Assembly (NCBI GenBank): GCA_013815345.1
Contig: JACDGK010000006.1
Coordinates: 1 to 63,851 of the forward strand
Length of the DNA: 63,851 nucleotides
Direction of reading: 5' to 3'
Source: Patescibacteria group bacterium
GTDB taxonomy: Bacteria; Patescibacteriota; Minisyncoccia; Phycocordibacterales; Phycocordibacteraceae
Part shown: positions 1-63,851 of the stretch, piece by piece
Layout: each line of letters starts with the position of its first letter
Position numbering within the stretch: the stretch's first letter is position 1
Program-made: the position numbers and the translations under genes
Notes under the pieces: generated by a model
Seen by the model: only the letters and a program-made list of their open reading frames with translations
What the model was told of the DNA's origin: nothing
The model's database searches: none

Positions 1-1276
1 CCCCCGCTACCACACCCGCAAAACCCGCAACAACCGAAAGAAGTATCACGAGAGGTACGAATGACATTACAAACATATTTGCCGGAATAGCCCACACACC
101 AAGCTGGCCAGTCTGCCACCAGATGAGTGGAAATACAGCAACTTGTGCAATAGTGCTTATCGCTACTATTTCCCTCAGCATCGCAGACTTAATCCACAAT
201 AAACGCATTTCCAAAAGAGGAGTTCCAAATATAAGCGCTGGTGTAACAATCACCGAAAGTTGAAAACCTTGATCGTAGGCGAGAAGAAACGGATTCCAGA
301 GCAATACAATAATAAGCGTCGCCGAGAGCGCGCGAATCGAGTCATAGGTACGACCAGTACCCTGTGCAAAAAGCGCGAATGCCGCCATGACACTTCCGCG
401 GAGTGAGGGGGCGCTCGCGCCCGTTGCAAAAACGATTGCTGCAATCACGGCGCCGGCAACAAGTAGCGCAACCCTTTTTGGCAAGAATGCGAATACCCAC
501 AGAATCCCCTCTGCAATAAGCGTAATATGATATCCAGCTAACACTACTACCCAAATAAGACCTGAGAGGGCGAGTGTAGTGACAAGCGAGTCACCTAGCC
601 CATGCTGATCTCCGGTGAGTAGTCCGGTTGCAAGTTGTCCGTAGGGATCAGGAAGGGCACGGGTAAGTCCAGCGACAAAGGCGTGTTTGATCGAGAACAA
701 AGTATCAACTACGATGTTTAAAAATCCATGTGGAGGAGCAACGGCAGAAACCTGTGCGAGAGGAAGCAATGCAAATATTCCTTTCTTTACAAGAAAGTGA
801 TCGTAGCGGAACACGCGACCGCCCTCGGACTCAAAAGGAGTCGGCGCGGTAAGAATTCCCGAAATGGTCACCCGCTCGCCATACAGAAAGTTTTGATATA
901 AAGGAGCAAATACAAGAATGCGCGTTGAATCGATCCCCTTTCTAACCTCGACCACTACTTGCTGATTCTTTTGGCGAAGGTCGGGATCAGCAACGACGGT
1001 TCCAGTGAATGAAACTTGCTGGTCGAAAAGCGGTGCAAAAACGGTTGGGACCGTCGCAGGTGCGACCGCAGCCCGCACAATGCCGGCAGCGAGCATCAGA
1101 CATGTCACACAAAGTACAGCAACGACTACTCGGCGCTCGAAAAGGTAAAATGCTAAACCAAGAAAGCCGAAAAATAAAACAAGACTGATGAATGTAGGTG
1201 AAATGACAAAGAATGTTCGCCAAAGAACACCAAAAGCGAAAGCGCCAGTACCAATAAAAAATAATTTCCCGCGCAT
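1..1276 (-). CDS. comEC: ComEC/Rec2 competence DNA-uptake membrane protein (3' end runs off the left edge; absent from the ORF track)
   Basis: Manual translation from ATG 1276 is open to the edge: MRGKLFFIGTG...YGERVTISGILTAPTPFESEGGRVFRYDHFLVKKGIF...ALPDPYGQLATGLLTGDQHGLGDSLVTTLALSGLIWVVVLAGYHIT...GASAPSLRGSVM...NPFLLAYDQGFQLS. This matches the DUF4131 + Competence domain layout. Confidence 0.9.
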   Translation of the reverse strand, partial: MRGKLFFIGTGAFAFGVLWRTFFVISPTFISLVLFFGFLGLAFYLFERRVVVAVLCVTCLMLAAGIVRAAVAPATVPTVFAPLFDQQVSFTGTVVADPDLRQKNQQVVVEVRKGIDSTRILVFAPLYQNFLYGERVTISGILTAPTPFESEGGRVFRYDHFLVKKGIFALLPLAQVSAVAPPHGFLNIVVDTLFSIKHAFVAGLTRALPDPYGQLATGLLTGDQHGLGDSLVTTLALSGLIWVVVLAGYHITLIAEGILWVFAFLPKRVALLVAGAVIAAIVFATGASAPSLRGSVMAAFALFAQGTGRTYDSIRALSATLIIVLLWNPFLLAYDQGFQLSVIVTPALIFGTPLLEMRLLWIKSAMLREIVAISTIAQVAVFPLIWWQTGQLGVWAIPANMFVMSFVPLVILLSVVAGFAGVVAG

Positions 1277-1333
1277 GCGGGAATCTTATCTACCGCGAGC
1301 TGAAAATTATATAAGAAAGTTCTATGGAAAATA

Positions 1334-1750
1334 TCAACTACCACGATCCATCGCTGCATTTGCCAACGCATCAGCTTCTTTATTTTGCTCGCGATAGACG
1401 TGTGCAAACGAAACCGATTTAAATTGCCGTATCAACTCTTGTACGCGCGCTGCAAGAGGAGTGAGATTGGGGTGTTTAATGCGATACTCTCCTTTCATTT
1501 GCTTCACGACCAACATACTGTCCATCTTTACGACGACTTCCGTTTCGGAAGCCTGATCTCCTATATACTCGAGAAGTTTTTCGAGCGCCCGGAGTATGCC
1601 GGTATACTCCGCGACATTATTCGTCGTATGACCGAGGAATTCTGACACTTCAGCGATTATCATTCCCTTTTCGTCACGCACGATCGCTCCCGCGCCGGCT
1701 GGGCCGGGGTTCCCTCGAGCTCCTCCGTCAGCAAAAATAGTGAATTGCAT
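1334..1750 (-). CDS. rnhA: Ribonuclease HI
   Basis: FADGGARGNPGPAG, TNNVAEY, MDSMLVVKQM and REQNKEADALAN motifs. Start moved to ATG 1750. Confidence 0.95.
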   Translation of the reverse strand: MQFTIFADGGARGNPGPAGAGAIVRDEKGMIIAEVSEFLGHTTNNVAEYTGILRALEKLLEYIGDQASETEVVVKMDSMLVVKQMKGEYRIKHPNLTPLAARVQELIRQFKSVSFAHVYREQNKEADALANAAMDRGS

Positions 1751-1763
1751 AAAAGTATAAAAA

Positions 1764-3494
1764 TTAGGCAATGGATACGATTCGTAAGCGTACCGGCTGG
1801 CCTCGTGAGAATTGATCCCGTTCGAGGGTTGCGAGAATCGTCGCATGCGCACCTACGGCAATCCTCTCACATACCGCTCCAAGCTCACGTTTCGCATAAA
1901 AGGATATTGCCTCGAGCGCATCGGTATCAACACTAAGTTCATCAGCAGCAAGCCGTAACCGCAAATGCTCATTGCTTTTCCCAAACCAAAACAATTGCCT
2001 TATCGCTATGTCTCGTAGGACGAACACTGGCTTCGGATTTCCCATACCAAACGGCGCAAGACGTTCAAGACGGCTTAGGAACTGCTTGGTTGCTTCAGGA
2101 AGAATAATTTCACTATCCGCTCGTTCTGTTTCACTAAGCGCAACGAACGAAAGCGATGCATATGCTTTATTTAAGGTATCTTCAAGAAAATAGATAGCGT
2201 CCTCACGTACAGAAAAGCCACCCGAAGCACGATGGCCGCCAAACTCTACGAAGGTATCAGTCGCCGCTTGCATAAGCTCGAGAAGATGAACGTCAGGACG
2301 TCCTGCGCGACAGGATCCTTTAAGAATGTTACTTCCCTCCCTTCCCCACAGAAATACCGGCCGTTGATGTTCCTCTGAAATACCGTTGGCGACGAGACCG
2401 AGCAGTCCTGGCCGCCACTCCGGATCCCCCATAACAATAACGTCGGGAAGTACACCTTGCGCGAGACGTTCAGCGAGACGCTCATGTACTTGTTTCGTCA
2501 CTGCGCCGCTTGACGCACGTCTGCTTCGATTTGTCGCCTCAAGTTTCTTCGCTAGCATATCGGCTTCCACTTCATCTTCCGTAGTAAAAAGTCGAAAAGC
2601 ATCAATCGCATCACCCATACGCGAAGCAGCATTGACGCGCGGTGCAATCATAAAACCGACATCATCCTCCGTCAGTACACGCTGGTTCACTCGCGCACCT
2701 TTACACAGTTTCTGAAAACCTATGCGCGGCGACTTACGCATTACCATCAATCCGTAGTAGGCGATGACGCGATTCTCACCAGTCAACGGCACCATATCAG
2801 CAATCGTGGAAAGTCCGGCCATATCGAGAAGCCATTTCTCCCATCCGGGCTTAATATTTTCTCTACCGGTAAAACCGATGGCGAGCATCGCACACACAAG
2901 TTTCCAGGCAAGACCGCCACCGCAAAAATCCTTATAAGGATATGTTTCGCCTTCCTGTTTTGGATCCACGATAGCGAACGCTGCAGGCAGGGTTACTCCG
3001 GGAAGGTGATGATCGGTAATGAGTACCTCTATCCCGAGAGAATTGGCATACGCGACGGCTGCAACATCCGAAATGCCACAATCAACCGTAATGATCAATG
3101 AAACGTTATCGACCTTAAGTGTATCAATGCCTTTTTCATTCAATCCGAATCCTTCTTCGTGACGATGCGGAATGTAATTACAAAAATTCGCGTCGATCTT
3201 TTTGAAAAAGTCGTGAAGCACCACACCGCCCGGAATACCATCGCAGTCATAGTCGCTCCACACGGCAATACGTTCTTTCGCTTCGATAGCTTTTGCGATA
3301 CGTTCGGCTGCCTTTTTCATGTCTTTAATCAGAAGAGGGTCGCCGAGGTGCTGGTCATATGAGGGCGCGAGAAATGCCTCTGCTTCTTTTGAGGTCATTA
3401 CTCCCCGGCGCGCGAGAAGCGCAGCAGTTAAATCATCATAACGGTGAAGTTCCGTACGGAGAGCTTCATCTAAAGGATCGTGGAGCGAGAACAT
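1764..3494 (-). CDS. recJ: Single-stranded-DNA exonuclease RecJ
   Basis: DHH family motifs SDYDCDG, TVDCG, TDHH, PRVNAASRM, FGGH, APFGMGNPKP. Confidence 0.95.
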   Translation of the reverse strand: MFSLHDPLDEALRTELHRYDDLTAALLARRGVMTSKEAEAFLAPSYDQHLGDPLLIKDMKKAAERIAKAIEAKERIAVWSDYDCDGIPGGVVLHDFFKKIDANFCNYIPHRHEEGFGLNEKGIDTLKVDNVSLIITVDCGISDVAAVAYANSLGIEVLITDHHLPGVTLPAAFAIVDPKQEGETYPYKDFCGGGLAWKLVCAMLAIGFTGRENIKPGWEKWLLDMAGLSTIADMVPLTGENRVIAYYGLMVMRKSPRIGFQKLCKGARVNQRVLTEDDVGFMIAPRVNAASRMGDAIDAFRLFTTEDEVEADMLAKKLEATNRSRRASSGAVTKQVHERLAERLAQGVLPDVIVMGDPEWRPGLLGLVANGISEEHQRPVFLWGREGSNILKGSCRAGRPDVHLLELMQAATDTFVEFGGHRASGGFSVREDAIYFLEDTLNKAYASLSFVALSETERADSEIILPEATKQFLSRLERLAPFGMGNPKPVFVLRDIAIRQLFWFGKSNEHLRLRLAADELSVDTDALEAISFYAKRELGAVCERIAVGAHATILATLERDQFSRGQPVRLRIVSIA

Positions 3495-3592
3495 TGATCG
3501 ATTGTATCAGAAAGCCTCTCTGCGGTAGACATTGCTCACTTATGAGTCATCGAATTAGTGAGCAAGAAATGCCCTTGTGGTACGCTTTAGAA

Positions 3593-4018
3593 ATGAATCA
3601 CGAAAAAGAGGAGACTATTTTCGATAAGATTCTGCGACGCGAAATTCCAGCGAACGTTGTATATGAGGACAATCAGACCTTTGCGTTTCTCGATATTAAC
3701 CCCGTAAATCCTGGGCACGTACTGGTCATTCCCAAGAATCCCTCAAGAAATATTTTAGATATTGACGAGAAAAATTGGCTTGCGCTGATGGGGACGGTGC
3801 GAAAACTTGCGCGAGCAGTAAAAGAGGCAATGGGTGCTGATGGTATTAATATCGATATTAATAATGAACCTGCGGCAGGTCAGATAATCTTTTATACGCA
3901 TATCCACATCGTTCCGCGTTTTGCCGGAGATGCACACATAATACGACCTCACAAAAACTACGCCGAAGGTGAAGCAAATAAAGTCGCAGAAAAGATCAAA
4001 TCGAGACTCGCTTCGTAA
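3593..4018 (+). CDS. HIT family nucleotide hydrolase
   Basis: IFDKI, DINPVNPGHVLVIPK and HIHIVPR histidine triad. Start moved to ATG 3593. Confidence 0.9.
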   Translation: MNHEKEETIFDKILRREIPANVVYEDNQTFAFLDINPVNPGHVLVIPKNPSRNILDIDEKNWLALMGTVRKLARAVKEAMGADGINIDINNEPAAGQIIFYTHIHIVPRFAGDAHIIRPHKNYAEGEANKVAEKIKSRLAS

Positions 4019-5152
4019 CTACCATAATACCGAAAGTCCAGGCAGTGTTCCTTTCGCAAGAAAATCGAGCATTGCGCCGCCGCCCGTGGAAACAAAAGAA
4101 ATATGATCCGATGCGCCGAGGTCTTCTATGGCAGCAACGGTATCTCCTCCCCCAACCAGTGAGTACGAATCGCTTTCAGCAATTGCTTTAGCGAGTGCGA
4201 ACGTACTATCGGTATAGCCATTCTCATAATTTCCAGCGGGACCATTCCAAAGAATAGTTTTGGCATTCTGAATAAGATTGATGAGCATCGCCGTCGTTTG
4301 AGGCCCCTCATCCAATATCGCTTTGTCAGCAGGAATAGAGTCGAGGCGGCATACGTCTGCGTCTGTTCGTTTGTTTCCAAGTGTTCCCACAATCGCATCG
4401 AGCGGCACTGCGAGTTTGCGATTGGCTAAAAGACTCTTAATGGCTTTCGGATCAGCATTTGAAACGAGTGATGTCCCCACGCTATGTCCCATCGCCATTA
4501 CGAAATCATTGCCAAGTGCGCCCCCAACGAAAACGCGATCATACAACTCGAGGAGCTTGGTAAGCACGGGTTCTTTTGTGGAAAACTTTGAGCCGCCAAT
4601 GAGTGCGAGGGCAGGATGCTTTGGCGCAAGTGCTTTGGAAAGCTCGCGGACTTCTTCCTCTACTAAAAGACCTGCATACGAGGGAAGAAGCTGCGGCACT
4701 CCAACGACTGACGCATGCGCGCGATGGCAAACGTCAAAGGAATCTTCCACGAATACATCCGCGAGCTCCGCGAGAGCGGTGGCAAACTTTTTATCGTTCG
4801 TGACTTCCCCTCGATCACGACGAAGGTTCTCCAACATCAAGACACCCCCCGGCGGAAGGTCGCGAACTGCCGCACGTGCTGCTTCGCCGATCGTGACAGG
4901 ACTGAACTGCAGCTCTGGTAAAAGTTTCTTAAGGGCTTCGTACACTGGCTGCAATGTTTCAGTGCCCGCCTCACCGATATGACCTATTAAAATAACGCGA
5001 GCATTTTTCTTACGAAGAAATTCAATAGTCGGAAGCGCTTTGCGTAGACGAAAAGTATTAGTAACTTTTCCATTCTCAACGGGAACGTTAAGAGCAGCCC
5101 GCACCACCATCGGAATAGAGTCATATACCGGAATGTCGCGGATTGTTTTCAT
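4019..5152 (-). CDS. pgk: Phosphoglycerate kinase (divergent N-domain)
   Basis: LENLR, HRAHAS, GGSK, WNGP, GGGDT and STGGGA motifs; adjacent to tpiA. Confidence 0.88.
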   Translation of the reverse strand: MKTIRDIPVYDSIPMVVRAALNVPVENGKVTNTFRLRKALPTIEFLRKKNARVILIGHIGEAGTETLQPVYEALKKLLPELQFSPVTIGEAARAAVRDLPPGGVLMLENLRRDRGEVTNDKKFATALAELADVFVEDSFDVCHRAHASVVGVPQLLPSYAGLLVEEEVRELSKALAPKHPALALIGGSKFSTKEPVLTKLLELYDRVFVGGALGNDFVMAMGHSVGTSLVSNADPKAIKSLLANRKLAVPLDAIVGTLGNKRTDADVCRLDSIPADKAILDEGPQTTAMLINLIQNAKTILWNGPAGNYENGYTDSTFALAKAIAESDSYSLVGGGDTVAAIEDLGASDHISFVSTGGGAMLDFLAKGTLPGLSVLW

Positions 5153-5164
5153 CTTTTCACCCGA

Positions 5165-5908
5165 TTATCGCACTGCTTTTACCAGCCCCGTGAAAATATC
5201 ACTATCGACGCTTGCATGACCGGCCAAAAATCCATCGATGCCTGTCTCTTCCGTAAGAGCTTTTACATTTGAAGGTTCCACCGAGCCCCCATAAATGACG
5301 CTCACCTTAGAGGATCCGGTACCGGGAATATATGCCCCTATTACTTTCCGTATATAGAGCATCATTTCAGTGAGATCGTTCGGTGTGATCGCCTCCTCGG
5401 CAGTTTTTCCGATAGCCCAGATGGGTTCATACGCGACAATGATCTGAAACTTTTCTTTTGCTGAAAGAATAGAGAAGATCGCATGTAATTGCGTTCGTAA
5501 AAACGTCAGGTATTTACCATCAGCGTCTCGTTCTCTTTCTCCTACACAGAGTATGGGTATAATCTTGTTCGAAAACGCTTGTCGTACCTTTTCTGAAACA
5601 ATCGCATCAGTTTCTCCGAGTGCGCGGCGCTCCGAATGTCCGAGTATTACATGCGTCACTCCGAGACTCCGAAGCATGCTGCTGGTAATTTCTCCTGTTG
5701 CTGCACCTCCCGAAACGGTGGAGAGGTCTTGCGCGGCAATACCGACCTTAGAACGATTTCCGGGAGCAAGCAGCCCGAGATAGGGAGCTGATGGCGCCAA
5801 TACTATGTCGATATCAGGATACGTCGCAAGGCGTTTTGCAGTGGCAAAGAGTTTTTTCGCTTTCTCGGCAGAATCTACGTACGCTTTCCAATTTGCGACA
5901 ATGAGCAT
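5165..5908 (-). CDS. tpiA: Triosephosphate isomerase
   Basis: ANWK, GHSERR, AYEPIWAIG and YGGSV motifs. Confidence 0.95.
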   Translation of the reverse strand: MLIVANWKAYVDSAEKAKKLFATAKRLATYPDIDIVLAPSAPYLGLLAPGNRSKVGIAAQDLSTVSGGAATGEITSSMLRSLGVTHVILGHSERRALGETDAIVSEKVRQAFSNKIIPILCVGERERDADGKYLTFLRTQLHAIFSILSAKEKFQIIVAYEPIWAIGKTAEEAITPNDLTEMMLYIRKVIGAYIPGTGSSKVSVIYGGSVEPSNVKALTEETGIDGFLAGHASVDSDIFTGLVKAVR

Positions 5909-5936
5909 TCCTCTATTCTAACATCTCATGCTAAAA

Positions 5937-7406
5937 CTATTCCTGCCGCCAATCGACGAATTGATAGGTGGTAGAAACAGTGGGCGTGAAAGGCGGTGCG
6001 TTCGTTGAAAGACCACGATCAAACGCATCGACGCGCGTCTGATATCCTGCATCGCCCGATCCACAACCTCCGAACCATTTCGTACCGGTACGTTTATTAG
6101 AAACGGTCGTGCCATGAATCGTGAGCATAGTTCGCGGCTCATAACTATTCGGGCAACCACTGGAACCGTAATAATTTCTTCCAAATGCTCCTCCCTGCGC
6201 GATAAATATGCCGTTCAATGTCATTGTTTGCGGTGAATCCGGCGTTATCAATATATCGTTCGCGCTGATCACGGTGAGTCCTGAAATACCGCTGGCGTTG
6301 CTGTAGGTAATGTTATCGGGAAGCATGACGTTGGGGGTCACCCCAGCAGTTACAACATTCGCAGCGACAACCGTAATCTGACTCGGTACGGTACCTTCGA
6401 TCCAGGTATTATCCTCTACAAAAATAAGTCCGCATGAAGTCGATACGGTATAGGTACCAAGAGTCGTTTCAGTATTGATAAGCGTGTAATCAGGCTGTGT
6501 CGTCTGAATAGTTTGATTGTCGACCGGGAGCGACGGTACATTAGTTTCTTTCGTCACTTTTTTTACCGTGACCGTACCGTTACTATTAAAAATCAGATGG
6601 TAGCCTTTGTTGGCATTATTTCCACTACTACCCGAACTGATTCGGGCGAAATACAGTCCTGATGATTGGGCTGTTGATTTGAGGGTAGAAAAATTAGCGG
6701 CAATCGCCGTGAAATCGATCTGCGGGCTCGGATAACTCCACAGTGTTTGATTTGGACCTGCACCGAAAACCCCTGGCTCAGTCTGCGTGGGTGAACAACC
6801 AAACGAAGAGGTACAGGACCACGATGAGAGCGAACTCGTAACAGGTGAATTTGCTGTTCCATCCATGCGAATGCCGCCGTTCGAGTGATAGGGTCCTAAA
6901 ATAGTACGGTCTGCTCCCGCCCACACACTGTCGTTTACGATGTAGGAATATCCTGCAACGGTTGGGAGCGCGTACCGTGCGTCTATTGTTGCGAAACTTG
7001 CTGGATTATCCAACGGAGTGCCTTTCGACTTTATATCGACTGACGTGAGTTTGTTACACGCAGTATTCCCGGTTATGGAAAGTGAAATAGTACCCGTCTG
7101 GCCACCTTCGGGATCATTATAGGGAAGCGAGTAAGGGCCTGGCTGCCCGGTGCCATTTTGAATATCAGTCGGGAAGTGCGCCAAGTGCCAGCGGTAGTAT
7201 TCAAGGCCTGCTTCCGCAATACCGAGACCTTTGCTCTGTCCCATAGTCGCCGTTTCAAGTCTATTTTGCGAGAGAACGAATCCGGAAAGTGCGCCGAGCA
7301 CGGTGAGAAATATTGCTCCAAATACAAGCGCGAGGAGCATGAGATAGCCGCGCGGCTCCGCCGCGCGGTATTTTATTTTTAATGATTCACCTAGATGCTT
7401 TTTCAT
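5937..7406 (-). CDS. PilX/GspK-like minor pilin with large beta-rich C-terminal domain
   Basis: Prepilin-like RG|YLMLLALVF without E5, AEAGLEY motif; lies in the pilBC cluster. Confidence 0.65.
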   Translation of the reverse strand: MKKHLGESLKIKYRAAEPRGYLMLLALVFGAIFLTVLGALSGFVLSQNRLETATMGQSKGLGIAEAGLEYYRWHLAHFPTDIQNGTGQPGPYSLPYNDPEGGQTGTISLSITGNTACNKLTSVDIKSKGTPLDNPASFATIDARYALPTVAGYSYIVNDSVWAGADRTILGPYHSNGGIRMDGTANSPVTSSLSSWSCTSSFGCSPTQTEPGVFGAGPNQTLWSYPSPQIDFTAIAANFSTLKSTAQSSGLYFARISSGSSGNNANKGYHLIFNSNGTVTVKKVTKETNVPSLPVDNQTIQTTQPDYTLINTETTLGTYTVSTSCGLIFVEDNTWIEGTVPSQITVVAANVVTAGVTPNVMLPDNITYSNASGISGLTVISANDILITPDSPQTMTLNGIFIAQGGAFGRNYYGSSGCPNSYEPRTMLTIHGTTVSNKRTGTKWFGGCGSGDAGYQTRVDAFDRGLSTNAPPFTPTVSTTYQFVDWRQE

Positions 7407-7410
7407 AAAA

Positions 7411-8028
7411 TTAATGGCCCACGTTCCTGAGAGTCGCACTTCCTATAAGAGTATAAGGGCTCGGCGAGCGATTCTGATCCACATCGATCTGGAGGGTTGT
7501 TTGTATGGAAGCGATTTGGGAAACGTTTATAGGGGTAGTGAGAAGACTTGCTGAGCTGTCATAATACAAAAAGATAGGGTTCGATGCTGCATTCACCACA
7601 TAAGTTCCGACAATGCTCGTCTTTTCCGGTTGTCCCGTATAGGAAGGAGGAGTACCTGCGGAATACGTTATGCCTTGATACAGTGTACGATTTTGCAAAT
7701 AGTAACGCACCTTGTCTACGTTTCCATTACCATTCACATCAGCATAAAAAGTGATGGACGACGTTCCTACTGTGCTTATCGGATACGATCCGTCATCGCC
7801 ATATGAAGCTTCGCGTAGATCCTGTATCGACGTGGCGAGTCCTTGCTGCGCACTTTGTACCGCGACCCCTTCTTGAAGAACATAGTTGTTGGTTCGATAG
7901 AAGTATTGAAGAATACTGGTGAGAGCACCGCCCACCACCACTAAGAGAGAGACGACGACGATCGTTTCGATAAGGGTAAAGGCTCTTTTGAAAGCCTTAT
8001 CCGATGTTTTGTTAGAAGGAATCAGCAT
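7411..8028 (-). CDS. PilW/GspJ-like minor pilin
   Basis: KRA|FTLIETIVVV prepilin N-terminus. Start uncertain (8028 or 8058). Confidence 0.75.
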   Translation of the reverse strand: MLIPSNKTSDKAFKRAFTLIETIVVVSLLVVVGGALTSILQYFYRTNNYVLQEGVAVQSAQQGLATSIQDLREASYGDDGSYPISTVGTSSITFYADVNGNGNVDKVRYYLQNRTLYQGITYSAGTPPSYTGQPEKTSIVGTYVVNAASNPIFLYYDSSASLLTTPINVSQIASIQTTLQIDVDQNRSPSPYTLIGSATLRNVGH

Positions 8029-9718
8029 AGAAAGTTTGTCCGGTGACCGAAACGCCACTTACGGTATTTGTTGTGTATCCGCTTTTTGTAATAGTTATCG
8101 AATAGTCCGAGGCAGCGCTGAGACTTCCAAAATAGGCGGCGCCGCACGCTGAAGAAGTTACGACTTTTGAATACCCTGGTCGTGAGAGCGTAACGGACAC
8201 ACCTGAAACGACATCTCCTAAACTATCCGCGACCGAAACCAGGAGCGCGTTTGTCGAATGCGTAGAAAGAATGAGTGATTCGTTTACCGCGGCGGCCGGC
8301 GCAAGTGCGTAGGGAGGAACGGTACACGCGTCAATAATGTCATAGCTCGGCACTGAGAGAGAATACAAATCCCATTCGAGCGTGAGCAGGTTAGTTCCTG
8401 TCGCACTGGTCGTAGCATTTACCGTCGTCTTGTAGATAGGTGCGCCGCCGCCGGTTGAACCTATCGTTTTCTTGCCGGTCAGTGTAAATGAGACGTTCGG
8501 TAGTGGAGTAGGTCCCGACTGATAGGAAAGTCCCCAATTAGTAATAGAAGGTGTCGTGCTCGTCGCCGTTGTTGAAAGTGAAGCTGAAAGCGCCAAAGCG
8601 GGATAGGTTGTGGTAGAAATGCCGTAAAGATTTACCGTTGAAATAAATCCTGCTGCATTTCCGGCAAGCACTGAGTCAGGAAGAAGTGTTCCTGTGCCGT
8701 CCACGATATGGAAGCTTACCGTGGTGCCCGCTGGCACACTCTGGGTCGAGCTCGCAACCCCCCACATTATGAGATACGCTGGTGCCGATGTGGTGGAAAT
8801 CGCGCTGCCACTCGCTGCATAGTTACCCACGCCTCCGGAAAGTGAAAGAGCTCCTCCTGACGCTACTGTGCTGGTAAGAGACGTAAGTTTCGAAGCATTT
8901 GCGAAAGAATCACTAAATGTACTGGTTGCTATTGGTGAAAAAGTCATTACGTTCATCGAGCCGAGAGCATCGATAGCGAACGTGCTACTGGTCGTTTGAT
9001 TTTTCACCACCGTAAGATATCCCGGTGTGGGATTTTGATTATTCGAATCGCGCACATATGTCTGAGCGGTGGAATACCCTGTTTTCGTAACCGACACTGC
9101 GTATTGCGTCGAGGTAGCGGCACCGGGAAGATAGACGGTGCCAGTTGAGTCCGAAAACGTGGTGAGGTTTACGGTGGGCGCGGTGCTCGCATTCGTTATA
9201 GTGACACTGGCACCGGCAAGTGGCGTACCTGCAGCGTTCACTACATTTATTTGAAGCGTTCCTCCTCCCGCCGTAGTTTCAATACCGAGCGGTGCGTAAT
9301 TTGAAACCAGGATAAATTGACGAGGTTTTCCTCCCGCCGTATAGAAGACCGTTACTTTAATTCTTTTGTAGTCAGTGGTTATTCCGTTTGTATCGCCTGC
9401 TCCCGTTCCATCAGAGGGGCTGTCGTAGTAATCAATAAAGGTACGCACATTGTATCCGACACCATCTTCCGTTGTAGTCGCATTTTGCGCGATAAGTCCT
9501 GCGGGAATACCTCCAAGCGTCCCTACGGAGTCATACGGCAGCGAACGAATATATTCGACTTGGTTATTCGCTATTGAGGTCGCGGTCGCTTCGCTTTTTA
9601 CATAGGCAGAAAGCAAGATCGACGCCCGCAAGATTCCAAACAGCGCGAGAAAAATGATAAGGACCAGTGCCGTGCCGATGACAACGTCGATTAATGACAT
9701 TCCGCGCGGCGCATGCAT
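8012..9718 (-). CDS. PilV-like minor pilin fused to carboxypeptidase-regulatory-like beta domains
   Basis: RG|MSLIDVVIG prepilin start; repeated GASVTI / VSVTKTGY segments. Start 9718 follows a TATCAT-N6 element. Confidence 0.7.
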   Translation of the reverse strand: MHAPRGMSLIDVVIGTALVLIIFLALFGILRASILLSAYVKSEATATSIANNQVEYIRSLPYDSVGTLGGIPAGLIAQNATTTEDGVGYNVRTFIDYYDSPSDGTGAGDTNGITTDYKRIKVTVFYTAGGKPRQFILVSNYAPLGIETTAGGGTLQINVVNAAGTPLAGASVTITNASTAPTVNLTTFSDSTGTVYLPGAATSTQYAVSVTKTGYSTAQTYVRDSNNQNPTPGYLTVVKNQTTSSTFAIDALGSMNVMTFSPIATSTFSDSFANASKLTSLTSTVASGGALSLSGGVGNYAASGSAISTTSAPAYLIMWGVASSTQSVPAGTTVSFHIVDGTGTLLPDSVLAGNAAGFISTVNLYGISTTTYPALALSASLSTTATSTTPSITNWGLSYQSGPTPLPNVSFTLTGKKTIGSTGGGAPIYKTTVNATTSATGTNLLTLEWDLYSLSVPSYDIIDACTVPPYALAPAAAVNESLILSTHSTNALLVSVADSLGDVVSGVSVTLSRPGYSKVVTSSACGAAYFGSLSAASDYSITITKSGYTTNTVSGVSVTGQTFYADSF

Positions 9719-9772
9719 GGTCTTATGATACCTCACTCATCAAGCCGCAGATCACCATATCGGCGGTGTGGA

Positions 9773-10984
9773 TCAGATCGATGAAGACAGCGAGTAGATA
9801 GGAGCAATCATGGCGACCGCAAAGATTCCAACGAAAAGTCCGATAAAGAGCATGAGGACGGGCTCGATAATAGTGGAAAGGTCTTTCGTGCGGTCCTCCA
9901 CGTCGGTCTCATAATACTGAGCAACCTGTCCCAACATTTCCGAAACTTTTCCTGTCTCTTCTCCCACGGCGATCATATCCGAAAAGAATATTGGGTACAG
10001 TTTTGGATGCTCTAAAAATGCTACTGAAAGTGCTTCGCCTTTCCGCACTCGTACTTCTGATTCTCCGACAATTTTTCCGAACACATTCCCGCCCACGACC
10101 TCTTCGGTAATGGAAAGCGCCGTAAGCATTTCGACGCCTGAGGAAAGGAGCGAGGAGATAGTGCGCGCTGCGCGCGCACTAAACGTCTCTTTTACGAGCT
10201 CACCTATTATAGGAGCGCGGAGCGCCACGAAAAGAACGGTAGCCGCTCCAATTTTCGACCGTAAAAAAAGAGTCCCTCCCACTGCGAGCACGAACAATCC
10301 GATGAAAACGATAATAAAATGACTACTCATAAAATTCGAAATTCCCAAAATGATCCGGGTTGCCAGAGGAAGCTTCGCGCCGAGCTGCGAAAAGGTCGCT
10401 GAAAGCGTTGGCACCACGAACATAAGCATGAGGATACCTATAATAAGTATCGCGACGAGAATAATGATGGGATAGATCATTGCCCCTTTCACTTTTTTCG
10501 TAAGTTGAGAGGAACGTTCCATTTGTTGAGCGACAATCTTGAGCGTATCAGAAAGCGATCCACCCTCCTCACCCGCCTTCGTCATGGCAATGAATAGTTT
10601 TGGAAAGACATTTGCGTGATCCGCGAGAGCTTCATGAAAAGACGTACCTGCTTTAATCTTTTCCTGAATATCATTCACTATTTTCTTAAATGCTTTATTC
10701 GCCGATTGACGTTCTATGACTGACAAGGCGCGTGAGAGTGTAAGGCCTGCAGAAAGCATCGCCGCCAGATTTTTTGTAAAGGTAATCTTAGTCTCTAGTT
10801 TAACGCCTGTGCCTATCGTGAGACTGGTCCACGCAGGCATCGCAAATCCTCCCCCTTCTTCCAAAGAAACAATGCTTTCTCCATTTTTTTCTACCTGCGA
10901 GTACACCGCGAAACGTGAGTCCGCTTCAATAGTGCGAGGCTCCTCACTACCATCGGTCTTCCTCACCATTACCCGGAATTTCAT
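9773..10984 (-). CDS. pilC: Type IV pilus platform protein PilC (GspF family)
   Basis: Two GspF repeats: AGEEGGSL...KVKGAMIYP and VGEETGKV...LSTIIEP. Confidence 0.93.
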   Translation of the reverse strand: MKFRVMVRKTDGSEEPRTIEADSRFAVYSQVEKNGESIVSLEEGGGFAMPAWTSLTIGTGVKLETKITFTKNLAAMLSAGLTLSRALSVIERQSANKAFKKIVNDIQEKIKAGTSFHEALADHANVFPKLFIAMTKAGEEGGSLSDTLKIVAQQMERSSQLTKKVKGAMIYPIIILVAILIIGILMLMFVVPTLSATFSQLGAKLPLATRIILGISNFMSSHFIIVFIGLFVLAVGGTLFLRSKIGAATVLFVALRAPIIGELVKETFSARAARTISSLLSSGVEMLTALSITEEVVGGNVFGKIVGESEVRVRKGEALSVAFLEHPKLYPIFFSDMIAVGEETGKVSEMLGQVAQYYETDVEDRTKDLSTIIEPVLMLFIGLFVGIFAVAMIAPIYSLSSSI

Positions 10985-11014
10985 GAAAAAAGTGTAGCAC
11001 GTGCACGTCGCACG

Positions 11015-12766
11015 TTATTCAGCAACCGCTCGTAGTACTTCCTCGAGAGACGTAACGCCACGTGTTGCTTTATAGAGTCCATCTTCAAACATGGTCAACA
11101 TGCCTTCTTTGCGTGCTTGGCCTTCTATCGCATCCGTAATTCCTCCATGGAGAATGAGGTCGCGCACCGCTGACGAGACCGAAAGGATTTCATGGATGCC
11201 GATGCGACTGTGATAACCATCGTCTGATTCGGCTGAAGGTTTTGGGTGATAAAAAGGAAGAGAGTCGATTTTTGTGGCCGGCTTTTCTAACTTTTCGTCG
11301 ATAAGATCTTTCAACACCGCTTCAAAATGATCCTTTGTTGCGATCTTTTCGCGTTCCGCGGCATCGAGCGTATACTGCTCTTTACTGTCAGTGAGACGGC
11401 GCACGAGACGCTGGCCCACAATAACTCTAAGCGTCGACACGAGAAGAAATGGTTCGACTCCCATATCCATGAGTCGCGGAATGGCGCCCGCAGCACTGTT
11501 CGTATGAATAGTTGAGAGTACCAGGTGGCCCGTAAGTGCGGCATTTATCGCAAGCGCAGCCGTTTCGCTATCTCGAATCTCTCCTACCATGATGATGTTT
11601 GGGTCCTGTCGCAGAAGTGCGCGGAGTCCATTTGCAAACGTAAAACCGATTGCTGGATTCACCTGTGTTTGATTCACTCTTTTCATCTGATATTCGATAG
11701 GGTCCTCGACGGTAGATATGTTCACGTCTGGCGTATTTAAAATATCGAGCACAGTATAAAGCGTCGTCGTCTTTCCCGAACCAGTCGGTCCTGAAATGAG
11801 AATGATTCCTGTCGTCTGCTTCATAGCCGAATGCATGCGCTCGAGACTCTCCCCGTGGAAGCCAAGCGCTTCAAGGGTGAATCCCTCACCGGTCTCACGC
11901 AAAAGACGCATAACGACCTTTTCACCGAAATACACCGGCAAGAGCGAGACGCGGAACGAAACTTTATCGCTTTCGGTTTCCATCTTGAAGCGACCGTCTT
12001 GCGGCAAGCGTTTCTCATCGAGCTTCAGATTTGCCAACACTTTGATACGTGCGGTGATACCGGGTGCTGCTTGTTTCGGAAGCGTCATCGCGTCCCGCAA
12101 AATGCCGTCGATACGGTAACGCACGAGTACCTCTTCTTCCATGGGTTCGATATGAATGTCAGAAGCGGATTGTGTTATGGCGTGGCGTAAAAGAGTATCC
12201 ACAATGCGTACGATCGGCAGATCCTCTGCCATTTTTTTCAGAGCGTCTCCCGTGATCTCCTCACCATCAGAATCTTTTACCAGCTTTATTTTTCCGGCTT
12301 CCGTCGAAATGAGGTCACCAAATTCCTCTTTGAGTGATTTCTGATACTGCAAAAGTGCGTGTTTTATAGAGTCGTCATCGGTGAGACGAGGAAGGATCTT
12401 CAGTCCGGTCTTCTTGCGAACCGAGTCAATGGCGGGAAGGTCTTCGGTATCGAGCATCGCGACTTCAAGCGAGTCAGCGCTCTTTTTGAACGCGATAATA
12501 TTGTGCGTGCGTGCGATAGGTTCGGGAATGAGCGAAAGCACCTCAAATGGTATCTTGCCGTCCTTCAGATTTACGAATTGCATCCCAAGCACATAGGCGG
12601 TAATGCGTCGAAGTGCGTCACTTGATATCTGACCATCTGACACGAGAATATCGCCAACCGATTGCTTTTGCGCAGTAGCTTTTACTTCTGCAGCATCAAT
12701 ATCCTTTCGGGCGACGAGTCCCGAATCCATTATGAATCTTTTTAGTTCGCTTTCAGAGACTTGCAT
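11015..12766 (-). CDS. pilB: Type IV pilus assembly ATPase PilB (GspE family)
   Basis: ASDIHIEP, RLPQDGR, GPTGSGKTTT, TVEDPIEY, LRQDPNIIMVGEIRD, TGHLVLSTIH. Confidence 0.95.
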   Translation of the reverse strand: MQVSESELKRFIMDSGLVARKDIDAAEVKATAQKQSVGDILVSDGQISSDALRRITAYVLGMQFVNLKDGKIPFEVLSLIPEPIARTHNIIAFKKSADSLEVAMLDTEDLPAIDSVRKKTGLKILPRLTDDDSIKHALLQYQKSLKEEFGDLISTEAGKIKLVKDSDGEEITGDALKKMAEDLPIVRIVDTLLRHAITQSASDIHIEPMEEEVLVRYRIDGILRDAMTLPKQAAPGITARIKVLANLKLDEKRLPQDGRFKMETESDKVSFRVSLLPVYFGEKVVMRLLRETGEGFTLEALGFHGESLERMHSAMKQTTGIILISGPTGSGKTTTLYTVLDILNTPDVNISTVEDPIEYQMKRVNQTQVNPAIGFTFANGLRALLRQDPNIIMVGEIRDSETAALAINAALTGHLVLSTIHTNSAAGAIPRLMDMGVEPFLLVSTLRVIVGQRLVRRLTDSKEQYTLDAAEREKIATKDHFEAVLKDLIDEKLEKPATKIDSLPFYHPKPSAESDDGYHSRIGIHEILSVSSAVRDLILHGGITDAIEGQARKEGMLTMFEDGLYKATRGVTSLEEVLRAVAE

Positions 12767-12835
12767 GCGTGGTTACTTTCTTAAGTATAACGCGCCGAAG
12801 CCTTAACCTATCAACAGGAAGCCTTCCTAAGGTGC

Positions 12836-12869
12836 ATTTGTAATGTTAAGTTTACTTAACATTACAAAT
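12836..12869. repeat. Perfect 16-bp inverted repeat with 2-nt spacer (operator or cruciform candidate)
   Basis: ATTTGTAATGTTAAGT-tt-ACTTAACATTACAAAT in the pilB / DM13 divergent intergenic region. Confidence 0.85.
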
Positions 12870-12884
12870 AGTACCGATTTTCGT

Positions 12885-13403
12885 ATGAACACAAAATGGA
12901 TTATGGGCGGAGTTGTGGCGTTAGCGGTTCTTGGGTTTGGTTATTATGCGATTTCTCCTCTTTTTAGAAACATAGGAGCAGACGACGCTCTTCCGCAAAA
13001 CAGCACCGAGCTCTCTACGAACTCGACGATTGCCACGACCGCTACTAGTTCAGCAGGCGAAGCGGCCATGACTCATGAGGGTGCGGCGATGAAAGACGAG
13101 AATCCGACTCCGGTTACGGGAACGGTTGGTCATCCAGCCTCTGGCACGGTCCGCGTCGTAACCACCGACGGCAAAAACTATATCCGCTATGAGAACTTCA
13201 AGACGATTAACGGCCCTGATATCTATGTGTACCTTTCGAAAGACTTGGGCGCAAAAGAGTATATCAGTCTTGGTAAAGTTACGGCGACCGACGGCAATAT
13301 AAACTACGAAATTCCCGCCGGTGTAAATCCAGAAGATTACAAATACGTTTTAACGTGGTGTAAGACCTTTGGCGTGCTGTTTAATTCCGCTCAAATTAAC
13401 TAG
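12885..13403 (+). CDS. Membrane-anchored DM13-domain protein
   Basis: N-terminal TM helix; GHPASG, NGPDIYVYLS, YEIP and WCKTFGVLF match the DM13 consensus. Confidence 0.85.
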   Translation: MNTKWIMGGVVALAVLGFGYYAISPLFRNIGADDALPQNSTELSTNSTIATTATSSAGEAAMTHEGAAMKDENPTPVTGTVGHPASGTVRVVTTDGKNYIRYENFKTINGPDIYVYLSKDLGAKEYISLGKVTATDGNINYEIPAGVNPEDYKYVLTWCKTFGVLFNSAQIN

Positions 13404-13531
13404 GTAAGGAAAATTGACCGGTCGTACCTATATATGGTACATTTTGGGTACCTGAGATGTCCGCCCCCGCGGGCATTTCTTTTAAGAGACATTCGCTTTT
13501 ACCTACAGTGCGACAATTAAATAGCAGACTT

Positions 13532-15007
13532 ATGTTGGATCTAAAAACAATACACTCAGTGCTCGGAGAATTCGAAGATCGCGGTATCACCCGTGAAATT
13601 ATGATCGAAGCCATCGAATCAGCTATGGCGACCGCGTATAAGCGCGAGTACGGCAAGCGCGGACAGATTGTGCGAGCGATGCTCGACATGAATACTGGCA
13701 CCGTCTCCTTTGAACAAGTAAAAACTATCGTAGACGACACAATGGTGCGCTTCCCGACGCCCGATGAAGAAGAAGTAGAGATGCATCATCATGAACACGA
13801 AGAAACTCTCGAAGGCGAACTTCCCCGCTTTGACACCGAAAAGCACATACTTATCGAAGATGCGCGTCGCATCAAGCGCGATGCAGAGCTTGGCGGTGAA
13901 CTCGTCTTCCCGCTCGAGCCCCAAGACGATTTTGGTCGTATCGCTGCGCAGACGGCAAAGCAGGTCATCATTCAAAAAATTCGTGAGGCTGAAAAGCTTT
14001 CCGTGCTTGATGAATTCGGCACGAAGAAGAACGAGATCGTATCCGGCATCGTTCAGCGCATGGAACGTGGCGCCATTTTCATCGATCTCGGTCGCGCGAC
14101 CGGCATCATTCCGTACGAAGAGCAGATTCCGAGCGAGCGTTTCCGGGCCGGTGAACGCATTCAGGCATACCTTTATTCAGTCGATGAAGGTTTTCGTGGC
14201 GTATACCTTCGTCTTTCTCGTTCCCATCCTCGCTTCCTCGTGAAGCTCTTTGAGATGGAAGTACCCGAGCTTGCCTCAGGCGCTCTTGAGGTCAAAGGCA
14301 TTGCACGCGAACCAGGCAGCCGTACAAAAATTGCTATCGCATCGCTTGATCCGCATGTAGACCCTGTGGGTTCTCTCGTCGGGCAGCGCGGCGTACGTGT
14401 GTCTACCGTGATGGCAGCGCTTGGCGGTGAACGCATCGACATCATCGAGTGGTCAGAAGACCAGTCGGCATTCATCAAAGAGTCCCTTTCGCCTGCAAGC
14501 GTGCTTGAGGTAAAGCTCGACGAAGAAAATCATCGTGCAACGGTTACGGTGACCGAAGACCAGCAATCACTCGCAATCGGCCGTGGCGGACAAAATGTGC
14601 GTCTCGCCGCGAAGCTCACCGGCTGGAACATCGACATCATCTCGATGGGCGGTCAGAATGTCGCCGAATCTGATGGTGAAGGAGTATCTATTAAGGACGA
14701 GTCTTCTAAATCTGAAAAATCTATGTCTACTAAAAATCCTGTAGAACCAACCGCAGACGATGAAAGTATCGACGAAGGAGCCGTAGAGATGGCGCAAGCC
14801 ATGTCTGATACGAGCGTCGAAGACGACCAGCCGCAGGTGGAAGGCGTTGAAGGTATCACCGAACAGAATATGATGGTTGCCGAAGAAGATCCTGAAACAT
14901 CGACGCTCGTCGCTGAGGAAGAAACAAACTTCACCGACAATGGTCCAGTCGCTGATGCAGAAGAGTCGCGAGATGAAACGAGCGCCTCAATTCGGGATGG
15001 ATCATAA
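13532..15007 (+). CDS. nusA: Transcription termination/antitermination factor NusA with acidic C-terminal tail
   Basis: [22 protein letters not shown]1 domain, [29 protein letters not shown]. Start moved to 13532. Confidence 0.95.
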
Positions 15008-15037
15008 TTTTTACGAGATTGTAACTATACTGTACGT

Positions 15038-15556
15038 ATGAACCTCCTTCACGATATTGCTCCCGGCTCCAAAGAAAAGATGAATGTCATCATTGAGATC
15101 CAGCGCGGCTCAATGAATAAATATGAAATTGATAAAGAAACGGGTCTCATCGCACTCGACCGCGTATCTCATACCGCGCAAGCGTATCCTTTTGACTACG
15201 GCTTCGTGCCGCAGACACTTTGGGATGATGGTGATGCGCTCGATGTGATCCTCCTTACGACCGCGCCGCTTCTGCCAGGAATTCTCGTGCACGCACGTCC
15301 TGTTGGATTACTTCCTATGGTAGATGGTGGCGACCGCGATGAAAAAATACTTGCCGTGCCGGCTGGTGATCCACGCTTTGCTGATATCAATGATCTTTCG
15401 GATGTAAACACGCACACGCTCAAAGAGATCGCGCACTTCTTCCTCACCTACAAACAGCTTCAGAGCAAAGAAGTGACGCTTGCCGACTGGCAGGACAAAA
15501 AAGCTGCAGAAGAGGCCTTTGACCGCGGCTGCAAAATGTATTTAGAAAAGAAGTAG
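15038..15556 (+). CDS. ppa: Family I inorganic pyrophosphatase
   Basis: NKYEID, YPFDYGFVPQT and DGDALD motifs. Confidence 0.95.
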   Translation: MNLLHDIAPGSKEKMNVIIEIQRGSMNKYEIDKETGLIALDRVSHTAQAYPFDYGFVPQTLWDDGDALDVILLTTAPLLPGILVHARPVGLLPMVDGGDRDEKILAVPAGDPRFADINDLSDVNTHTLKEIAHFFLTYKQLQSKEVTLADWQDKKAAEEAFDRGCKMYLEKK

Positions 15557-15645
15557 GTGCCAAAAAAGCAGTTCTGTACCACAAGGGCACTTCCAAATTC
15601 CTAGCTCACATAGCTCATAAGGAATTTTGGTCGTATACTGGTGGT

Positions 15646-15846
15646 ATGGACACGACACCAACTCCTGAAAAGACCTCTCCGAATCCTCCCTCACCGCACA
15701 AAAACGCGTCGTGGGGAGCCATACTCTCGATTGTAGTTATTCTCGCTATGATCGTTATCGGCGCTTTTTATGCCTGGGGCAAACGCATAGCTGAAGAACA
15801 CCCTCTGCAGCAGCCAAATTCAGACACAGGACCAGTCAGCTACTAA
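15646..15846 (+). CDS. Small single-pass membrane protein
   Basis: 66 aa with one TM helix ([23 protein letters not shown]); own TATACT-N6-ATG. Confidence 0.75.
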
Positions 15847-15881
15847 ATCCCTCAACGTTTTATCCGAATATACATCTTTCT

Positions 15882-16493
15882 ATGAATACAAAAAATCAAC
15901 TTCCCCGTGCATCGATGCTTGTTCCAATGGTGATCGAAAAATCGCAGTTCGGCGAACGTGCCTACGACATCTATTCGCGACTTCTTCGCGAGCGCATCGT
16001 TTTCCTTGGTGGTGCGATTGATGACGACGTTGCGAATCTCATCATCTCGCAGCTCCTTTTCCTTGAGTCTGAAGATCCAAAAAAAGATATTTATCTCTAC
16101 GTGAACACGCCCGGTGGTCATGTGCACTCTGGTCTCGCTATTGTCGACGCGATGAATCATGTGAAGCCGGATGTTTCAACGGTTGCCGTCGGTATGGCAG
16201 CGAGCATGGGTTCTATCATTCTTGCTTCGGGTGCTAAGGGAAAGCGCTTTGCGCTCCCAAATGCTGACATCATGATTCATCAACCCCATGGCGGTGCTGA
16301 GGGCCAGGCGAGCGACATAGAAATAAGTGCCCGCCGTATCCTCTCGCTCCGTGAACGACTTAATAAAATGCTTGCGAAGGCAACCGGTCAGACTCTCGAG
16401 AAAATCGAACGCGACGTAGATCGCGACTTCTTCATGACCGCCGACGAAGCAAAAAAGTACGGCCTCATCGACCAGGTGTATAAGACGAAATAG
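15882..16493 (+). CDS. clpP: ATP-dependent Clp protease proteolytic subunit
   Basis: [23 protein letters not shown] (catalytic Ser), MIHQP (His). Confidence 0.97.
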
Positions 16494-16650
16494 TGTGTTA
16501 TTTTGCTTGCATACCGCAACGACCGATTTTCCTGATTATTTACTGATTTCCTGCTTTTCTGACCCCGACTCAGTCATTTTGGTTCACTAAACCGCTTTAG
16601 ATTCAGGTGCGCAAAATACCGGGCGATGAAGCAGGCTCACGCAATCCTGT

Positions 16651-18180
16651 ATGTCCATCACACTTGTTTTAAGCCTTCTGGCGTTTTCCGGCCTTGCCGG
16701 TATTGCCCTCGGATATGTGCTTCGACTTTTGATAGCGCTTGGACAGCGTGGATCTTTGGAATTGGAAGTGAGACAAAAACTCATCGAGGCACGCGAACGT
16801 GCAGATCGCATTATCAAAAATGCTGAGGAAGAGGCGGAGAAACTAGAAGCAGAACGACTCGACCCCATACACGAACGTGAAGAAAAACTCGAAAAGATCG
16901 AGGAGCGCGTATTGAAGCGCGAAGAATTTCTTGATGAAAGTGCCCGCAAGCTAAGCGAGCAATCCGAGAGTGTTCGTGCTCGAGAAAACGAAGTTGCAAA
17001 TTTACGCAAAGAAGCTGAAAAGCTTATCGCTGAAGAACGCGTGCAGCTTGAGCGGGTAGCAAATCTTTCAGAAGAAGAAGCACGCAAAAGACTTCTCGAA
17101 CAATTGGAAAAAACCCAAGAGGGTGCGCTTTTGGCACGCATTCAGAAGCTTGAGACCCATGGCAGAAAGCAGCTCGAGGAAAAAGCCCGTACGATTCTTC
17201 TCTCAGCTATACATCGCATGGGCAATGCAGTAAATAGCGAAATAATGACACTTTCGGTCGCAATTCCGTCCGAAGAAATAAAAGGCAAGATCATCGGCAA
17301 AGAGGGCCGAAATATAAAAGCATTTGAACGCGCCACTGGCGTGGATGTCATTATTGACGACGCTCCTGATAAAATTACTCTTTCATCATTTGACCCTTTG
17401 CGCCGTCACATAGCAAAAGTCGCGCTTGAAAAGCTTATTACCGATGGTCGTATTCAACCCGCCAAGATAGAGGAAACAGTCCAAAAAACTAAAGAAGAAG
17501 TGGATGAATTGATTAAACAAAAAGGCGAAGAAGCAGCCTATGAAGTAGGACTCGTCGGACTCGATCCGCGCCTCATTAGCCTTATCGGCCGATTGTATTT
17601 CCGCACAAGCTATGGTCAGAACGTATTGCAGCATTCAGTGGAGATGGCACACATTGCAGGTATTCTCGCGAGCGAGCTTGGCGCTGATGCAGAAGTTGCA
17701 CGGGCTGGTTCTCTGCTTCACGACATAGGCAAAGCTATAGACCATGAGGTGCAGGGCACGCATGTTGAAATCGGTCGTCGCATTCTTGAAAAATTTGGCG
17801 TGGATCGACGCGTCATTCAAGCCATGCAAGCCCATCATGAAGAATATCCCTTTGAAACACCTGAATCGATTATTGTGCAGGTGGCAGACGCTATCTCCGC
17901 AGGACGTCCTGGTGCCCGCCATGACACCGTAGAGCGATATCTCGAGCGCCTAGGAGACCTCGAGCGCATTGCCGGAGGGTTCCCAGGAGTTGAAAAGAGT
18001 TACGCGATACAGGCAGGCCGCGAAATACGCATTTTCGTGAATCCCGGCAAGGTTTCTGATCTCGCCATGCATAAGATGGCGCGCGAAATAGCTGAGCGTG
18101 TACACCAGGAACTTAAATATCCTGGAGAGATAAAGGTAAATGTTATACGCGAGAATCGCGTCGTTGAATTTGCTCGTTAA
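16651..18180 (+). CDS. rny: Ribonuclease Y
   Basis: TM + coiled coil + KH (KGKIIGKEGRNI) + HD (LLHDIGK). Confidence 0.97.
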   Translation: MSITLVLSLLAFSGLAGIALGYVLRLLIALGQRGSLELEVRQKLIEARERADRIIKNAEEEAEKLEAERLDPIHEREEKLEKIEERVLKREEFLDESARKLSEQSESVRARENEVANLRKEAEKLIAEERVQLERVANLSEEEARKRLLEQLEKTQEGALLARIQKLETHGRKQLEEKARTILLSAIHRMGNAVNSEIMTLSVAIPSEEIKGKIIGKEGRNIKAFERATGVDVIIDDAPDKITLSSFDPLRRHIAKVALEKLITDGRIQPAKIEETVQKTKEEVDELIKQKGEEAAYEVGLVGLDPRLISLIGRLYFRTSYGQNVLQHSVEMAHIAGILASELGADAEVARAGSLLHDIGKAIDHEVQGTHVEIGRRILEKFGVDRRVIQAMQAHHEEYPFETPESIIVQVADAISAGRPGARHDTVERYLERLGDLERIAGGFPGVEKSYAIQAGREIRIFVNPGKVSDLAMHKMAREIAERVHQELKYPGEIKVNVIRENRVVEFAR

Positions 18181-18231
18181 AATTCTCTAAATCGCTGAAA
18201 ATACGCTATCCCCGCACTCTTTTTAGGGGAC

Positions 18232-18259
18232 TTGCATAATATGGCGCATTTCCTATACT
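18232..18259 (+). promoter_or_regulatory. Putative sigma70 promoter of hup
   Basis: TTGCAT-16 bp-TATACT upstream of the HU gene. Confidence 0.45.
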
Positions 18260-18311
18260 TTCACCGTAACCCTCCCCAAGAGGATTTAGCCCTAATTAGA
18301 CTCTTATTCCT

Positions 18312-18584
18312 ATGAATAAAGCAGACATCGTAGCAAAGGTTCAAGAAGTACTCGGCGGCACGCGCGCTGATGCAGATCGTGCAGTTGAGTCAGTCATTGA
18401 ATCGATTATGGGAGGCCTTAAGTCTGGCGACGAAGTTTCTATCGCTGGTCTCGGTATCTTTACCGCAAAGGCTCGCCCTGCTCGAATCGGCCGCAATCCT
18501 CGCACTGGTGAGAGCATCAAGATCGCGGCAACCCGCACTCCTAAATTCCGCGCAGCAAAAGCGCTCAAGGACGCAGTCAAATAA
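18312..18584 (+). CDS. hup: Histone-like DNA-binding protein HU
   Basis: MNKADIV...GLGIF...RIGRNPRTGE...PKFRAAKALKDAV. Confidence 0.97.
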   Translation: MNKADIVAKVQEVLGGTRADADRAVESVIESIMGGLKSGDEVSIAGLGIFTAKARPARIGRNPRTGESIKIAATRTPKFRAAKALKDAVK

Positions 18585-18607
18585 TAAAGAAGGTTTGATA
18601 AAGAAGG

Positions 18608-18637
18608 AGGCCGTTCCCCTAGGGGAACGGCCTTTTT
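18608..18637 (+). terminator. Rho-independent terminator (probably bidirectional) between hup and the purH-like gene
   Basis: AGGCCGTTCCCC-ta-GGGGAACGGCCT followed by a T run. Confidence 0.8.
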
Positions 18638-18657
18638 CGTTTGCCTCACTATGCAAG

Positions 18658-19767
18658 CTAATGCCCGAAGAATCCTCGAGCAACCTTATCAGGCAGAGTA
18701 ATGAGCGTAATGCCCAGCTTCTCTACCCGAGCGGCCACAGCCTCATCTCGTTCTGAACCGGTGGTAGCAAAGATTTTATAGATACCACCTCGATGAAGCG
18801 CATCTATGCCATCGATAAAAGGAAAGAACGAATCGCTTACCGCTACCGCCCCAGCACGTCCCCGCAGAGGTGCGCAGTATTGACGTAAGGCTTCCTGGCA
18901 GGCACCGACTCGATCCTGGCCACCTACCGCATTCGCCCAGATGGCGCCGTCCGCAGCGATAGTGATGGTGTTGCTTCGACTGGTCCGACACACTGCATCT
19001 GCGAGGGCTATATCTCGGTAGTATGTCCCGAGATTATCGGCTGGCCCCCGAATCCGAATGCGATTGTCGGTAAAGTCGAGCACGTACGGATCAGGATTTT
19101 CAATAATTTCCAGATCAAGAATATCGAGTGACTTCCGCGAAGGAATCACTGGCAAGTGCGCACGATTAAGCGTTGCGAGCTCAGCGTTCTCGAACGTGAG
19201 AAAGGGGCGACTCGTCCGTTTGAGAACGTCATACGCGGCTGTATCGACGTGGGGAGCCGCAACACCGGCAATAATCCGCTTACCCGCAGGAAATTTATAC
19301 CGGCTCAAAAGTCGCGCTTCGACTTCCCCAATCGGGAATGTGGCAATCACGAGAGCTCCGAAAAGACCAGAGGGATTGCCTTCGATCATTCGCTTAAGCG
19401 CTTGCTCCGGAGTATCTCCTACTCCCGCTCCACAGGCGTTACCATGCTTTACACCCACGGCAACGCAAGGAGAGTTTTTGAAATTCAATTCAAAGGCGGC
19501 TCTGATCTGGATGGCCGTTCGGAGGGCCGCCTGCAGATCAGTGAACGCAATCGCGCTTATGTCAGCAGCTTCTTTGACCTTGCGGCCAAATTTGCCGTTC
19601 GTCTTCCACTGTCTCCAGGATAGAGGATGGTCGATGCCTCTTCGCTCATACAGTTCAGCTTCCGTTCGAGGATTTTCTCCGTATTTCAAGAACCCCACAA
19701 AGCGAAGCGCGATGTTCAGAAGCGGTTGATGGGTGATGCTTTTACGATTGTTTCTATGACGATGCAT
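18658..19767 (-). CDS. PurH-like protein, AICAR transformylase domain only (divergent)
   Basis: LKYGENP, GVKHGNACG, SNTI, GQDRV and VSDSFFPF motifs. No N-terminal MGS-like IMP cyclohydrolase domain. AGGA SD-like element upstream. Confidence 0.75.
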   Translation of the reverse strand: MHRHRNNRKSITHQPLLNIALRFVGFLKYGENPRTEAELYERRGIDHPLSWRQWKTNGKFGRKVKEAADISAIAFTDLQAALRTAIQIRAAFELNFKNSPCVAVGVKHGNACGAGVGDTPEQALKRMIEGNPSGLFGALVIATFPIGEVEARLLSRYKFPAGKRIIAGVAAPHVDTAAYDVLKRTSRPFLTFENAELATLNRAHLPVIPSRKSLDILDLEIIENPDPYVLDFTDNRIRIRGPADNLGTYYRDIALADAVCRTSRSNTITIAADGAIWANAVGGQDRVGACQEALRQYCAPLRGRAGAVAVSDSFFPFIDGIDALHRGGIYKIFATTGSERDEAVAARVEKLGITLITLPDKVARGFFGH

Positions 19768-19888
19768 ATGTTGTTCCTAATGTTCATGGATGATCTACAT
19801 TCACCCTAGCAAAGTGAGCATGTACTGGCAAAATTTGCTACATTTTTTATATGTGTTATTGTGAAATCTGGCAATCAGAAAGGAACCC

Positions 19889-20053
19889 ATGGGCAAGCTC
19901 ATCGTGATACCCCAGACCGGTTCCGAACGAGTCGATCAAGCGACTCAGACAGAACTGGATAGACTTCTTCTCGATCCTCACCTTCCTCCAAGGAGCAAGA
20001 GGGATCAGCTACGCATCATGCGCGGATTATTGAATAAAAAAAGCCGGTCGTAG
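19889..20053 (+). CDS. Small hypothetical protein (54 aa, below the ORF-track cutoff)
   Basis: AAAGGAACCC-ATG; MGKLIVIPQTGSERVDQATQTELDRLLLDPHLPPRSKRDQLRIMRGLLNKKSRS*; followed by a terminator. Confidence 0.55.
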   Translation: MGKLIVIPQTGSERVDQATQTELDRLLLDPHLPPRSKRDQLRIMRGLLNKKSRS

Positions 20054-20096
20054 AGACTCCGCTGTTCATTATCGTTCTTCGTTCGGCAGCATTAAA

Positions 20097-20130
20097 AAGA
20101 GGCGCCCCTATGTTTTAGGGAGCGCCTCTT
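20097..20130. terminator. Bidirectional hairpin terminator
   Basis: AAGAGGCGC-CCCT-atgtttt-AGGG-a-GCGCCTCTT between convergent genes, with A/T-rich flanks. Confidence 0.7.
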
Positions 20131-20142
20131 CTTCTTTATAAA

Positions 20143-20574
20143 TTACGCGGCTTCTCGTTCGTCGCGTATCACCTGTTGAGCTTCTGCATCTGATTTTACG
20201 TTTCGAATGACACTTCCATCCTGACCAACCACAAGAATACTTGGGTCGCCTGAATGCATTTGTATCTCCGCTTCTAATCCTTTTTTAAGCTTTCCATCTA
20301 CTGCTTCTGTATCTGAAAAACTCTCCTCTGTGAATGGTTTTCCAGCTACTTCCGCAGCGCGCATTGCACGAATCGATCCTCCTCGTATATCAACTTCAGA
20401 AGCGTCTGGGGCAATCTTTCTCGCTTCTGCCATTACCATTTCCAATAATGTTTCGTCTGGTTTGTATTCTTTATCTCTCGATGTACCTGGATTCTCGAAT
20501 GAATTACTCATATTTTTATTCTTTATATTATTAGCCGCTTCTTTATATTCTCGCATTTCCGTTCCTAAAAACAA
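20143..20574 (-). CDS. Hypothetical protein (start uncertain: 20574, 20556 or 20511)
   Basis: Open AT-richer ORF, no recognisable motif. Confidence 0.6.
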   Translation of the reverse strand: MFLGTEMREYKEAANNIKNKNMSNSFENPGTSRDKEYKPDETLLEMVMAEARKIAPDASEVDIRGGSIRAMRAAEVAGKPFTEESFSDTEAVDGKLKKGLEAEIQMHSGDPSILVVGQDGSVIRNVKSDAEAQQVIRDEREAA

Positions 20575-20588
20575 CTAGTAGGTTGAAT

Positions 20589-21773
20589 TTACTCAAAATA
20601 TCTCTTTTTCTTCAACTTATCCGGTAAATAGCTTTCTTCGTCATATTTCTTGTACCCCTTGCCGTAGTCGAGTTCTTTCATGAGTTTTGTGGGTGCGTTG
20701 CGAATCTTCTTCGGGACTGGCAAGTTACCAAATGCCTCCACATCTGCTTGAGCTAAACCTAGTGCGTTATACGATGAGCGATCTTTCTGCGCTTTTGCTA
20801 GGTACGCCACGCCATGTGCCAAGTTTATCGAGCATTCAGGATAGCCGATCGTTTCGCATGCTCGGAAGACAGCGTTAGCTACCACCAAAGCGGTGGGCTG
20901 CGCGAGTCCAATGTCTTCAGATGCGAACACGACCATTCTTCGCGCGATAAAGAGAGGATCTTCTCCTGCTTCCACCATACGGGCAAGATAATATATGGCA
21001 GCATCTGGCTGCGATGCCCGCATGCTTTTTATAAACGCACTAATGGTGTCGTAGTGCTCCTCGCCTTTCTTGTCATATCGCAGGTGTGGAGACTCGAGCG
21101 CTTTGTTCAAGTTCGCAACAGTGACCTTCTTTCCATAAAGCGCCTGCGCACCTTCGAGAATACCGAGAGCCCGGCGTGCGTCCCCATTGGCGTACCCCAG
21201 AAGCCACGCAAAGGTATCCTCAGAGAGTTTGATGCCGGCACGCGACACAATGGCCCGCAGAGATTCTTCGGAAAGCGGCTCGAGCACGAAGACCCGCGCA
21301 CGTGAAAGGAGCGCAGGAATGACTTCAAAAGACGGATTCTCGGTAGTGGCACCAATCAACGTCAACTTTCCTGATTCCACATAGGGCAAAAGAAAGTCCT
21401 GTTGGCTTTTATTAAAACGATGGATCTCGTCCAGAAAAAGTACTTTTGGCTTATCGGGTATCAACAACTCTTGTGAGCTAAAGGGCTCTGCTTTTCTCGC
21501 AAGCCTTCCTTTCTTTTCTCCCTCAACAATAGTGCGTATGTCTTCCTTGCCTGCCGAAACTGCTGAGAGCTCGTAGAGTTCAGCATCAAGAGCGCGCGCA
21601 TAAATGCGCGCGATTGTCGTCTTCCCGGTCCCCGGAGGCCCCCAGAGAATAAAGGAAAAGAGATGTTTCTTTTCAATAGCCACGCGCAGTGGTTTGCCAG
21701 AACCGGCCAAATGCTCCTGCCCCACCACCTCTTCAATGATTGTTGGCCGTATGCGCGCAGCGAGAGGTTCCAT
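20589..21773 (-). CDS. rarA: Replication-associated recombination protein A (RarA/MgsA)
   Basis: [54 protein letters not shown]. Confidence 0.95.
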
Positions 21774-21812
21774 CACCCAAGCCTACTCCTTAGCAGCAAA
21801 GACGACTAGCTT

Positions 21813-21850
21813 TTACAATACTTTACAATTACCTTACAATGAATTACAAT
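21813..21850 (+). repeat. Four phased direct repeats TTACAAT (candidate operator)
   Basis: Copies at 21813, 21823, 21834 and 21844 (spacing 10, 11, 10 bp). Confidence 0.85.
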
Positions 21851-21856
21851 CCCTAA

Positions 21857-22909
21857 ATGAGTACTCGGTCAGAAATTATAGCGAATTTCATAACTAAACA
21901 TGGAAGTGTGACTTCAGCCGATGTCGCTGCTATGTTAAAAATGTCGCGTCAGCAAGCACATGCTATTTTGCGTGGGCAGGTACAAACCGGAGGACTTATA
22001 AAGATTGGCCACACCCGTGGTACCCGCTATGTGCGATCAGAGAGTACCCTTCCAGCCAAAGACCAGTTCAGCCTTGATCTAAAAAATCTCAACCTTAGAG
22101 AGCACGAGGTGCTTATAGAGATACGAGATCGATTTCTTCCCTTAAAACTTGCGTCTGAAAATGTGCAAAGTATTTTCGATTATACCTTTTCAGAAATGCT
22201 CAATAACGCCATCGACCATTCTGAATCCGAAAAGATTTCCGTATCAGTTTTTACCACCGGAGACGCGTCGCGTGGTGAACCTACAAGACTTTCTTTTGTT
22301 ATACGTGACTGGGGTATTGGTGTTTTTCGAAATGTTATGCGAGGACAAAAACTAAGTTCCGAACTCGAAGCAATGCAGGATCTTCTAAAAGGAAAAATTA
22401 CCACCGCCCCTGAGGCACATTCTGGTCAGGGTATATTTTTTACTTCACGTGTTGCTGACCTTTTTTCGCTTCGCAGCTATGGGTGGGAAATGAGAATCGA
22501 TAATCAACTTCCTGATATATTTTTTCTTCCTAATGAAAATGTCGTTCAGGGTACCGAGGTGCGTTTTAGTCTGACCTATCGTTCAAAAAAACATCTCATT
22601 GATGTTTTCCGTGCATTTGAATCAGAAGATGGTTTGCAGGATTTCGATCGAACCGAAGTACATGTCCGACTTTTTATCCACGGAACCATCCATGTTTCGC
22701 GTTCACAAGCACGACGGGTTCTTACGGGCCTGGAACGATTCAAAAGAATAACCCTTGATTTTGAGCGCGTGCCAACAATAGGACAAGCATTTGCTGATGA
22801 AATATTCCGGGTGTTCCAAACTCGCTATCCAGGCATTCACATTGAAATCCTCAACGCCAACGAAGCAGTGCAATTTATGATTAACCGCGTTGACCACAAA
22901 GTATCCTGA
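21857..22909 (+). CDS. wHTH + HATPase (anti-sigma-kinase-like) + STAS-like (DUF4325) fusion protein
   Basis: N-terminal wHTH (SRQQAHAILR...GHTRGTRY); GHKL boxes EMLNNAIDH, DWGIG, HSGQG; C-terminal VSRSQARR...LDF...IGQAFADEIFR. Confidence 0.8.
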   Translation: MSTRSEIIANFITKHGSVTSADVAAMLKMSRQQAHAILRGQVQTGGLIKIGHTRGTRYVRSESTLPAKDQFSLDLKNLNLREHEVLIEIRDRFLPLKLASENVQSIFDYTFSEMLNNAIDHSESEKISVSVFTTGDASRGEPTRLSFVIRDWGIGVFRNVMRGQKLSSELEAMQDLLKGKITTAPEAHSGQGIFFTSRVADLFSLRSYGWEMRIDNQLPDIFFLPNENVVQGTEVRFSLTYRSKKHLIDVFRAFESEDGLQDFDRTEVHVRLFIHGTIHVSRSQARRVLTGLERFKRITLDFERVPTIGQAFADEIFRVFQTRYPGIHIEILNANEAVQFMINRVDHKVS

Positions 22910-22925
22910 CTACCGTAGCCAAATA

Positions 22926-23267
22926 TTAATGGATGGTTCTTTCAGGTTCGTGCACTCGTACCTTGTCGAGAAGTTTCTGAAGCGCCGCTTCGTCCCTAAT
23001 ATCAATACTCTGATCTGCGGGAGCAAGAGCTGGATCAATTTTAAAAGCCCGAAAACGCCTTGAGAGAGAATCTCTCACTTCCTCGCCTTCAAGCCACTTG
23101 TCCATTGGGTCTGCTTCATTCGGGAAAGCTTGCCTTGCAAGCATCACTTGTACACGTGGATCGTTCAGGGGTAGTGGGGGTAACGACTCACGCTTCATTT
23201 TACGTACCAAATCTTCCCCGCTTTCTATATGACTTCCTTCGAGTGACATAGGTAAATCATACACCAA
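22926..23267 (-). CDS. Hypothetical protein directly downstream of tRNA-Gly (start may be ATG 23249)
   Basis: Open ORF with protein-like composition, no motif recognised. Confidence 0.55.
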   Translation of the reverse strand: MVYDLPMSLEGSHIESGEDLVRKMKRESLPPLPLNDPRVQVMLARQAFPNEADPMDKWLEGEEVRDSLSRRFRAFKIDPALAPADQSIDIRDEAALQKLLDKVRVHEPERTIH

Positions 23268-23272
23268 CGCTG

Positions 23273-23343
23273 TGCGGGATAGGAGAATCGAACTCCTGCT
23301 ATCAGTTTGGAAAACTGATGTTCTACCATTAAACTAACCCCGC
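23273..23343 (-). tRNA. tRNA-Gly(TCC)
   Basis: GCGGGGT...ATCAG-TT-TCC-AA-CTGAT...GGAGTTCGATTCTCC-TATCCCGCA cloverleaf; no encoded CCA. Confidence 0.95.
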
Positions 23344-23495
23344 GCTGAGATTTTCTTAGCGTTATCCCAGCTTAGAAAATCCACATGTGGTCGTGTCTTC
23401 ACGAGCCACCTTCGAACCGAGAATACCATACTTCATCATAGTCTGCTTTATTTCCTTCACTGTATTTTTAGGCAGAGAAAGCGTAGCATAGAGGT

Positions 23496-24656
23496 ATGCG
23501 CCCATTTGCTTGGTTCAAGAATGTCAAAAATATCGCCCTCGTTCTTGCGATAGTAGTATTCGGAGCGACGGCGGCGTATGCTTTTCTCCACTCCTCTACT
23601 CTCTCTCCACACCTCTCTTCGAACAAAGTACCGTCACCAACTCTTCCCCACACTACTCTTCTCGCAAGTCCTCAGGCTGCAACATCGAGCAGCACTCTGC
23701 CAAGCGCTACCACTACTAAGCCAGCTGTCGCTGCGAGCTCTAGCAATTCCGTCCTACAAAAGGTAGCGACTTCCACTCAAAACACGCCTTTAGCTCCCTC
23801 CAGTTCGACGGTAGCAGCGCGCCAACTTACTGCTTCAGGAGGAGCGCTTCTACACTCCCTCGTAAACATCGTTTGTCTTTCTTCCGACAGATCCATTCCT
23901 TCTATTTCGGGAACGGGGGTTATCGTCGATTCGCGCGGCATCATTCTCACCGCTGCACACGTGGCGCAATTTTTCCTCCTTCAGAATTATCTCGGATCAA
24001 ATAGAGTTGAGTGTCTTATCCGTACCGGCAGTCCTGCGCGAAGAGCTTACACAGCAGCAGCCGTGTATGTTTCACCAAGTTGGATCGCTGAGAATCCTGC
24101 GACATTACGGATGAGTAGTCCAAAAGGTACCGGACAAAATGATTTTGCTTTCCTCGCAATTACTGGCACTGCGACGTCGACTCCTCTCGCGAGCTCGTTT
24201 CCTGCCATACCGCTTTCTCAGGGTGATCCACAAGCAAATGAAGCTGTTGCAATCGGTTCGTATGGTGCGCAATATTTAACGAGCTCGGAACTAAATTATT
24301 CTCTGTATCCTATTTTAGTATTCGGCACAATTCAGAATCGTTATACATTTCAAAAAAATACCGTTGATCTTGTTTCCGTCCAAGGCAGCGCCGCCTCGCA
24401 AGAAGGCTCTTCCGGAGGAGGTATGGTCAATGCTGCGGGAGAGCTCATAGGAACGATCACCACAAGCTCTATCAGTGGTGATATAAGCACGAGGGCGCTG
24501 AACGCCATCACCATCGATCATATGCGTCGCAGCTATTTCGCTGACACCGGAAATGATCTCGACTCAACGCTTCGCACAGAAAGTCTCGCAACCCTTATTT
24601 CAAACTTTAAAGCCAAAGGCGACCTGCTTGCGGCACTTTTAGCGCAAGGTTTGTAA
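23496..24656 (+). CDS. Membrane-anchored trypsin-like (S1) serine protease
   Basis: TM helix + Ser/Thr-rich linker; catalytic triad motifs TAAHV, NDFAF, EGSSGG. Confidence 0.85.
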   Translation: MRPFAWFKNVKNIALVLAIVVFGATAAYAFLHSSTLSPHLSSNKVPSPTLPHTTLLASPQAATSSSTLPSATTTKPAVAASSSNSVLQKVATSTQNTPLAPSSSTVAARQLTASGGALLHSLVNIVCLSSDRSIPSISGTGVIVDSRGIILTAAHVAQFFLLQNYLGSNRVECLIRTGSPARRAYTAAAVYVSPSWIAENPATLRMSSPKGTGQNDFAFLAITGTATSTPLASSFPAIPLSQGDPQANEAVAIGSYGAQYLTSSELNYSLYPILVFGTIQNRYTFQKNTVDLVSVQGSAASQEGSSGGGMVNAAGELIGTITTSSISGDISTRALNAITIDHMRRSYFADTGNDLDSTLRTESLATLISNFKAKGDLLAALLAQGL

Positions 24657-24682
24657 CACAGAAGTCCTAATTATTGACGTGT

Positions 24683-25444
24683 CTATAAATTTAGTTCGAT
24701 TCCTACAGGCCGATGATCAGAGCCGTGTCTTAGTATCTCTACCCATGCCTTTTGTACCGCAAGATTCTTCGACACTAAAATGTGATCGAGTTGTGAGTTA
24801 GAAAAAGGATGAGTAATCTGGCCGCGGAGTGGATTCAGGAGACCCTTTTCTGCAAAAAGTTTTTCAGCAGCAGTACGTTCTGAGTACCATGGCAAACCCT
24901 GAGAGAATGGAGAGCCGAGTAACCAGTTACCGATTTTTAAAACAGGACGCTCGATGATGTTGAAGTCTCCGACAATAATAGTTGGAATATTTTCATCAAT
25001 TTTTTTAAATGCAGCATCAAATTCCTGCAACCGGTTCATGGGCCCGAGCAGGGTGAGATGGAGTGAAAATACGCGAACTACTCCGGCTGTAGTCATTACA
25101 TCCACATATATCCCTCTTTTTTCAATAAGTGGCAACCATCCATAAAAATACATTGAGCGCACAAAAAGTCGGGTTCGCAGTGGAGCAGAAGGAATTGGTA
25201 TCGCAAAATCTTGCGATTGTACAATAGGAAGACGAGAAAGAATTACATTTTGATACGCTGTCCCACTTTCGTCTTGCGTATCTGCAGTATAAACGACTCC
25301 AATTTCTAACGTTTTTAATTTTGTAAGAAGAGCCGAAGGAACTTCCTGCAAACCTATAACGTCAAAATCCAGTTTTTCAATAAATTCAAAAGCTTGAGCA
25401 ATTTTCTTATTGTTAAACTTTACATTCCACGAATACACTTTCAT
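24683..25444 (-). CDS. Endonuclease/exonuclease/phosphatase (EEP) family protein
   Basis: SWNV, GLQEV, VGDFN, LDHIL and GSDHRPV motifs. Confidence 0.9.
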   Translation of the reverse strand: MKVYSWNVKFNNKKIAQAFEFIEKLDFDVIGLQEVPSALLTKLKTLEIGVVYTADTQDESGTAYQNVILSRLPIVQSQDFAIPIPSAPLRTRLFVRSMYFYGWLPLIEKRGIYVDVMTTAGVVRVFSLHLTLLGPMNRLQEFDAAFKKIDENIPTIIVGDFNIIERPVLKIGNWLLGSPFSQGLPWYSERTAAEKLFAEKGLLNPLRGQITHPFSNSQLDHILVSKNLAVQKAWVEILRHGSDHRPVGIELNL

Positions 25445-25445
25445 G

Positions 25446-25516
25446 TCGGGGTGCGGAGAATCGAACTCCGTCTAACTGGTCCCAAACCAGTCGTACTACC
25501 GGTATACGACACCCCG
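25446..25516 (-). tRNA. tRNA-Pro(TGG)
   Basis: CGGGGTG...ACTGG-TT-TGG-GA-CCAGT...CGGAGTTCGATTCTCCG-CACCCCGA. Confidence 0.93.
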
Positions 25517-25618
25517 AGTTACTCTTTGCTTCGCGCAGTCAGAACGTGTCTCCTTGCTGCGTTTTAGACATACTATCAGTTTTTGTAATTTTGGCAGCTT
25601 TTCCATTTCAGTATGAAT

Positions 25619-26014
25619 TTAGAGTATTTGAGGGAGGTACCGCACATGAGCAAGTCCGTCGCCTTCTCTCAACCAGACGAGCGCACCATCGATCTGGGAT
25701 TCCCCTTCCCAGTCGTTGTTAGCCATATACCACTCGCTCGTCCTCGCAACTTTACGGATTTTTAACGCGTGAAGATTTGCCGCCGGGTCATATTCGTCAC
25801 GAAGCCCCTTAAATAACGGAAACTCTTTACACAAAATTGTTTTCACTTCCACAAAATGAAGTACTTCATTTCTTTTCGCAATAATGTCTATCTCGCCGGT
25901 TTTTCGTGCCACATTCCGATCAACAATGGTAAAACCCTTTCGTCGAAGGTATTCAGTAGCCACTCTTTCACCGAGCATCCCGATGTCCTTTCGAGTTTTT
26001 CCGACTAACTTCAT
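25619..26014 (-). CDS. YraN/UPF0102 family putative nuclease
   Basis: GMLGERVATEYL, GEIDII and LHFVEVK motifs. Confidence 0.9.
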   Translation of the reverse strand: MKLVGKTRKDIGMLGERVATEYLRRKGFTIVDRNVARKTGEIDIIAKRNEVLHFVEVKTILCKEFPLFKGLRDEYDPAANLHALKIRKVARTSEWYMANNDWEGESQIDGALVWLREGDGLAHVRYLPQIL

Positions 26015-26155
26015 GGCTTTTAATAAAATAGCCTATTTGCTTAATATTTTAATGATTAATTTATAAAATAAAGCTGAAGTTAGTGTCCTTTATCCCCACT
26101 ATACACATGTTTATCCACTTTCTGAAAAAGCTCTGTCCTAAAAAATGTTGAGCTT

Positions 26156-26968
26156 TTATGGCGTTATTTGCCGTGGGAAGTAAAAATTCCGTGAAAGCAT
26201 GGTTTTTAACCTTCTAGCCTTTTGTGGATTATGTTCGAGAACGAAGCGGCTCGTAAATGGTAGTACGTATTGACGCTCGAGCTCAAATTGAAGTTGACTA
26301 CCTGACATTTCTGCTTTATATGCTTTATCTATAAGACCTGAGAGGATTTTTCCTATACGTACCGTAATAACGTGGTCCCCCAAAATAGTGAGGTGATTGC
26401 TCCTTGGGAAATAAGGGACGTCCCGAGCATCAATTTGCAGATACTCATTCTGATACTGCCTTTTAAACTCCTTGTCTGCTGAAGACTCTCCTCCCACGGT
26501 AAAGAAGGCGTGGAGACGGGATTTTGCAAAATGCCCATAATAGGCACTTTCACTCTCCTTCCGGTCCGGCAGATACACCCAAAAGTTGTGGGGGTTGTAG
26601 AAGAAGATCTGCCCATCCCTTTCATATTCTTCAAGCTGTAAAACGATTGTTTTCCAGAAGGTATCCAAATGATTCATCGAGGTAAAAGAGTAACTCATGC
26701 GTTCCCCGGGTGAGAGCTGTGGGACCATATTTGAGACTAGCTTACTTCTCATCTCCCGTACCCACTCCTCATTGACTCGAACAACCTTACCCACCTTCAA
26801 GAGCACTCCCGCATCAATAAGATTACCCACGACCTTATAGACCGCTCGTAAGCTGAGGCTCCGATCGTCACCTACGAGCTTCTCGTGGAGTTTTTTTATC
26901 TGGTACGGAGAGGAAACGAGGAGCTGAGTAATGTGATCCTCGAGCTTTAAATCACGACTATAGAGCAT
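26156..26968 (-). CDS. Hypothetical protein with probable N-terminal winged HTH
   Basis: SLRAVYKVVGNLIDAGVLLKVGK resembles a wHTH recognition helix and wing; C-terminal domain unknown. Confidence 0.6.
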   Translation of the reverse strand: MLYSRDLKLEDHITQLLVSSPYQIKKLHEKLVGDDRSLSLRAVYKVVGNLIDAGVLLKVGKVVRVNEEWVREMRSKLVSNMVPQLSPGERMSYSFTSMNHLDTFWKTIVLQLEEYERDGQIFFYNPHNFWVYLPDRKESESAYYGHFAKSRLHAFFTVGGESSADKEFKRQYQNEYLQIDARDVPYFPRSNHLTILGDHVITVRIGKILSGLIDKAYKAEMSGSQLQFELERQYVLPFTSRFVLEHNPQKARRLKTMLSRNFYFPRQITP

Positions 26969-27097
26969 ATCAAAATAATATCAGTTTTTGAACTAAAAGT
27001 GCAAATACTATCTCAATGAGCAATAAAATGAGGCGTTTGAAAATTGTTTTTTATAATGACTTCGGATCGATTTGATTCGATGTTAAAGGAGAATCAT

Positions 27098-27304
27098 ATG
27101 TCTCCAAGTGGCTTTAGCGCCCGAGCAATCAAAGGACTACTCATCTATACGGAGGCTTGCTACGAGGAGCTTGAGCAAGAAATGCTATCGGGAAAACATG
27201 CTGACTATAAGGCAGCTATCCGGCACGAACGCTGTCAGATCCAAAAAGCGCTTGATGAGCTTCACATAAACGAGGAGGGTAAGCTAGTTAAGAGACCTAA
27301 ATAG
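27098..27304 (+). CDS. Small hypothetical protein (68 aa)
   Basis: Strong SD AAGGAG 6 nt before ATG 27098; terminator downstream. Confidence 0.7.
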   Translation: MSPSGFSARAIKGLLIYTEACYEELEQEMLSGKHADYKAAIRHERCQIQKALDELHINEEGKLVKRPK

Positions 27305-27313
27305 GCCCCGTGT

Positions 27314-27346
27314 ATCAGACAGTCTTGAGTGACTGTCTGATTTTTA
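27314..27346 (+). terminator. Rho-independent terminator
   Basis: ATCAGACAGTC-ttgagt-GACTGTCTGAT followed by TTTT. Confidence 0.75.
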
Positions 27347-27384
27347 TTTGTATATTTGAGCTGTCTAATGAAGCACGTACGCTG

Positions 27385-27455
27385 TGCGGATAGGGAGAAT
27401 CGGACTCCCGCCTCGTCCTTGGCAAGGACGCGTTCTACCACTAAACCATATCCGC
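27385..27455 (-). tRNA. tRNA-Gly(GCC)
   Basis: GCGGATA...GTCCT-TGCCA-AGGAC anticodon arm (GCC centred)...GGGAG-TCCGATT-CTCCC-TATCCGCA. Confidence 0.93.
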
Positions 27456-27525
27456 TTCGTGGAGAATCATAACATGCGGCACATTACTCTATCCAGTCTC
27501 ACCATATACGATCTCTACAATTTTG

Positions 27526-27597
27526 TGCCCCCGCCAGGACTCGAACCTGGAACGGCTGATCCGAAGTCAGCAATGATATCCATTTCACCACAGGGGC
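27526..27597 (-). tRNA. tRNA-Arg(TCG)
   Basis: GCCCCTG...GCTGA-CT-TCG-GA-TCAGC...CCAGGTTCGAGTCCTGG-CGGGGGCA. Confidence 0.93.
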
Positions 27598-27656
27598 AGC
27601 CTATAAAGATACTACGGCAGAGCTAGGAGAAAGGCTAATGCCATACTAGTATTTTA

Positions 27657-29141
27657 TTGATGAACTTCCCTATTCCTGATCAAGTACGCTCAGTTGCCGA
27701 GGGATTGCGAAATGGAGGCTTTGAGGCATACCTTGTAGGTGGCTGTGTTCGTGACCTTTTTCTCAAGCGGATACCTAAAGACTGGGACATCACAACTAAC
27801 GCGAAGCCCGAAGATATCCAACGCATTTTCCCGGACTCCTATTACACCAATGATTTTGGAACCGTTGGAGTACTCCGCGAGACCGAAAATGAAAGTCTTA
27901 AAGTCATCGAAGTTACTCCGTATCGCACAGAATCAGGCTATTCTGATAAGCGTCGACCGGATGTTGTTCAGTTTGGAGACAGCCTTGAAGAAGATTTGGC
28001 ACGACGCGATTTCACTATAAACGCCATTGCTCTCGATGAATCTAAAGGACATATTGTTGATCCTCATCAAGGACAAAAGGACATTGAGCGGCATGTGCTC
28101 CGAACGGTGGGCGATCCGGAACAGCGCTTTGAAGAAGATGGCTTGCGGCTCATGCGTGCGGTGCGGCTAGTAGCTGAGCTTAATTTTGCACTTGATTCCG
28201 AAACTGCGGCCGCAATCCAAAAGAAAACAACTAATTTAAAGCATATTTCAAAAGAACGAATTAGGGATGAGTTTATTCGTATCCTTAATTCGGATCAGCC
28301 TATGATGGCTCTCGTCCTAGCTCAGCAACTAGGAATCCTGGAATATATAGCGCCCGCTTTAATTCGAGGAATTGGTATCGAACAAAATCAAGCCCATAGT
28401 TATGATGTTTTTGGGCATCTCATGAGAGCGGTCCAACACGCAGCAGATAAGGGGTGGGATTTTGATACACGCTTAGCTGCCCTTTTTCACGATATTTCAA
28501 AGCCAGAAACACGTAAATGGTCAAAGGAGAAGGAAGATTGGTCGTTTCACGGGCATGAAGTTGTAGGTTCACGTGCAACCAGAAAAGCCTTAGAAGAGCT
28601 CAAGTTTCCACGTGAAATTATAGAAAAGGTCACTAAATTAGTAAGGTGGCATATGTTTTTTTCAGACCCTGATCAAATCACCCTCTCGGCGGTACGGCGA
28701 ATGATCCGTAATGTAGGGGAAGAAAATATATGGGATTTATTGAATCTTCGTATATGTGATCGGATCGGAACAGGAAGACCTAAAGAGCAACCTTTCCGTT
28801 TTCGTAAGTATAAGGCGATGGTCGAGGAAGCCCTTAGAGATCCTATATCGGTCACCATGCTTAAAACTGATGGCAATAGAATTATGGAAAAGTTCTCAGT
28901 GGAAGCAGGGCCGCGGCTGGGATGGATTCTAAATGCTTTACTTGAAGACATTCTCGATGATGCCAAGCTAAACACTGAGGCTTATTTAGATTCCCGAACT
29001 GAAGTACTCGCACATCTTTCTGATGATGAACTTAAAAAGTTTGGGGATTCGGGTAGAAAAAAAAGAGAGGAAAAGGAAGAAGATGAACTTAAAAAAATAT
29101 TAGAGAGAAATCACGTATCACAAAATATAAAAGGCCCATGA
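27657..29141 (+). CDS. cca: Class II CCA-adding tRNA nucleotidyltransferase with HD domain
   Basis: VGGCVRD, KDWDITT, EDLARRDFTINA, FEEDGLRLMRAVR, ALFHDISK. Confidence 0.9.
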   Translation: MMNFPIPDQVRSVAEGLRNGGFEAYLVGGCVRDLFLKRIPKDWDITTNAKPEDIQRIFPDSYYTNDFGTVGVLRETENESLKVIEVTPYRTESGYSDKRRPDVVQFGDSLEEDLARRDFTINAIALDESKGHIVDPHQGQKDIERHVLRTVGDPEQRFEEDGLRLMRAVRLVAELNFALDSETAAAIQKKTTNLKHISKERIRDEFIRILNSDQPMMALVLAQQLGILEYIAPALIRGIGIEQNQAHSYDVFGHLMRAVQHAADKGWDFDTRLAALFHDISKPETRKWSKEKEDWSFHGHEVVGSRATRKALEELKFPREIIEKVTKLVRWHMFFSDPDQITLSAVRRMIRNVGEENIWDLLNLRICDRIGTGRPKEQPFRFRKYKAMVEEALRDPISVTMLKTDGNRIMEKFSVEAGPRLGWILNALLEDILDDAKLNTEAYLDSRTEVLAHLSDDELKKFGDSGRKKREEKEEDELKKILERNHVSQNIKGP

Positions 29142-29190
29142 TTGTATTTCCGTCCACTACGAACTGACGGGAACAAAATCATGGGCCTTT
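29130..29190. repeat. Long stem-loop overlapping the cca stop codon (terminator-like)
   Basis: Perfect 14-bp AAAGGCCCATGATT / AATCATGGGCCTTT outer stem plus 8-bp inner stem TTTCCGTC / GACGGGAA. Confidence 0.75.
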
Positions 29191-29491
29191 ATACTAAGTA
29201 GCTTGGACCGGTGGAAGCCAATTGGGGAAGGGGCATAAATTGGCGGCTTCCGTGATAGATTTGGCCCTCACTACTTTGCAACAGCGCTTCACGTGGAACT
29301 TTGCCCAGCTTCTAATTTAGGGGAATCGTCCCGGACGTTGAAGGGGTATCCCTCGCATCGCGCTTAGATCGAAAGAACTAATCTCACAAAGGACAGAAAA
29401 GATCATCTTCTAGTATTGATACTACGCTTCTTGTGAATGATGTAAAGGACATGATTGGGGATAGCCTCTAGACCCTTGTCCTTTATGTCTT

Positions 29492-30259
29492 TTAGGAAAT
29501 GGTGATAGAGACGGGGCAGTGGTCGGAGCCAAATACATCGGTGTGAATTTCTGCCTTCTTTACGTTCTTTAAATATTCTCTGGGGACAAAAAAATAATCG
29601 ATTCTCCATCCAACATTGCGTTCGCGTGCATGAGTAAAATTATCCCAGTATGAATAAATATCTTTTCTGTTTGGATTAAAGTGACGAAATACATCGACAT
29701 AGCCAGCATTTATTACCTCATCGAGCCACGCACGTTCCTCCGGCAAAAAGCCTGTAGTTTCTTCGTTTTCCTTAGGTCGCGCTAAATCTATTTCTTCATG
29801 AGCCGTATTAATATCGCCACAAAAAATAACTGGTTTTTCTTGGCGCAGCTTCTCACAAAAAGCAAGGAACGCATCGTAATAGCGAAGCTTAAAATCAAGA
29901 CGTTCAGGCCCACGGCCGCCGTTAGGGAAGTACACATTTAAGAGCCAGAAGCCTTCGTACTCCGCTCCGATTAGTCGGCCTTCCTGATCAAACTCAGGTA
30001 AGTTCATTCCATAAATTATTTTAAGTGGCTCGATTTTTGAATACAAAGCAACGCCGCTATAACCTTTCTTTATTTCTGAAGAAGCAAAAAATGAAGTGAA
30101 GCCTGTGGCATCTCGAAGTTCGTCGACTAACTGATCAGGACTGGCCTTCGTTTCCTGAAGACCAAAAATATCGGGCTTTGTGGATTTAAGAAAAGTCTGC
30201 CAATGACCATTTCGGTGCACTGCTCGTAAGCCATTTACATTCCAGGAGACAATGCGCAT
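29492..30259 (-). CDS. xth: Exodeoxyribonuclease III
   Basis: SWNVNGLRA, LQETK, GYSGVA, YFPNG, CGDINTAH, GWRIDYF, SDHCPV. Confidence 0.97.
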   Translation of the reverse strand: MRIVSWNVNGLRAVHRNGHWQTFLKSTKPDIFGLQETKASPDQLVDELRDATGFTSFFASSEIKKGYSGVALYSKIEPLKIIYGMNLPEFDQEGRLIGAEYEGFWLLNVYFPNGGRGPERLDFKLRYYDAFLAFCEKLRQEKPVIFCGDINTAHEEIDLARPKENEETTGFLPEERAWLDEVINAGYVDVFRHFNPNRKDIYSYWDNFTHARERNVGWRIDYFFVPREYLKNVKKAEIHTDVFGSDHCPVSITIS

Positions 30260-30281
30260 AGATATAGTGTACGACCTAAAT

Positions 30282-31205
30282 TTATTTTTGACTTCGACTA
30301 TGGAATTTCTTGTGAACTTCTCTCAAGTGAGCGTCCGTAACATGTGTATATATTTGAGTTGTTGTGATGCTCGCGTGCCCTAAAAGCTGCTGCACCGAGC
30401 GAATATCAGCTCCGTTGGAAAGTAGGTCAGTGGCGAACGAGTGCCGTAATACGTGCGGGGTAACCTTTTTCGTGATGCCAGCTTTTGTCGCACAAATCTT
30501 TATCATTCGCTCTATCGATCGCGAGGTGAGCCGAGAGGGAGGACGCTTTCCTTGGATCTCGTTTTCCTTAATCTGCGCCGGTACATTTACAAAAAGCGCT
30601 TCTTCCATGTCCTTTCGCGCTTTTAAGTAGGCAGCGACAGAATTCTTCGCGGTTTCCGAAAGAAACACTACCCGTACTTTATCTCCTTTGCCGCGGACTG
30701 ATAATTCGTCACGGGTGAGGTCGATATCTGAGTTGAGAGCACAAAGTTCCGAAACCCGAAGCCCAGTGGAAAAAAATAGTTCCAAGATCGCCTTATCCCG
30801 CAACGATTTAGTAGTGGTTCCATCTGTTGCTTTCATTAAACGATCGAGTTCGGTAGGAGTAATAAGATCCAGCGAACGCTCGGGAAGCTTTGCGAGTTCG
30901 ATTTTTTCGGGAGAAAGACCTTGGATATCGCGTTTTCTGAGGAATTTAAGAAAGGCACGCAGCGCAATAAGATAATAATTTTGAGTCTTGCGTTTCATGG
31001 ACGCATTTCCTGTACCCGGCTGTCGATTGAGCCATAGTCTGAATTCACGTATTTTCTCCTCGGTAATGTCGGAAGTATCTTTTATTTCTGCATACGTGAA
31101 GAAACGGCTAAGATAATGGTCGTAATTCTCGATCGTTTTCACTGCGCGGCCGCGTTCGATCTCGGTATGTTCGAGAAACTGCCTTTTAATCGACTCTATC
31201 TCCAT
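30282..31205 (-). CDS. XerC/D-like tyrosine recombinase
   Basis: TGLRVSEL (R), GKGDKVR (K), HVLRHSFAT (HxxR), LGHASITTTQIY (H, Y). Start moved to 31205. Confidence 0.92.
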   Translation of the reverse strand: MEIESIKRQFLEHTEIERGRAVKTIENYDHYLSRFFTYAEIKDTSDITEEKIREFRLWLNRQPGTGNASMKRKTQNYYLIALRAFLKFLRKRDIQGLSPEKIELAKLPERSLDLITPTELDRLMKATDGTTTKSLRDKAILELFFSTGLRVSELCALNSDIDLTRDELSVRGKGDKVRVVFLSETAKNSVAAYLKARKDMEEALFVNVPAQIKENEIQGKRPPSRLTSRSIERMIKICATKAGITKKVTPHVLRHSFATDLLSNGADIRSVQQLLGHASITTTQIYTHVTDAHLREVHKKFHSRSQK

Positions 31206-31279
31206 ATCTGTAGTATACCCCCCATATTGTGCGACGCGCCGGTACTTCCAGACTGAAAAGGGGTAGTAGGAGACCACTC

Positions 31280-31308
31280 TTGCAAAAATAATCAAGGTGT
31301 GGTACTCT
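31280..31308 (+). promoter_or_regulatory. sigma70 promoter of rpsO (leaderless)
   Basis: TTGCAA-17 bp-TACTCT with TG extended -10, 7 nt before ATG 31316. Confidence 0.65.
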
Positions 31309-31315
31309 TGGGGTA

Positions 31316-31582
31316 ATGCTTACAAAACGTGTAAAAACGGGCGTTATTAAGAACGCGGCTATTCATGACATGGACACCGGCTCAGCCGAGGTCCAGGCAG
31401 CTATTCTTACCCGCAAAATCGAAGACCTTACCTCTCATTTGAAGAAAAATTTGAAGGATTTCCACTCGCGTCGTGGACTTTTACAAATGGTCGCGGATCG
31501 GCGTGCGCACCTGCGCTATCTAGAGAAAAACGATAAGCGTCGCTACAACGCGCTTATCAAGAAGCTCGGCCTCAAAAAATAA
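31316..31582 (+). CDS. rpsO: 30S ribosomal protein S15
   Basis: DTGSAEVQAAILT...KDFHSRRGLLQMV. Confidence 0.97.
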   Translation: MLTKRVKTGVIKNAAIHDMDTGSAEVQAAILTRKIEDLTSHLKKNLKDFHSRRGLLQMVADRRAHLRYLEKNDKRRYNALIKKLGLKK

Positions 31583-31596
31583 CAACGAAGGTACGG

Positions 31597-31619
31597 AAAG
31601 CGGCTAATAACCGCTTTTT
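31597..31619 (+). terminator. rpsO terminator
   Basis: AAAGCGG-ctaataa-CCGCTTTTT. Confidence 0.7.
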
Positions 31620-31711
31620 ACATAGGAGGAGGTGGTACCATAAGCAGAGAAGTTCATCTTTCGTCATGGTGAGCGAGCTTCATTTTAATAAGCAGTTTAA
31701 ATATATTTAAT

Positions 31712-32227
31712 ATGGCAGTTATCAAGCATTCAGCACAACGGGTAGGCGTTTTTATAGATACGCAAAATCTGTATCATAGTGCAAAACATCTTTATAAGAC
31801 ACGAGTAAACTTCGCGAAAGTTCTGGAAGAGGCCCTTGGCGGCCGGACACTCATTCGTGCAATCGCGTATGTGATTAGCACCGAAGGTGGGGAAGAGGAT
31901 GCTTTCTTCGACGCCCTTACCAAAATAGGCATCGAAACAAAGGTAAAAGGGCTCCAAATATTCGCCGACGGCGCAAAAAAAGCCGATTGGGACGTAGGTC
32001 TCGCTATTGATGCGGTTAAATTAGCTCCTAAACTCGATACCGTCATTATCGCGAGCGGAGACGGTGATTTTGTACCGCTTATAGAATATCTCGATATGAA
32101 CGAAGGTTGTCAGGTTGAAGTTATTTCTTTCGGTAAATCCTCTTCGTCAAAAATAAAAGAAGCGGCTCACGCTTTTACGGATATGTGTGAAGATCCTAAG
32201 AAATTCCTGATCGGTTATCGAGGCTAA
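31712..32227 (+). CDS. NYN-domain (LabA/DUF88) PIN-like protein
   Basis: FIDTQNLY, KADWDVGLAID and SGDGDFVPL motifs. Confidence 0.93.
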   Translation: MAVIKHSAQRVGVFIDTQNLYHSAKHLYKTRVNFAKVLEEALGGRTLIRAIAYVISTEGGEEDAFFDALTKIGIETKVKGLQIFADGAKKADWDVGLAIDAVKLAPKLDTVIIASGDGDFVPLIEYLDMNEGCQVEVISFGKSSSSKIKEAAHAFTDMCEDPKKFLIGYRG

Positions 32228-32292
32228 CTATCTACCAAAAGACTCTGTCTTGCGACAGATACCGGTTATACTTTTAGAAGTATGATCGACGC

Positions 32293-33912
32293 ATGAGTAA
32301 CGACCCTCCCATCACTACTAGTCCTGCAGATCCTTCTCCGTATATACGAACATACGCGAAAGATGTTGCTGCAGTTTCTGCAAAGAACGGCACGACTCTA
32401 GCGACACCGTCTGCTCCCGTACAAAAACCAAAAAGAACTAAATCGTTCCTTCACCCTGATGAGTCGCTTCTGACTTCAAGTCCCTCTTCTCCTTCTCTTC
32501 CCGATCTCTCCCAGCTCCAAGCTGCCGCTGAACAAATGCCTCTAGAGTCCGTAGAGACAGAGCAGGAGGTTGAAGCACGAATACGGGAAGCGGGAAACCA
32601 TGATCCGTCTGGAGTACTGCAATCCATTTCGCTTCCGCGGATCGCCATCGGTGATATCGTTCCAAATGCATCTTTTCAGAATCCCATATATGGAGAAGCT
32701 CTTTCTATTCCTCCCGCTCTTCCTGCGACTCCGCTTCCTTCCATTTCGTTCACACAAAATCCTCTCACGGTAGCAGAGGCTGAAAGTGAGCGTGTCGCAA
32801 TCCTTGAACGCCTGAAAAATAAGATAGAAAGTCATCGAGAAGAAGAGACTCAATCTAGTGAGAATTTGCCTGCAATAGTACCTCCGGAACCATTGCCGGC
32901 AGTAGTGCCCGAAGCAGTAATTCCTCCACCACTTCCACCTGCTCCGGAAATTCCTCAAATACCCATACCTCCGGCCGTTCCTCCACCGCCTCCAATTCCG
33001 CTCCCTCCATCGCCAGGAATGATTCATGATGAGTTGCCCTCACCCTTTCATTCATATTCGAGTGACTTTGCCGATCGCATAGATGAGCAGCACGCCTCTA
33101 CTTTCTCCGTGCTTGCTGCTGAAGATACGGCACGTCCGGTAGCCGCTCCCGCTCCCATTAAAAAAAGAACCTTGGTACCTATCCTTTTAGGTATCTTTTT
33201 AATACTCATAGGAATCGGTGCTGTGTACGCCGCATATATTTTCATGAGTGCAAAGGGTCCCATTTCAATCCTCCCTTCCATTCCTTCGGTTATTGTTACC
33301 GATCAACAAGTCGAGCTTAAAGGTACAGGAGTAATTCTCATGCAGGCACTCGCACACCAAGCAGCACAATCATTACCTTCTAATAATGTGGCGCTTACCT
33401 ACATTGCGGTATCCACCACAACAAAGCAGGGAATTGTAGAGTCCCCTACATCGGGAGGGGGATTAATTACCGCTCTTGATTTTCCTGCTCCCAATATTCT
33501 TCTTCGTAATATCGACCCTTCCAGCACCGTTGGAATCGTGCATGCGGGTAGTGAAACTCGTACTTTCTTCATCCTTAAGGTAATTTCATACGAACGTACG
33601 TTCGCTGGTATGCTCGACTGGGAACCGACGATAGCAAACGATCTTTCTCTCTTATACCCCGCGTATCCTTCGGTATCGGTCATTTCTACGTCAACTTCGG
33701 CGAGCTCTTCTCCAATTTTTCTCCCCCCTCCTGCCTCAGCAGGGCAATTCGTTGACGAGATTGTCGATAATCATGACGCGCGCGTTCTAAGAGATACTGC
33801 AGGTAACAGTCTTATCATTTATGGATACGCCGATAAACAAACCCTCATTATTGCTCGAGATGAGGCGGCTTTTACCCTTTTGGTCGGTCGACTTCAAGCT
33901 AGCCAATCCTAA
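32293..33912 (+). CDS. Proline-rich single-pass membrane protein
   Basis: Pro-rich disordered N-half, TM LVPILLGIFLILIGIGAVYAAY, globular C-terminus (YERTFAGMLDWE). Confidence 0.8.
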   Translation: MSNDPPITTSPADPSPYIRTYAKDVAAVSAKNGTTLATPSAPVQKPKRTKSFLHPDESLLTSSPSSPSLPDLSQLQAAAEQMPLESVETEQEVEARIREAGNHDPSGVLQSISLPRIAIGDIVPNASFQNPIYGEALSIPPALPATPLPSISFTQNPLTVAEAESERVAILERLKNKIESHREEETQSSENLPAIVPPEPLPAVVPEAVIPPPLPPAPEIPQIPIPPAVPPPPPIPLPPSPGMIHDELPSPFHSYSSDFADRIDEQHASTFSVLAAEDTARPVAAPAPIKKRTLVPILLGIFLILIGIGAVYAAYIFMSAKGPISILPSIPSVIVTDQQVELKGTGVILMQALAHQAAQSLPSNNVALTYIAVSTTTKQGIVESPTSGGGLITALDFPAPNILLRNIDPSSTVGIVHAGSETRTFFILKVISYERTFAGMLDWEPTIANDLSLLYPAYPSVSVISTSTSASSSPIFLPPPASAGQFVDEIVDNHDARVLRDTAGNSLIIYGYADKQTLIIARDEAAFTLLVGRLQASQS

Positions 33913-33946
33913 TGTCATTACAGGGTGGATATGGTAAAGTCTCACC

Positions 33947-34300
33947 ATGACAAACACTAAGGTTTATAAAACTCAACTTGAAGAAGAAAAGGTACGACTT
34001 GAGACACAAATGCAAGATGTGGGCCGACCGAATCCTGCCAATCCAAGCGAGTGGGAAGGGGTACAAAAAGACCAAGGTCAGGAAGCTGATCCAAACGACC
34101 AAGCGAACCTTCTTGATGAGTATCAAGAAAATAGAGCCGTGCTCGATGTTTTGAATGCACGCCATAAAGACGTGGTCGCTGCGCTTGGACGAATTGATGA
34201 TGGTTCATATGGCACCTGCAGCGTTTGCAAAAAACCTATAGAAAAAGAACGTTTGGAAGCAGACCCGGCGGCTAATACGTGTAAAGAACATCTTTCATAA
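33947..34300 (+). CDS. TraR/DksA family transcription factor
   Basis: DPNDQA coiled-coil tip; ALGRIDDGSYGTCSVC...ERLEADPAANTCKEH zinc finger. Confidence 0.9.
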   Translation: MTNTKVYKTQLEEEKVRLETQMQDVGRPNPANPSEWEGVQKDQGQEADPNDQANLLDEYQENRAVLDVLNARHKDVVAALGRIDDGSYGTCSVCKKPIEKERLEADPAANTCKEHLS

Positions 34301-34354
34301 AAAAATTATATTTTCTTCACTAATTAAAGAGTACTTTTGAGTATGCTGTGCTAA

Positions 34355-35941
34355 GTGAATGTTCCTCTTACTTTCGAAACAATACCTGATACGCCGACAA
34401 AAGATAAAAGCGGATATGCCACTCTTATCGCTGCTCAGCCGGTAGGTGCGAGCGCGGAAATAGTAACTGTTGAAACCGACCTCACTCGAGGTCTCCATGC
34501 GTTTTCGATCGTTGGTCTCCCTGATAAGGCAATGCAAGAGTCGCGAGATAGAATTAGTGCCGCCATACGACACGCTGGGTTCAAATCTCCGAAGGCAACG
34601 AATCGACGTATCGTTCTTTCTTTATCACCTGCCGACTTACGGAAAGAAGGATCGCACTATGACTTACCCCTCGCGCTTTGCTATCTAGCTGCGGCAGGAG
34701 AAATAAAGCTTCCCCAAAAACCAGCCCTCTTTACGGGCGAGCTCGCGCTCGACGGCACTTTGCATACGGTTCGAGGGATTCTTCCCCAAGTAATCGCAGC
34801 GAAACAGGCCGGTATCGATATAGTATTTATTCCGCCCGGAAACGTAAAAGAGGCTCTTCTTGCAGAAGGTATGTGCATCTATACGCCGAGAACCCTTAAG
34901 GAATTAGTATTGCATTTAAAGGGAGAGTCTTTGCTTGTGCCGGTTAAAAAAGAGTATTCTATACTCATTTCTCCTCCAGCTATTGATCTGCAAGATATCA
35001 AGGGACAGGAAAGCGCCAAACGTGCTCTGGAAATCGCTGCGGCAGGGCGCCATAACCTCGTGTTATACGGACCACCAGGCACCGGAAAAACCATGCTTGC
35101 TCGTGCGTTGCCAGGAATATTACCACCGCTCACTTCCCAAGAAGTTCTCGAAGTAACCGCCATACACTCTACTGCCGGAAATCTCAGGGAGGGAGAAATC
35201 GTTTGCTGGCCTCCATTCCGTGCGCCACACCATACTATTTCACACACGGCGATGGTGGGTGGTGGAGCATTCCCGAGAGCAGGAGAGGTCACGCTTGCAC
35301 ATCGCGGCGTGCTTTTTCTCGACGAGTTTCCAGAGTTTGACACCCGTGCACTCGAAGCACTTCGTCAGCCTCTTGAAGATCGTGTTGTAACCGTTTCTCG
35401 AACGAAAGCAACCCTGACGTTTCCTGCAGATTGCATGGTTGTAGCAGCAATGAATCCTGCCGAGACTCTCGGGGTCGATGAAGAGGTCGCCGTGCGAGCA
35501 GCTCTTAAACAAAGACGCAAAATCTCACGCCCGATCGTTGATCGTCTCGATCTCTGGGTAGAGGTGTCGCATCTTTCTCAAGAACGATTAGGTGCGGTAG
35601 GAGAGGGAGAGTCTTCTGAAAAAGTACGGAAAAGAGTGAAGGACGCCCGAGTATGGGCCGAAAAAAGAAAAAGCAAAAACGGAATGGGAGAAATTCGAAT
35701 CGGTGTCACGAACGCTCAGCTTTCTCCTCGTGAGCTTGATGAAACTATTAACTTCTCTGCCGAGGCGCGGGCGACACTGCTCAGTGTTGCGGGTCGTCTT
35801 GATTTATCTCCTCGAGCCTACCACCGCACTATGCGGGTAGCTCGAACTATCGCTGATCTCGGTGATTCAAAAATGGTAGGTACCGAACATGTTCTTGAAG
35901 CTCTTCAGTATCGGCCTCGAGGAATGTTCGGTTTTGAGTAG
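34355..35941 (+). CDS. comM: ComM/YifB Mg-chelatase-like AAA+ helicase
   Basis: [59 protein letters not shown]. Confidence 0.93.
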
Positions 35942-35967
35942 AAAAATACTTTTACTTTATTGAAGTT

Positions 35968-37242
35968 CTATTGGGGACTACAGACCGTCATTTCCGTACA
36001 CCCCGCAAAAGGGTTTCTAGCTCCGCGAACCTCGAAGTGAAGATGGGGGCCGGTTGCTTCGCCGGTCGTACCAACATACCCGATCACGTCACCGGCAGAA
36101 ACGGTCTGACCTGCTTCTGCAGCTGTTCTGCTCATGTGTGCGTAGAGCGTTTCGATCCCGCTGCCATTGTCGATAATGAGGTAGTCCCCATACCCTCCAT
36201 TCCAACCGCTCGTACGCGAAAGAATAATGGCGCCGCTGGCTGCAGCATGGATAGGGGTTCCAACGTGAGCGCCAAGGTCAACACCGTTCCAACCATGAAT
36301 ACCCTGCGTAAGGAGAGCTCCGGGAACAGGGTTAGTAAAGAAGCCCGTATGGGCGCTACCGCCGCCGCCCTTGTAGGGGTTTCCTGTCTCGTTACTATAG
36401 TTGGTCTTCAAGGTGCTCACGGAAGAGGTGACTTTCAAAGAAGAATTCTTTGGTGGGGTAGTTTGTGACGAGGTGGAAGAACTTTTTGTTTTAGCTGTCG
36501 TCGCAGAAGATGAAGGTTTTGAAGTGCTGCCAGAGGAGAGCTCGCCGCCAGGAATAATGATTGTTGAACCCGTCTGAAGTGCGCCTTTGTCTGAAAGGCC
36601 GTTAAACTTCGCGATATCTCCTGCGTCACCCCCAAAACGTTGCGCTATCGAGGAGAGCGTTTCGCCGGATTTCACTGTATGTTCTATGCCCGACGTTGGA
36701 AGGATCACGAGCCTTGTGCCTTCTTTTATCGTACTAACGTTTTTTATATCATTCGCCCACAGAATCGTATTCACTGAGACGCCAAACTGCTGGGCAATTT
36801 CAGACAAAGAATCGCCCGATTTAACGGTGTAAGTAGAAATGCTTCCGCTTGAAGGCGTACTAATCTTGTCTCCAGCAGCTATGGGAGCATTGCTTGCGGT
36901 AAAACCTGTTCCCGGAATAAGAGCTGCGCCGTCCGACGTGGTTACCGGTACATCAGATTCGGTGATTGGGTCGGCATTTAGAGGAGCAGTTAAAAGATTC
37001 AAGCTTGCATCGTGGAGAATGGGAGCTGGGGGAAGATCAGCCCTAGCTACAGAAAAAGGCCAAAAGGCGCCTGCTTTATGGGGTAAGGCGAGCGCCAAGC
37101 CGCATGAAGCAAGCAGAATGATCGAAACAAAAGCTGAAGTCCAATATGCATTCCTCCCCTTAGTTTTCGATGAAGGAGAAGAAGGATTATTAAAAGATAA
37201 AATAGTGAAGGGAGGGAACTTCTGAGAAACTTTCGGATACAA
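35968..37242 (-). CDS. LysM (x2) + M23 peptidase cell-wall hydrolase (start uncertain)
   Basis: YTVKSGDSLSEIAQQFGVS, HTVKSGETLSSIA; NGVDLGA, LYAHM, ATGPHLHFEV. Confidence 0.92.
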   Translation of the reverse strand: MYPKVSQKFPPFTILSFNNPSSPSSKTKGRNAYWTSAFVSIILLASCGLALALPHKAGAFWPFSVARADLPPAPILHDASLNLLTAPLNADPITESDVPVTTSDGAALIPGTGFTASNAPIAAGDKISTPSSGSISTYTVKSGDSLSEIAQQFGVSVNTILWANDIKNVSTIKEGTRLVILPTSGIEHTVKSGETLSSIAQRFGGDAGDIAKFNGLSDKGALQTGSTIIIPGGELSSGSTSKPSSSATTAKTKSSSTSSQTTPPKNSSLKVTSSVSTLKTNYSNETGNPYKGGGGSAHTGFFTNPVPGALLTQGIHGWNGVDLGAHVGTPIHAAASGAIILSRTSGWNGGYGDYLIIDNGSGIETLYAHMSRTAAEAGQTVSAGDVIGYVGTTGEATGPHLHFEVRGARNPFAGCTEMTVCSPQ

Positions 37243-37295
37243 AAACGGCTTATGTAGGCCATTTCTTGAGTACAGCGGTAACAGCCAGCCTTAGC

Positions 37296-37323
37296 AGTAT
37301 ACCGGCTCTCCCACGGGGGTCAA
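37296..37323 (-). promoter_or_regulatory. Putative sigma70 promoter of the LysM-M23 gene
   Basis: TTGACC-16 bp-TATACT on the minus strand. Confidence 0.5.
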
Positions 37324-37437
37324 CGCACTTTTTTGGTACCTGTTGAAAAGAGATTTGGGCCCATTTTTAGTGTTTCGGCAAGCAATTTTCATCAAATCTT
37401 AATGTCTCTATGTTTTTTCAACTGGTATAGTTGCGAG

Positions 37438-39351
37438 GTGACCTATCTGGATGGACTTAATGAACGACAAAAGGAGGCGGTACTTGCGACTCAGGGTCCA
37501 GTTTCTGTCTTGGCGGGCGCAGGCTCCGGGAAAACACGAGTACTTACTACCCGGATGTATCATCTCATCTGCCAGGGAATAGCTCCCGAATCTATCCTTG
37601 CCGTTACCTTTACCAATAAAGCTGCGCGAGAAATGCGCGAACGACTTTCAGCACGTCTTGAGATCGGCGGGCCGCTTCCTTTTGTCGCAACATTCCATGG
37701 CCTCGGAAGAGAACTGCTCCAGCAGTACGGACGGCCGCTTAATGTCCCACGTTTTTTTACCATCTTTGATCGTGATGATTCAGATAAAGCAATTCGAGAT
37801 GCATTGAAAGCACTTGAGATAGACCCTAAAGAATTATCCTCTCGTTTTGTTCTTTCACGTATCAGTAAAGCAAAAGGGGAGGGGATGTCTTCCCGCGAAT
37901 TTGTCGAAAAACATAGTCGGGAAAATTTTCGCAGCCGCATTGTTTCCGAAGTGTGGCATCGCTATGATGAAGTCCTTAAAAAAGAGAAGGCGCTCGACTT
38001 CGACGATCTCATCGTGCTTCCGGTAAAACTTTTAGAAGAGCATGAAGACATTCGAACGATCGTTCAGAATCGTTTTTCTCATATTCACATCGATGAGTAT
38101 CAGGATACCAATGCACTTCAGGGACGACTTGCGCATCTGATAGCGGGATCAACTAAAAATCTTTTTGTGGTAGGTGATATCGATCAAACCATCTACACCT
38201 GGCGAGGAGCGACGATCGAAAATCTTCTTGCGTTTGAAGAAAAATATCCTGGCGCAAAAACTATTATTCTCGAACACAATTATCGCTCCACAAAAACTAT
38301 CGTTGATGCGTCAAATATGATCATCGAATTGAATCGTAATCGAAAAGAAAAACGCTCGATCACTAACAATGCAGAAGGGGAACGCATTCTCATTCATCCA
38401 GAAACTACCGCTGAGACCGAAGGTCGATTTGTCGCGCGCGAATGCCGGCGTTTTATTCGCGAGGGCACGGCACCAGAAGAAATCGCTGTGCTCTTTCGCA
38501 CAAACTTTCAATCTCGAACACTCGAAGAAGCATTTCTAGCCGAAGGGGTGCCGTATCGGCTTTTAGGTACAAGGTTTTTTGAACGCAAAGAGGTGAAAGA
38601 CGTGCTCTCATGGATACGGCTTGCGCTCGATCCATCCAGGGAAAATGATCGGGCGCGTGCGGTACAGACACCGCCGCGCGGCATCGGAAAAGTGACACTT
38701 GGAAAAATTATTGCGGGGCGGCACGAAGACTTACGACCGGGTGAGAGAGCAAAGATTGCAGCGTTCGAAGAAATTATTGCGGAACTTTCTATTGCAGCAG
38801 AAACTGAACTTCCCTCGCTCTTCGTGCGGCGAGTGATCCAAAAGAGCGGTATCGACATGCTGCTTCTCAAAGGAGGTGAAGATGATCAAGAGCGTCTTGA
38901 AAATATCAAGGAGCTCGCCACGCTTGCTACGCGTTATGATGCACTTCCCGGCAAAGAAGGCATTGCAGTATTTCTTTCTGATGCAGCTCTTGCGTCTGAT
39001 CAAGATGAGCTTGACCGAAAGCAAACCACAAAGGGCGTTACGCTCATGACCGTGCATGCAGCCAAGGGGTTGGAATTCGACACGGTGTTTGTGACGGGTA
39101 TGGAAGAGGGACTCTTTCCGCATGAAGGACAAGGAGATAGTGAGAAACGTGACGAAGAAGAAGAACGGCGACTTTTCTACGTTGCTATGACTCGTGCAAA
39201 AAAAAGATTGTTGCTAACCTTTGCACGTATTCGTCGTATTTACGGCACCGACTATCTTTCAGAACCTTCGTCTTTTTTGCGTGACATCGATCCCTCGCTC
39301 ACTGAGTATCGCGAAGTAATTCATGAGTACGAAGAAATCATCGAGGCATAG
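37438..39351 (+). CDS. pcrA: PcrA/UvrD DNA helicase
   Basis: LAGAGSGKTRVL, TFTNKAAREM, IDEYQDTN, VGDIDQ, HAAKGLEF, EEERRLFYVAMTRA. Start GTG 37438. Confidence 0.95.
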   Translation: MTYLDGLNERQKEAVLATQGPVSVLAGAGSGKTRVLTTRMYHLICQGIAPESILAVTFTNKAAREMRERLSARLEIGGPLPFVATFHGLGRELLQQYGRPLNVPRFFTIFDRDDSDKAIRDALKALEIDPKELSSRFVLSRISKAKGEGMSSREFVEKHSRENFRSRIVSEVWHRYDEVLKKEKALDFDDLIVLPVKLLEEHEDIRTIVQNRFSHIHIDEYQDTNALQGRLAHLIAGSTKNLFVVGDIDQTIYTWRGATIENLLAFEEKYPGAKTIILEHNYRSTKTIVDASNMIIELNRNRKEKRSITNNAEGERILIHPETTAETEGRFVARECRRFIREGTAPEEIAVLFRTNFQSRTLEEAFLAEGVPYRLLGTRFFERKEVKDVLSWIRLALDPSRENDRARAVQTPPRGIGKVTLGKIIAGRHEDLRPGERAKIAAFEEIIAELSIAAETELPSLFVRRVIQKSGIDMLLLKGGEDDQERLENIKELATLATRYDALPGKEGIAVFLSDAALASDQDELDRKQTTKGVTLMTVHAAKGLEFDTVFVTGMEEGLFPHEGQGDSEKRDEEEERRLFYVAMTRAKKRLLLTFARIRRIYGTDYLSEPSSFLRDIDPSLTEYREVIHEYEEIIEA

Positions 39352-39354
39352 CGC

Positions 39355-40137
39355 ATGACGTATCCTAAAAAATCATTGGGGCAGCATTTTCTCATGCACC
39401 GTCAGACTGCGGAACGTATCGTGCTTGCGGCTGAGGTGACGCTGGAAAGTACGGTACTTGAAATCGGGCCGGGCACCGGCATCTTGACTCGCGCGCTTCT
39501 TAAGGTGGCAAAGAAAGTTATTGCCGTCGAAGCAGACACGGAACTTCTACCAAAACTTCAGGAAGAATTCTGTAACGAGATCGAAGAAGGGAAGCTTGTG
39601 CTTATCGGAAGCGACATACGAATATTCGATCCGAAAAGCATCCAAGGGTCGTATCTTCTTGTGGCCAATATTCCGTATTACATAACCGGCGAGATCATCC
39701 GACAGTTTTTAGGAACTGGGCACAAACCCTCGTCTCTTACGTTGCTTGTCCAAAAAGAAGTGGCGGTGCGTATCGCCAGGAGCACGAAAGAGAGTCTGCT
39801 TTCGTTGTCGGTAAAGGCGTACGGAACGCCTCACTATCGCTTTACGGTGCCAAAAGGTGCGTTTTTTCCCGCCCCTTCGGTCGACTCAGCGGTACTTTCA
39901 ATCACCGGCGTCAAAACCCAGGCATTCGCTTCAAACGCTGAAGAAGCTCGCTTTTTTACAATTTTACATGCTGGATTTGCTCATAAAAGAAAGCGCTTGG
40001 CGAAAAATCTGGAGGCAATAGCGAGCGCATCCGCGATAGCGAATATATTTGCCGAAATCGGCCTTTTTCCAAACGTCCGTGCGGAAGATGTTTCTCTCTC
40101 AGCTTGGCAGCTCCTTGCTCAAAAACTTTCCCTTTAG
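39355..40137 (+). CDS. rsmA: 16S rRNA dimethyladenosine transferase RsmA/KsgA
   Basis: KKSLGQHFL, EIGPGTG, ANIPYYIT, PAPSVDSAV. Confidence 0.96.
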   Translation: MTYPKKSLGQHFLMHRQTAERIVLAAEVTLESTVLEIGPGTGILTRALLKVAKKVIAVEADTELLPKLQEEFCNEIEEGKLVLIGSDIRIFDPKSIQGSYLLVANIPYYITGEIIRQFLGTGHKPSSLTLLVQKEVAVRIARSTKESLLSLSVKAYGTPHYRFTVPKGAFFPAPSVDSAVLSITGVKTQAFASNAEEARFFTILHAGFAHKRKRLAKNLEAIASASAIANIFAEIGLFPNVRAEDVSLSAWQLLAQKLSL

Positions 40138-40228
40138 CACTCTTACTTTTTGATGGAAATAATGCACAGAAATAATTACCCTTTGCTGAAGATTTAATGA
40201 GCGTTCATGCTATTATTTTGGTAGTCGT

Positions 40229-41260
40229 ATGGCCGTTTCTACAGAGATAAAACGTGTGCCTCGTGTGCTTGGATCACTTCTCATCGTAGGCGTGTTCATA
40301 CTCGCTGCGTACCTTTTTTCCGGACCCCCTTTATCATTTCTAAAGCCGAAAGCCGCAAGCGCGGAATCTACTGCGGCACTTTTAAAAGCCTATTCACAAA
40401 AAGACACCGATACTGACGGTCTTCCTGACTGGGAGGAGTCGTTGTATGGCACTGATCCGAACAATGCTCACTCGGTGAGCCAAACTGTTACCGATGGAGA
40501 AGCCGTCGCGCAGGGCTTGGTGAAGCCGAAATTTAATACGCAAACAAATGCTTCTGCAGCTAACCTGTCGCTCGCTCCTGCACCGACCGCTGCGGCAGGT
40601 TCTATTACTGACCAATTTGCACAAAATCTTTTCAGTCAGTACATGAATCAATTGGGGAGCACACCTCCTTCGAGTCAAGATATCGCAAACTTTGCACAAA
40701 AAGCTGTCGAGTCCGCGGTAGCAGATCACACTCAGCATGATCGATACTCTGCACCCAACGTACGCGTGAGTGGTGCGGGCCCCGCAGCGCTTATGACATA
40801 CGCTGCCGCTATGGAGGAAGTATTTGCAGCGCATACCATACCAGGAAATAAAAGCGAGATCGATTATTTTTCTGACTCGGTTAATAAAAATAGTCCCGAT
40901 GCGCTCTCGATGGTTGGTGCCATAGGAAGCTCATACGGAGAAAATGCTTCTGCACTACTGGAAGTACACGTACCGAACGAAGCACAGTCCGCACATCTTG
41001 AAATCGTTAATGCCCTTTCGCGACTCGGTGCCGACACTACCGACATGAGTACGATAAATAGCGATCCGCTTCGTGCGTATTTTGGTTTGGCGGCGTATCA
41101 ATCTGACGCAAAACTGCTGGTTCGTGCATTTAGCGATATGGCTGCAGTATTCAGCACGGAAAACGTAACTCTTACCTCTTCCGATAAGGGCTACCATTTC
41201 TATAAAACGGCTATGGGCGCAAAAGACCAGCCGGTAGCAGCATCGAATTCATCTTCTTAA
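40229..41260 (+). CDS. Membrane-anchored protein with TSP3-like Ca-binding repeat
   Basis: TM helix followed by DTDTDGLPDWEESLYGTDPNN. Confidence 0.75.
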   Translation: MAVSTEIKRVPRVLGSLLIVGVFILAAYLFSGPPLSFLKPKAASAESTAALLKAYSQKDTDTDGLPDWEESLYGTDPNNAHSVSQTVTDGEAVAQGLVKPKFNTQTNASAANLSLAPAPTAAAGSITDQFAQNLFSQYMNQLGSTPPSSQDIANFAQKAVESAVADHTQHDRYSAPNVRVSGAGPAALMTYAAAMEEVFAAHTIPGNKSEIDYFSDSVNKNSPDALSMVGAIGSSYGENASALLEVHVPNEAQSAHLEIVNALSRLGADTTDMSTINSDPLRAYFGLAAYQSDAKLLVRAFSDMAAVFSTENVTLTSSDKGYHFYKTAMGAKDQPVAASNSSS

Positions 41261-41261
41261 T

Positions 41262-42983
41262 ATGAAATGTTTCTCTGCTTCCATATTTAAACGAGCCGTA
41301 CTTTTTTTTACGATCGTTCTATTTCTGACTTCACCCTTACTCCTCTTGCCACCCAAAGCTCATGCGCAAGGGTTGGTTGTATACGATCCTCTGAATCATA
41401 TTCAAAACGTAATAACCTCAGCCTCGACTCTTGCCGAGAAAATTAAAACATATTCTCTTGATCCTCTCGCATGGTTTGTCGCAAAAGCAGCAATTCAGTC
41501 GATAGTGAATAGCACGGTGAACTGGATCAATCATGGTTTTCATGGCTCTCCCGCTTTTATTACCGACCTGACCCATACGCTGCAGGCCGTAGGTGACGTA
41601 GCGGCAAATAATTTTCTCGGGCAGTTGGCAAGTAATGGCGCCATTCATTCTCCGTTCCAGAATCAAGTGGCCAGTGCCGTCGGTCAAGATTATTTCCGTT
41701 CGACCGGGAGCAATGGTTTTTTTAATCAAAATCCCTACACACTCAACAGAACCACTTCAAACGACGCGGCGTTCCTCGCGGGTAATCTTTCAGCAGGAGG
41801 TTTCGACGCGTGGATGGCGGCAGCCATGCATCCCGCAAACAATCCCTACGGCGCTCAACTTCTCGCACAAAACGCACTTGGTGCTCAGGTTGCCGGTGCG
41901 CAGGATCAACAGAAAACAGAGCTGGGCTGGGGAAATGGATTTCTTTCCTGGAAGGGAAGTTGTCCTGGTTCATCTGGTGGTGTTACGCCGATTACCCCCA
42001 TTACTGCGCAGGCGCCCGTTACACTCACCGGTACGACGGTCAATAATACGCCGCTCTCCCTGCCACCGTCTCCTACACTCGGTGCTGCTGCAGTACTTGC
42101 ACTTTCTAACGGTGCGCCGTCTACCGGAGGAAGTAATCCTTTTAATTTAACGTCACTAGGGCCTCCAACCTCGGGGGGATCAACAGGTGGAAACAGCAAT
42201 CCTTTCAATTTGACTTCGCTCGGCGGTACTGGCGCAACCTCGCTCTCGAGCAATAGCAATTGTTTCGGCTCGAGTATTCAAACCCCAGGAAGCGTGATCA
42301 TGGCCGGACTAAACAAGAGCTTGGGTTCTGGCATTGATACCCTAGTCAGTGCTGATCAGTTCAACGAGATAGCGAGCGCACTTCTCAATCAATTACTGAA
42401 TCAGGTTTTGGGACCAAGTGGTCTCGGAGGTCTTACGCAACCTTCTCCCACGAGAAGCGGTAGCACCTATTTCAATCAACCCTCAGCCACTTCTCAAGCA
42501 GCAGCAACGAGCAATGGTTTGAGTGCGAGTTTTTCTCAAACGCTTTCCTCCCAGGCAGCTCCGCTTCAAACCTATCAGAACCAATGGAGCGCTATTGGCG
42601 GAGCTGCCCAGAACGCAAAAAATGCACTGCTGAGTAGTACGTGCTACCCGGATGCTGCATCGGTACTGGCGACGGTGGTGCAGCCCGTGATTGATGAATC
42701 GGTAGTGAAAGTCTCTCAAGCGAGCACTGCACTTTCTGCACTTGGTAAAGTTAAAACAGAACTGCCTCCCACAACCAGTACGGCCGACACGACGGCGCAG
42801 CTTTCACAAGCTTCGACCGACTACTCCGCACTTATTTCTTCAGGAACACTTCCAAGTGCAAGCGATGTGAGTATTGCGGAGGAGCAAAGTATCGATACCG
42901 GTACTTCGACGCCGCCCTCGCTCTACACACAGATGAATCAAATTGCGCAGGCAGCGCAGAGCTGTCGTGCGCCTGGCACCTAA
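41262..42983 (+). CDS. Secreted protein with TrbJ/VirB5-like N-terminus
   Basis: Signal peptide ending AHAQ, then VYDPLNHIQNVITSA; Gly/Ser/Thr-rich middle. Confidence 0.6.
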   Translation: MKCFSASIFKRAVLFFTIVLFLTSPLLLLPPKAHAQGLVVYDPLNHIQNVITSASTLAEKIKTYSLDPLAWFVAKAAIQSIVNSTVNWINHGFHGSPAFITDLTHTLQAVGDVAANNFLGQLASNGAIHSPFQNQVASAVGQDYFRSTGSNGFFNQNPYTLNRTTSNDAAFLAGNLSAGGFDAWMAAAMHPANNPYGAQLLAQNALGAQVAGAQDQQKTELGWGNGFLSWKGSCPGSSGGVTPITPITAQAPVTLTGTTVNNTPLSLPPSPTLGAAAVLALSNGAPSTGGSNPFNLTSLGPPTSGGSTGGNSNPFNLTSLGGTGATSLSSNSNCFGSSIQTPGSVIMAGLNKSLGSGIDTLVSADQFNEIASALLNQLLNQVLGPSGLGGLTQPSPTRSGSTYFNQPSATSQAAATSNGLSASFSQTLSSQAAPLQTYQNQWSAIGGAAQNAKNALLSSTCYPDAASVLATVVQPVIDESVVKVSQASTALSALGKVKTELPPTTSTADTTAQLSQASTDYSALISSGTLPSASDVSIAEEQSIDTGTSTPPSLYTQMNQIAQAAQSCRAPGT

Positions 42984-43011
42984 TATCATGCTTGATTTTA
43001 GACAAACAAAA

Positions 43012-45492
43012 ATGAGCATGTTGAGAAAATTTGGAGCTGTTGCGCTTTCATCATTGCTGATTTTTGTCGCATTTCCATATGTTAGTTTTGCTGATACCGC
43101 TACAGACTTAGCCGCCGCTAAGGTTGCGCAAGCTGCAGCCGATAAGGCTGCAGCAATTTCGGGTAACTATATAGATTTTTCTGGAACCGAACTTCAAACG
43201 ACAGGCAATACTGCCGTACAAGCCTCAGCTGCATGGAACATTGTTGCCAAGGATTATGCAACTGCCGCGCTCGCTGACAAGCAAAATGGCAATTCAAATG
43301 TTCAACTTCAAATTGATTTAGCGGGCTTAAACAATGCGAGCGATGAAATTCATGCGAACGCGAATGTAGTTGGTGGCCTACAAACGATTAGCGCTCTAAG
43401 TCCAACGACTACCAGCATTTTAGATAAAGATTACGGAACAATACAATCGAATATTAGTTCCGTTGAAACTTTAAAACAGAATGTTAACACCGCGACGGGT
43501 AATACAACCGGTGCTGCACAAAATGCGAGCTCCAGCGCTGCTGCTGCACAAAATGCGAGCGCATTAAATGCAGCGGCTCAGAAAGATCAATGCGATGGAT
43601 CAGGAGCTCTCACCAATTTTGGAAATTGTATTCTCCCCTCGATTGCCTTTTTCATATTTCAAGTATCGGCCACAATCCTCGGCTTTGCTGCGTTAGTTTT
43701 TAATTGGATCGTTACCATTACGATATTTCAATTCGCAACGTACTTTGCGAACTCGCCTGGATTCTTGCTTGCGTGGGGCATACTACGGGACGTTGGAAAC
43801 ATCATGCTCCTGTTTGGATTTATATTCATGGGCATTTCAACCATTCTCGATATTCAGTCCTTTAGCGCAAAAAAAACACTGCCTGGACTGATTATTTTCG
43901 CTGTTTTGTTAAACTTCAGTCTCTTTGCTTCTGAAGGAGTGGTAGATGTTGCGAATGCTCTCGCGAGTTCTTTCTTCCTGCAGGCTGGACAGAGTAACGA
44001 AGGCGGAAGTTGTGCAAACCAGATCGGCGGCAGTCCTACGAGCGTTCAAACTAATGTCGCTGGATGTACAGGAACTACAGCGGGAATATCTGGCACAATT
44101 ATTCAAGCCGCAGGAATTAATACAGTATTTGCTGCCAAAACCCCGTTAGACAAGAGCAGTGGGGCTCTTGTTCTTTTCTTACTCTCGATATTTCTCATTA
44201 TAACGGCTGTCGTACTTTTCGCGGGAACAATCTTACTTATCGTGCGGGTACTCGTGTTAGTTTTCATGCTCGTTGTTTCGCCGCTCGGGTTTGCCGCCAT
44301 GGCTCTTCCCCCTTTTCATAAAATGGCTATGGGTTGGTGGCGTAAACTTCTCTCAGAAGCGTTCGTCGCCCCTGTGTTTCTGCTCTTGATTTTCGTAAGT
44401 ATTAAAATCATGTCTTCTATCTCCGTAAATAGTACGGGCGAAACTGCCTCATTCGCTGATGCCGTCGCAAATCCTGGTTCGAAAGACATAGGTATATTTC
44501 TGATATTTTTCCTTATCACCGGTTTTATGATCGCAGCACTTATTGCAGCGAAAAAAATGGGCGCTTCTGGGGCTGAATTTGCAGCAAATAAAGCGAGTTC
44601 ACTGGTCTTTGGTACGATTACTCGTGGAACGAATTTTGCAGTAGGAGGAACCTCACGATTGGGACGAGCGGCTATCCAACGTAGTCCTCTCCGTAATACA
44701 GCGGTAGCACGATTTGCAGTTAACCATGTTTTACGTCCTCTCGAAGGTGCAAATCTAGATGTGCGGAGAATTCCTGGAGCAAGCAGAGCCTTTGGAATTG
44801 CTGGAATTACGGCTGGAGCAAAACCAGCACGAAACGCAACGTATACAGACATTTCGCGAATACCGCAAGAAATGCGAGCTATGAGCGATGCACGAGCCAC
44901 CGAATACAAAAGTGAAATTCGAAAGCAAAAACTATTGCGAGAATCCCGCTCAGAAGAAAGTCTTGACGATACGACACGACGGACATTGCAACAAATGTCT
45001 GTTAAGGAGCTTGAAGCTTTGCGAGGAATTAAAGAAGGGGTGGAAGTGCTTGCTCGAGAACTTACCCAGGAACAATTTGATCGCTTGCAAGGTAGCGATG
45101 GCCTTACCGATGATCAAAAGCGTCGTCTTAGGAATGCCCGAGATACAAGGTTTGATGGGACTGGTGTTACCGTACCCCCTCCGGCTGGATCACCACCTGG
45201 CACTCCTTCACTAAACATGACACGGGCGGCAAGGACGTTGAGAAGTATGCGCCCTGATCAAGTCGCTGCGTTGTCTCCAAGGACTCTCACTCAACCACCT
45301 GTATTAAATGCCCTTACTGGACGACAACTTGCAGCTATTAATCCGGCAAATCTTGATGCGGCGCAACAGACTACGATTGCTGCCCATATCGTGACAGAAA
45401 GAGCTGCGGGGACCGCTACTGCCATTGAATTCGACAATCTTTTGCGCGTTAACCCAAGTGTTAGAAATCGCTGGCGGGGATATGTTCCTTAG
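43012..45492 (+). CDS. VirB6/TrbL-like polytopic membrane protein
   Basis: Signal peptide, 6-8 TM segments (RDVGNI...LLNFSLF...SPLGFAAMALP...WWRKLLSEAFVAPV), basic cytoplasmic tail. Confidence 0.7.
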   Translation: MSMLRKFGAVALSSLLIFVAFPYVSFADTATDLAAAKVAQAAADKAAAISGNYIDFSGTELQTTGNTAVQASAAWNIVAKDYATAALADKQNGNSNVQLQIDLAGLNNASDEIHANANVVGGLQTISALSPTTTSILDKDYGTIQSNISSVETLKQNVNTATGNTTGAAQNASSSAAAAQNASALNAAAQKDQCDGSGALTNFGNCILPSIAFFIFQVSATILGFAALVFNWIVTITIFQFATYFANSPGFLLAWGILRDVGNIMLLFGFIFMGISTILDIQSFSAKKTLPGLIIFAVLLNFSLFASEGVVDVANALASSFFLQAGQSNEGGSCANQIGGSPTSVQTNVAGCTGTTAGISGTIIQAAGINTVFAAKTPLDKSSGALVLFLLSIFLIITAVVLFAGTILLIVRVLVLVFMLVVSPLGFAAMALPPFHKMAMGWWRKLLSEAFVAPVFLLLIFVSIKIMSSISVNSTGETASFADAVANPGSKDIGIFLIFFLITGFMIAALIAAKKMGASGAEFAANKASSLVFGTITRGTNFAVGGTSRLGRAAIQRSPLRNTAVARFAVNHVLRPLEGANLDVRRIPGASRAFGIAGITAGAKPARNATYTDISRIPQEMRAMSDARATEYKSEIRKQKLLRESRSEESLDDTTRRTLQQMSVKELEALRGIKEGVEVLARELTQEQFDRLQGSDGLTDDQKRRLRNARDTRFDGTGVTVPPPAGSPPGTPSLNMTRAARTLRSMRPDQVAALSPRTLTQPPVLNALTGRQLAAINPANLDAAQQTTIAAHIVTERAAGTATAIEFDNLLRVNPSVRNRWRGYVP

Positions 45493-45507
45493 CTGAATTA
45501 TATTCAA

Positions 45508-46398
45508 ATGGACATACATTCCGAAAAACAACTGCTGGAAAAATATGAAATCGCGCCAAAGGCGATTCAGGATTCTTTGTCAGATGGATCTGCAATTGAT
45601 TTTATAATGAGCATGCAGGATCGATATAAATTTCATATAGACGTTGCGCAGCATGTAATGGAACTAATTCGGGACCTATTACTTGGATTCCTAAGTCCCG
45701 CGGACTTTTTTTCTGAGTTACAGATGTCCGGCATTGATGCTGACACGTCAAAAAAACTAGTTGAGGACTTGAATAAGGAAGTTTTCATTCCCATGAGAGA
45801 GAAAATGAAAAGTGAAGGTTCGAAAGTGATACTTCCAGGAAACATTGGTACGAAAGATTTAGCACGTATTGAAATAGTAAATAACGAAAAACAGCCCATA
45901 GCTTCTGCTGATATTCAAATTCAAGAATCTTCCACCTCTACACCTTCGCTCGTGTCGGTTCCTTCATATGCCCCTGTTGCGCCGCCTCAACCACTGATCG
46001 AGCCTATCCCACCATTGCCGGAAATTCAGGCGCCGGTAGTGACGCCTGAAGCGTCACCGGAAATACGTACGATGGCGAGTGATATGGCTGCGGTGAAGGC
46101 GGGGGAATCTCCTCACTTTGTTCCCGCACGCCCTCTTTCCGCACCTACAAGTACTTGGGTGCCAGCTCCACAAGCTCCAATAGCGCCGCCGTCCCCACAA
46201 CCCGAATACGTACCGATTCCGGCGCCTTCTTCCGATGCTTCACACGCTCCTATGCCACCAGCGTCTCCACCGAAATTCATTCCGACACCTCCCCTACCAC
46301 GCCCAAAACCGGCAGCAGCAAACACGGAAAACAGAGATTCGCTGCATGCCGTCCTAAAATCCTATGGTATCGATCCATACCGCGAGCCCGCTGAGTAA
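45508..46398 (+). CDS. Proline-rich cytoplasmic protein ending DPYREPAE
   Basis: Helical N-domain + Pro-rich linker + short C-terminal motif. Confidence 0.75.
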   Translation: MDIHSEKQLLEKYEIAPKAIQDSLSDGSAIDFIMSMQDRYKFHIDVAQHVMELIRDLLLGFLSPADFFSELQMSGIDADTSKKLVEDLNKEVFIPMREKMKSEGSKVILPGNIGTKDLARIEIVNNEKQPIASADIQIQESSTSTPSLVSVPSYAPVAPPQPLIEPIPPLPEIQAPVVTPEASPEIRTMASDMAAVKAGESPHFVPARPLSAPTSTWVPAPQAPIAPPSPQPEYVPIPAPSSDASHAPMPPASPPKFIPTPPLPRPKPAAANTENRDSLHAVLKSYGIDPYREPAE

Positions 46399-46449
46399 AA
46401 ACGCTAAAAAATTACGGCTGCTCGCAGCTAAGCTGTTATACTAAACCAG

Positions 46450-46854
46450 ATGGAATACCAAGTGCCTCAATTCATCGAGATAGAGGACAAGATCTTTGGT
46501 CCGCTTTCTCTAAAGCAGTTTATTTATCTCGCTGGTGGTACCGGACTCTGCGTGGTACTTGTTTTATACCTTCACGTCATCGGAGTAATTCTCGCTATTC
46601 CCGTTGCCGCTTTCTCTGGTGCACTCGCTTTCTATAAAATCAACAATAAAACGTTTGTAGAAATTCTTGAAGCAGGCTTTAACTATTACATTGCAGGTCG
46701 ACTCTACTTGTGGAAAAAAGACGACATGACAAAGGTGCAGGCGCCTGCAGCGCCTGCACCTATTACTCGCGAGAAATTGGGTCTTTCACAAGGAAAACTC
46801 CATGAATTGGCGTGGTCACTCGATATCAAAGATCAGAATCAATCTGATTCGTAA
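46450..46854 (+). CDS. PrgI family (VirB3-like) membrane protein
   Basis: VPQFIEIEDKIFGPLSLKQFIYL plus two TM segments. Confidence 0.88.
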   Translation: MEYQVPQFIEIEDKIFGPLSLKQFIYLAGGTGLCVVLVLYLHVIGVILAIPVAAFSGALAFYKINNKTFVEILEAGFNYYIAGRLYLWKKDDMTKVQAPAAPAPITREKLGLSQGKLHELAWSLDIKDQNQSDS

Positions 46855-46860
46855 CGCACT

Positions 46861-47505
46861 ATGGCAACCACAAAAGCAACACAGGCATTCGTGCCGGTAA
46901 AAGAAGTAAGAAATGGCATTGTCATCCTTAAAGATGGCGGTTATCGAGGCATTCTCATGTGCTCTTCTCTAAACTTTGCGCTTAAGTCGGAAGATGAGCA
47001 GAAGGGAATCATTGGGGGATTCCAAACATTCTTAAATGAGCTGGATTTCAGTGTTGAGATAGTCGTGCACTCTCGAAAGATGGATATACGTCCTTACTTG
47101 CAGCTCCTTCAGGAGCGCATGGCGCTGCAATCGACCGAACTCATGCGACTGCAGCTTCGAGAATATATGTCATTCATTCAGAATTTTATTGAAGGGTCAG
47201 CTATTATGACCAAAATGTTCTATGTCATCATTCCGTACACACCGATTGGAACATTAGAAGTGGCGGGAGCGTTTAAGGGACTTGGGCTTGGAAAGAAAGG
47301 GGGCACGGCCGCACAGACGGCAGGGGTCGATCATTTTGAGGAACATCGCGTGCAGCTTGAGCAGCGCATGTCGCTGGTGATTTCCGGTCTTACTGCTTCC
47401 GGACTTCGCGCAGTGCCGCTCGGAACGGAAGAGGTGATCGAGCTCCTCTATCGTTCTTTTAATCTCGGCGACATGGAAAACCCTATCAGACTCGCGACCG
47501 CGTAA
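46861..47505 (+). CDS. VirB4-associated protein (resembles the VirB4/TraC N-terminal region)
   Basis: SSLNFALKSEDEQ, LDFSVEIVVHSRKMDI, EEVIELLYRSFN; sits between PrgI and VirB4. Confidence 0.7.
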   Translation: MATTKATQAFVPVKEVRNGIVILKDGGYRGILMCSSLNFALKSEDEQKGIIGGFQTFLNELDFSVEIVVHSRKMDIRPYLQLLQERMALQSTELMRLQLREYMSFIQNFIEGSAIMTKMFYVIIPYTPIGTLEVAGAFKGLGLGKKGGTAAQTAGVDHFEEHRVQLEQRMSLVISGLTASGLRAVPLGTEEVIELLYRSFNLGDMENPIRLATA

Positions 47506-47524
47506 ATTTTATACCGAAACCATT

Positions 47525-49354
47525 ATGGCACTCCTTGATTTCCTCAATAAAAAGAAAGAAGACATCGCAATAACGCCGGTACTTCCTAAAGATATCTATG
47601 CACAAGGCGAGCTCGATCTCGCTGACACGATCGCGCCAGCGGCGCTGAAGGTCGAGTCGAAAGAGCTCCAGATCGGCGAGAAGTTCTCGCGTTCCTTTTA
47701 TACTATTTCTTATCCTCGTTTCCTGGCAGACAGCTGGTTTACGCCTATTATAAACCTCGAAAAGGTCTTCGACGTGGGTATTTTCATTCACCCTATCGAT
47801 ACCGGCCAAGCCCTGCACACGTTCCAGAAAAAAGTCGCGGAGGTGCAGAGCCAGATTTCAGAACGCGCAGATAAAGGACTCGTGCGTGACCCAATGCTCG
47901 ATACCGCGTATCAGGACATCGAAAATCTTCGTGACCAGTTACAACAAGCGCAAGAGCATCTTTTTGAGGTCGGCTTGTACCTCACTATTTACGCTTCCTC
48001 AAAAGAGGAGCTCGATAAAACAGAAGGCGAAGTGCGCGGAATCCTCGATGCGAAACTTATCTACACCAAACCCGCACTTTTCCAACAAGAGCAGGCCTTT
48101 CGTTCAACGCTTCCGCTTGCGACTGACGAGCTTGGGGTACATACAAAACTTAATTCATCTCCGCTTTCTTCTATTTTTCCATTTGTTTCTTTCGACCTCA
48201 CGTCAGATCGTGGCATTTTGTTTGGTATTAACCGCCACAACTCTTCGCTGATCCTTTTTGATCGCTTTTCACTTGAAAACTATAACTCAGTGACTTTCGC
48301 AAAGTCAGGTTCGGGAAAATCGTACGCCGTGAAACTCGAAATCCTTCGTTCGCTGATGTTTGATACGGATGTGATCGTGATCGATCCTGAGCGTGAGTAT
48401 GAATATCTTGCACAAGCCACGGGTGGCCGGCTTTTTAATATTTCTCTTTCCTCACAAAACCACATTAACCCCTTTGACCTACCGCCAGTGAAAGAAGATG
48501 AGGAGCCAAGTGATATTTTGCGTTCGAACATCATCAATCTCGTCGGTCTTTTCCGAATCATGCTCGGCGGACTTACACCAGAAGAAGACGCCATTGTTGA
48601 TCGCGCTATTACAGAAACCTATGCCTTGAAAGACATCACCGGCGACGCTGATTTTACGGGTGTTGAGCCACCACTCCTTTCAGACTTTGAGAGTGTGCTT
48701 TCCGGAATGGATGGCAGCAATTCGCTCGTGCAGCGACTTTCTAAATATACGCATGGCACGTGGGCAGGTTTTCTGAATCAACCGACAAATGTCGATATTA
48801 ATAGGCAGTTCATCGTTTTTTCAGTACGTGATATGGAAGATGAACTGAAACCAGTGGCAATGTATATCGTGACGCACTTTATCTGGAATGCGGTGCGACA
48901 CGAGCTCAAAAAACGTCTGCTCATTATCGATGAGGCGTGGTGGATGATGAAATCAGAAGACACCGCTTCGTTCCTTTATAGTTTGGCAAAGCGCGGCCGC
49001 AAATATTATCTCGGCGTTGCGACGATCACCCAAGACGTGGAAGACTTCTTGCGGAGCCCGTACGGCAAGCCGATCCTCACGAACTCATCCATCCAACTTC
49101 TTTTAAAACAATCGGCAACCACGATCGATGTACTGCAGAAAACATTTAATCTCACCGATGAAGAAAAATATTTGCTTCTCGAGTCTGGGGTAGGGGAAGG
49201 ACTTTTCTTTGCAGGTCTCAAACACGTAGCTATCAAGATCGTTGCGTCCTATACCGAGGACCAGATCATTACCTCTGACCCTTCGCAACTTCTCGCTATC
49301 AAAGCTGAAAAGAATCGACACGAAGCTGAGGGAGAGCAACAGAAAGCAGCGTAA
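47525..49354 (+). CDS. VirB4-like conjugation/secretion ATPase
   Basis: AKSGSGKS Walker A, IDPEREY, IIDEAWWMM Walker B, RGRKY, TQDVEDF. Confidence 0.9.
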   Translation: MALLDFLNKKKEDIAITPVLPKDIYAQGELDLADTIAPAALKVESKELQIGEKFSRSFYTISYPRFLADSWFTPIINLEKVFDVGIFIHPIDTGQALHTFQKKVAEVQSQISERADKGLVRDPMLDTAYQDIENLRDQLQQAQEHLFEVGLYLTIYASSKEELDKTEGEVRGILDAKLIYTKPALFQQEQAFRSTLPLATDELGVHTKLNSSPLSSIFPFVSFDLTSDRGILFGINRHNSSLILFDRFSLENYNSVTFAKSGSGKSYAVKLEILRSLMFDTDVIVIDPEREYEYLAQATGGRLFNISLSSQNHINPFDLPPVKEDEEPSDILRSNIINLVGLFRIMLGGLTPEEDAIVDRAITETYALKDITGDADFTGVEPPLLSDFESVLSGMDGSNSLVQRLSKYTHGTWAGFLNQPTNVDINRQFIVFSVRDMEDELKPVAMYIVTHFIWNAVRHELKKRLLIIDEAWWMMKSEDTASFLYSLAKRGRKYYLGVATITQDVEDFLRSPYGKPILTNSSIQLLLKQSATTIDVLQKTFNLTDEEKYLLLESGVGEGLFFAGLKHVAIKIVASYTEDQIITSDPSQLLAIKAEKNRHEAEGEQQKAA

Positions 49355-49400
49355 TGCTACATGGTGAAAATTACGAAATAAAATCAGTTAGACTGTAGCT

Positions 49401-49952
49401 ATGGCGCTATCTGCTGAAGCAAAGGAGTTCTATAAGCCTCGAATTGGCAACGCGATGGCGGGCCTTCTGATTGGCACGTCTATTTTATTCTGGGGCGTTC
49501 AGTTTCTCATTTCTCTGACGGTGGTGGGCGAAATAGGTTCAGAATTTATCGGCATTGTTGGCGACGGTATCTTTTTTCTTTGGCTTTTCTTACTACGGGT
49601 AAATTATTTCGGCAAGAACTCCGGCAAAAAGGTTGGCTTAGTGATTGGGGCCACTATCATCGAGCTTATTCCGTTTATAAATGATATCCCCGCTGACGTG
49701 ATAGAAGTGATTTTTCTTATTCTTATCACCCGTAAGGAAGATCGCGAGATTGCCGAAGAAAAAGCGGCTGCCGCTGCACAAACTGCCGAAATAGAACAGT
49801 TTCAGCAAATACAGTATATGCAATATATGCAGCAACGCGCTCAGATTCAGCAACAGCAGGAAGAAGAAATAATTGCAGCGAACGACAATGCTGCCCGCGC
49901 AGTCCAAGCGGCTAATGACGACGAGGAGCAGGAACTGGCTGAGGCGGCATAA
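49401..49952 (+). CDS. Hypothetical membrane protein with Gln/acidic tail
   Basis: Several hydrophobic segments including IELIPFINDIP; TAGACT-N6-ATG. Confidence 0.7.
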   Translation: MALSAEAKEFYKPRIGNAMAGLLIGTSILFWGVQFLISLTVVGEIGSEFIGIVGDGIFFLWLFLLRVNYFGKNSGKKVGLVIGATIIELIPFINDIPADVIEVIFLILITRKEDREIAEEKAAAAAQTAEIEQFQQIQYMQYMQQRAQIQQQQEEEIIAANDNAARAVQAANDDEEQELAEAA

Positions 49953-50001
49953 TACCCAGTTCGTTCCTCTAAAGTTGTTCCTTAGGCGCTATACTAAAGA
50001 C

Positions 50002-51012
50002 ATGCGACGTACTTTCCCCGTGTTTCTGTTTGTCCTCATCGGTTCAAGCTCTCTTCTCCTCGCTTTTTTTGCGCTCTCGGCTTTTCCGGTACGAGCACAG
50101 GTTGCGGGTACCAATCCCATCAGTCTCGATATTCAGCCGCAGTATCCCGCTCCGTATCAAAATGTAACCCTCACCCCTTCGAGCTCTGTTTTTGATGTGG
50201 CCGCAGCGAGCATATCTATAACGGTAAACGGCACTGCTTTTTATAAAGGAAGTGGGGGGTCGGCTGTCACGATTCCAATGGGAGGACCTGGCTCTACTGC
50301 AAACATTAGCGTCTCGGCCATCGCAGGAGGGCAGACGTACCACGCACAGCTCGTCATTCGGCCTGCGGACGTTGCGTTGGTCGTCGAACCCCTCTCGACT
50401 GCGCATCCTTTTTATGAAGGTCATGGTCTTGTGAGCTCAAACGGTCGCGTACGACTCATCGCTATACCTGACTTGCGTAGCAGTTCCGGCAAAGCGATAA
50501 GTCCTTCGACCCTTGAATATACCTGGAAGCTTGGGGATCAGATTCTTGAATCTGATTCAGGAATTGGGAAATCGGTTTTGAATGCCAACGCTCCCCAACA
50601 ATATCGAGATGCAAACGTATCAGTTACCGTAACAGATCCCGCAAGCAGCGCGGTTGCCCAGACACAAACGACAATTTCGCCGATCGCTCCTCTCGTGCGT
50701 ATTTATGAAAACGATCCTTTGCTCGGGCCATTATATGACAACGCTCTTTCGGGAAATATAACAATGTCCGGTACTGAGAATACGTACCGAGGTGTTCCGT
50801 ATTATTTTTCGAGCTTGCCAAGCATAGGATGGGGAGTCAACAGCGTTCAAAGCGGCTCTGCTAGTGATATTACCGTGCGGGCAACGGGCAATGGACAGGG
50901 GACTGCCGTAGTGAATTTTGCGGCGACCAGTCGAACGGATGCATCCCGTTCAGCAAATACAACGCTGTCAGTAATCTTCGGCCAAAAGTCTGCCGGTATT
51001 TTCGGCTTATAA
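50002..51012 (+). CDS. Secreted Ig-like/beta-rich protein
   Basis: Signal peptide, PQYPAPYQNV, PFYEG, LEYTW. Start 50002 after TATACT-N6. Confidence 0.7.
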   Translation: MRRTFPVFLFVLIGSSSLLLAFFALSAFPVRAQVAGTNPISLDIQPQYPAPYQNVTLTPSSSVFDVAAASISITVNGTAFYKGSGGSAVTIPMGGPGSTANISVSAIAGGQTYHAQLVIRPADVALVVEPLSTAHPFYEGHGLVSSNGRVRLIAIPDLRSSSGKAISPSTLEYTWKLGDQILESDSGIGKSVLNANAPQQYRDANVSVTVTDPASSAVAQTQTTISPIAPLVRIYENDPLLGPLYDNALSGNITMSGTENTYRGVPYYFSSLPSIGWGVNSVQSGSASDITVRATGNGQGTAVVNFAATSRTDASRSANTTLSVIFGQKSAGIFGL

Positions 51013-51015
51013 TCT

Positions 51016-51825
51016 ATGAAATATTTCTGCACTTCATTTTTTCTTTTTTTGCTTCTCGTTACTAGTTCTGTGGCCCATGCTCGAACGTTTCCTATTCTTC
51101 TGGCAGTAGACAGTCCGGCTCAAATCGTTCAAACCCCTGGCCTCATTCCTGGACCGGCAGGAACACCTCCTACACCGACTAGTGCTGTAGGTGGCACTCC
51201 GACAACTCCTCCGGCCACGACACCTACTGCCGGCGTTCAGGGGACCAGCCCAACCGCGTTTGTTCCTCTCACTTCATTGCCAGGAGTTAAGGGAGTGTCC
51301 GGACAAGTTGATTTTGTTTCATTCTTCAATAGTCTCTATAAAGTTTGTATTGGGCTTGCGGCTACACTCGCAGTGCTGCAGATCATTCGTGCGGGCGTCA
51401 CCTGGATGATGGCGGGCGATAGCTCCGAGAAGGTTTCGCAAGCAAAAAAACTTATCGCCAACTCGGTGTTTGGACTTGTTCTTGTTCTTTCGCCGGTTAT
51501 TCTTTTCGGCATCATTAATCCCAACATTCTTTCTTTAAATCTCAATGTAAGTGGTGTTACCAGCCCCTCACCGTCCACGAGCGGGACTCCAACGCCGACC
51601 TCTCCGAGCGGATCGACTTTGCCGGGTGCTGGCGGCACTCCTTCCTCGGGTGACTCCACGGTTAACTCATGTCCTTTTACCGTGGATGAGTACGCTGCAC
51701 TTCCAAGCGGAAAAAGTTGTTCGGACCAATTCGGAGCGGGCAGTCAGCCAATATCTACTGGCTGCTGCGACAACTCCGCCACTCCAGAGGCAGGATATAC
51801 GTGCTGCGGTCACGCTGGCTCCTAA
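51016..51825 (+). CDS. VirB2/TrbC-like pilin with Cys-rich C-terminal extension
   Basis: LAVLQIIRAGVTWMMAGDSSEKVSQAKKLIANSVFGLVL pilin hairpin; C-terminal C...C...CC...CC. Confidence 0.8.
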   Translation: MKYFCTSFFLFLLLVTSSVAHARTFPILLAVDSPAQIVQTPGLIPGPAGTPPTPTSAVGGTPTTPPATTPTAGVQGTSPTAFVPLTSLPGVKGVSGQVDFVSFFNSLYKVCIGLAATLAVLQIIRAGVTWMMAGDSSEKVSQAKKLIANSVFGLVLVLSPVILFGIINPNILSLNLNVSGVTSPSPSTSGTPTPTSPSGSTLPGAGGTPSSGDSTVNSCPFTVDEYAALPSGKSCSDQFGAGSQPISTGCCDNSATPEAGYTCCGHAGS

Positions 51826-51828
51826 ATC

Positions 51829-53085
51829 ATGAAGCGTTTATTTGTTATTATCGCAAGCATCATCGTTGTTCTCGGGATAGGAGTTGCTGTATATTTTGTA
51901 TTCTTTGCATCGGCTGCTCCCCACCTCACCGTGAGCACTGCAAACCCTTTTGGGGACACTGGCTCAGGTACCGTCACCCCAACCACTCCTTCGACTCCTG
52001 AGCAGGTCGCCGGAAGTGCGGGAACCGTGGTGGCACCAAATCTTATCAAAATTACTGGCAGCGCGGTGGCTGCAGGAGCCGTCGCATTTGATATTGTTCC
52101 AATCTTTGCCTCTGCGACAAGCACCTCTCTTGCTCCTACTGGAGCTACGAGCACCGTGGCTAACGGCACCTTTTCAAGTCCTGATATAGAAGTTCGCTAT
52201 ATTGAGCGACAAAGCGGAAATGTGTATGCGTACCGCGCACAAGCTCGTTCGCTCACGCGCATCTCAAATAAAACATTGCCCGGTATTCAAGAAGCTTCGT
52301 GGCTTCCTAACGGCTCGCTTTCATTCGTACGATTCTTGGCGCAAGTAGCTGGAGGTGAACATCTCAATACCTATGCTCTGCCCGCAGATGGAAATGGAGG
52401 TTATTTTCTTCAGTCCGATCTAGACCAGGTGTCGGTAACCGGATCAAGCACGCTCTTTACCCTTACAGCCGGAACCAATGGCTCGATAGGAACGGTCGCC
52501 CATTCCGATGGCTCGGGTGCGCGAACTCTTTTCACTTCACCTCTCGCATCCATTATCGTGCAAGCAGTAGGAAATAGTTTCGTTGCTGTCACGAAAGCTG
52601 CGTCGGAAATCGACGGATACGCTTTTTCAATTACTTCCACCGGAAGTTTTACTCCCATTCTCGGACCGCTTCGCGGCCTCACCGCCTTACTTAGTCCGTC
52701 AGGAAATCTTCTCCTTTATAGCTATACGGATGGAAACAGGGTTTATATGAGTATTTTGAATTTAACTAATGGATCGGTAACCACTCTTCCACTGGCAACA
52801 CTTACCGAGAAGTGTGTCTGGACAAGCGATAGCGCTTTCTTATATTGCGGTATTCCCACGAATTTCTCAGGAAATCTTCCAGATGACTGGTTCCAGGGGG
52901 CTACCTCTTTCACTGATCGTATATGGCGTATCGACTTGGCCAATCGTCTTGCGACGCTTGTGGTCGACCCTGTTAAAACGGGGAAAACAGCTATCGATGC
53001 GGTGAATCTGACGCTTGACCCCAATACGCAACTTCTCGTATTTAGAAATAAAAAAGACAGCTCTCTCTGGGCATTCAGCTTGTAA
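51829..53085 (+). CDS. Membrane-anchored beta-propeller-like protein
   Basis: TM anchor; RYIERQSGNVY, EASW, LAT...KCVW, YCGIP and DRIWRID repeats. Confidence 0.7.
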   Translation: MKRLFVIIASIIVVLGIGVAVYFVFFASAAPHLTVSTANPFGDTGSGTVTPTTPSTPEQVAGSAGTVVAPNLIKITGSAVAAGAVAFDIVPIFASATSTSLAPTGATSTVANGTFSSPDIEVRYIERQSGNVYAYRAQARSLTRISNKTLPGIQEASWLPNGSLSFVRFLAQVAGGEHLNTYALPADGNGGYFLQSDLDQVSVTGSSTLFTLTAGTNGSIGTVAHSDGSGARTLFTSPLASIIVQAVGNSFVAVTKAASEIDGYAFSITSTGSFTPILGPLRGLTALLSPSGNLLLYSYTDGNRVYMSILNLTNGSVTTLPLATLTEKCVWTSDSAFLYCGIPTNFSGNLPDDWFQGATSFTDRIWRIDLANRLATLVVDPVKTGKTAIDAVNLTLDPNTQLLVFRNKKDSSLWAFSL

Positions 53086-53087
53086 CC

Positions 53088-53852
53088 TTAGCTTGCAATT
53101 GGTGTATGGGGCTTTTTTGTAAGACGTACTACTAGCTCCTGAAGCAGCATAGCGACATTACTGGTAATAAAATAAAGCGCGATGGCTCCTGAGGTGTAGC
53201 TGATAACCGCAAAGAGTATTGGAAATACGAAACGGGCCTGGAGGGCCATGGCTCGACCGAATTCTTCCTGCATTGATTCTGGTTTCGCGGCTGACTTTGA
53301 GTCTGTTTTTTTCTTCTCGCGTTTTGGTGGCAGTGGTATCGCAAAATACGCCTGAAGAAATTGGGTAAGTGCGACAAGCGCAGCAAGCAACAAGCTTGGG
53401 CCGGTGATAAGGATGAGTCCGAGAAATACCGGTGAGAGTGCCGGCGGCGCATGTACGAAAGAATAAAGCAAAGAAACATTTACATGGGAAAGAGATTCTT
53501 TTCGAACCAAAAAATAGAGCGAGAAAAGAACGGGGAGCTGAATAAAAAGCGTGAGGATACTCGCGAACGGTCGGATTTTGTATATCTTATACAGGGCGAA
53601 TGTTTCTTTTGCTTGTAGCTCTTTATTATCTTTATATTTTTCTCTGATCGCTTTAAGTTCTGGTTCAATCGCTTTCATTGCACGCTGAGTACGAAGAGCG
53701 GAGAGTGAAAGCGGCAAAATGATAAGCCGAACAATAAGCGTGACGCCAATGATGCCGAGGCCGACGTCGGCACGCGGCGTAAGACTCACCAGAAAAATGA
53801 GGAGATTATAAATCGGCACATACAGGGTGGTGTGAAAGAAGGCGATGATCAT
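53088..53852 (-). CDS. yidC: Membrane protein insertase YidC
   Basis: IIGVTLIVRLIILPL, IQLPVLFSLY, ALYFITSN; canonical position next to rnpA. Confidence 0.93.
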   Translation of the reverse strand: MIIAFFHTTLYVPIYNLLIFLVSLTPRADVGLGIIGVTLIVRLIILPLSLSALRTQRAMKAIEPELKAIREKYKDNKELQAKETFALYKIYKIRPFASILTLFIQLPVLFSLYFLVRKESLSHVNVSLLYSFVHAPPALSPVFLGLILITGPSLLLAALVALTQFLQAYFAIPLPPKREKKKTDSKSAAKPESMQEEFGRAMALQARFVFPILFAVISYTSGAIALYFITSNVAMLLQELVVRLTKKPHTPIAS

Positions 53853-53857
53853 TGTTT

Positions 53858-54199
53858 TTATATAGTACGCGATGCACCCGTTCGTGGTAAGAGGTCGGAA
53901 AGCTCTACTGAAATTTCACTGAACGAAAGACTTTCGCAGCCAGGGCGGGCATACACGATGAGCGCGTATGCGGGAGAAAGCCACGGCTGCATGGCTGCTC
54001 GTACCCTGCGCTTCAAAAGATGTCTGCCCACTGAAGTGTGGGCTACCTTTTTAGAAATTACGATCGCTCCACCGCCACTTTGATCTGCGACGTTAGAGAG
54101 AGTGGCTGAAAAATGTACGCTAGTGACTCTCGTGGCTAATCTATTAGCCGTAGTGTTTGTAAAATCATGCCGGGAGAGGCGCAGCCGGCGCGAAAACAT
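53858..54199 (-). CDS. rnpA: Ribonuclease P protein component
   Basis: RLSRHDF, VISKKVAHTSVGRHLLKRR (RNR-like motif); synteny. Confidence 0.9.
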   Translation of the reverse strand: MFSRRLRLSRHDFTNTTANRLATRVTSVHFSATLSNVADQSGGGAIVISKKVAHTSVGRHLLKRRVRAAMQPWLSPAYALIVYARPGCESLSFSEISVELSDLLPRTGASRTI

Positions 54200-54206
54200 A
54201 GATTAC

Positions 54207-54344
54207 CTAAACCGTGAGGCTTGCGCGGCCCTTTCGACGACGGCGCAAGATCACCTTTTTCCCGGCGGGGGTGGCGCTTCGCACGAGAAAACCGTGCGTA
54301 GTGGCACGTTTTCGCTTTTTGGGTTGATAGGTTCGCTTAGGCAT
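54207..54344 (-). CDS. rpmH: 50S ribosomal protein L34 (absent from the ORF track)
   Basis: Manual translation [45 protein letters not shown]. Confidence 0.97.
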
Positions 54345-54389
54345 GGCAGTGAGTAGTGACTAAAATAGTGCGGGGAGCTGATATCAGGG

Positions 54390-54398
54390 TTATCCACA
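54390..54398 (+). promoter_or_regulatory. Perfect DnaA box upstream of dnaA
   Basis: TTATCCACA. Confidence 0.8.
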
Positions 54399-54490
54399 GG
54401 ATAGTAACAGGTTGCGTAAATGTAAGCAAGAAACGACAAGCTTTCAAGAAACTAGGGGCATTCTATAAAGACCGGTATACTACGCAAGTT

Positions 54491-55840
54491 ATGGATAAGA
54501 ATAGTCCTCATGAACTTTGGGAATATGTGCTTACACAGGTGGAGCTCTCTATTTCGCCTGCAAATTTTAATACCTGGTTTCGAGACGGTTCGGTCGTAAA
54601 GATAGAGGATGGCATTGTATATGTAGGCGTACCGAGTCAATTTTTCCGCGATTGGTATCTGAGAAAATTTAATACGCTTCTTCTGAAGATCATTCGTTCT
54701 GTTTCGTACGAATACCGCAATATCGAATACCAAATCGTCAAAGACGATCGTCGTAAAACTAAGGAAATACGGCGTGTTTCACGTCCTACCGTCGAGCTGC
54801 CGCTGGATGATTTTTATATCAATAAAAGCGACAATCTTAACCCGCGCTATACCTTTGAGTCCTTCGTTATCGGCTCCTTTAATGAGCTCGCTTTTGCTGC
54901 TGCTCAGGCAGCCATACATCGTCCAGGCATTACGTACAACCCCCTCTTTGTATATGGAGACACGGGGCGGGGTAAGACCCACCTTATTCAAGCAATAGGG
55001 AATCAATATAAAAAGCTGTACCCTACCCGAAAGGTTTTTTATCTCACCTCTGAGAAGTTCGCGGTTGACTATAGCGATTCCTTGCAGGCAGGTACCGCAA
55101 ACCGCTTTAAGGACAAATATCGCCAATATGATCTTTTGATCATGGATGATATTCAGTTCCTTTCGAAGAAAGAAAAGACCCAGGAAGAGCTTTTTCATCT
55201 CTTTAATGCTCTCTACGACAATAACAAGCAGATTATCTTCTCCTCTGATCGAGCACCGGTCGCGATTTCCGATATTGCAGAACGTTTGAAGGGCCGGCTC
55301 GCGAGCGGTATGACTATTGATATTGGTGAGCCTGACCACGAGTCCCGCATAGCAATTGTTCGCAAAAAGGTTGCGGCACATGGTATTACGCTCTCGGACG
55401 AAGTGACTGAATATATAGCGACAGCAGTAGCAGGAAGTATTCGTGAACTTGAAGGTGTCATTAACTCGATCGTGTGTCACACCCAGGTAAAAGGTATCCC
55501 CCCAGACATAGCAGAGGTTCGTCAATCACTCCGATCCTTCTCACGACCTCAAAAAACAGTTTCTGTGAAGCATGTGGTGTCGAAAATAGCTGAATTTTAC
55601 GGTATTGATGAAGAAAGTATTTATGAAAAGACCCGTCGTCGGGAAGTGGTCCGTCCGCGACAGGTAATCATGTACATCCTGCGTGAAGATTTTAGCGTTT
55701 CGTACCCGACTATCGGCAATAAACTTGGCGGTCGTGACCATACGACCGTTATTCACTCTTGTGAAAAGGTAAAGAGGGAAGTGGGAAGTGACACTGAGCT
55801 CGCGAAAGAGATACAGGATATTCGAACTCTTTTAGTATGA
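54491..55840 (+). CDS. dnaA: Chromosomal replication initiator DnaA
   Basis: LNPRYTFESFVIG, YNPLFVYGDTGRGKTHL, DDIQFL, RPRQVIMY, GGRDHTTVIHS. Start moved to 54491. Confidence 0.97.
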   Translation: MDKNSPHELWEYVLTQVELSISPANFNTWFRDGSVVKIEDGIVYVGVPSQFFRDWYLRKFNTLLLKIIRSVSYEYRNIEYQIVKDDRRKTKEIRRVSRPTVELPLDDFYINKSDNLNPRYTFESFVIGSFNELAFAAAQAAIHRPGITYNPLFVYGDTGRGKTHLIQAIGNQYKKLYPTRKVFYLTSEKFAVDYSDSLQAGTANRFKDKYRQYDLLIMDDIQFLSKKEKTQEELFHLFNALYDNNKQIIFSSDRAPVAISDIAERLKGRLASGMTIDIGEPDHESRIAIVRKKVAAHGITLSDEVTEYIATAVAGSIRELEGVINSIVCHTQVKGIPPDIAEVRQSLRSFSRPQKTVSVKHVVSKIAEFYGIDEESIYEKTRRREVVRPRQVIMYILREDFSVSYPTIGNKLGGRDHTTVIHSCEKVKREVGSDTELAKEIQDIRTLLV

Positions 55841-56123
55841 GTGGTTACTTGAGAGGAAATATGTGGAAAAAGAAGTGGATAAGTGCAGGGACAGTAAGTG
55901 GAAAAGGTGAGGATAAGGGAGGTAACAACTACAGGAAAACTTTAGAAAAAGTGGGGATAAATCTTATCCAAAATAAGCTAGTGTTTAGCTTACCCCCACC
56001 TTTTTCTCTTTTAAAGAGTGGGTGTTGGGGAGTTGTCAGTGCATCCTTCTTTCATTTGAGAGCATATATACTGTTGTATATGCGGTTTTCCACCTATCCA
56101 CAGTCCTAGTAATAAGAGTATGT
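55841..56123. other. Candidate oriC (dnaA-dnaN intergenic region)
   Basis: DnaA-box matches at 55862 (TGTGGAAAA), 55874 (AGTGGATAA), 55897 (AGTGGAAAA), 55964 (TTATCCAAA), 56086 (TTTTCCACC) and 56094 (CTATCCACA). Confidence 0.75.
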
Positions 56124-57224
56124 ATGATTATATCGATAGATAAAAAAGAATTGGCGGAAGCAGTGAATAGTGTTTCTCGTTTTGCGGAACGACGCTCGAC
56201 AACACTTCCCATTCTTGCAGGAATTGTTATCGTTGCAGGAGATGATGGAATAAAACTTCGTGCCACTAATCTTGAAACGGGAATCGATCGAAAAATTTCC
56301 GGAACGATAAAAGAATCAGGAGTGGTGGCACTCCCCGCTACTACTTTCCGGGAAATAACAGCTTCGTTTTCAGGAACAGGGACAGTAACGCTTGAACATG
56401 GAGGAGATACTCTCGTCATCTCTTCGGGAACGGGTCGTAGCACTCTTAAAACACTCTCATACGAAGACTTTCCCATCTTGCCGTTCCCCGAGGCCACAAC
56501 AGTGAAATTTTCGATTCAGGGCGCACAGCTTAGAAACCTCATCACTACCGTAGCTGCATGCGCTTCAACCTCAACAGTGCGTCCAGAGCTCGCGAGTATA
56601 TTTTTCTCCTCGGAAGGTGGAACAATAAAAGCCGTCGCCACTGACTCATTTAGATTATCCGAGAAAAAACTCACCGTTTCTGGCAATACGAGTCCTTTTT
56701 CTCTTCTCATACCAGCAAAAAATATTCTCGATGTAGTCCAAACACTTCCCGATGAGATGATCGAAGTACGAAGCGACGACCACCAGTGCGCCTTTTCATG
56801 CCCATCAATGATGATCACTACGCGTCTCGTTACTACCTCCTACCCCGACTATACCCAAATCATCCCTAAATCTTTTATTGCAGAAGCCACTGTTTTACGA
56901 AAAGACCTAGAGGCGTCTTTGCGCCGCTCGGCTGTATTTTCTGACTCATTTCAGAAAGTCAGAGTGGGATTCTCCACGGGAGATAAAAAAGTCTCTATAA
57001 GCGCCCACAATAATGACGTAGGAGATTCATCGGAGGCTCTCACTTCGGCAGTATCGGGAGAGTCGATAGAGCTTTCTTTCAATCACCGTTATCTCACCGC
57101 TCCTCTTTCGCTCATAACCACCGAAAGTATTACTCTTTCTGCGAGCGGGATAGGACGGCCGCTCGTCATTCGCGGAGTTGGTGACGAAACGTATCTTTAC
57201 CTTGTTATGCCAATGAATCAGTAG
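56124..57224 (+). CDS. dnaN: DNA polymerase III beta sliding clamp
   Basis: LPILAG, ATNLETG, RPEL, ATDSFRL, YPDY, YLVMPM. Start moved to 56124. Confidence 0.96.
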   Translation: MIISIDKKELAEAVNSVSRFAERRSTTLPILAGIVIVAGDDGIKLRATNLETGIDRKISGTIKESGVVALPATTFREITASFSGTGTVTLEHGGDTLVISSGTGRSTLKTLSYEDFPILPFPEATTVKFSIQGAQLRNLITTVAACASTSTVRPELASIFFSSEGGTIKAVATDSFRLSEKKLTVSGNTSPFSLLIPAKNILDVVQTLPDEMIEVRSDDHQCAFSCPSMMITTRLVTTSYPDYTQIIPKSFIAEATVLRKDLEASLRRSAVFSDSFQKVRVGFSTGDKKVSISAHNNDVGDSSEALTSAVSGESIELSFNHRYLTAPLSLITTESITLSASGIGRPLVIRGVGDETYLYLVMPMNQ

Positions 57225-57250
57225 AGAAATGATTTGAACACTATAAATCT

Positions 57251-57502
57251 ATGCGCTCTCTAACCGATCTTCTCCTAAACTACCATCTTCCCGGGATACG
57301 GTTTTCTGAAATGCGCAGAATTTGTGCCGAAGAAGCTACTACACTCACCGGATGCGCTCTCACCTCGAAACAAATGTTGTACAAAAATGAAGAACTGATA
57401 TGTTCAGTGCCACCCGTCATAAAATCAGCCCTATTACTCCGACAGGGAGAACTCATCGCACGACTCGCTACGCGAGGAGTGGTTGTCCGTATTCTTAAGT
57501 AG
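57251..57502 (+). CDS. Small protein, possibly DciA/DUF721-like
   Basis: 83 aa directly after dnaN; L.CSVPPVIKSALLLRQGELIARL resembles the KH-like DciA fold. Based on synteny and motif only. Confidence 0.5.
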   Translation: MRSLTDLLLNYHLPGIRFSEMRRICAEEATTLTGCALTSKQMLYKNEELICSVPPVIKSALLLRQGELIARLATRGVVVRILK

Positions 57503-59675
57503 TTGTCGCTACCGGAGCAGTGTTTGGAGCGGCAGGAACAACGGGAGCCACAACGCCTGCTCCAGCAAGCCACTGCTGCAAAGGATATTCCCAATAAGCG
57601 TATTGAGCATCAGCTCCTGGAACAGGAGGTGGTCCGGCGAGAGGATTACCTTTCTGTACCCAATACAGTAGCTCATGGATCGCGATGCTCCCATCAGCAA
57701 GCGGTACTTGATACACCCCTTGCAAAGGCGCTGGTGCGGTGTCTGGAATTGCCTGCGGCTCTCCAAAGTATTCGACTGGGTGTTTTGCTATAGCCACTTG
57801 CATGAACGCATTCCACATAGGTGCCACGATATAGCCCGCGATCTCTTTCACCATCGGGCTGTTGTCGTTGTTTCCTGCCCACGTCCCAACGACGATAGAA
57901 GGGGTGTAGCCAATGGTCCACGCATCACGTGACTCATTTGTGGTACCTGTTTTTGCCGCTACGTCATAGCCTGGGAAGGTGAAAGGATTTACTGGAGGAT
58001 ATTCCGGCTGCCGGGCAGTGTTGTTAGAAAGCATAGAAGAAATATCGCGAGCAATGCCAGTACTTATAACCTGTTGAGGTTTTGGTGTGTACTGTTCCAG
58101 AACCGTGCCGTTACTATCGGTAATCTTAAGGATTCCGGCCGGAGCATTATAAACACCATTATTTGCAAATGTTCCGTATGCGTTAGTAAGGTCAAGCAAC
58201 CGCACTTCTGCAGCGCCAAGTGCAAAAGAAAGCCCGTACTGACTTGCGCTTCCGAGAGTGGTGATGCCCGCGCTCTTGGCCAGATTGATAACGTGTTGAA
58301 TTCCCGCAAGATACAATACTTTCACTGCCGGGACGTTAATAGACTGAGCGAGCGCGGTTGTGAAAGTCATAGGACCGCGAAACTGGTTGTCGTAGTTCGA
58401 AGGCGCGTAACAAGGAGGACTATCATTGTAATTATCCATTGGCGAACAGCTCGTTGAAAACTGTGTCGGCAAATCGAAAATAACCGTTTGAGGCGTGTAG
58501 CCCTCGGTGAGAGCAGTCGCATACACGAACGGCTTGAACGAAGACCCCGGCTGACGGAGCGCTAGCGTCGCGTTGTAGTTACCATCTATTTGCGTGTCGA
58601 AATAATTACGCGACCCAACCATTGCGAGAATTTGACCCGTTTTAGGATCCAATGCCACAAGCGCTGCGTTGCTCGCCCTAAACTTTTTTACGTTCGCGAG
58701 CGCGTACTGGTTCACGATCGACTCCGCTGATTTCTGGAGATCCATATCAAGTGTCGTCGTGACGGAAAGACTTTGATTTGCAACGTCAGGACCATATTTA
58801 TCCTCCAGATATTGCCGAATATAAAACACAAAGTGAGGTGCAAGTATGGAGCTATTTTGTTGCGGGCCAAATGCAACGACCTCATTCTTTGCTTTTGTAT
58901 ATTCATCTGCCGTGAGATAACCGAGCTGTTGCATACGCGCAAGCACCAAGTTTTTGCGGGAATCAAGAGAAGACCGATTGTTCCCATAGGGCGAGTAGTA
59001 GGTGGGGGACTGCGGAAGTGCAGCCAGATAGGCGGATTCTGCGACATCGAGATCTTTTGCATCAACGCCAAAATACGCGCGAGCGGCTGCCTGAGCGCCG
59101 TACAAATTGCCGCCGTACGGAGCACTATTTAAATACAGTTCGAGCACCTGGTCTTTGGTGTAGTGTTGCTCGAGCTTCCATGCGAGCACCCACTCCTGTG
59201 CTTTACGTAAAATGCTTTTCTTCTGCGTAAGTAAGCTATTTTTTACGACTTGTTGCGTGAGGGTTGAGCCACCTTGGACAAACGCGCCGCTTTTTATATC
59301 CACCAAAAGTGATCGAGCGATCGCAAGAAAAGAAACAGCGCCGTGGTGATAAAAATTCGCATCCTCGATAGCAAGTGTCGCGTGCTGAAGGTTCGATGAT
59401 ATGGCTGATAACGTCACCGTACTATGCTTCACATTAGTATTTAGGTCGTAGAGGACTGTTTCGCCGGTCCGGTCGTACAGCTTGGTCGAAGAGGTCGGCT
59501 GCTGTTCTATGAACGCGTTTACATCAGGAAGCGGCGTAAAGGCGACCCAGAGAAGAAGCGCCCCCACGAACAAAAAGCCCACCCCCAAGGCAATGAAAAC
59601 CACTTTTAAAAGCGGGGCGGGATTATGTAAAAAGCGATGATACAAGCTTTTTTTCGAAGAACTATTCTGCGGCAT
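57495..59675 (-). CDS. Class A penicillin-binding protein (PBP1A)
   Basis: AIEDANFY, QGGSTLTQQ, RKAQE, YLN; transpeptidase PGSSFKPF, QSIN and KTGT. Confidence 0.95.
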   Translation of the reverse strand: MPQNSSSKKSLYHRFLHNPAPLLKVVFIALGVGFLFVGALLLWVAFTPLPDVNAFIEQQPTSSTKLYDRTGETVLYDLNTNVKHSTVTLSAISSNLQHATLAIEDANFYHHGAVSFLAIARSLLVDIKSGAFVQGGSTLTQQVVKNSLLTQKKSILRKAQEWVLAWKLEQHYTKDQVLELYLNSAPYGGNLYGAQAAARAYFGVDAKDLDVAESAYLAALPQSPTYYSPYGNNRSSLDSRKNLVLARMQQLGYLTADEYTKAKNEVVAFGPQQNSSILAPHFVFYIRQYLEDKYGPDVANQSLSVTTTLDMDLQKSAESIVNQYALANVKKFRASNAALVALDPKTGQILAMVGSRNYFDTQIDGNYNATLALRQPGSSFKPFVYATALTEGYTPQTVIFDLPTQFSTSCSPMDNYNDSPPCYAPSNYDNQFRGPMTFTTALAQSINVPAVKVLYLAGIQHVINLAKSAGITTLGSASQYGLSFALGAAEVRLLDLTNAYGTFANNGVYNAPAGILKITDSNGTVLEQYTPKPQQVISTGIARDISSMLSNNTARQPEYPPVNPFTFPGYDVAAKTGTTNESRDAWTIGYTPSIVVGTWAGNNDNSPMVKEIAGYIVAPMWNAFMQVAIAKHPVEYFGEPQAIPDTAPAPLQGVYQVPLADGSIAIHELLYWVQKGNPLAGPPPVPGADAQYAYWEYPLQQWLAGAGVVAPVVPAAPNTAPVATTT

Positions 59676-59699
59676 TGGGTAAATCCTAACACAATTGCA

Positions 59700-59730
59700 A
59701 TGAGAGCGGCCCCGCAGGGGCCGCTCTCAT
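59700..59730. terminator. GC-rich 14-bp hairpin downstream of the acidic-protein gene (no U tract)
   Basis: ATGAGAGCGGCCCC-gca-GGGGCCGCTCTCAT. Confidence 0.6.
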
Positions 59731-59736
59731 TCATAG

Positions 59737-59937
59737 CTAATACGTCTCTTCTAACTCGTCTTCGGCACTTAAAATTTCGTCTTCATCCTCCTCTTCCTCC
59801 TCGTCTTCTTCATCTTCCAGATGAAGCCCGTGATCAGCAAGGGCCTTTGCTTCGTTTTCTTCTCCTTCTTCTCCAGGAACCAAACCTATTGGATCTTCTT
59901 CATCAAATCCTTTGTGAAGTTCGTCATCAAGAGCCAT
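59737..59937 (-). CDS. Small hyper-acidic protein (66 aa, 32 Asp/Glu)
   Basis: Open ORF with own TAATTT-N6-ATG and a downstream hairpin. Confidence 0.7.
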   Translation of the reverse strand: MALDDELHKGFDEEDPIGLVPGEEGEENEAKALADHGLHLEDEEDEEEEEDEDEILSAEDELEETY

Positions 59938-60033
59938 AGCAATAAATTATTTATCGGTAAATTCCGTCTATGAACGGGCAACCCCTTATGTGTAACAAAC
60001 CGACTGCACATTGCAAGACGGTATGGCCGGAGA

Positions 60034-60133
60034 TGTGGATAGGATTTTGTACTTTTCCACATGAGAAATCAATGACATTGTTTCCTTATGAGTCATCGAG
60101 TTAGGAAACAAGAAACACCTTTATGGTGGAAAA
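60034..60133. promoter_or_regulatory. Additional DnaA-box cluster
   Basis: TGTGGATAG (60034), TTTTCCACA (60053), GGTGGAAAA (60125), followed by an AT-rich tract. Confidence 0.5.
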
Positions 60134-60155
60134 ATAATAAAATAATGAAAAGAAG

Positions 60156-60638
60156 CTATGAAAAGCGTTTGGTGAGTGCAGCGATGCCTAGTGCGATAGC
60201 ATCGAGCTCATCATCGAGGCGCTTTTTAGGCGGTAAGGAGATAAGCTGAGGAATCATTCGAGCCACGGCAGTTTTATCCGCTGCACCATAGCCGGTAACG
60301 GCAAGTTTTACTTCTTGCGGCGAGCATTCAACCACGCGGCAGCCGGCTTTGCCGGCTGCCGCGAGTATTGCGCCGCGCGCCTCAGCAACGCCGATAGCTG
60401 TTTTTACATTCGTACTAAAAAAGAGCGTCTCGAGCGCGAATACATCTGGTGCGTACTGCGCAATTGCTTGCTCAGCAGCACGTTGCACCGCGTAGAGTCG
60501 TGCTTCCCGGGTCCCTTTTGGGGGAAGGATACAGTCACTCCACACATAGGTCGGCTTGCTGGCATCCCCCTCGACGACCGCAATACCCATGCGATCAAAT
60601 CCAGGATCGATTGCAAGTACTCGTTTTAAATTGTTCAT
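60156..60638 (-). CDS. ruvC: Holliday junction resolvase RuvC
   Basis: LAIDPG, ALETLFF, EARG, KLAVTGYGAADK, DDELDAIA. Confidence 0.96.
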   Translation of the reverse strand: MNNLKRVLAIDPGFDRMGIAVVEGDASKPTYVWSDCILPPKGTREARLYAVQRAAEQAIAQYAPDVFALETLFFSTNVKTAIGVAEARGAILAAAGKAGCRVVECSPQEVKLAVTGYGAADKTAVARMIPQLISLPPKKRLDDELDAIALGIAALTKRFS

Positions 60639-60668
60639 CGAGGATTACCTATTAGACTGCACATATAA

Positions 60669-61226
60669 TTATTCGCGTGTGCTCTCATAGCCTCGTGCAT
60701 TTGAAAATACCTGCTGCACGTCTTCATGATCATCTAAAAGTCCTAACATTTCACCAACGTTATTCTCCTCATCCCCAATAACCTCAACGAGTGGTTCATT
60801 TGGCAGGAAAGATCCATCCGGAGTTTTCGTAAAAGCCCAAAGCGCGCTACCTTGAGCAGCAAGTTCGTAGCCATTTTTCGTAAGCAAATGTTTTACCTCC
60901 TGTGTCGTACGGTTTTTGTTATCGGTGAGCGCGTCAACGACGAAAGCCGCGCCACCAGGTCCATAAAATTCATATACCACCTGCTCAAGATCATGTGCAT
61001 CTTTAGAATTACCCTTTGCTATCGCGCGCTCGATCGTGTCTTTCGGCATGTTTACTTCTTTCGCACGTGCAATAGCCGCGGAAAGTCCCGGTGACGAAAG
61101 ATTACCACCTGATTTTTTCGCCTCCAGGGTTATGAGTCTTCCAAAGCGAGAAAAGGTGCGGCTCTTTGCTGCGTCCGAGGCGCCCTTTTGTCTTTTTATT
61201 TGTGACCATTTGCTGTGACCAGACAT
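60669..61226 (-). CDS. yebC: YebC/PmpR family protein (short form)
   Basis: MSGHSKWSQIKRQK, NMPKDTIERAI, YGPGG, TDNKNRT, DDHEDVQQVFSN. Confidence 0.95.
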   Translation of the reverse strand: MSGHSKWSQIKRQKGASDAAKSRTFSRFGRLITLEAKKSGGNLSSPGLSAAIARAKEVNMPKDTIERAIAKGNSKDAHDLEQVVYEFYGPGGAAFVVDALTDNKNRTTQEVKHLLTKNGYELAAQGSALWAFTKTPDGSFLPNEPLVEVIGDEENNVGEMLGLLDDHEDVQQVFSNARGYESTRE

Positions 61227-61238
61227 AGTAATTAAAAT

Positions 61239-62231
61239 TTAAGATTTCAGATAGCTTCGACCGGTGTCGGTAAGAATACGCCCACGTGAGGACCGTTCAA
61301 TAAAACCCAAACGCAAAAGATACGGCTCGTACACGTTTTCAATGGTGTCAGGATCTTCGTGGAGTGCGGAGGCAAGTGCTCGCACGCCGGCAGGACCGCC
61401 TTTGAAGCCATCTTGCAGTGTTTGGAGATAGCGTCGATCGTCTTTCGTGAGACCAAGCGGGTCAATACCGAAAAGCAAACAGGCAGCATCACATACTTCA
61501 GGTGTTAATTCTTTCTCATGCACTTCAGCATAGTCGCGGACACGTTTCAAAAGTGCATTCGCAACCCGCGGAGTCGCGCGACTTCTCGACGCGATTTTTT
61601 CCACAACCGTACTTGGCGCATCAAGCCCCAGGACTTTTGCTGATCGTTTAATGATTGCCCGAAGATCTTCATCAGAATAAAAATCGAGCTGGTACACCCC
61701 ACCGCCGAAACGCGAACGAAGCGGGCCCGAAAGCTGTGCGACGCGAGTCGTCGCACCCACGAGCATGAATGCAGGAAGCGTAAGCTCGACCGTTCGCGCC
61801 GAAGGACCTTTTCCGAGCACAATATCTAACACTCCCGACTCAAGGGCAGGGTAGAGGAGTTCCTCGATCTTTCGGGAAAGTTGGTGTATCTCGTCTATGA
61901 AAAGTATTGAGCCAGGTTCCAGGTTCGTAAGAATGGCGGCGAGGTCGCCAGGGCGTTCAATCGCAACACCAGAGGTGTTGCGAAGAGGCGCCTCAAGTGT
62001 TGAGGCTACAAGGTGTGCGAGTGTCGTTTTCCCAACCCCCGGAGGGCCATAGAAAAGCACGTGTTCAGGCATGTCATTTCTTTTTTTTGCTGCTTCCAGC
62101 AACACTTGCACGTTATTTTTTACATGACTTTGCCCGACATATTCGTCCCAAAGGGAAGGTCGCAAGGTCGCATCCAGTTGTCGATCTGGCGTTCGCAGCA
62201 CTACCGTGACGATATCAGGGGTACTTGACAT
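61239..62231 (-). CDS. ruvB: Holliday junction branch-migration helicase RuvB
   Basis: LRP...YVGQ, YGPPGVGKTTLA, FIDEIH, GATTR, LRSRFG, EPYLL...RGR. Confidence 0.96.
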   Translation of the reverse strand: MSSTPDIVTVVLRTPDRQLDATLRPSLWDEYVGQSHVKNNVQVLLEAAKKRNDMPEHVLFYGPPGVGKTTLAHLVASTLEAPLRNTSGVAIERPGDLAAILTNLEPGSILFIDEIHQLSRKIEELLYPALESGVLDIVLGKGPSARTVELTLPAFMLVGATTRVAQLSGPLRSRFGGGVYQLDFYSDEDLRAIIKRSAKVLGLDAPSTVVEKIASRSRATPRVANALLKRVRDYAEVHEKELTPEVCDAACLLFGIDPLGLTKDDRRYLQTLQDGFKGGPAGVRALASALHEDPDTIENVYEPYLLRLGFIERSSRGRILTDTGRSYLKS

Positions 62232-62301
62232 ATAATCAGACTATGCTAGCATTATATCATACTCAGGGTCGGCCTGATATATGCACCTTCTCGCGAGAGA
62301 G

Positions 62302-62327
62302 GATTTTTTGTGCCTGCACAAAAAATC
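62302..62327. repeat. Perfect 12-bp inverted repeat with 2-nt spacer
   Basis: GATTTTTTGTGC-ct-GCACAAAAAATC. Confidence 0.8.
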
Positions 62328-62349
62328 AATCACAGGGCTTTTGTATTTT

Positions 62350-62515
62350 AAATCCTGCTCACTACCCTCTAGGCAAAGGCTTGACGGCTTCAGGGCGTTT
62401 CCCCAAGGACTTTCTGGTACCCACTTTACTGTGGGAGCGCTGGGAGCATCCTCAGGCGATTCGTTCGCTTTTCTTCACGGAAAAGGGTGCCTGGAGGGTA
62501 CTGTGCGGGATTTTT
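62350..62515 (+). ncRNA. Candidate 6S RNA (SsrS)-like structured RNA
   Basis: Closing stem AAATCCTGC/GCGGGATTT + TACCCTCTAGGCA/TGCCTGGAGGGTA, central bubble with 3' hairpin, 16-position upper stem, apical hairpin. Six G-U pairs on the + strand; ends in a T run. Confidence 0.6.
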
Positions 62516-62522
62516 CTATTTA

Positions 62523-63146
62523 TTACGGAAGTTTCGTGGCTCCAGGACAAAAACTGAATCCAAGATTGCCGCTGTCGTACGATTCATTTACGAAATACGT
62601 TGTGCCAACATAATAATTCAGACTACAAAGCTCCTCTGCAGGTATACCCAGTCGACTAATAAGAAATTGTTCAGCCTCGTGACGAGCATTTCCAATAGGT
62701 TCCTTCAAGAGAGCGATCGTAAAGGCCTGAGCCTTACTATCAAAGCCAATGTTAAAATTGGTACTCGTCGCTGCCGTACATTTAATATTAGGTAAGCAAT
62801 ATCCAAGGCTTCCCGCAAGAAGGTACGATCCGGTATTTTCAACATCCGAAATCGTCTCTCCATTATGTATGAAATCTTTAACCTGTATCGTGTTTCCAGA
62901 TTGTGTACCAACTGGCATCTGCGCGGTTGAAGGGCCAGGAGGAATATTTCCTGTTCCCGTACCAGAAGAAGGGAAGGTAATTTGATTCTGTGAACCAGGT
63001 GGTTGAGGAGCTGGAGTAATATATTTATATACGAGAAAACCGGCGAGTAATATCCCAATAAGAATCAAAAGGATCGCAAGGATTAAAAATTTCCTGTTCA
63101 TTTTAATGATTTTACCACTTATTATCCGCCACCACTTGCAACGCAA
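62523..63146 (-). CDS. Membrane-anchored hypothetical protein with Cys pairs
   Basis: N-terminal TM, Pro/Gly linker, GYCLP..KC, LCSLNYYV and FSFCPGATKLP. Confidence 0.75.
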   Translation of the reverse strand: MRCKWWRIISGKIIKMNRKFLILAILLILIGILLAGFLVYKYITPAPQPPGSQNQITFPSSGTGTGNIPPGPSTAQMPVGTQSGNTIQVKDFIHNGETISDVENTGSYLLAGSLGYCLPNIKCTAATSTNFNIGFDSKAQAFTIALLKEPIGNARHEAEQFLISRLGIPAEELCSLNYYVGTTYFVNESYDSGNLGFSFCPGATKLP

Positions 63147-63850
63147 GCTTTTTGGGTGGAGCTGCGAGGGTCAGCTGTCCAAGCCCCGTAGCTTCCATGG
63201 TTTGCTTGGATAAGACAAGCTGCTGCAGACGCACTACAGGTTAGATTGTTTGCAGCTGCTTGGCACTGCGCGGCAAGTGCTTGAGACTGAGCATCCGGCT
63301 TTGGATGCCCTCCACTGTAAGCGGCGGAGCAATTAAGATTTCCGCAAGCAGGAATATTTAAACTGTGGCAAGAATCTTTTGCACCTAAAAGTATTTGCCA
63401 CGGGCCAGAAGCGCTTGTAGATTGTCCCCCAGGAGTCGTAGCCCCTGTAGTCTTTTGACCACATGCACTTTCCGGTCGAGCAAGACAAGCCAGTATCGTG
63501 GCTTCTGAACTCGAAATATTATAACCTCCTGCAGCAGCGCTGCTTTGAACAGTACTTGCGGAACACGCCCCTGTTCCGTTTTGTGGCAATGTCCCCCCCG
63601 CCCCAGGCACACTCGGCCCAGTCCCTCCAGTCCCTCCACTAGTGTTAGCAGCGTCCGTGAGGCCAGGAAGAGGAGGAGGGTTGGCTTTAGCTATGAAGCA
63701 CTTGTCTCCACTATCAGCCAGTATAGAGTTCCAGGGTCCAAAGGAGCTTCCACTGTTATAGATAACCTTCATAAGGGAATCTATGAGAAGCCAGGCCACG
63801 AGTACTATCACAAGCCCTATAACCGCATTGAAGAGCCGTGCACGGGCTTT
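63122..63850 (-). CDS. Pilin (VirB2-like) fused to a lytic transglycosylase/lysozyme-like domain (5' end beyond the right edge)
   Basis: In frame to the edge: KARARLFNAVIGLVIVLVAWLLID pilin helix; later LARPESACG, ASGPWQI and ASAAACL...GSYGAW. Confidence 0.65.
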   Translation of the reverse strand, partial: KARARLFNAVIGLVIVLVAWLLIDSLMKVIYNSGSSFGPWNSILADSGDKCFIAKANPPPLPGLTDAANTSGGTGGTGPSVPGAGGTLPQNGTGACSASTVQSSAAAGGYNISSSEATILACLARPESACGQKTTGATTPGGQSTSASGPWQILLGAKDSCHSLNIPACGNLNCSAAYSGGHPKPDAQSQALAAQCQAAANNLTCSASAAACLIQANHGSYGAWTADPRSSTQKACVASGGG

Positions 63851-63851
63851 C

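What the first reader, a model, noticed from the sequence alone, without database searches (positions are those of the whole stretch)
21813..21850. Four helically phased TTACAAT repeats forming a likely autoregulatory operator
Seen: TTACAAT at 21813, 21823, 21834 and 21844, spaced 10/11/10 bp so they lie on one face of the helix, in the 83-bp gap between divergent rarA and the wHTH-HATPase-STAS gene. The last copy's TACAAT is exactly 6 nt before ATG 21857, so it doubles as a leaderless -10 element. Established: winged-helix proteins often bind tandem direct repeats at ~10-11 bp periodicity. Inference: the fusion protein oligomerises here, represses itself and may also control rarA.
Basis: partly seen in the sequence, partly recalled or inferred. 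Interest (0 to 1): 0.62.

Follow-up and report, generated by a model that had tools for sequence, protein, structure and literature searches.

The report
Self-operator of a mobile regulator gene
Four evenly spaced TTACAAT repeats sit on the promoter of an unstudied DNA-binding/ATPase/STAS-like gene, and the same kind of repeat array precedes that gene in about 80 distant bacteria, so it is almost certainly the site where the protein binds to control its own expression.

Summary
TTACAAT occurs at 21813, 21823, 21834 and 21844 (+). It is the only such cluster in the 839-kb genome.

The repeats overlap sigma-70-like promoters (TTTACA-17-TACAAT, twice). The last TACAAT ends 6 nt before ATG 21857, with no Shine-Dalgarno (SD) sequence. 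-10-like hexamers peak at exactly this position genome-wide, so a leaderless start is plausible.

The proposed refutation test was run and failed to refute.
- Homologues (36-65% identity) at 82 loci, mostly Patescibacteria plus several other phyla, nearly all carry arrays of GTTKACAAY-type words in the 100 nt before the start codon.
- These words are more than 100-fold enriched there and spaced in multiples of about 11 bp.
- The word supplies the -35 box in 78 of 79 predicted promoters and the -10 box in 46.
- Word variants follow the protein tree.

Same-genus genomes have an empty site in which tRNA-Gly abuts rarA. The array therefore arrived with a ~1.5-kb insert and belongs to the cassette, not to rarA.

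Binding and repression are inferred, not shown. Control of rarA is unsupported.

The protein family is large and uncharacterised. CapK/CapS is the closest studied system, but this protein fails its defining features. I rate it a new variant of a known kind, of moderate interest.

The parts
21813..21819 (+). Repeat copy 1, TTACAAT (extended word cTTTTACAATa). TTTACA at 21812-21817 is the -35-like hexamer of promoter P1.
21823..21829 (+). Repeat copy 2, TTACAAT (aCTTTACAATt). TTTACA at 21822-21827 is the -35-like hexamer of promoter P2.
21834..21840 (+). Repeat copy 3, TTACAAT (aCCTTACAATg). TACAAT at 21835-21840 is the -10-like hexamer of P1.
21844..21850 (+). Repeat copy 4, TTACAAT (gAATTACAATc). 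TACAAT at 21845-21850 is the -10-like hexamer of P2 and ends 6 nt before ATG 21857.
21822..21850 (+). Predicted promoter P2: TTTACA-17 nt-TACAAT, 10 of 12 matches. The predicted transcription start is at or next to the A of ATG 21857, giving a leaderless mRNA with no SD in ccctaa. A twin, P1, lies one step upstream at 21812-21840.
   Evidence: 3 promoter-like sites against 0.5 expected. (genome-wide -12/-13 peak of TANNAT).
21857..22909 (+). Gene for the 350-aa wHTH / GHKL ATPase / DUF4325 (STAS-like) protein (P0001), the presumed binder of the array.
   Evidence: (DUF4325 at 54.9 bits against a cut-off of 23; HATPase_c_2 weak). (AF2 pLDDT 88, pTM 0.83; helices 4-15, 20-27, 31-43 and strands 47-50, 57-60 form the wHTH). 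(invariant N, G1 and G2 boxes).
20589..21776 (-). rarA/mgsA (AAA+ ATPase), the divergent neighbour. It keeps a 19-nt leader with AAGGAG. It is not part of the cassette.
21793..23271 (.). Approximately 1.48-kb segment absent from same-genus genomes, in which tRNA-Gly(TCC) abuts the rarA start. It holds about 20 nt, the array, the regulator gene and an orphan ORF. The boundaries are approximate.
   Evidence: L102, L105, L106 and L110 are empty sites.
22926..23267 (-). 113-aa orphan ORF, convergent with the regulator gene and directly downstream of tRNA-Gly. It has no homologue in any related locus, Pfam, PADLOC or PHROGs.
23272..23343 (-). tRNA-Gly(TCC), the ancestral upstream neighbour of rarA on the same strand and the right border of the insert.

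Best explanation
The four TTACAAT repeats are the operator of the gene they precede. That gene lies on a ~1.5-kb accessory segment inserted between tRNA-Gly(TCC) and rarA. It encodes a protein with an N-terminal winged helix-turn-helix (wHTH), a GHKL ATPase of the anti-sigma-kinase type, and a STAS-like DUF4325 domain.

The same short word serves three purposes: binding site, -35 box (TTTACA, or TTGACA in relatives) and -10 box (TACAAT). The copies are 10-11 bp apart, so all four face one side of the helix.

Four wHTH domains, most simply two dimers held together by the ATPase/STAS part, would coat the -35 box, the -10 box and the start site. This would shut out RNA polymerase, giving negative autoregulation. 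When the sites are free, transcription starts at or next to the A of ATG 21857 and yields a leaderless mRNA.

Shown here:
- the repeats, their uniqueness in the genome and their phasing;
- the overlap with consensus promoters;
- conservation of such arrays before homologues in many phyla;
- co-variation of the word with the protein;
- the empty site in relatives;
- the predicted wHTH fold.

Inferred: that this protein binds the array, that binding represses, the stoichiometry, the transcription start, and that ATP or a signal sensed by the GHKL/STAS part changes occupancy.
For: **1. Local anatomy.**
- Copies lie at 21813, 21823, 21834 and 21844. Two promoters of the form TTTACA-17-TACAAT are built from copies 1+3 and 2+4.
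- This is the only such cluster in the genome.

**2. Conservation with the gene.**
- 8 of 61 related genomes have the gene.
- Every intact copy has GTTKACAAY repeats upstream.
- The tandem pattern TTKACAAYN{2,5}TTKACAAY hit 6 of 61 genomes. Four hits were exactly upstream of the gene. Three off-target hits compare with two hits of the reversed control pattern.

**3. Wider sample: 82 loci from at least 582 relatives.**
- The best 8-mer has 3-6 copies in 72 of 82 upstream regions, against mostly 2 in shuffled and distal controls.
- TKACAAY density is 1.71 per locus in -50..-1 and 0.71 in -100..-51, against 0.013 background.
- Spacings are quantised at 11, 21-22, 32-33 and 43-45 bp.

**4. Dual coding of the word.**
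- 79 of 82 loci have a promoter matching at least 9 of 12 positions (controls 2 of 71 and 2 of 82).
- The -35 box lies in a repeat copy in 78 of these, and the -10 box in 46.
- Copies around -40 are G variants (TTGACA; 40 G to 10 T). Copies around -20 are T variants (TACAAT; 40 T to 1 G).

**5. Specificity.**
- Variant words go with variant recognition helices or wings: ACATAGA, ACAGTA, CTTACAAG and ACTATTAAATA.
- A separate clade has GTTGACAACTT plus an inverted copy after the -10 box.
- Word classes cluster on the protein tree: 21 changes against 33.5 when shuffled, with 0 of 200 shuffles as low.

**6. Ownership.** The tRNA-Gly/rarA junction is empty in four same-genus genomes, so the array came with the insert.

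**7. DNA-binding domain.** The AF2 model shows a wHTH at residues 4-60 with pLDDT 87-97 for those residue blocks. Domain-level fold matches include AspA, FeoC and Z-alpha wHTH proteins.

**8. Leaderless start.**
- TANNAT hexamers peak at -12/-13 genome-wide (30 and 17, against about 4 baseline), and the SD signal is weak.
- Among homologues the -10 box ends 6-11 nt from the ATG in 48 of 79 loci, and an SD-like motif is present in 8 of 82.
Against: - There are no binding, footprint or expression data.
- Copies 3 and 4 lack the T that precedes the core in 215 of 237 family sites, so they may be weak sites that are mainly -10 boxes.
- The layout here (10/11/10, contiguous) differs from the usual 11/22/11 layout.
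- Operator overlap with a promoter suggests repression but does not prove it.
- A regulator whose only detectable target is itself needs another output, which is unknown.
- Upstream sequence and protein share descent, so clustering of word classes on the tree is weaker evidence than independent co-variation.
Confidence: 0.75

Rival explanations
1. The array is the protein's own binding site, but binding activates or acts as a two-way switch rather than repressing. For example, upstream copies could recruit polymerase, or ATP-dependent remodelling could open the promoter, giving positive feedback.
For: - Many relatives have extra copies upstream of the -35 box, at -60 to -90, where class I activators sit.
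- The protein has an intact ATPase.
- C-type controller proteins of mobile restriction-modification cassettes use paired operators for both activation and repression (from memory).
Against: - In 78 of 79 loci a copy is the -35 hexamer itself, and in 46 another copy is the -10 hexamer.
- In this window all four copies lie between -45 and -7, leaving no upstream activator position.
- The promoter hexamers are already near consensus, so activation is not needed.
Confidence: 0.12
2. The repeats are only stacked sigma-70 promoters, with no dedicated regulator. The repeated word would merely be a -35/-10 hybrid selected for strong, host-independent expression.
For: - Each unit contains TTTACA and TACAAT.
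- Three overlapping promoter-like sites are predicted.
- Single TTGACAAY words elsewhere in the genome look like ordinary -35 boxes.
Against: - Conserved positions extend beyond the hexamers: G at -2, T at -1 and AAT after ACA.
- Clade B has an inverted copy downstream of the -10 box.
- Variant words such as ACTATTAAATA, ACATAGA and ACAGTA are not promoter-like, yet they are repeated with the same phasing.
- No other gene in this genome has such an array.
Confidence: 0.04
3. The array is bound for a purpose other than transcription: a loading, partition or mobility site of the cassette, or the target of a host factor encoded elsewhere.
For: - The cassette is an insertion at a tRNA-linked hot spot and is spread patchily across phyla.
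- The wHTH gives weak matches to the centromere-binding protein AspA.
Against: - No recombinase, no Rep gene and no flanking direct repeats were found.
- The array always lies on the promoter in the gene's orientation, not at cassette ends.
- A host factor cannot explain conservation across phyla with a patchy gene distribution, nor word changes that follow the protein.
Confidence: 0.06
4. The array is primarily the regulatory region of rarA, or of both divergent genes.
For: - The 83-bp gap must hold any dedicated rarA promoter.
- After the insertion rarA lost its ancestral position directly behind tRNA-Gly.
Against: - rarA orthologues in four same-genus genomes have no such array.
- rarA lies beside the gene in none of the other 80 loci.
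- No promoter on the - strand passes the scan.
- A divergent upstream neighbour is the minority arrangement, 18 of 70.
Confidence: 0.03

Closest known systems
CapK/CapS (and VapK/VapS) kinase-STAS repressor modules; Chambers et al., EMBO J 2026, PMC13373217
   Same: - It uses the same domain vocabulary: HTH, an anti-sigma-type GHKL kinase/ATPase and a STAS-like domain.
- A wHTH repressor binds sites overlapping its own promoter, including the -10 box.
- Binding is cooperative and multi-copy.
- It occurs in accessory, horizontally spread loci.
   Different: - CapK/CapS are two proteins (HTH-STAS-GHKL and STAS-wHTH). This is one polypeptide with the order wHTH-GHKL-STAS-like.
- CapS binds TTAA palindromes. 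Here there are four direct TTACAAT repeats.
- CapS has a conserved phospho-serine on STAS helix 2. Here the equivalent position, judged from the secondary-structure register, is an invariant Gln310.
- There is no downstream immune operon here.
- No sequence-level match was found.
SpoIIAB-SpoIIAA / RsbW-RsbV partner-switching pairs
   Same: - The GHKL N, G1 and G2 boxes are present.
- There are weak sequence matches to anti-sigma F factor.
- The C-terminal domain has a STAS-like fold, with an RsbV match at TM 0.69 normalised to the target.
   Different: - The parts are fused into one chain with a DNA-binding head.
- No sigma-factor partner is evident.
- The canonical phosphorylatable serine is absent.
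- The output would be operator occupancy rather than sigma release.
OmpR/PhoB-type winged-helix regulators on direct-repeat boxes (from memory)
   Same: Winged-helix domains bind head-to-tail to direct repeats spaced about 10-11 bp on one face of the DNA, overlapping or abutting the -35 box.
   Different: - There is no receiver domain.
- Here the repeat word itself is both the -35 and the -10 box.
- Four or more copies cover the whole core promoter.
Controller (C) proteins of restriction-modification cassettes, e.g. C.PvuII and C.AhdI (from memory)
   Same: A small mobile cassette carries its own HTH autoregulator, with paired operators on the promoter and a leaderless transcript. This gives host-independent, self-limiting expression after transfer.
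   Different: - C proteins are about 80-aa Xre-type HTH dimers on palindromic C-boxes.
- They control a downstream nuclease gene.
- Here the regulator carries its own ATPase/STAS module, and no downstream gene is evident.

Membership tests
Pfam DUF4325 (PF14213, STAS-like) proteins with an N-terminal wHTH and a GHKL ATPase | DUF4325 domain above the gathering score | tested here: met
   54.9 bits against a cut-off of 23, residues 284-339.
Pfam DUF4325 (PF14213, STAS-like) proteins with an N-terminal wHTH and a GHKL ATPase | GHKL ATP-binding motifs (N box E/N, G1 DxGxG, G2 GxG) | tested here: met
   E113, N116, N117, D151, G153, G155, G190 and G192 are invariant in 83 sequences. The Pfam HATPase_c_2 and HATPase_c matches are below their cut-offs. 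GyrB-type fold matches were found.
Pfam DUF4325 (PF14213, STAS-like) proteins with an N-terminal wHTH and a GHKL ATPase | N-terminal winged helix-turn-helix | tested here: met
   three helices plus a two-strand wing, residues 4-60, pLDDT 87-97 for those residue blocks. AspA, AdcR, FeoC and Z-alpha matches at domain level.
CapK/CapS module (PMC13373217) | Two adjacent genes: capK (HTH-STAS-GHKL) followed by capS (STAS-wHTH) | tested here: not met
   There is a single 350-aa ORF with the order wHTH-GHKL-STAS-like. The next ORF is a convergent orphan.
CapK/CapS module (PMC13373217) | Conserved phospho-acceptor serine at the start of STAS helix 2 | tested here: inconclusive
   Judged from the secondary-structure register (strand 297-301, helix 310-323), the position is G309-Q310, invariant in 83 sequences. 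No structural superposition on CapS or SpoIIAA could be run.
CapK/CapS module (PMC13373217) | Palindromic TTAA operators (narrow and wide) | tested here: not met
   The operator here is made of direct TTACAAT repeats. The paper's sites are described.
CapK/CapS module (PMC13373217) | Sits upstream of an immune operon and responds to DNA damage | tested here: not met
   No operon lies downstream and there is no PADLOC match. The damage response cannot be tested with these tools.
Negatively autoregulated repressor with an operator over its own promoter | Binding sites overlap the -35 box, the -10 box or the start site of the regulator's own gene | tested here: met
   by consensus prediction only.
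Negatively autoregulated repressor with an operator over its own promoter | The protein binds these sites and lowers transcription | not testable with these tools
   This needs EMSA or footprinting and a reporter assay.
Leaderless mRNA | A -10 hexamer 6-7 nt before the start codon and no SD sequence | tested here: met
   TACAAT at 21845-21850, then ccctaa, then the ATG. There is a genome-wide TANNAT peak at -12/-13.
Leaderless mRNA | Mapped transcript 5' end at the start codon | not testable with these tools

The most novel reading that the evidence does not exclude
One 8-11-bp word acts at once as the -35 box, the -10 box and the operator for the cassette's own product, and the mRNA is leaderless. 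The unit therefore needs nothing host-specific beyond sigma-70 polymerase. This would let a one-polypeptide, CapK/CapS-like ATP/STAS switch spread across Patescibacteria and into other phyla as a self-limiting single-gene cassette.

In this genome the insertion also cut rarA off from its ancestral tRNA-Gly co-transcript. Expression of this replication-fork ATPase would then pass through the occupied operator and become wired to the switch.
Probability: 0.25. Interest if true: 0.7.

Novelty: new variant of a known kind. Interest (0 to 1): 0.5.

Why it matters
Patescibacteria (the candidate phyla radiation, CPR) have tiny genomes and, as is generally held, few recognisable transcription factors, and almost nothing is known about their gene control.

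This family has about 1,050 clusters at 50% identity with E <= 1e-30. It now has a predicted DNA word, a site layout and a promoter, so it can be tested directly by gel shift and reporter assays in E. coli.

It would be a single-chain counterpart of the kinase-STAS repressor logic first described in 2026. It also shows how one short word can encode both promoter and operator in a portable cassette.

The empty-site comparison shows that a housekeeping gene, rarA, normally read straight off a tRNA gene, has been separated from it by the insert.

Tried and rejected
- **Regulon search.** There is no second array in the genome. Of 72 single TTKACAAY words, 20 are intergenic and they look like ordinary -35 boxes.
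- **Off-target tandem pairs in relatives.** The hits in G004 (two) and G056 occur at the rate of the reversed-pattern control. They lie before unrelated genes or inside coding sequence.
- **Defence-system membership.** PADLOC gave no meaningful match. PHROGs gave only weak domain-level matches. NCBIfam gave nothing above its cut-offs.
- **Solved structures.** No whole-protein relative exists, only domain-level matches.
- **Cassette ends.** No direct or inverted repeats bracket the ~1.5-kb insert.
- **Orphan ORF as partner.** ORF 22926-23267 has no homologue next to any family member.
- **Conserved link to rarA.** None was found.
- **(HhH)2 similarity.** The C-terminal region gives a marginal match to the Hef (HhH)2 domain (E 0.027). 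I discounted it because the model has a beta-alpha-beta topology.
- **Literature.** 'DUF4325' returned three papers, none of them about function. 'Leaderless' with CPR returned nothing usable.

Full report
**1. The observation**

The sequence reads gctTTTACAATacTTTACAATtaccTTACAATgaaTTACAATccctaaATG.
- TTACAAT lies at 21813, 21823, 21834 and 21844, spaced 10/11/10.
- It sits in the 83-bp gap between rarA (ATG 21773, - strand) and ATG 21857.
- The heptamer is not over-represented in the window: 7 matches against 8.1 expected.
- The 839-kb genome holds 72 copies and no other pair within 45 nt.
- A search for any 7-mer occurring four times within 45 nt found only this array, apart from true tandem repeats on contig C22. 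It found none in 20 simulated genomes.

**2. Local anatomy**

The downstream gene (21857-22909) encodes a 350-aa protein.
- It has a DUF4325 (STAS-like) domain above the Pfam threshold and weak HATPase matches.
- In an 83-sequence alignment the GHKL N, G1 and G2 boxes are invariant.
- The AlphaFold2 model (pLDDT 88, pTM 0.83) gives a textbook winged helix at residues 4-60, followed by an alpha/beta ATPase and a beta-alpha-beta C-terminal domain.
- Foldseek finds no whole-protein relative in the PDB. It finds only domain matches: wHTH proteins (AspA, FeoC, Z-alpha), GyrB-type ATPases and RsbV.

The repeat unit contains both TTTACA and TACAAT.
- Copies 1+3 and copies 2+4 each form TTTACA-17-TACAAT, matching 10 of 12 consensus positions. 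Three promoter-like sites are found against 0.5 expected.
- The last -10 box ends 6 nt before the ATG, and there is no SD sequence.
- In this genome TANNAT hexamers peak sharply at -12/-13 from start codons (30 and 17, against about 4), while the SD signal is weak.
- A class of leaderless genes therefore exists here, and this gene fits its geometry exactly.

**3. The decisive comparison**

*Related genomes.*
- Among 60 relatives, 7 carry the gene at 42-50% identity.
- All intact copies have GTTKACAAY repeats in front.
- The pattern TTKACAAYN{2,5}TTKACAAY hit 6 of 61 genomes. Four of those hits were exactly at the gene. Three stray hits compare with two for the reversed control, and inspection showed them to be unrelated.

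*Wider sample.* A scan of one genome per species gave at least 582 relatives. I kept 80 loci, mostly from many Patescibacteria lineages. The rest come from MAGs labelled Thermodesulfobacteriota, Actinomycetota, Omnitrophota, Ignavibacteriota, Verrucomicrobiota and Pseudomonadota.
- Nearly every upstream region holds an array.
- The best 8-mer has 3-6 copies in 72 of 82 loci, against mostly 2 in controls.
- TKACAAY density is 1.71 and 0.71 per locus in the two 50-nt bins before the ATG, against 0.013 elsewhere.
- Spacings fall at 11, 21-22, 32-33 and 43-45 bp, a period of about 11 bp.
- The usual layout is two pairs, at -52/-41 and -19/-8.
- The window's 10/11/10 array is a compact variant of that layout.

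**4. Promoter and operator are the same word**

- 79 of 82 loci have a sigma-70-like promoter in -100..-1 (controls 2 of 71 and 2 of 82).
- The -35 hexamer lies inside a repeat copy in 78 of them, and the -10 hexamer in 46.
- Copies near -40 are the G variant (TTGACA; 40 G to 10 T). Copies near -20 are the T variant (TTTACAAT, giving TACAAT; 40 T to 1 G).
- The -10 box ends 6-11 nt before the ATG in 48 of 79 loci, and only 8 of 82 show an SD-like motif.

Conserved positions outside the hexamers argue against a mere stack of promoters. So do inverted copies downstream of the -10 box in one clade, and non-promoter-like variant words (ACATAGA, ACAGTA, CTTACAAG, ACTATTAAATA) repeated with the same phasing.

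Those variants go with changed recognition helices or wings. Word classes also cluster on the protein tree: 21 changes against 33.5 when shuffled, with 0 of 200 shuffles as low. The window's protein is sister (100/100 support) to a 65%-identical protein whose array reads TTACATT/TTACAAA.

**5. Whose array is it?**

rarA orthologues (79-86% identity) exist in 22 of 36 same-genus genomes searched.
- In four of them (L102, L105, L106, L110) tRNA-Gly(TCC) lies 0-27 nt from the rarA start on the same strand.
- In this window about 1.48 kb (roughly 21793-23271) is intercalated. It holds the array, the regulator gene and an orphan ORF.
- Two other genomes hold an unrelated secreted protein in the same slot.

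The array therefore arrived with the accessory segment.
- rarA is next to the gene in no other locus.
- A divergent upstream neighbour is the minority arrangement, 18 of 70.
- 'May also control rarA' thus has only local geometry in its favour.
- rarA has, however, lost its ancestral position behind the tRNA. Where it is now transcribed from is open.

**6. Mechanism**

The best reading, at about 0.75, is as follows.
- The protein binds its own promoter through the wHTH, four domains on one face of the DNA.
- These are probably two dimers held together by the ATPase/STAS part.
- Binding occludes the -35 box, the -10 box and the start site, giving negative autoregulation of a leaderless transcript.
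- The GHKL/STAS part presumably changes occupancy in response to ATP or a signal.

Every step beyond sequence anatomy and comparative conservation is inference. Rival readings are activation or a two-way switch (0.12), a non-transcriptional or host-factor site (0.06), stacked promoters only (0.04) and a rarA operator (0.03).

**7. Comparison with what is known**

The library holds no functional paper on DUF4325.

The closest characterised system is CapK/CapS (PMC13373217). There an anti-sigma-type kinase phosphorylates a STAS-wHTH repressor that sits on TTAA palindromes over its promoter. This protein fails that system's defining features:
- it is one chain, not two;
- the domain order differs;
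- the operator is direct repeats, not palindromes;
- an invariant Gln occupies the position of the phospho-serine, judged from the secondary-structure register and not by superposition;
- there is no downstream operon.

It may work like CapK/CapS, but it is not a member. The binding geometry resembles that of OmpR/PhoB-type winged helices, and the cassette logic resembles that of controller proteins of restriction-modification systems (both comparisons from memory).

Earlier notes of this scan on other genomes had already remarked that this family carries its own repeat-bearing promoter. I reached the same view independently. I then used those notes mainly as a pointer to the CapK/CapS paper.

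**8. Verdict**

- The kind of thing, an autoregulatory operator, is ordinary.
- The particular design is not described in the library I could search: one word serving as -35 box, -10 box and operator, with a leaderless start, on a portable single gene for an uncharacterised wHTH-GHKL-STAS-like protein with about 1,050 clusters at E <= 1e-30.
- I rate it a new variant of a known kind, with interest 0.5.

Noticed in passing
window 21774-21792 and 23272-23343; loci L102, L105, L106, L110: In same-genus genomes the rarA start codon lies 0-27 nt after the 3' end of tRNA-Gly(TCC) on the same strand. rarA is therefore ancestrally read as a tRNA-mRNA co-transcript. The junction is a variable slot: empty in four genomes, filled by a PG-binding acidic-repeat secreted protein in G035 and G028, and filled by the regulator cassette here.
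   Followed up: partly
L007 (G005:C8), upstream of the homologue: This copy lacks about the first 27 codons (helices 1-2 of the wHTH) and most of the repeat array. Only GGTTTACTATCGACAAT remains, fused to the GISRQYA codons. It is probably a decayed copy.
   Followed up: no
L078, L083, L089, L090, at +1021..+1062 from the gene start: In the Syntrophaceae-type loci a second operator-like set lies directly after the gene's stop: GTTTACAACTTGTTGACAAC, then about 20 nt, then GTTGTCAAC. In L078 it lies upstream of an EcsC-family gene and a bacterial PH-domain gene. This suggests a second target in that clade.
   Followed up: partly
genome contig C22, 1-1200 (outside the window): The contig begins with six copies of ACCCTAAA, a CCCTAAAA telomere-like 8-mer. 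Several other 8-10-bp tandem arrays follow in a gene-poor stretch. It may be a eukaryotic contaminant or the end of a linear element.
   Followed up: no
whole genome G000: -10-like TANNAT hexamers peak at -12/-13 from start codons, while SD-like motifs at the first start codon are at the background level. A sizeable share of genes may therefore be leaderless.
   Followed up: partly
window 22650-22909 (protein residues 263-350): The DUF4325 region gives a marginal sequence match to the (HhH)2 domain of Hef (1x2i, E 0.027; HVSxxxARRxL and IGxxxAxEI). The model nevertheless has a beta-alpha-beta topology. S281, R282 and S283 are invariant and unexplained.
   Followed up: no
family-wide; clade B loci L076-L094: The G variant of the word is a quasi-palindrome (TTG-W-CAA, or GTTG-W-CAAC in clade B). 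This is the same 4+1+4 geometry as the 'narrow palindrome' TTAAaTTAA bound by CapS.
   Followed up: no
G015:C17 (L008, L101) and L041: In two relatives the homologue lies about 2.8 kb from rarA on the same strand. This is a different placement in the same neighbourhood.
   Followed up: no
loci L023, L031, L035, L038, L052, L053, L058: Contigs from MAGs labelled Gamma- or Deltaproteobacteria carry cassettes that nest inside Patescibacteria clades of the protein tree. This reflects either mis-binned CPR contigs or recent transfer.
   Followed up: no

Follow-up and report, generated by a model that had tools for sequence, protein, structure and literature searches.

In its Firmicutes type, 6S RNA (SsrS, RF00013) is a rod of 160-200 nt with a closing stem and a looped apical stem, between which a central 5' bulge faces a preformed 3' hairpin of 5-7 bp (PMC8876501, PMC8414754). 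This is the layout of B. subtilis 6S-1 and of the 6S RNAs of lactic acid bacteria (PMC8876501, PMC8414754), and in the 6S consensus the 5' bubble is open (PMC8876501). The RNA described here resembles 6S RNA in size and rod shape, in the arrangement of its central segments, in having a gene to itself that a sigma70-type promoter drives, and in its lineage-wide conservation. It also resembles Ms1 RNA of the Actinobacteria, a lineage-restricted, 6S-like structured RNA of about 300 nt that the Rfam 6S models miss. Ms1 was recognised largely through conserved synteny, and it binds the RNA polymerase core enzyme without acting by base pairing (PMC9130861). Its host lineage is a different one, and we could detect no similarity of sequence or model between Ms1 and the present RNA. 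Orphan structured RNAs, discovered by intergenic covariation, confined to one lineage, strongly structured and without an assigned function, form a further class of comparison (PMC2864571, PMC1950547). Unlike these, the present RNA has an unusually complete gene model with promoter and terminator, is near-universal in the sampled part of a class with reduced genomes, and has a promoter that appears interlocked with the start codon of its neighbour. Finally, adenovirus VA RNA I, of about 160 nt, is built of a terminal and an apical stem with a multi-helix junction at its centre, and serves as a duplex-rod protein decoy. The likeness to this viral, eukaryotic and non-homologous polymerase III transcript is one of shape only, and it shows that a closed-junction rod can act as a decoy without an open bubble.

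The CPR, or Patescibacteria, account for much of bacterial diversity; their genomes measure 0.5-1 Mb, and nearly all members are uncultivated. To our knowledge, hardly anything is known of their non-coding RNAs beyond rRNA, tRNA and a divergent RNase P RNA. The window analysed here is a stretch of 63,851 nt from a Patescibacteria group bacterium (contig JACDGK010000006.1 of GenBank assembly GCA_013815345.1, positions 1 to 63,851).

A plus-strand structured RNA gene

The interval 62350-62517 of the window is a genuine and previously undescribed structured RNA gene of about 165 nt on the plus strand (Table 1). Its minimum free energy (MFE) on this strand is -77.2 kcal/mol (z = -6.5 against shuffled sequences), compared to -59.8 kcal/mol (z = -3.6) on the minus strand. 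Counting one genome per species, we found homologues at 51 loci by nhmmer (E < 1e-6) and 67 with a covariance model, to which a search with filters off added six and inspection by eye two more. The sequence searched comprised ruvB neighbourhoods, one metagenome scan and the one 64-kb window. The sequence-only reading of this DNA had suggested looking for covariation next to ruvB in related genomes, and the structure is indeed conserved there, with compensatory changes in 47 of 54 pairs among the 67 homologues. In their alignment, 94% of paired cells can pair, as against about 46% in slid controls, and none of 500 shuffles reached the observed covariation. Members of the family range from 132 to 184 nt. 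The alignment, the covariance model, a search pattern and the precise gene model are products that can be used directly.

The same reading had argued for a plus-strand RNA, which both the fold energies and the alignment bear out. Since G.U or U.G cells outnumber A.C or C.A cells by 599 to 57, we can conclude that selection acts at the RNA level on one strand. Matches of the covariance model to the reverse strand score about 30 bits, compared to about 150 bits on the forward strand. The base-pair counts and fold energies also rule out a minus-strand RNA or a 5' leader of ruvB.

Inverted termini of 26 nt around some 110 nt could belong to a DNA-level element, namely a MITE with terminal inverted repeats that look like a closing stem, and the two 110-aa ORFs that overlap the region (62225-62557 and 62281-62613) could make it part of a small protein gene. 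Copy number, G.U asymmetry and the ORF tests refute this explanation, and we leave it practically no probability. The RNA is single-copy within the window, and across more than 170 loci each contig holds one copy, in every case at the corresponding place beside ruvB. The G.U pairing is asymmetric between strands. Neither ORF has a Pfam match. In the registered frames of the two ORFs, in-frame stops occur in 48 and 34 of 49 sequences, respectively. Homologue lengths are spread evenly over the three remainders modulo 3 (22/22/23), and of 140 indel runs, 133 have a length that is not divisible by 3. A conserved protein in one of these ORFs had been named beforehand as an observation that would speak against an RNA; the frames are not conserved, and a protein-coding gene can be set aside.

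Table 1. Features of the RNA locus and of its neighbourhood (window coordinates)
Feature	Position	Strand	Basis
ruvC, after yebC	60156-60638	-	RuvC domain match
yebC, after ruvB	60669-61226	-	YebC domain match
ruvB	61239-62231	-	RuvB_N (1.9e-64), RuvB_C, AAA_lid_4
-35 hexamer TTGACA of the RNA promoter	62225-62230	+	perfect in 67/67 homologous loci
Extended -10 element TGC-TAGCAT, 16-nt spacer	62244-62252	+	sequence motif
Candidate ruvB promoter, extended -10 TGA-TATAAT	62251-62259	-	inferred from sequence
Variable leader, predicted start to RNA core	62259-62349	+	sequence
Structured RNA core, ~165 nt	62350-62517	+	fold z = -6.5, covariance model 158.6 bits, compensatory pairs
P1 closing stem, 5' strand	62351-62374	+	pairs with 62489-62512; covariation
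5' junction segment: invariant AA (62376-77), then hairpin P2	62375-62392	+	alignment and folding
Long apical arm P3-P6	62393-62466	+	alignment covariation
P3	62393-97/62462-66	+	covariation-supported register
P4	62401-08/62450-58	+	covariation-supported register
P5	62411-18/62439-46	+	covariation-supported register
P6 apical hairpin CCCAC/GTGGG	62421-24/62431-34	+	every pair covaries
3' junction segment with hairpin P7 CTTTTC/GAAAAG	segment 62467-62488; P7 62469-73/62480-84	+	5/5 pairs covary, sequence free to vary
P1 closing stem, 3' strand	62489-62512	+	pairs with 62351-62374; covariation
T-run TTTTTCT, 3' end of P1	62511-62517	+	sequence

Helices, junction and invariant patches

The RNA is a rod: its closing stem of 22 bp and its apical arm of about 25 bp meet at a three- or four-way junction. 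The closing stem proposed from the sequence corresponds to P1, which has two 1-nt interruptions and in which all 22 pairs vary on both sides among the 67 homologues; the 8 bp nearest to the junction are conserved in sequence (CUCUARGC/GCYURGAG). Equally, the apical hairpin and the 3' hairpin seen in the first reading are present as P6 and P7. For the upper stem of 16 positions that it drew between them (62387-62402 with 62442-62457), 14 of the 16 pairs do form in the window sequence, but their covariation does not exceed that of shuffled controls. We rejected this register; covariation supports the one formed by P3, P4 and P5 instead. Three conserved internal loops interrupt the arm, and its apical loop varies in sequence (UUUACU, CUCGUA, UUCG and others). 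Invariant across the family are AGG/CCU (62406-08/62450-52) and a tandem U.G/G.U helix, CUGG/CUGG (62415-18/62439-42).

The 5' side of the junction had been taken for an unpaired bubble strand of 11 nt, AAGGCTTGACG, which is actually half of the conserved hairpin P2. In the window copy, P2 consists of 62378-81 paired with 62386-89 around a UGAC loop, extended by A62377-U62390, and is weak (-2.9 kcal/mol). The sequence GGCUUGACGGCU in this segment is nearly invariant among the 49 closest homologues. Divergent homologues have P2 swapped for different, often more stable hairpins, and some lineages carry a stable UUCG-capped helix of -6 to -11.7 kcal/mol in the 5' segment. Summed over 16 variants of P2, the MFE is -66.2, compared to -22.9 +/- 5.3 for shuffled sequences, and 0 of 2000 shuffles were as stable. 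The segment is reduced to just 5-7 nt in two members, L067 and L068.

On the 3' side, the junction segment measures 20-29 nt and contains P7 in 58 of the 67 members. In the other nine (L034, L025, L054, L015, L008, L044, L051, L052 and L055) it is 1-6 nt long, and this strand is therefore no required part of the family. The junction thus carries up to two small side hairpins, P2 and P7, each of which is singly dispensable. With both formed, a median of about 7 nt stays unpaired, all of it in linkers. At the level of the family, the centre of the RNA is a closed three- or four-way junction rather than an open bubble.

Only two patches of duplex are invariant in sequence. One comprises the top of P1 and the AA of the junction, the other AGG/CCU and CUGG/CUGG in the arm, and some two helical turns separate them. 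Outside these patches, bases change freely while pairing is kept.

Promoter, transcript end and ruvB synteny

By its sequence motifs, the RNA is a transcription unit of its own: its promoter matches the sigma70-type consensus, and most genomes have a predicted intrinsic terminator after the RNA. In 67 of 67 loci the RNA is preceded by a perfect TTGACA and, after a spacer of 16-18 nt, an extended -10 element. Nowhere else in the window, on either strand, does a promoter combine a perfect -35 hexamer with an extended -10 as 62225-62252 does. From this promoter, transcription is predicted to start near 62259. The T-run at the 3' end of P1 is probably the transcript end in this genome. The first reading had the RNA end in such a run, which holds for the window copy (62511-62515) but not in general: in most homologues, a bidirectional GC-hairpin terminator follows 5-25 nt downstream of the RNA. 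We found no separate terminator downstream of the RNA in the window.

Between promoter and RNA core, the leader is 7-161 nt long in the 67 loci, and only 7-10 nt in 11 of them. In the window it contains a hairpin (62263-67/62273-77), a terminator-like hairpin at 62287-62302 with a T-run at 62304-62309, an A/T-flanked palindrome (62304-62325) and a U-rich tract directly before P1. The window and most homologues have such a terminator-like hairpin, followed by a U-tract, between promoter and RNA; at face value, it would reduce read-through into the RNA.

The position upstream of ruvB, which the first reading had stated, is confirmed by the domain matches of that gene. The last two bases of the -35 hexamer together with T62231 (CAT) are the ruvB start codon on the opposite strand, and the CAT in the promoter coincides with the ruvB ATG in 24 of 25 checkable loci. 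The -10 hexamers of the RNA promoter and of the candidate ruvB promoter overlap by 2 bp, with the same geometry in 41 of 67 loci. As judged from these motifs, the promoter of the RNA is interlocked with ruvB, its -35 element lying over the ATG and the two predicted -10 elements overlapping. A -35 element inside the start codon of a neighbour would be a clear example of regulatory overlap that fixes gene order over long evolutionary distances.

The RNA is divergent from and upstream of ruvB in about 75 of 76 loci anchored on ruvB. Conversely, ruvB adjoins the RNA in 105 of 108 metagenome loci anchored on the RNA, and since the three exceptions are not copies of the RNA, this amounts to 105 of 105 genuine ones. 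The neighbour on the far side varies among loci. This near-absolute synteny would follow from the interlocked promoters, and no functional link to recombination is needed. Nearly all sampled Paceibacteria genomes keep the RNA, and so far the family has been found only in this group of ultra-small Patescibacteria. Near-universality and the best consensus promoter in 64 kb make a basic role very likely.

Candidate functions

Searches of the window, of the region alone and of the divergent homologue L058, which has a stable P2, against the 4227 families of Rfam 15 gave no relevant match at gathering or permissive thresholds. The matches near the element (drz-agam-1, WLE3, ceN105 and JA01, with E = 2.5-9.4) are noise, and a literature search returned no paper describing the RNA. 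Housekeeping RNAs of the CPR, such as their RNase P RNAs, are known to escape Rfam thresholds (PMC8172020), and a missing match is therefore weaker evidence than it would be elsewhere.

With slightly better than even confidence, we regard 62350-62517 as the founding member of an undescribed family of trans-acting, protein-binding small RNAs with a putative partner. The RNA would be stable and abundant and would act in trans by binding protein; a specific protein or RNP partner would read the coaxial rod through the two invariant duplex patches. Protein binding is suggested because conservation is limited to these patches while pairing is kept elsewhere. Somewhat short of an even chance is the narrower claim that the RNA is not 6S and represents a new, CPR-specific class of housekeeping RNA, a closed-junction rod that would use its invariant patches to recruit or titrate some core protein, but not RNA polymerase. 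Such a class would be a new housekeeping RNA in minimal cells.

The closest of the known mechanisms is that of 6S RNA, which sequesters the RNA polymerase holoenzyme; it remains the leading specific candidate, if a tentative one. A functional 6S-type RNA would mimic an open promoter and bind the sigmaA/sigma70 holoenzyme; P2, a weak hairpin, would melt to expose a template strand, and copying from the junction into P1 on its 5' side would yield short product RNAs, a synthesis that would free the polymerase. We consider this possible but doubtful. The criteria for 6S RNA are a length of about 160-200 nt, a rod and a bubble (PMC8414754, PMC8876501). Length (132-184 nt in the family, about 165 nt in the window) and rod shape (P1 and the interrupted arm P3-P6, both supported by covariation) agree with them, and in the window and its close relatives a weakly paired 5' segment of 16-18 nt (-2.9 kcal/mol) does lie opposite a 3' hairpin of 5-7 bp. 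At the family level, however, the open central bubble is absent, and the window sequence alone, with its weak P2, does not decide the point. In most lineages selection keeps the 5' segment as a helix, in some a stable UUCG-capped one, rather than as an open template strand; about 7 nt stay unpaired once the hairpins form. In 6S RNA the -10-like element has its place in the 3' segment, which nine of 67 members have shortened to 1-6 nt, so that this strand is no family-wide trait; two members have a 5' segment of 5-7 nt. Conservation does fall at the top of P1 and the junction, where a product RNA would be templated, and in the middle of the arm, where a -35-like contact would lie. Yet in a crude test by template-masked MFE folding, the freed strand found no consistent refolding partner (3' strand of the arm in 28 cases, P2 in 13, none in 13, 5' strand of the arm in 7, 3' strand of P1 in 4, P7 in 2), and we found no conserved refolding helix. 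A strong promoter of its own, single copy and class-wide conservation in reduced genomes would all suit a 6S RNA, and the window yielded no canonical one. There is no match to RF00013 or another 6S-family model, either at gathering score, or with E <= 10 in two divergent members (the interval 62200-62650 and L058), or with E <= 5 anywhere in the window; here, too, CPR RNase P RNAs below the Rfam thresholds show that such searches can miss homologues (PMC8172020). Synteny with ruvB is not reported for 6S RNA in the literature searched. Of the two options in the first reading, a new RNA with a fold like that of 6S is well supported, while membership in the 6S family, as a divergent 6S RNA, is unsupported. 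Given the closed junction, any 6S mechanism would at best be non-canonical. It is conceivable that the family is genuine 6S RNA with side hairpins that open on the polymerase; the term new family would then overstate the distance. With a 6S-type function, it would be the first RNA polymerase regulator of global reach to be described in CPR bacteria, and would mean that the open-bubble rule for 6S RNA can relax to a closed junction.

Other assignments are far less probable than either a new protein-binding RNA or a 6S-type RNA. SRP RNA also features a long rod, and its domain IV has a GNRA-capped helix 8 with symmetric and asymmetric loops; in the present family the apical loop varies, there is no conserved GNRA loop, none of the motifs of domain IV is conserved, and no SRP family matched. 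The name 6S RNA in PMC8321541 denotes SRP RNA alone and has no bearing here. At 165 nt, the length falls short of that of RNase P RNA. The P1 of riboswitches does not resemble one of 22 bp, and because a terminator and/or a convergent gene follows the RNA in the window and its homologues, with no same-strand gene downstream, it is not a riboswitch or leader. On these structural grounds and the Rfam results, SRP RNA, RNase P RNA, tmRNA, riboswitch and detached rRNA fragment were set aside. That one of these classes has merely become too divergent to be recognised is very improbable, even if CPR housekeeping RNAs can diverge strongly (PMC8172020), as no Rfam family matches at permissive thresholds. 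At the extreme end of the reading as a new, non-6S class of housekeeping RNA, the four-way RNA junction, co-regulated with ruvB by way of the interlocked promoters, would mimic a Holliday junction and titrate RuvA, RuvB or RuvC, a proposal to which we give hardly any weight. Action mainly in cis on ruvB is improbable as well. Here, the strong RNA promoter, when occupied, would occlude the ruvB promoter, or the RNA would pair with read-through ruvB transcripts that include its antisense, and the folded RNA would be secondary. The shared -10 bases, the -35 element over the ATG and an adjacency that is near-absolute in both directions fit such a role. Interference, however, needs the promoter alone and leaves a structure of 54 pairs, 47 of them with compensatory changes, unexplained; the invariant core lies far from the promoter, and the leader of 7-161 nt means that the position of the RNA relative to ruvB is not conserved. 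Read-through transcripts with this antisense are made less likely by the bidirectional terminators that most loci have past the RNA. Competition between the two predicted promoters may nonetheless occur as a side effect.

The RNA gene and its fold

The region divergent from ruvB carries an RNA gene that stands alone on the + strand and whose fold is conserved. We gathered 80 orthologous loci via RuvB, with one genome per species; the RuvB proteins of these related organisms (Paceibacteria/Kaiserbacteria group) are 56-86% identical to that of the window, and on this basis the window belongs to a genome of that group within the Patescibacteria (CPR). The 168-nt sequence as sole query retrieves full-length homologues, each immediately upstream of ruvB and on the opposite strand (51 loci at E < 1e-6, one truncated). 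R1, a covariance model derived from a MAFFT alignment of 49 sequences, detects the RNA in 67 loci, some with RuvB identity of only 56-65%. With filters off R1 adds six more, and two further divergent copies were recognised by eye. L077 is the sole ruvB locus examined without the RNA: at L077:2500-3010 promoter and RNA are both absent, and a terminator and convergent gene abut ruvB instead. The window copy is single within 63.8 kb.

Records titled Bacillota, Flavobacteriaceae or Saccharibacteria (L002, L080, many "Saccharibacteria") encode a RuvB with 56-84% identity to Paceibacteria, and the RNA family is also present in most of them; the taxonomy assigned to these MAGs seems unreliable. Locus L019 contains a 10-N assembly gap and ~50 extra bases within the apical arm of the RNA (L019:2725-2939), which probably arose in scaffolding and not by true insertion.

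The + strand folds at -77.2 kcal/mol (z = -6.5), with 0 of 200 shuffles equally stable; the - strand reaches -59.8 kcal/mol (z = -3.6). RNAalifold on the 49-sequence alignment reproduces the single-sequence fold. In these sequences pairing survives changes on both sides in 32 of 54 pairs, the share of paired cells is 93% as against 37-49% with partners slid by 1-3 columns, and the observed covariation is attained by 0 of 500 shuffles. The RNA element exceeds chance. The sequence-only reading, which had proposed a divergent 6S RNA or a new RNA of similar fold, looked to relatives for structural conservation, and its observation was largely right. Compensatory change occurs in 47 of 54 pairs of the 67-sequence model-fitted alignment, where 94% of cells are paired. 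Because G.U and U.G cells (599) exceed A.C and C.A cells (57) and several pairs are invariant as G.U on the + strand, the RNA is read from that strand, as had been called, and not as a ruvB 5' leader. Two overlapping 110-aa ORFs, the coding alternative raised at that time, are rejected as genes: their registered frames contain stops in 48/49 and 34/49 sequences, 133 of 140 indel runs have a length not divisible by three, homologue lengths are distributed evenly among the three residues mod 3, and a Pfam search of both gave no match.

Features of the RNA locus and neighbouring genes
Feature	Position	Strand	Remark
ruvC	60156-60638	-	ORF + Pfam
yebC	60669-61226	-	ORF + Pfam
ruvB	61239-62231	-	ORF + Pfam
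RNA promoter -35	62225-62230	+	perfect TTGACA
RNA promoter extended -10	62244-62252	+	
Candidate ruvB extended -10, TGATATAAT	62259 to 62251	-	2-bp overlap with RNA -10 hexamer
Leader	62259-62349	+	from predicted start to RNA core
Terminator-like hairpin + T-run	62287-62309	+	within leader
A/T-flanked palindrome	62304-62325	+	within leader
RNA element	62350-62517	+	between ruvB start and stop of convergent 207-aa ORF
P1	62351-74 / 62489-512	+	closing stem
Junction AA	62376-77	+	
P2	62378-81 / 62386-89	+	
P3	62393-97 / 62462-66	+	
P4	62401-08 / 62450-58	+	
P5	62411-18 / 62439-46	+	
P6	62421-24 / 62431-34	+	
P7	62469-73 / 62480-84	+	
207-aa ORF	62523-63146	-	hydrophobic segment at N-terminus; no Pfam match
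229-aa ORF	63122-63811	-	N-terminal hydrophobic segment; Cys/Gly/Ser-rich; no Pfam match

The closing stem (as P1), the apical hairpin (P6) and the 3' hairpin (P7) described from the sequence all stand in the 67-sequence model-fitted fold, and distal P1, P6 and P7 are free to change sequence with pairing kept. Identity of 95% or more across the 67 sequences is confined to 16 positions: the junction AA, AGG/CCU in P4, GG/CUG in P5 (where CUGG/CUGG forms a tandem U.G/G.U helix) and a few in P1. Hairpin P2, with its 5' half and loop, accounts for the 11 nt that had been taken for an unpaired 5' bubble strand. Since the P2 sequence GGCUUGACGGCU is nearly invariant among the 49 close relatives, its covariation is not judgeable there; distant relatives swap it for unrelated hairpins (AGACC/GGUCU, GGUCC/GGACC, AAACC-UUCG-GGUUU, CCCC/GGGG, and AGCC/GGUU alternating with AGCG/CGUU). 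Sixteen P2 variants have a summed stability of -66.2 kcal/mol versus -22.9 +/- 5.3 for shuffles, of which 0 of 2000 are equally stable. The proposed 16-position upper stem (62387-62402/62442-62457) does make 14 pairs in the window sequence, with covariation not above shuffles; the supported register of the upper arm is P3-P5. This alternative stem and P2-P5 are mutually exclusive. Among close relatives 83% of its cells are paired, a consequence of the invariant sequence there, and it may be a second conformer.

Promoters, flanks and the link to ruvB

Read in RNA orientation, each of the 67 loci has a perfect TTGACA and, with a spacer of 16-18 nt, an extended -10 (TGnTAnnnT); a second perfect -35 with extended -10 was not found on either strand of the 63.8-kb window. 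These motifs predict an RNA start near 62259 and suggest a strong promoter. From the predicted start to P1 the loci span 7-161 nt, and only 7-10 nt in 11 of the 67. Longer leaders mostly have a hairpin then a U-tract, and a U-rich tract adjoins P1 in nearly all loci; homologue leaders usually finish with hairpin, U-tract and 'UUUUCUUU' immediately 5' of P1. The leader may serve attenuation, processing or 5' protection. Most homologues have a terminator (A-run, GC-hairpin, T-run) 5-25 nt beyond P1, and the T-run noted earlier in the window is the TTTTT immediately after P1.

In 24 of 25 checkable loci ruvB uses the CAT within TTGACAT as its start codon, and a minus-strand extended -10 overlaps the RNA -10 hexamer by 2 bp in 41 of 67. 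The predicted ruvB 5' UTR is only ~13 nt, with no obvious Shine-Dalgarno. This arrangement points to interlocked divergent promoters of the RNA gene and ruvB within 62225-62261. To offset the ascertainment bias of a ruvB-anchored sample, we scanned metagenome contigs with an RNA-derived pattern: ruvB lies divergently upstream in 105 of the 108 matches that have 450 nt or more of upstream sequence, and the other three, with no model match at the pattern site, are chance. The synteny is explained by the physical overlap of regulatory and coding signals, and it need not imply a functional link of the RNA to recombination. On the far side the neighbour varies, a T2SSE-type ATPase occurring in 21 of 54 loci by motif count (one example confirmed by Pfam). 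The 207-aa ORF, which overlaps the 229-aa ORF, has no homologue among 200 related loci, which makes this flank lineage-specific.

Comparison with 6S RNA and possible function

6S RNA is a rod-shaped molecule of 160-200 nt with a relatively unstructured central bubble between closing and apical stems; its 3' bubble strand and apical arm carry a -10-like and a -35-like element, respectively, and its 5' bubble strand is the template for product RNA; Firmicutes-type 6S RNAs combine an open 5' bubble with a 3' bubble in which a hairpin of 5-7 bp is preformed (PMC8876501, PMC8414754). The window RNA resembles this type in its weakly paired 18-nt 5' segment (-2.9 kcal/mol) and its 22-nt 3' segment with a hairpin, and the family as a whole has the size and rod shape. 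Across the family, however, the 5' segment is either a helix under selection, sometimes a stable one (-6 to -11.7 kcal/mol), or a stretch of just 5-7 nt; nine members have a 3' segment of 1-6 nt, and a median of 7 nt is unpaired once the junction hairpins form. With the putative template masked, refolding revealed no conserved refolding helix, in a crude test. The search against Rfam, including RF00013, found no match to 6S-family models, either in two members (E <= 10) or throughout the window (E <= 5). Since the family as a whole lacks the defining centre and no 6S model matches, we do not file it as 6S RNA: it is 6S-like in outline and departs in the defining feature of the 6S mechanism. 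The cautious half of the original interpretation, a new RNA of similar fold, holds up; membership of the 6S family is not supported.

A 6S-like function is nevertheless retained as a doubtful possibility because the gross architecture fits, because the conserved patches sit at the expected polymerase contacts of such a rod, and because reduced-genome bacteria generally keep 6S RNA. It is retained also because housekeeping RNAs of CPR are known to fall outside Rfam thresholds (PMC8172020). In the literature searched we found no published link between 6S or comparable RNA and CPR, Patescibacteria, Parcubacteria or Saccharibacteria, nor between 6S RNA and ruvB synteny; the family is real and apparently undescribed. 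Other classes were set aside: SRP RNA on its variable apical loop and absent domain IV motifs, RNase P RNA on size and the absence of any match, a riboswitch or leader on context (a terminator or convergent gene after the RNA) and the 22-bp P1, and a MITE on copy number and G.U asymmetry.

We suppose that the RNA is stable and abundant and acts in trans. A coaxially stacked junction would hold the two invariant duplex patches about two helical turns from each other, a specific protein or RNP partner would read them, and P2 and P7 would be dispensable decorations. RNA polymerase holoenzyme is, speculatively, the leading named candidate; partners unrelated to transcription are, in aggregate and equally speculatively, at least as likely. 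It is plausible that promoter competition also affects ruvB in cis, as a side effect, but this leaves the conserved RNA structure unexplained.

Other elements of the window

A 54-nt direct repeat occurs at 3528-3581 and, 56 kb away, at 60074-60127, just beyond ruvC. Each copy folds as a 9-bp hairpin, with four compensatory pair changes between them (CUCAC/GUGAG versus UUUCC/GGAAA) and a common 17-nt loop, UUAUGAGUCAUCGARUU, a motif absent from all 200 related loci. Four tRNA genes lie on the - strand inside 4.3 kb (23273-23343, 25446-25516, 27385-27455, 27526-27597). An inverted repeat at 29130-29190, with 25-nt arms of 88% complementarity and an 11-nt gap, gives a sub-threshold Rfam match to TEG147 (25.9 bits versus a cut-off of 56) and is probably a terminator.
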